Virus record (IMG/VR): IMGVR_UViG_2778261356_000007
DNA length: 4,832 bases
Origin: a virus
Taxonomy: Duplodnaviria > Heunggongvirae > Uroviricota > Caudoviricetes
Reading direction: 5' to 3' (one strand)
Each line of letters opens with the position of its first letter. Positions within the stretch are counted from its first letter, which is position 1. The translations under genes were made by a program, and so were the position numbers. Positions 1 to 4,832 of this stretch are shown one piece after another. The notes beneath the pieces were generated by a model that saw only the letters and a program-made list of their open reading frames with translations, had not been told where the DNA came from and did no database searches.

Positions 1-289
1 GTGGCCACTGGCAGGATTTCACGTGACGTAATAACCAGTCAGACAGTGCACCTGCACCACCTGCTGCACGAATAACCCGCTCATCGCTGAAAAATGGCAG
101 TAATGTTTTATCCTCTGCCAGCGGCTGTCGAACGGCAGGAACGACTCCGGACGGCATACCGCGCATGTTTTTCGGTTCCGGCTCCACCAATATTCTGCCG
201 TTATGGAATGCTGACATTGATTCACGGCCCGGCTTAAGGAGCACCATCCCGAGTTCCGGTACCAGAACAGGTCGAAGTAATACCCGCAC
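1..289 (-). CDS. Hypothetical protein, partial (C-terminus beyond left window edge)
   Basis: Minus-strand frame is open from 364 down to position 2 by manual translation, and this frame is not in the supplied ORF track. GTG at 289..287 lies 1 nt after the TAA stop (293..291) of the upstream gene and is preceded by GGAGG (4-nt spacer). The next in-frame ATG is 247..245. Translation looks protein-like (…NGRILVEPEPKNMRGMPSGVVPAVRQPLAEDKTLLPFFSDERVIRAAGGAGALSDW…). No family recognised. Confidence 0.4.
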   Translation of the reverse strand, partial: MRVLLRPVLVPELGMVLLKPGRESMSAFHNGRILVEPEPKNMRGMPSGVVPAVRQPLAEDKTLLPFFSDERVIRAAGGAGALSDWLLRHVKSCQWP

Positions 290-290
290 G

Positions 291-569
291 TTACCTCCAG
301 ATGCGCTGCTGGAATGTGCGGGACGGACGCGGTGGGCGTTCGGAATAAGGGAGCCTGACGGAGATTATCCAGTGACGACGATCGAAGCTGAGATCTTTCT
401 GAAACTCGTAACCACGTCTGCGGTAGCACTGGATCAGCCATTCGGCCTGTTCTTCAGTGCATGGGTCATGCTGGAACCAGTCAGATTTGAATGTGTGAGA
501 ACGCCGCCCGTGCCTGCTGGCAAAGACGGCAGAATCATCAGAATAGTGTAATTTGGTATCGTGCGCCAT
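291..569 (-). CDS. Hypothetical small protein (about 92 aa)
   Basis: Subset of track ORF 291..650. Start placed at ATG 569..567 (MAHDTKLHYSDD…) because the track's TTG start at 650 falls inside the terminator hairpin. Ends at TAA 293..291, immediately followed by the next gene's SD and start. SD for the ATG is weak. No family recognised. Confidence 0.4.
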   Translation of the reverse strand: MAHDTKLHYSDDSAVFASRHGRRSHTFKSDWFQHDPCTEEQAEWLIQCYRRRGYEFQKDLSFDRRHWIISVRLPYSERPPRPSRTFQQRIWR

Positions 570-644
570 CGGTTGTCTCTGCTGGCGCAGCAGGTGCCAG
601 TTGTTCAGGCTGGCGTGCAAATTGTAAACCAGAATGCTAGGAAA

Positions 645-672
645 AAACAAAACCCGCCGAAGCGGGTTTTGT
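645..672 (-). terminator. Rho-independent terminator (hairpin CCCGC-cgaa-GCGGG flanked by A- and T-runs); strong for minus strand, weaker for plus
   Basis: Stem 653-657/662-666 with tetraloop 658-661. On the minus strand the hairpin is followed by TTTTGTTTTTTCC; on the plus strand by TTTTGTC. Carries copy 1 of the 23-bp repeat. Confidence 0.6.
646..668. repeat. 23-bp exact direct repeat, copy 1 (aacaaaacccgccgaagcgggtt)
   Basis: Identical 23-mer at 646-668 and 1994-2016, read directly from the sequence; each copy contains a terminator hairpin. Confidence 0.9.
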
Positions 673-684
673 CAGTACTGAATA

Positions 685-834
685 TCAAGCTGCGTGCTTG
701 CCACTACAACTGCAAAGTGGGATCGGGAAAGGCTTCCCTTTTTTCGCGTGGCGCATTACACCATCTACACACACAGAGTAGCGAAAAATGATCTCACATG
801 GACAGCCACATTTGCGACAGGTACCCATTGCCAT
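685..834 (-). CDS. Candidate small Cys-rich protein (about 49 aa); speculative
   Basis: Subset of track ORF 685..867, starting at ATG 834..832 (MAMGTCRKCGCPCEIIFRYSVCVDGVMRHAKKGKPFPIPLCSCSGKHAA). Seven cysteines including CxxCxCxC and CxC clusters. TGA stop at 687..685 lies about 12 nt before the 645-672 terminator. SD is weak and no homology is recognised. Confidence 0.2.
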   Translation of the reverse strand: MAMGTCRKCGCPCEIIFRYSVCVDGVMRHAKKGKPFPIPLCSCSGKHAA

Positions 835-977
835 GATTTCGTTTTCCCTGCTCACCTGTGAATCCACACAGGTTGCACTTTGTTGGGAGAACCACTACAC
901 TTCGCTTGTCTACAAAAAGTGTTGTGATTGGATTATCTCCATACACTACGGAATGTGTTAGCGCACTTTCCGTCCCT

Positions 978-1003
978 AAAAGCCCTGTTAGCGCAGGGCT
1001 TTT
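978..1003 (-). terminator. Hairpin AAAAGCCCTG-n6-CAGGGCTTTT overlapping the peptidase stop codon; likely intrinsic terminator of the HTH-peptidase operon
   Basis: Perfect 10-bp inverted repeat (978-987 / 994-1003) with 6-nt loop. GC core GCCCTG/CAGGGC is flanked by A4 and T4, so it is symmetric; on the minus strand the T-run is followed by AGGGACGG. Confidence 0.45.
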
Positions 1004-1478
1004 ACATATAAAAATCGAACGACATCTGTTGTGTTCTCACGCCAATTGTTTCCAGTACGATATCCGCAAATGTATCTGCCTGCCATTCTGCATCCTCAAT
1101 ACGAGTAGGTTCTTTAACTGAAAAGTGTAAAACTGCTTTGTGTCCAAGAAGCAAATGACCTAGCTCGTGGAAGATAACAGCAAGTGCATGCTCTTCCCCA
1201 AGGCAAGCATTCACATATATTTTATTGGGAACCGTAATTGTTAGAGAAGCGGGGTCACAATGTCCGATAGTTAGATCATACGTCAGAGCCTCCCACTCTT
1301 TGTCGGTCCTGACGTCAAGAGTAACCCCATAAATTGACAGGCTTTCAAAGAACATATCATAACGCTTTCTTTTGCGCTTTGAGGCTGTAAGACCAATAGC
1401 ATTACAGAAGTTTATAGCTCTGTAGGCTATTTCTTCTTCTTGCATCGGTGACACCCTGTTACCTCTCATTTGATACAT
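1002..1478 (-). CDS. ImmA/IrrE-family (COG2856, peptidase M78-like) zinc metallopeptidase, 158 aa
   Basis: Track ORF. Contains FHELGHLLLGH, i.e. HEXXH at residues 104-108 (nt 1169..1155) with further His at 113 and 118, the signature of ImmA/IrrE-type metallopeptidases. ATG 1478 is preceded by GAGGGG with a 5-nt spacer and lies 2 nt after the stop of the upstream HTH gene. Family call is by motif and gene context only; no HMM run. Confidence 0.8.
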   Translation of the reverse strand: MYQMRGNRVSPMQEEEIAYRAINFCNAIGLTASKRKRKRYDMFFESLSIYGVTLDVRTDKEWEALTYDLTIGHCDPASLTITVPNKIYVNACLGEEHALAVIFHELGHLLLGHKAVLHFSVKEPTRIEDAEWQADTFADIVLETIGVRTQQMSFDFYM

Positions 1479-1480
1479 AA

Positions 1481-1840
1481 TTACCCCTCATTGTTATTAA
1501 TCTTTTGCAATAAATCTGCAAAACTCTTTAGCTGTTCCGGCGTAAACTGCGACTTAGCGAATCCCGCTACAAGCATTTTCTGTTGCTGAGACAAACCGTT
1601 TACTGGAACTGAGTCATTCGCAACTGCCGCTAACTCCTGTAACCCTTCAATTTCTACACCTTTGGCCTTGAAGTAAGAATCAATCATCTTAACCCACTTC
1701 AGAGGTATTTTTTTGCTACCAGTTTCTAAACCGCTAAGAAACGCTGGCGTAGTGCCCAGTTCTTGAGACATAGTCAGAAGAGTACTGTCAGTATCGATCC
1801 TCGCTTTTCTAACGGCCTTACCGAATTCAGTGAGTGCCAT
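1481..1840 (-). CDS. XRE/Cro-C1-family helix-turn-helix DNA-binding protein, 119 aa, with about 50-aa C-terminal extension
   Basis: Track ORF. N-terminal segment FGKAVRKARIDTDSTLLTMSQELGTTPAFLSGLETGSKKIPLKWVKMI is a classic HTH_3 pattern. ATG 1840 is preceded by GAGG (8-nt spacer). Stop TAA 1483..1481 is 2 nt from the peptidase start. Confidence 0.8.
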   Translation of the reverse strand: MALTEFGKAVRKARIDTDSTLLTMSQELGTTPAFLSGLETGSKKIPLKWVKMIDSYFKAKGVEIEGLQELAAVANDSVPVNGLSQQQKMLVAGFAKSQFTPEQLKSFADLLQKINNNEG

Positions 1841-1993
1841 GATTTTATCCTCAATTTGTTGATTTAGCAGACTTGCCTAACGCAAGCCTGATGGGCGCTT
1901 AAATTCTAATTCCTAAAATTTACCATATATGAAAGCAAAGTAAACCTTTTTAGTTAAAAAAATCTCCTTTAAGGGAATTTTTTTCACAAAAAG
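1841..1993 (-). promoter_or_regulatory. AT-rich intergenic region expected to hold the cassette's own promoter and operator(s); elements not resolved
   Basis: The hok terminator lies immediately upstream on the minus strand, so the HTH-peptidase pair needs its own promoter here. Only weak -35/-10 candidates and short AT-rich palindromes (e.g. TTTTTAgtTAAAAA around 1946-1959) were seen; no assignment made. Confidence 0.25.
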
Positions 1994-2018
1994 AACAAAA
2001 CCCGCCGAAGCGGGTTAA
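1981..2018 (-). terminator. Rho-independent terminator of the hok mRNA
   Basis: Same CCCGC-cgaa-GCGGG hairpin; on the minus strand it is followed by TTTTGTTCTTTTTGTG. Plus-strand function is unlikely because the hairpin is followed by TTAAGTG. Confidence 0.6.
1994..2016. repeat. 23-bp exact direct repeat, copy 2 (aacaaaacccgccgaagcgggtt)
   Basis: Identical to 646-668. Confidence 0.9.
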
Positions 2019-2084
2019 GTGCGGGTGCGTTGAGGATGCCTGACACATCAGAGGTGGCGAGGGATTTCTCCCCCGCCAGGTCTC

Positions 2085-2240
2085 TTACTCCTCAGGTTCG
2101 TAAGCTGTGAAGACAGCGACCTCCGTCTGGCCGGTTCGGATTCGTACCTCGCAGAGGTCTTTCCTCGTTACCAGTGCCGTCACAATGACGGTTAAACAGA
2201 TGACGATCAGGGCGATTAGCATCGCCTTTTGCTGCTTCAT
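2085..2240 (-). CDS. hokD: Hok/Gef-family type I toxin, 51 aa (HokD/RelF-like)
   Basis: C-terminal 51 codons of track ORF 2085..2297: MKQQKAMLIALIVICLTVIVTALVTRKDLCEVRIRTGQTEVAVFTAYEPEE. From memory this matches E. coli HokD (RelF) and is very close to HokC/Gef; not verified by search. ATG 2240 is preceded by AGGAG with a 9-nt spacer. Confidence 0.85.
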   Translation of the reverse strand: MKQQKAMLIALIVICLTVIVTALVTRKDLCEVRIRTGQTEVAVFTAYEPEE

Positions 2241-2297
2241 AGCCTGCTGCTCCTTGCCTTTCGGCGCATAAGAGGCTAATCTAAGTGTGCAAGTCAT
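2085..2297 (-). CDS. mok: Mok-like in-frame N-terminally extended reading frame overlapping hok (70 aa)
   Basis: Track ORF starting at ATG 2297 (MTCTLRLASYAPKGKEQQA-MKQQ…), preceded by GAGG with an 8-nt spacer. The extension resembles the MokC arrangement recalled from E. coli, where Mok is an in-frame upstream extension of Hok. Confidence 0.55.
   Translation of the reverse strand: MTCTLRLASYAPKGKEQQAMKQQKAMLIALIVICLTVIVTALVTRKDLCEVRIRTGQTEVAVFTAYEPEE
2254..2282 (+). promoter_or_regulatory. Candidate sigma70 promoter of a Sok-like antisense RNA (TTGCCT -17 bp- TAATCT)
   Basis: -35 TTGCCT at 2254-2259, 17-bp spacer, -10 TAATCT at 2277-2282, on the strand opposite hok and inside the mok/hok 5' coding region, where Sok promoters sit in hok/sok loci. 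Confidence 0.4.
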
Positions 2298-2362
2298 AGA
2301 TATGGCCTCAGATTAATGTTAAGCGTCCTGCAAGACGCATAATGTTAACTGGGGCTTTTCTC
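2289..2362 (+). ncRNA. sok: Candidate Sok-like antisense RNA (about 70 nt)
   Basis: Predicted start just downstream of the promoter above. The transcript would be antisense to the mok start codon and SD (2297-2309), contain hairpin GCGTC-ctgcaa-GACGC (2323-2338) flanked by the repeated TAATGTTAA, and end in the T-rich stretch 2355-2363 (CTTTTCTCT). Ends are approximate. Confidence 0.35.
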
Positions 2363-2416
2363 TGTCTGCCTTACGTCGGCATGCCCGAGGCAGACAGCCT
2401 CAAGCACCCGCAGCAA

Positions 2417-2444
2417 TTCTACTTAACTCTTCTTTCCCCGCAAA
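2417..2444 (-). promoter_or_regulatory. Candidate promoter of the hok/mok mRNA (minus strand: TTGCGG -16 bp- TAGAAT)
   Basis: Reverse complement of 2439-2444 gives TTGCGG and of 2417-2422 gives TAGAAT. A start near 2409 would give an mRNA of about 410 nt to the terminator, with a 5' end complementary to the 3' region. Confidence 0.3.
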
Positions 2445-2530
2445 CCGTTTTTATCCCCAGCGGCAAATCGAATACACCACCAGCGCCACCGCCATTGCAA
2501 TTCCTACCGTTATGAACGCTTCAGGCCAGG

Positions 2531-3046
2531 TCATCGTAAAATATTCTCCTCGTTTATCAGTCCGTTTCGCTTCAGGTAGTCCATCGCCTTATCCGGTAAT
2601 TTGCAGTCCGGCTTCGCTTTTTTCAGTTGGCTGACCAGCCGTTTAACCCACATTGCTAATTCGCTAACCTGATTGCCGGATGCTGGTGGATTGTCGGCTT
2701 TACCCAGAATGGCAGCACAGCAGGCCTCTCTGAGCACCCAGTCAACAGCATCCTTCCATGCTCCTGTTTCGACTGGCGGATTCTCACGCTTTACCTGTTC
2801 ATAAAAGCGCACAGCTTTAACCAGTCCTTCTGATGTCACCGGGACTGGCGGGCCGATGAATAAGGCCTGAATTTCATAGTTCGGCCTGTCGTTACAATCC
2901 TCTTTTGTCGGTACATATTTCCAGTCACCAGCCCACAGCTTCCCCTGAAAGTCTGTAACGTCTTTTTTCACGTAGCGATATCGCCATGCAACTGGTTTTG
3001 CCTGCCCTGCCGTTTCATGCCCTTCCTGATAATTAATCTCGCTCAT
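2531..3046 (-). CDS. Hypothetical phage protein, 171 aa
   Basis: Track ORF with protein-like composition. ATG 3046..3044 overlaps the TGA stop of the upstream 58-aa ORF (ATGA overlap). No family recognised with confidence. Confidence 0.7.
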   Translation of the reverse strand: MSEINYQEGHETAGQAKPVAWRYRYVKKDVTDFQGKLWAGDWKYVPTKEDCNDRPNYEIQALFIGPPVPVTSEGLVKAVRFYEQVKRENPPVETGAWKDAVDWVLREACCAAILGKADNPPASGNQVSELAMWVKRLVSQLKKAKPDCKLPDKAMDYLKRNGLINEENILR

Positions 3047-3219
3047 TCATCGCCCCACTCATCACAATATGCTTCGACCGGAGTTTTTCCTGCTTCATAG
3101 TCATCACGCCATGCTTCAGCATCGGCGGCACTTCCACCACGTAACTCTGCATAGTCCATTAACAGTTCATGCCATTCTTCAAAACTGACGTTGTATTTAG
3201 TTGAACCAAAATCAGCCAT
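3043..3219 (-). CDS. Small acidic protein, 58 aa (not in the supplied ORF track)
   Basis: Manual translation: MADFGSTKYNVSFEEWHELLMDYAELRGGSAADAEAWRDDYEAGKTPVEAYCDEWGDE. ATG 3219..3217 overlaps the stop of the upstream 60-aa gene (ATGGCTGA), and its TGA 3045..3043 overlaps the ATG of the 171-aa gene, so it is translationally coupled on both sides. Confidence 0.5.
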   Translation of the reverse strand: MADFGSTKYNVSFEEWHELLMDYAELRGGSAADAEAWRDDYEAGKTPVEAYCDEWGDE

Positions 3220-3394
3220 TTTGTTCTTCCTCTTCGTCTTTTATTTCGTGATATGAGTAATTGCAGTAGTTAAAGAAAATTTCTTTTGCTTCGTCATGAA
3301 TTTCATCAGGTGTTGCGTCATCGTCCACTTCGAATACATCCTCAAAATCTCCACCGGCTATTCCCGTTTCAATAATTATTTTGAACTTTCGCAT
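3212..3394 (-). CDS. Small highly acidic protein, 60 aa
   Basis: Track ORF MRKFKIIIETGIAGGDFEDVFEVDDDATPDEIHDEAKEIFFNYCNYSYHEIKDEEEEQNG, roughly one third D/E. ATG at 3394. Gene and upstream intergenic region are visibly AT-richer than flanking genes. Confidence 0.55.
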   Translation of the reverse strand: MRKFKIIIETGIAGGDFEDVFEVDDDATPDEIHDEAKEIFFNYCNYSYHEIKDEEEEQNG

Positions 3395-3541
3395 TTCACT
3401 ACCGCCCTGCCGGGCGGTCTCCTGATGTTCTGAGGGTGCAGGAATCCCTCCGGTTAAGGATTAAATTTTATTTACAGTGCTGATTTTAATTATTCAGTTC
3501 TGGATTATGCTTTCTCTTTCACCTGCCGTAGTTCCTGGTAA

Positions 3542-3847
3542 TTAATTTCGCTCACTGGTTGCCTCCTGGAAAATAACTGCATGCCCCAGTTTCTCCGCCA
3601 GTGCCAGCTCTGCCTTAGCGCCTGCCGACCGCTGCCAGCCTTTCAGCATATAAACCGCATCCACACAACGAATCATTGCCATCCAAATATCCATGTAATG
3701 TGGCTGAGTCAGCCCGTCCGGAAGTACTGCGGGATTTAATACGGTATGCCCTTCCTGTTTCAGTGCTTCTTCCGCCTTGTGAAACGCCTCACGGTTGAAA
3801 TTTTCATATCCCGTCATCGGACCGGCGATATAAATTCTCACCCTCAC
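3542..3847 (-). CDS. DUF4406-family protein (nucleoside 2-deoxyribosyltransferase-like fold), 101 aa
   Basis: Track ORF with N-terminus MRVRIYIAGPMTGYENFNREAFHKAEEALKQEGH, matching the IAGPM(T/S)G N-terminal signature I recall for DUF4406 proteins common in enterobacterial prophages. GTG start 3847 overlaps the upstream stop (GTGA). Confidence 0.7.
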   Translation of the reverse strand: MRVRIYIAGPMTGYENFNREAFHKAEEALKQEGHTVLNPAVLPDGLTQPHYMDIWMAMIRCVDAVYMLKGWQRSAGAKAELALAEKLGHAVIFQEATSERN

Positions 3848-4125
3848 GCCTGAACCCTCCTGTCGAAATAAACGTAGTTATTCACTGCGCCCAACTTCAT
3901 CCCAAACTTTTCGGCAATTTCCCGTCGGGGTACGCCACGCTGATGCAGTTGCCGCGCCAGCTCAATATCACGCTGTGAACATTTGGCTGACTGGTGATAA
4001 TCACCCCGTAACATCATGCAGATACCCAGTTCCCGCGCTTTCGTCCTGACGGCAGCCCCACTACGGCCAATCAGACTGCCGATGCTTTCGACTGTCATCG
4101 TTCCCGCACACTGCCGGAGTATCAT
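3844..4125 (-). CDS. Small DNA-binding protein with two predicted HTH motifs (about 93 aa; start ambiguous)
   Basis: Track ORF 3844..4248, trimmed because its first about 41 codons overlap the upstream gene and are W/R-rich. ATG 4125..4123 (MILRQCAGTMTVESIG…) has a GGCGG-like SD; ATG 4098 is an alternative. HTH-like segments: TVESIGSLIGRSGAAVRTKAREL and VPRREIAEKFGMKLGAVNNYV. Confidence 0.55.
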   Translation of the reverse strand: MILRQCAGTMTVESIGSLIGRSGAAVRTKARELGICMMLRGDYHQSAKCSQRDIELARQLHQRGVPRREIAEKFGMKLGAVNNYVYFDRRVQA

Positions 4126-4157
4126 AATTTCCGCCCAGCGCCACTTCTTCCAGCCAC

Positions 4158-4832
4158 TCACCGCAGCAGCTCTCTGGTGGCGGTAATATCCCGGAGAATA
4201 TCCCTGTGTTTGTTCAGTTCCCGCAGCGCGGCGCAGACACGCTCCCACTTCTGAACCTGACCTTTTGCCCGGCGCAGCTCGCGGTTAGCCACATGCAGCG
4301 ATGGTAGAATCAGGTCATCTGCTTTCGTTTCGGTGACCGATGGCTGTAACTTCACAATGTCTTCCACGATTTCTGTTTTCATTTCTTCCTGTGTCGTCGT
4401 TTCCCGGACTGGTAACGCAACACCTGCTGGCTGAGGAAAGGCTTTACCATCTGTTTCCGCTACGGATGCAGCTTCCGGCTCTGCCGGTAAATCAGCGCCC
4501 GGTATGCAGTAACGAAATTTACCGCCCTGATTCACGCGAATCAGACGCCCTTTGCTGATTGCCATGGCCAGCGATGAATTCGCCCGGCGGGAGGTAATCC
4601 CGAACATAAGTGCCAGCTCATCCGCCGTTTGTGGGCCATGTTGTTCAATCGCCTCAGTCAGCATTTGCGCTGTCACTTTCGGTACCGGTGACACTGGTTC
4701 ACTTTCACCTGCCTGAGTCAGCCACCACATCGACCCCTTGTTATCCGCTTCACCGCGGCGCTTCAGTTTCCACAGTTCGTTGACCGCATCTTCACGGCTG
4801 ATTCCAAGGCGGGCCGCCACTACCTGTGAAGA
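4158..4832 (-). CDS. Phage early-region protein with predicted winged-helix/HTH segments, partial (N-terminus beyond right window edge); possibly replication-associated
   Basis: Track ORF 4158..4820; the frame stays open through 4832 (…SSQV upstream of the track's GTG), so the true start is probably outside the window. HTH-like segments [19 protein letters not shown] and [32 protein letters not shown]; coiled-coil-like C-terminus. Function is a guess. Confidence 0.65.

Follow-up and report, generated by a model that had tools for sequence, protein, structure and literature searches.

The question raised by this locus is how a small gene cassette of a temperate phage came to lie between two identical predicted terminator hairpins. 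The window, i.e., the whole stretch of 4,832 nucleotides that was analysed, comes from E. coli O113:H21, where it is part of a lambdoid Stx2a prophage. The sequence-only reading had regarded the cassette as a moron acquired by recombination at a terminator with duplication of that terminator, and had suggested a Qin-like prophage as its host. The host carries a Qin-like hokD-ydfU segment, but it is not Qin itself. Downstream of the slot that holds the cassette, Q follows after ~1.5 kb and stx2a after ~5 kb; the first gene on this side is a conserved 92-aa gene, and the DUF968 gene ydfU and Q come after it. The coordinates of the features are listed in Table 1.

Table 1. Features of the hokD slot and its cassette in the window.
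Feature	Position	Strand	Basis or remark
92-aa conserved phage gene	291-569	-	RefSeq WP_024200925.1; phrog_1212 E=3e-36
Repeat copy 1	646-668		Predicted terminator hairpin, cargo 3' end
Cargo-specific DNA of the cassette	669-1993	-	Absent from empty sites; with one repeat copy, 1,348 bp
49-aa Cys-rich ORF, previously unannotated: MAMGTCRKCGCPCEIIFRYSVCVDGVMRHAKKGKPFPIPLCSCSGKHAA	685-834	-	Coding signature
Conserved non-coding leader	835-977	-	Predicted helices, e.g. 950-971 and 850-876
Conserved stem-loop, AAAAGCCCUG-CGCUAA-CAGGGCUUUU	978-1003	-	Fold -19.0 kcal/mol, z -3.7
ImmA/IrrE-type M78 metallopeptidase, 158 aa	1002-1478	-	RefSeq WP_014640513.1
HTH protein, 119 aa, putative repressor	1481-1840	-	RefSeq WP_001219083.1
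Predicted promoter and operator	1917-1957	-	Conservation across genera; putative function
Repeat copy 2	1994-2016		Predicted intrinsic terminator of the hokD mRNA
hokD/sok type I toxin-antitoxin locus	2017-2429	-	RefSeq hokD; Rfam sok; tac/fbi
fbi	2023-2035
hokD CDS	2085-2240
mok frame	to 2297
sok/hok 5' region	2235-2409
tac	2398-2409

An exact-match search recovered the 23-mer AACAAAACCCGCCGAAGCGGGTT in the two + strand copies described before, with a start-to-start spacing of 1,348; the repeat extends to 27 nt if one mismatch is allowed. A third copy was not present in the window with up to three mismatches. A chance repeat was ruled out, because dinucleotide shuffling yielded no match in 200 trials and the 14-nt core of the hairpin has a background density of 0-18 per Mb in the DNA examined. 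Each copy gives CCCGCUUCGGCGGG and then a U-run when read on the minus strand, and forms a hairpin with a UUCG tetraloop. The terminator scan detected copy 1 as a 12-pair stem (673 to 646) and copy 2 as a 7-pair stem (2016 to 1999), and the predicted RNA folds were -19.2 kcal/mol (z -4.9) and -16.2 kcal/mol (z -2.5), respectively, in agreement with the hairpins and U-runs that had been noted in the sequence. The stem of copy 1 spans 646-673 and is GACAAAACCCGC-UUCG-GCGGGUUUUGUU, then UUUUCC, while copy 2 is AACCCGCUUCGGCGGGUU, then UUGUUCUUUUUGUG. Judging from the scan and the folds, both hairpins would act as transcription terminators. Copy 2 had been assigned to the hok mRNA, and this assignment was supported: it starts 6 nt downstream of the fbi element, which is complementary to tac at the 5' end of the hok mRNA, and the Rfam sok model matches the 5' region with 113 bits (gathering score 59). 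The locus contains all the parts of a hok type I system, i.e., the hok CDS, the sok region, the tac/fbi pairing and the terminal hairpin, and the homology with other hok loci stops at 2429.

The majority of the related prophages have an empty site at this position, in which hokD is followed by one hairpin and then directly by the 92-aa gene, as had been predicted. These sites fall short of the filled one by exactly 1,348 bp, the spacing of the repeats. Their sole hairpin corresponds to copy 2, and the flank on its hok side is ttaagtgcggg there as well. Copy 1 has the left flank of the empty sites and a right flank that is cargo-specific; it ends the inserted segment, as the sequence-only reading had it. 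Both junctions are located inside the terminator of the hokD mRNA, so that the terminator flanks the cargo on both sides. Among the loci having both flanks, a single copy was found in 96/96 and 48/48 empty slots. The cassette itself was found in 48 of the 5,426 complete E. coli genomes with 96.7-100% identity, and all 48 full-length copies are in the hokD slot with both flanks; the flanks of the slot are present in 4,629 of these genomes. The cargo had seemed AT-richer by eye, and the computed GC was 0.422 for 669-1993 versus 0.515 for the flanks. At third codon positions (GC3), the cargo genes had values of 0.37-0.45, compared with 0.60 in the 92-aa gene and 0.67 in hok. Low GC also occurs elsewhere in the window, as positions 3101-3400 have values of 0.36-0.39. 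A transposase was found neither in the cargo nor within 16.8 kb, an integrase was not annotated in this 16.8-kb neighbourhood, and terminal inverted repeats do not accompany the cargo, where the sole inverted repeat at the ends is the hairpin palindrome. A target-site duplication by a transposon or an insertion sequence was rejected on the lack of a transposase and of terminal inverted repeats, and on the repeat length, which differs between cargos (16-23 nt). An integron cassette was also rejected, since an attC site is an imperfect palindrome, the hairpin here has a short stem without mismatches closed by a tetraloop, and no integrase is annotated in the 16.8 kb.

The HTH-peptidase pair and the predicted terminator of the cassette were found as described earlier. 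The HTH protein, annotated in RefSeq as 'helix-turn-helix domain-containing protein', matched PADLOC HTH_VI (E=7e-6) and gave no match in Pfam; its homologs adjoin M78 peptidases in Klebsiella and Yersinia. The peptidase has an M78 domain with the motif HELGH (HEXXH), as expected for the ImmA/IrrE family, and matched Pfam Peptidase_M78 (PF06114) with 24.6 bits (cut-off 22) and the phrog_87 metallo-protease (7e-17). Its RefSeq start is at 1445 (147 aa). The longer start is only 2 nt past the HTH stop codon, and the 158-aa form is also conserved in a Klebsiella phage. The two genes are adjacent, with apparent translational coupling. Upstream of the HTH gene, 1917-1957 is the sole block conserved in the E. 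coli, Klebsiella and Yersinia copies. In this block, the imperfect palindrome TTAACTAAAAAGGTTTAC (1940-1957) overlaps a -35-like GTTTAC, and TGGTAAATT (1917-1925), ~16 nt further downstream, resembles an extended -10. The consensus promoter scan of the window did not list this block.

About 300 bp of the cassette had been left unassigned, and this part (669-1001) turned out to contain a stem-loop, a leader and a 49-aa ORF. The stem-loop overlaps the stop codon of the peptidase gene and marks the start of the small-ORF module. In four homologs its stem is invariant and its loop variable, and because the U-run is short or absent in the other homologs, the stem-loop most likely serves for weak termination or for processing. 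The leader shows no 3-nt periodicity (22-26 variable sites of 55-56 per phase) and has 1-2 nt indels among the homologs. RNAalifold predicted 40 pairs from four sequences, 6 of them with compensatory changes. The Rfam search of the leader and small-ORF region gave no family; what it listed at 641-770 was noise caused by the terminator. Two candidates for a further leader ORF, 794-946 and a 62-aa ORF of the Klebsiella phage annotation, were rejected for the same indels and the lack of codon periodicity. In the 49-aa ORF, on the other hand, the variable sites by codon position were 17, 13 and 42 of 49. Homologs of this ORF are found in the Klebsiella phage, E. coli STEC005, E. coli SC476 and Yersinia, and it comes after the HTH-M78 pair in 7/8 Yersinia places. 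The protein has no family in Pfam, PHROGs, NCBIfam or PADLOC, and its matches elsewhere were one phage record and two protein clusters only. Since this ORF has a clear coding signature, the cassette is a triad of genes for an HTH protein, an M78 peptidase and a small protein. Prophages of Klebsiella and Yersinia have the triad too, in different surroundings. By analogy with ImmR/ImmA or CapH/CapP, and with low confidence, the XRE-like HTH protein might repress its own promoter at the conserved palindrome, the peptidase might relieve the repression on a signal, and transcription, once derepressed, might pass the stem-loop and reach the gene of the small protein.

The same hairpin bracket was found with at least six other cargos in the hokD slot, in a sample of loci that was partly chosen by the hairpin itself, so that the share of bracketed slots in it is inflated. 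These cargos are three RosmerTA variants, a Fic/DOC pair, a gene for a 130-aa lipoprotein, and a diverged HTH-M78 allele, which is 68-79% identical to the cassette and has a different 5' junction. The RosmerTA cargos matched RmrA with E values down to 2e-155 (1e-102 to 2e-155 for the cargos of loci L004, L005 and L102) and RmrT with 9e-93. In every bracket, the A-run of the recipient is kept in the left copy and the hok-side ttaagt in the right copy, and the inner flanks are cargo-specific. The exact repeat is 16, 20, 21 or 23 nt long depending on the cargo, and this variation fits crossovers in a shared hairpin better than a target duplication of fixed length. The second hairpin is missing with the cargos rem and ParDE and at loci L567 and L540. 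For the Tritos-type RosmerTA, all 41 genomes that hold most of the flank-plus-cargo query have it in the slot. As this cassette is likewise confined to the slot (48/48), there is no sign that the cargos checked move among hairpin sites in E. coli.

We therefore consider, with a probability of roughly 0.6, that 669-1993 together with one repeat copy is a 1,348-bp accessory moron, which was gained through terminator homology in a slot between hokD and the 92-aa gene, ydfU and Q. It is a rather ordinary, if well-documented, case of gene gain by a phage at a recurrent hotspot. The most likely route would be short-homology recombination through the terminator hairpin, in which a cassette already ending in a UUCG-type terminator recombined with the hokD terminator. 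This could occur by a single crossover of a circularised cassette or by crossovers at both ends of a linear donor, and either route would yield the order hairpin-cargo-hairpin, in which every copy combines a recipient flank with a cargo flank. Extended complementarity of the cargo-side flanks to each other, which a circular donor might have left behind, showed no consistent pattern across the cargos by eye, and a donor with hairpins flanking the cassette on both sides was not found in Klebsiella, Yersinia or SC476; the Klebsiella phage has no hairpin upstream of the cassette. The bracket would insulate three transcription units, i.e., hok, the cargo and the downstream ydfU-Q-stx genes, and the arrangement may persist because they are kept insulated. 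Once formed, a filled slot could spread among prophages by homologous recombination in the conserved flanks. Of the earlier proposal, the insertion and the junctions within the hairpin stand, on the evidence of the empty sites, the GC content and the other brackets. The second hairpin may be a duplicate proper or may stem from recombination with a similar terminator already present on the cassette, and a true target duplication is still conceivable.

The hairpin is a generic UUCG-tetraloop terminator of unrelated bacteria and phages, and numerous transcription units of phages have it. In 79 of the 81 bacterial loci with the exact 23-mer, there was no homology to hok or the 92-aa gene; this rules out a hok-specific sequence, and in these 79 loci the 23-mer arose convergently. 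The hairpin core with the A-run was found in many phages among the viral matches listed, and some unrelated viral contigs have two copies in the same orientation. Similar hairpins occur at a median of 5 and a minimum of 2 places per E. coli genome, and the source genome has six hairpin-like places for a 51-nt query. Mosaic joints at the hairpin were also seen in the arrangements hok-hairpin-Z and X-hairpin-92aa, and BLAST joints fall at position 1997. Still, with only ~5 places per genome a chance pairing of two copies is not credible. The exact 23-mer has a single copy in a representative E. coli genome and one in a Shigella genome, which favours the original proposal.

The generic nature of the hairpin bears on the explanation that survives best after recombination through the terminator, namely that illegitimate recombination just downstream of the hokD terminator brought in a cassette with its own terminator, which is identical for no other reason than that this UUCG hairpin is widespread and close to optimal as a terminator, and that neither a crossover nor a duplication took place. 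The independent origin of the 23-mer in so many loci and the several similar places in every E. coli genome make such a coincidence easier to accept, and the homologous cassettes elsewhere indeed have 3' terminators of their own. These are at the same position with a CCCGC/GCGGG stem and another loop (ATTAT in the Klebsiella phage and TCAG in E. coli SC476), or unrelated in the case of the Yersinia copies; in the three contexts seen outside the slot, the terminators are other than the exact 23-mer. As the native terminators differ in loop or stem, the exact match with the hok hairpin is specific to the hokD slot. Furthermore, the identity runs 7 nt past the stem into the A-run, and seven cargos with an identical core in the same orientation beside hok are far beyond chance at the background density given above. 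We consider this explanation unlikely.

A dedicated or structure-directed mechanism, in which the hairpin is duplicated as a target site, is quite improbable. It could be staggered cleavage or cruciform resolution with fill-in, or a trans-acting hairpin recombinase resembling an attC/integron integrase or the TnpA of IS200/IS605. Such a mechanism would explain why seven or more cargos have independently used the same few nucleotides in the same orientation, each between two complete hairpins, and a RusA resolvase gene is close to the slot in related prophages. However, the repeat length is not fixed and the repeat takes in non-palindromic flank. None of the cargos has a recombinase, a transposase or terminal inverted repeats, cargos were not seen at the other hairpin sites of E. 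coli, and selection that favours co-directional transcription would account for the shared orientation. Finally, it is very improbable that the filled state is ancestral and that the empty sites are precise deletions between the 23-bp direct repeats, for although repeats of this length can mediate precise excision and would leave the single copy observed, the cassette is found in so few of the genomes that have the slot flanks, the many mutually exclusive cargos at one site cannot all be ancestral, the cargo composition is unlike that of the flanks, and the two cassette alleles have diverged by about 25-30% while their flanks are 90-99% identical.

As an extension of recombination through the terminator, generic UUCG hairpins might serve as portable short-homology recombination sites in temperate phages, so that a cassette with one hairpin could be captured at any resident copy, and defence and toxin-antitoxin cassettes such as RosmerTA, Fic/DOC and the HTH-M78-small-protein triad would be captured with nucleotide precision at the terminator of hokD. 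This proposal is tentative; if true, it would be a lambdoid counterpart of PeSL mini-circle shuffling. With the present analysis, the cassette of this Stx2a prophage has boundaries that are exact and can be tested, and the terminator of hokD emerges as a hotspot, recurrent and precise to the nucleotide, at which lambdoid prophages hold defence and toxin-antitoxin cargo. Should terminators be the crossover sites, this would explain in a simple way how a moron arrives without loss of insulation, and new accessory systems could be sought between duplicated terminators. The analysis also provides a three-gene module common to E. coli, Klebsiella and Yersinia prophages and still uncharacterised, composed of the HTH protein, the M78 peptidase, and the structured leader with the 49-aa Cys-rich protein.

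The concept of the phage moron (Juhala/Hendrix) is reviewed in 'The moron comes of age' (PMC3594210). Like a moron, the cassette is an extra transcription unit present in some of the related prophages between otherwise adjacent phage genes, and it has precise boundaries and a base composition different from its surroundings; a promoter and a terminator of its own are predicted. Unlike in morons, both junctions are inside a pre-existing terminator, so that the hairpin is repeated, and the same nucleotide-level site is used by at least seven cargos. Our search of the literature on the hokD slot and on terminator duplication at morons found nothing specific.

ImmR/ImmA and CapH/CapP consist of an XRE repressor and an ImmA/IrrE M78 protease, and in RmrA of RosmerTA the two are fused. 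The cassette resembles ImmR/ImmA and CapH/CapP in the order of the HTH gene and the M78 HEXXH peptidase gene, the conserved palindrome at the predicted promoter and the location in a prophage, and RosmerTA systems occupy the same hokD slot in other prophages. It differs in that its two proteins are separate and short, and that a third gene, for a Cys-rich protein outside the known families, follows after a structured leader. The matches of the peptidase to the RmrA and capP profiles were marginal (E about 1e-3; for RmrA, E=1e-3 over 40 residues). There is no RmrT and no fused RmrA, and the cassette was not accepted as a RosmerTA system.

In T4-type phages, the PeSL promoter/stem-loop cassettes are short repeated regulatory elements with terminator stem-loops, which flank non-essential genes of hyperplastic regions (Arbiol et al. 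2010, PMC2839356); insertion, deletion and replacement by recombination between the copies, also by way of circular intermediates, has been proposed (PMC2839356). The hokD slot shares with them the repeated stem-loops around a variable cargo. It differs in that its repeat is a terminator only, of 16-27 nt and with no promoter, whereas a PeSL is a composite of early promoter and stem-loop. The slot belongs to a temperate, lambdoid prophage, and within E. coli none of the cargos checked leaves it. In the P2/P4 defence hotspots (Rousset et al. 2022, PMC9122126), interchangeable defence and toxin-antitoxin cargos are likewise found at a fixed position between conserved phage genes, but the hokD slot belongs to another phage family and is located in the nin-like region downstream of hokD.

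Set against the common arrangement, the cassette (669-1993) represents an insertion; its two junctions lie within the terminator, and the site has been reused. The 23-mer AACAAAACCCGCCGAAGCGGGTT was found by exact matching over the whole window at two positions, 1,348 bp apart, and the repeat could be extended to 27 nt with one mismatch. A third copy was absent from the window even when up to three mismatches were allowed, and none of 200 dinucleotide shuffles of the window gave a 23-mer match. On the minus strand, both copies read CCCGC-UUCG-GCGGG followed by a U-run, and both were listed by a consensus terminator scan. The predicted folding energies were -19.2 and -16.2 kcal/mol for copies 1 and 2, respectively; the stem of copy 1 is longer (12-pair), as its U-run forms pairs with GACAAAA, the cargo-side flank. 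The sequence-only reading had described the repeats as two terminator hairpins, as these searches confirmed, and had taken copy 2 to be the terminator of the hok mRNA. The latter assignment is supported by the Rfam match to the sok/hok 5' region (113 bits), by a 5' tac element (GGGUGCUUGAGG) that is complementary to fbi (CCUCAACGCACCC), and by the hairpin starting 6 nt past fbi. Copy 2 is the hokD terminator, with predicted activity.

Features of the terminator-bracketed cassette and its surroundings (window positions)
Feature	Position	Strand	Remark
Copy 1 of the 23-mer	646-668		left hairpin
49-aa Cys-rich ORF	685-834	-	common to four homologs
Leader, about 140 nt	835-977	-	common to four homologs
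Stem-loop AAAAGCCCUG...CAGGGCUU	978-1003	-	stem invariant, loop variable in four homologs
Block TTAACCAAAATGGTTTAC	1940-1957		imperfect palindrome overlapping a -35-like hexamer
Copy 2 of the 23-mer	1994-2016		hok-side hairpin
fbi element	2023-2035
sok/hok 5' region	2235-2409
tac element	2398-2409
Second low-GC patch	3101-3400		covers DUF7167 gene and 58-aa gene

An empty site was found in NZ_OZ501623, in which the left flank, a single hairpin and the right flank are joined as ...ccaggaaaaaacaaaaCCCGCCGAAGCGGGttacgtgcgggtgcg... Window positions 1-2429 correspond there to 1,081 bp, and positions 520-2140 correspond to 273 bp in other genomes; each is shorter by exactly 1,348 bp, the length of the cargo plus one repeat. 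The predicted empty arrangement of hok, one terminator copy and the 92-aa gene therefore exists. Among the loci with both flanks, the slot between hokD and the 92-aa gene was empty in 96 of 106 when the sample was chosen by the 23-mer, and in 48 of 66 when it was chosen by the 92-aa protein. Every empty slot had one hairpin copy, with a point mutation in five. The cargo is AT-richer than its flanks, as had been judged by eye (GC 0.422 versus 0.515), and the GC3 of its genes is also lower (0.37-0.45, versus 0.60 for the 92-aa gene and 0.67 for hok). On these tests, which it had itself proposed, the interpretation of a moron acquired at a terminator holds. The cassette was present in 48 of 5,426 complete E. 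coli genomes with 96.7-100% identity, always with both flanks, and the whole 4.8-kb window in only five genomes, which indicates that the filled slot has been transferred among distinct prophage backgrounds.

The window is identical to positions 2927623-2932454 of E. coli O113:H21 FWSEC0010 (NZ_CP031898.1), inside a Stx2a lambdoid prophage. All genes of this region lie on the minus strand, in the order replication genes, DUF1627, DUF4406, DUF7167 and a 171-aa gene; hokD; the HTH and ImmA/IrrE peptidase genes; and the 92-aa gene, DUF968 (ydfU), Q, tRNAs and stx2a. The source-genome neighbourhood (L001 880-2120, about 5 kb past window position 1) is that of a Stx2a-converting prophage, with stx2A/B, three tRNAs and Q just downstream of ydfU, the gene cut by the window edge; the side away from stx2 has a RelBE pair and dicB. 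The second low-GC patch (0.36-0.39) shows mosaicism of this kind to be common in the region, and may itself be a further mosaic insert within the same operon. PP818812.1 ('Actinobacillus phage vB_Apl-pPE4') matches window positions 1997-3497 (hok and upstream genes) with 92.5% identity. So close a match would not be expected of a Pasteurellaceae phage, and therefore the host assignment or sample purity of this record may be doubtful.

The slot is a hotspot for different cargos, and the bracketing 14-nt core CCCGCCGAAGCGGG is the same for each bracketed one. These include RosmerTA of the Tritos type in phage Tritos (L004; RmrA 6e-102, RmrT 8e-10), a second RosmerTA type (L102; 2e-155 and 9e-93), and RosmerTA placed after rem in ECO_2_R (L005; 6e-105 and 5e-25). 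A Fic/DOC protein with a 59-aa ORF (L098, L237), a 130-aa lipoprotein gene (L505, L553; hok-side copy partly decayed), and an allele of the HTH-M78-small-ORF cassette, 68-79% identical with another 5' junction and a decayed hok-side copy, in STEC005 (L208) were also found. In the last locus (L208 4280-4300), decay has left ACGCCAAAGAGGG in place of the hok-side hairpin, and the annotated Hok/Gef CDS has only 40 aa; this hok locus may be degenerating. All bracketed cargos have the same orientation as hok, and in all of them the left copy retains the recipient A-run and the right copy the hok-side ttaagt, while the inner flanks are cargo-specific and the exact repeat is 16, 20, 21 or 23 nt long, depending on the cargo. 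Some cargos have no bracket: rem in K-12 Qin has the hok-side hairpin only, and the left hairpin is absent from an opposite-strand ParDE pair and two further small inserts. In those locus samples that were selected on the hairpin, the share of bracketed slots is overstated. At L557 (slot of 2,055 nt), the hok-side hairpin of a lipoprotein-type cargo is replaced by cattaggggattcatcag, which we take to be an IS10-like end; it shows secondary IS traffic in the slot.

The hairpin could be a ubiquitous terminator duplicated here by coincidence. It is indeed widespread: the exact 23-mer occurs at 81 loci in 185,579 species genomes, 79 of them without hok or 92-aa homology (Pseudomonas, Methylophilaceae, Nitrosospira and others), and once each in the E. 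coli and Shigella representative genomes. A 51-nt query around copy 1 found at least two similar places in every E. coli genome (median 5; six in the source genome). Among the matches listed for the core with its A-run in viral contigs, many were environmental. Some unrelated contigs carry two same-orientation CCCGCCGAAGCGGG copies, often as hairpin, U-run, GGAG ribosome-binding site and ATG (L261, L306, L348, L400, L407, L438, L442, L454, L477 and others, partly environmental), which suggests an intergenic module reused in several phage lineages. These occurrences mark the hairpin as a generic terminator of convergent origin. Coincidence does not follow, since extra cores numbered 0-18 per Mb in the DNA compared, far too sparse for chance to place two copies 1.35 kb apart around seven cargos.

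About 300 bp of the cargo, previously left unassigned, hold a stem-loop, a coding ORF and, between the peptidase gene and this ORF, a conserved non-coding leader, as seen in an alignment of four homologs (the window, a Klebsiella phage, E. coli STEC005 and E. coli SC476). The 49-aa ORF is coding because substitutions concentrate at the third codon position (17, 13 and 42 variable sites of 49 at positions 1, 2 and 3), and it is conserved across prophages of E. coli, Klebsiella and Yersinia. Its pattern is CxxC...C...C...CxC, and it is unannotated in the source RefSeq record. The leader lacks periodicity and has small indels; four helices were predicted, with compensatory changes in six pairs among only four sequences. 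It has homologs at L006 3126-3300, L208 3124-3300 and L209 3150-3335, and matched no Rfam family, and so may represent an undescribed cis-regulatory RNA.

The 119-aa product is a putative HTH protein from its RefSeq name and PADLOC HTH_VI (7e-6), with no match in Pfam. The 158-aa product is an M78 ImmA/IrrE peptidase, with the motif HELGH, a score above the Pfam cut-off and a phrog_87 match (7e-17). Identification of the cassette as RosmerTA was rejected; RmrA matches were marginal and RmrT was absent. Upstream of the HTH gene, TTAACCAAAATGGTTTAC alone is conserved in every context. These contexts include Klebsiella phage ST13-OXA48phi12.4, in which the same cassette (about 75-84% identity, continuing through the 300 bp) lies in an unrelated place between dinI and sppA without hok, and Yersinia prophages, in which the triad (116-aa protein, M78 peptidase, 49-aa protein) adjoins the integrase at 7 of 8 places. 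The small-ORF module of E. coli SC476 (L209) has no HTH-peptidase pair and lies downstream of hicAB and an acidic 146-aa gene. We infer that the three genes form a self-regulated unit, in which the HTH protein would repress the operator, the peptidase would relieve this repression, and the small protein would be the regulated output, a pattern like that of ImmR/ImmA or CapH/CapP.

The crossovers probably used the hairpin as short homology, because the repeat length varies by cargo, the cargo has neither mobility genes nor terminal inverted repeats, and other arrangements also have a mosaic joint at the hairpin (hok-hairpin-other, other-hairpin-92aa; in Rac-type phages, BLAST joints at 1997). 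The microhomology would exist, since the cassette's own 3' terminator elsewhere keeps the CCCGC/GCGGG stem and U-run with a different loop (ATTAT in the Klebsiella phage, TCAG in SC476). A single crossover between a circular one-hairpin cassette and the resident hairpin would give exactly the hybrid copies seen. Against this, a donor flanked by hairpins at both ends was not seen in Klebsiella, Yersinia or SC476, the terminator of the Yersinia copies is unrelated, and within E. coli none of the cargos checked occurs outside this slot. As a complement to hairpin-mediated crossover, selection for insulation would keep a terminator Q-proximal to co-oriented cargos, because transcription from cargo promoters would otherwise enter ydfU, Q and stx.

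The locus offers a clear case, with well-defined limits, of the known phenomenon of morons in prophage hotspots, to which the present analysis adds a third gene with its leader, recurrent use of the slot by cargos including RosmerTA, and the generic nature of the hairpin. A terminator bracket was not described for lambdoid phages in the literature searched. It resembles the PeSL shuffling of T4-type phages, for which the same single-crossover logic was proposed with stem-loop cassettes and mini-circles (PMC2839356).

Follow-up and report, generated by a model that had tools for sequence, protein, structure and literature searches.

Small acidic proteins and early accessory genes of phages

The DNA-mimic inhibitors T7 Ocr (gp0.3), T7 gp5.9, T4 Arn, ArdA, and lambda Gam are small or compact early proteins, rich in Asp and Glu and with a pI of about 4. 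Some genes of this type adjoin phage exonuclease genes. T7 gene 5.9 precedes gene 6, and lambda gam adjoins the red genes. Another group of small early proteins, including Orf60a, Orf61, Orf63, Orf73, and Ea22, is encoded in the exo-xis region of phage lambda and of Stx phages. Exo-xis genes are mosaic and influence both lysogenisation and induction (PMC8614690, PMC3824215). A third precedent concerns the initiation of translation. In T4 genes 38 and 25, the Shine-Dalgarno (SD) sequence is located 22 and 27 nt from the AUG, respectively, and a hairpin reduces these distances to 5 and 11 nt. This split SD-hairpin-AUG initiation was shown experimentally (PMC3014915).

The locus described here contains two neighbouring genes encoding acidic proteins of 60 and 58 aa, and it can be compared with all three systems. 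The two proteins share small size, early placement, high Asp/Glu content, and a pI of about 4 with the DNA-mimic inhibitors. Like the exo-xis genes, the two genes are small, early, and accessory, and they lie in a lambdoid region that is highly mosaic. As in T4 genes 38 and 25, the spacing of a distant SD would be restored by a stable hairpin, an arrangement that close relatives retain and distant ones lack. In contrast to the T4 genes, to which the sequence is unrelated, the arrangement is a prediction here.

The locus and its host prophage

The stretch of DNA analysed (the window, 4,832 nt) is 100% identical to part of a Stx2a-converting lambdoid prophage of E. coli O113:H21 FWSEC0010. All window genes are located on the minus strand, and the genes from the cro-like gene through Q are co-oriented. 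The window is the nin-equivalent stretch of the delayed-early rightward operon, with the replication genes on one side and the Q antiterminator gene on the other. The features of the region are compiled in Table 1. The 171-aa gene is followed downstream by hokD/sok and then by an Xre-HTH/ImmA pair, while DUF968 and Q are found farther downstream in the prophage genome.

Table 1. Genes, repeats, and RNA signals around the acidic gene pair, in gene order
Feature	Position	Strand	Basis or remark
DUF1627 gene	4158-4820	minus	upstream end of gene order
HTH protein gene	3844-4248	minus
DUF4406 gene, nucleoside deoxyribosyltransferase-like	3542-3847	minus
Direct repeat, 32 nt, upstream copy	3532-3563		repeat search
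Ead/Ea22-type gene-start stub, 16 codons, GTG-SEINYQELRQVKEKA-stop	3505-3555	minus	translation; overlaps the DUF4406 stop codon
Gap of 147 bp	3395-3541		between the DUF4406 and 60-aa genes
Leader, 111 nt	3395-3505	minus	alignment of five contexts; common to every E. coli copy examined
SD-like CAGGAG	3419-3424	minus	24 nt from the DUF7167 ATG; 6 nt if the hairpin is formed
GC-rich RNA hairpin (predicted), 7 bp, ACCGCCC-GGCA-GGGCGGU	3401-3418	minus	ends 6 nt upstream of the DUF7167 ATG
60-aa acidic protein gene, DUF7167 / PHROG 1997, RefSeq WP_001224672.1 'DUF7167 family protein'	3212-3394	minus
58-aa acidic protein gene, PHROG 519, RefSeq WP_000753060.1 'hypothetical protein'	3043-3219	minus
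Direct repeat, 32 nt, downstream copy	3023-3054		covers the 171-aa gene start (MSEINYQE...)
171-aa protein gene, PHROG 660	2531-3046	minus	ATGA-coupled to the 58-aa gene

A previous sequence-only reading of the window had drawn attention to two tandem, highly acidic mini-proteins that are translationally coupled to each other and to the next gene. The composition of both products bears this out. The 60-aa product contains 19 Asp/Glu residues (31.7%) and five Lys/Arg residues, resulting in a net charge of -14 and a pI of 4.06. The 58-aa product contains 16 Asp/Glu residues (27.6%), with a net charge of -12 and a pI of 4.05. The Asp/Glu content of the neighbouring proteins in the window is 7.5-14%. 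The couplings are exact as well: the 60-aa and 58-aa genes overlap by ATGGCTGA (3212-3219), and the 58-aa and 171-aa genes by ATGA (3043-3046).

The same reading had described the 60-aa gene and the region upstream of it as AT-rich. This is true of the gene, which has a GC content of 36.6% and a GC3 of 0.33. The 58-aa gene has a GC content of 45.2% and a GC3 of 0.31, and the flanking genes show values of 49-56% and 0.51-0.57, respectively. Given this difference in GC3, acidic codons alone do not account for the AT-richness. In the 147-bp gap, the overall bias toward AT is mild (a GC content of 44.9% compared with 49.0% for the window), and the gap consists of an AT-rich centre and a GC-rich hairpin beside the ATG.

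The 60-aa protein and DUF7167

The 60-aa protein matches the Pfam family DUF7167 (PF23768) with an E-value of 2.4e-14 and 53.6 bits against a cut-off of 24.4, with residues 2-53 aligned to model positions 1-60. It also matches phrog_1997 with an E-value of 2.1e-30. On these profile matches, it is classed as a full-length member of DUF7167 / PHROG 1997. An exhaustive profile search yielded 284 DUF7167 clusters at 50% identity, nearly all of them stand-alone proteins of 50-60 aa. Long forms of 87-146 aa were considered as real domain fusions, but they look like annotation artefacts caused by read-through or frameshifts. With a typical length of about 55 aa, the family extends over phages of both Gram-negative and Gram-positive hosts. 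Members of the family are found in lambdoid prophages, Jersey-like Salmonella and Klebsiella siphoviruses, phAPEC8-like myoviruses, and Enterococcus Kochikohdavirus, and also in phages of Pseudomonas, Acinetobacter, Lactococcus, and Streptomyces. No mention of DUF7167 or of the two RefSeq accessions was found in the literature searched.

Acidity is a feature of the whole family, with a median net charge of -11 among 120 representatives. The conserved motif reads M(R/K)K(I/F)K V.(I/V)ET G..G ... (F/I)EV(E/D)DDAT(E/D)EEIEE.A(R/K)(E/D)..FN..(I/C).(Y/W)(G/S)(W/Y).E(V/I) and is followed by an acidic tail; the 60-aa protein agrees with the family in length, motif, and tail. In the E. coli subgroup, this tail is unusually long for the family, and it also holds the SD of the next gene. 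The only cysteine of the protein, Cys44, is kept in only 29% of DUF7167 members, which makes a catalytic or metal site unlikely. In the AF2 model (pLDDT 80.5), a beta-hairpin formed by residues 2-10 and 15-23 packs on a helix (residues 29-44), and the acidic tail is floppy; a third strand is probable in the predicted fold. A few members of the family are tandem duplications, which hints that the DUF7167 unit dimerises.

The 58-aa protein and PHROG 519

The 58-aa protein was assigned to PHROG 519 (phrog_519; E 4.5e-23, 83 bits). The match spans all of its residues (1-58) and covers positions 76-137 of the 143 in the profile. The conserved Trp, GGSAADA, and GKTP are common to the protein and the PHROG. 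Some PHROG 519 members differ from it by an additional N-terminal part, which resembles read-through from an upstream DUF1187 gene. A true fusion of DUF1187 with the 58-aa domain was considered and rejected, as it looks like a read-through or frameshift annotation artefact. The Pfam scan assigned no family to the 58-aa protein, and a permissive Pfam scan covering each of the 36 sequences in its alignment revealed no consistent weak family.

Homologues were detected by tblastn in 202 phage records, mostly of Ackermannviridae, with 55-60% identity (CBA120 gp142, Vi01, Menlow). PHROG 519 itself includes CBA120 gp142/orf183 and the Vi01 homologues. The conserved pattern FxEWH...GGSAADAxAW(R)xDYExGKTP...DEWG corresponds to an aromatic core and two loops. 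Residues W16, L20, A24, D33, A36, W37, G44, D53, and G56 are invariant in the alignment. The AF2 model is a three-helix bundle with a pLDDT of 87.8.

The two families are not bound to each other. Each gene is found alone in unrelated phages, and strain 28RC1 carries DUF7167 without the 58-aa gene. This separate occurrence indicates that neither protein depends on the other. The 60-aa and 58-aa proteins are thus unlikely to form an obligate heterodimer, also because both are strongly acidic.

Searches for characterised relatives

Small acidic phage proteins are a typical form of anti-restriction and anti-defence proteins, and the sequence-only reading had proposed the pair as candidates for such a role, to be followed up by profile and structure-based searches. 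These searches revealed no relative of either protein among solved DNA mimics or anti-restriction proteins. Specifically, no PDB chain matched either protein below an E-value of 0.1 in phmmer sequence or hmmsearch profile searches, and Foldseek against the BFVD viral models returned only uncharacterised family members. Since the searched libraries contain solved DNA mimics and anti-restriction proteins, homology to any of these is excluded at this sensitivity. The supplements of the anti-defence catalogue EVADES, checked by family name only, do not list DUF7167, PF23768, DUF1187, or PF06688.

Scans of both proteins and their neighbours with Pfam, NCBIfam, and PADLOC assigned DUF7167 to the 60-aa protein as the only match to either small protein, with no match in NCBIfam or PADLOC. 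In PADLOC-DB, which covers defence and not anti-defence proteins, neither the two small proteins nor four neighbours had a match at E-values up to 0.1; this result only rules out that they are defence components. In every source, the names given to the exact proteins read 'hypothetical' or 'prophage protein', with no functional name among them. Homology to a characterised non-defence family, which would have spoken against the proposed role, was likewise not encountered, as sequence, profile, and fold searches yielded no characterised relative at all.

Cassette borders and mobility

The 171-aa gene is a variable downstream partner of the pair. In ArgO145, an ead/Ea22-like gene is found in its place, and elsewhere it is often a pseudogene. 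The Pfam scan detected no match to the Ead_Ea22 HMM (PF13935) in the 171-aa protein, and Ea22-type N-termini such as that of P0168 match it in the first 7-8 residues only (MSEINYQE). This short match marks a recombination joint and is no proof of membership in Ead/Ea22. On the upstream side, the stub listed in Table 1 is likewise of the Ead/Ea22 gene-start type; P0168, a protein that carries Pfam Ead_Ea22, begins with MSEINYQALREVAERA. The two copies of the direct repeat are identical at 26 of 32 positions and lie 509 nt apart. They encode (M/V)SEINYQE and bracket the cassette.

Between these borders, the leader and the two acidic genes would form a mobile early-gene cassette of about 510 bp, which may have entered the nin-like stretch via recombination between Ead/Ea22-type gene starts. 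The AT-rich 5' half of the leader matches the leader and ribosome-binding site of ArgO145 gp16, a small extra gene that is absent here. From its sequence, the gap reads as a recombination scar, composed of the Ea22-type stub, the shared leader, and the hairpin, and not as a promoter region.

Of 5426 complete E. coli genomes, 1909 (~35%) contain the pair, in up to four places per genome. Most of these genomes have the cassette in the nin-like part of Rac/Qin-type prophages. In ArgO145 and several Stx2a phages, the same pair, with the same 8-nt overlap, is flanked by Ea22-like genes and belongs to the leftward early region. This placement in differing prophage regions indicates that the cassette is mobile and acquired; for transcription, it would depend on read-through from early promoters.

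The proposal that the pair is a moron with its own promoter is not supported. Acquisition is in line with the deviant GC3 of both genes as well as with their mobility, but a sequence scan of positions 2000-4000 found no consensus for a sigma-70-like promoter or an intrinsic terminator. In JJ1886 and 28RC1, a 2-nt deletion breaks the sole -10-like hexamer in the leader, TAAAAT. The leader itself is conserved and otherwise accounted for. A promoter in the gap was thus rejected. An intrinsic terminator in the gap was rejected too, as the hairpin has no U-tract, and the next gene is coupled by ATGA. Judging from gene order and the absent signals, the cassette would lack a promoter of its own and be transcribed by read-through from an early promoter.

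Translation signals

The start of the DUF7167 gene is probably a split ribosome-binding site of the SD-hairpin-AUG type, as predicted from the leader sequence. The hairpin would draw the distant SD to about 6 nt before the ATG. The 18-nt hairpin has a folding energy of -15.5 to -16.6 kcal/mol and a z-score of about -3 (-3.4 for the window fold of -16.6 kcal/mol). The RNA fold of the whole gap is not significant (z -1.4), and significance is confined to the local hairpin. All five E. coli contexts keep the stem, with ArgO145, JJ1886, and C11 combining the same stem with another loop. Among the variants, the loop is GGCA or GAAA and the closing pair is A-U or G.U, while two C>U changes in 28RC1 lead to G.U pairs. 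No double compensatory substitutions occur in the stem across the five E. coli contexts, where all changes are wobble-compatible only. This tolerance of wobble pairs points to a structure that acts at the RNA level. DUF7167 homologues outside E. coli have an ordinary SD located 6-9 nt from the ATG and no hairpin. A boxB/nut-like function of the hairpin with the GAAA loop was considered and rejected, as the element is far from the early promoters and the copy in the window has a GGCA loop.

The two downstream genes would rely on re-initiation. An SD-like GAGGA is found 9 nt upstream of the 58-aa ATG, within Glu codons of the DUF7167 tail. Re-initiation of the 58-aa gene would take place at ATGGCTGA, using this GAGGA inside the codons for the acidic tail, and the 171-aa gene would re-initiate at ATGA.

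Possible functions

Both proteins are small and acidic, with compact predicted folds, and no catalytic signature is apparent in either. Their most likely action is the stoichiometric binding of basic, nucleic-acid-binding surfaces on proteins of the host or of rival elements, in the service of host takeover or counter-defence. This reading is tentative, and its chances are judged to be somewhat below even. Binding would occur early in infection or induction, and the products would serve as decoys in host takeover or counter-defence, possibly but not necessarily by mimicking DNA. Against this reading, neither protein shows homology or a fold match to a known inhibitor or mimic. In Ackermannviridae, moreover, the gene directly upstream of the 58-aa homologue is the major head gene, so the position is not obviously an early one.

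Alternatively, the proteins could be developmental modulators comparable to the exo-xis proteins, tuning the lysis-lysogeny decision or induction via host transcription or regulators. The position of the pair between Ead/Ea22-like genes in the leftward early region of ArgO145 and several Stx2a phages would fit such a role, as would the Ea22-type gene starts that form the cassette borders. However, both families are common in strictly virulent phages that face no lysogeny decision, namely Ackermannviridae, Jersey-like and phAPEC8-like phages, and Enterococcus Kochikohdavirus. Moreover, neither protein is homologous to characterised exo-xis proteins, and lambda lacks both genes. A role of this kind is considered unlikely.

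The gene neighbourhoods in other phages lead to a further interpretation, in which the proteins have no host targets and act as phage-internal accessories of replication or recombination, e.g., as acidic adaptors or chaperones for an exonuclease, SSB, or helicase. Both families recur in early operons beside genes of DNA metabolism. In Jersey-like phages, genes for an exonuclease, a gp2.5-like SSB, and a DNA polymerase are found near a family member, and an exonuclease gene adjoins one in Enterococcus phages. DUF7167 is translationally coupled or adjacent to the exonuclease gene in both Klebsiella and Enterococcus phages. Other early neighbourhoods include SNF2, Dam, and PolA, and elsewhere RNase_T, YfdP, DUF2303, and SSB. 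That unrelated phages repeatedly place genes for an exonuclease, SSB, SNF2 helicase, or DNA polymerase beside these families is consistent with this interpretation. DUF7167 also spans a very wide range of hosts, as would suit a partner that is phage-encoded or conserved universally. The argument from neighbourhood carries little weight, since early operons of phages are in any case made up mostly of DNA-metabolism genes. Furthermore, the adjoining genes vary by phage and provide no constant partner, and in E. coli prophages the cassette shifts between operons independently of such genes. Accessories of this type are an improbable explanation.

The original proposal, taken to mean that one or both proteins imitate DNA in the manner of Ocr, ArdA, or gp5.9, block restriction-modification, nucleases of the RecBCD type, or other DNA-binding defences, and are carried on a moron with its own promoter, is quite unlikely. 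It draws on the strong negative charge and the pI of about 4, on the acidity kept throughout both families, and on the rare tandem-duplicated DUF7167 members, which hint at dimers as in many mimics. The exonuclease genes beside or coupled to DUF7167 in Klebsiella and Enterococcus phages also recall the gene order of some known mimics. Against it stand the lack of sequence, profile, or fold likeness to solved mimics, the absence of both families from EVADES by name, and the missing moron promoter, and acidity alone is non-specific. It is comparably doubtful that DUF7167 represents a new family of nucleic-acid-mimic inhibitors in phages of Proteobacteria and Firmicutes, directed against a conserved host protein that acts on DNA ends or binds DNA (a RecBCD/AddAB-type nuclease, a restriction enzyme, or a nucleoid protein), with the PHROG-519 three-helix protein as a second, independent inhibitor.

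That the ORFs are non-functional, whether by chance or as decaying remnants, is hardly credible and effectively refuted by the conservation data: although both genes are interrupted by internal stops in strain C11, whose Qin-type prophage is decaying, intact copies show dN/dS values of 0.04-0.2 with mostly synonymous differences, which indicates purifying selection on both, and the AF2 folds are confident. The conservation of both proteins across distant phages, from Enterococcus to Pseudomonas, argues for real genes and not chance ORFs. The exact proteins are each encoded on at least 1000 contigs.

Significance

Small uncharacterised genes are numerous among the early genes of phages, and the pair is an ordinary case of them; both of its families are already catalogued. 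The two proteins are plausible and reasonable candidates for an anti-defence screen, unsurprising in themselves. The useful results are negative or anatomical, i.e., the missing link to known mimics, the lack of an own promoter, the mosaic borders of Ea22 type, and the probable split ribosome-binding site.

Should either protein turn out to be a counter-defence or host-takeover inhibitor, a function would be provided for a Pfam DUF whose roughly 284 clusters are spread over phages with widely differing hosts. Such a finding would also account for a cassette that roughly 35% of complete E. coli genomes carry. Stx-converting prophages are among its carriers, and in these, early accessory genes can affect induction and toxin release. 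If both proteins were independent inhibitors, the cassette would constitute a portable two-gene counter-defence module present in one third of E. coli genomes.

The Xre-HTH/ImmA pair and the hokD/sok locus

The gene pair encoding Xre-HTH and ImmA (IrrE) proteins is AT-richer and is flanked on both sides by copies of a 27-nt direct repeat (see table). Both copies look like intrinsic terminators judging from their sequence, because each contains a GC-rich hairpin (AACCCGC-CGAA/TTCG-GCGGGTT) followed by a T-run on the minus strand. With its flanking repeats, this pair makes a stronger candidate for an autonomous module acquired by insertion than does the acidic pair formed by the 60-aa DUF7167 gene and the 58-aa PHROG 519 gene. 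Directly downstream of the 171-aa gene (PHROG 660) comes a type I toxin-antitoxin locus, hokD/sok, which is complete. Downstream of hokD, a sub-threshold match to the Hfq-binding sRNA isrK overlaps the terminator-like hairpin, and may be nothing more than this hairpin.

Positions and supporting details of the features in the window
Feature	Position	Details
27-nt direct repeat, two copies	642-668 and 1990-2016	96% identical; 1348 nt apart
Xre-HTH/ImmA (IrrE) gene pair	1002-1840	42-43% GC
isrK match	1995-2076	Rfam, 27 bits (threshold 50)
hokD/sok locus	2085-2409	Hok/Gef Pfam match; Rfam sok, 113 bits (threshold 59)
SD-like GAGGA of the 58-aa gene	within 3220-3240	
HTH protein, longest ORF	3844-4248	134 aa, GTG start
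HTH protein, equivalent of RefSeq form	3844-4125	93 aa
DUF1627 gene	4158-4820	

Gene starts, long forms and fusions

The longest ORF of the HTH protein runs 91 nt into the DUF1627 gene. The true start of the HTH gene is probably that of the shorter RefSeq form.

Many database "long forms" of DUF7167 comprise 87-166 aa. In some of them the conserved leader upstream of the gene is read through (…LTGGISAPSEHQEA.RKGGSE-MRKFK…), and others are fused with the gene ahead of it, which is Ea22-like or DUF7446. Similarly, a 127-aa "DUF1187" protein continues into the 58-aa domain via apparently translated intergenic sequence. These proteins (P0001, P0003, P0004, P0165, P0168, and P0150, including the DUF1187 case) look like products of gene-calling errors or frameshifts rather than real domain fusions. 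Further architectures, drawn from P0248, P0206, P0245, and P0183 (locus L021, 2813-3358), are possibly genuine, among them a fusion of DUF7167 with a YopX domain, tandem double DUF7167 proteins, and a 181-aa protein consisting of the 58-aa domain and a 120-aa extension. The 181-aa protein is encoded in the neighbourhood of RNase_T, YfdP, DUF2303, and SSB genes.

The acidic pair in other genomes

The database record PP818812.1, "Actinobacillus phage vB_Apl-pPE4", deposited with Actinobacillus pleuropneumoniae as host, shares with the E. coli prophage region a stretch of about 1.1 kb, at 92% identity, in which both small genes lie. Its host assignment or the purity of the record looks doubtful. 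In a prophage of E. coli 28RC1 (locus L015, 2338-3832), the 58-aa and 171-aa genes are replaced by a Ser/Thr protein kinase and a PP2C phosphatase, located directly downstream of DUF7167 in opposite orientation. These two genes may form a module for phage exclusion that was inserted at the same mosaic joint.

Since the 58-aa gene has its SD-like GAGGA within Glu codons of the acidic tail of DUF7167, part of this tail may, in the E. coli subgroup, be constrained at the RNA level in addition to the protein level. In the Qin-type prophage of E. coli C11 (locus L014, 4001-4352), both small genes are interrupted by stop codons and their neighbours are pseudogenes as well; evidently the host can do without the cassette after the prophage becomes defective.
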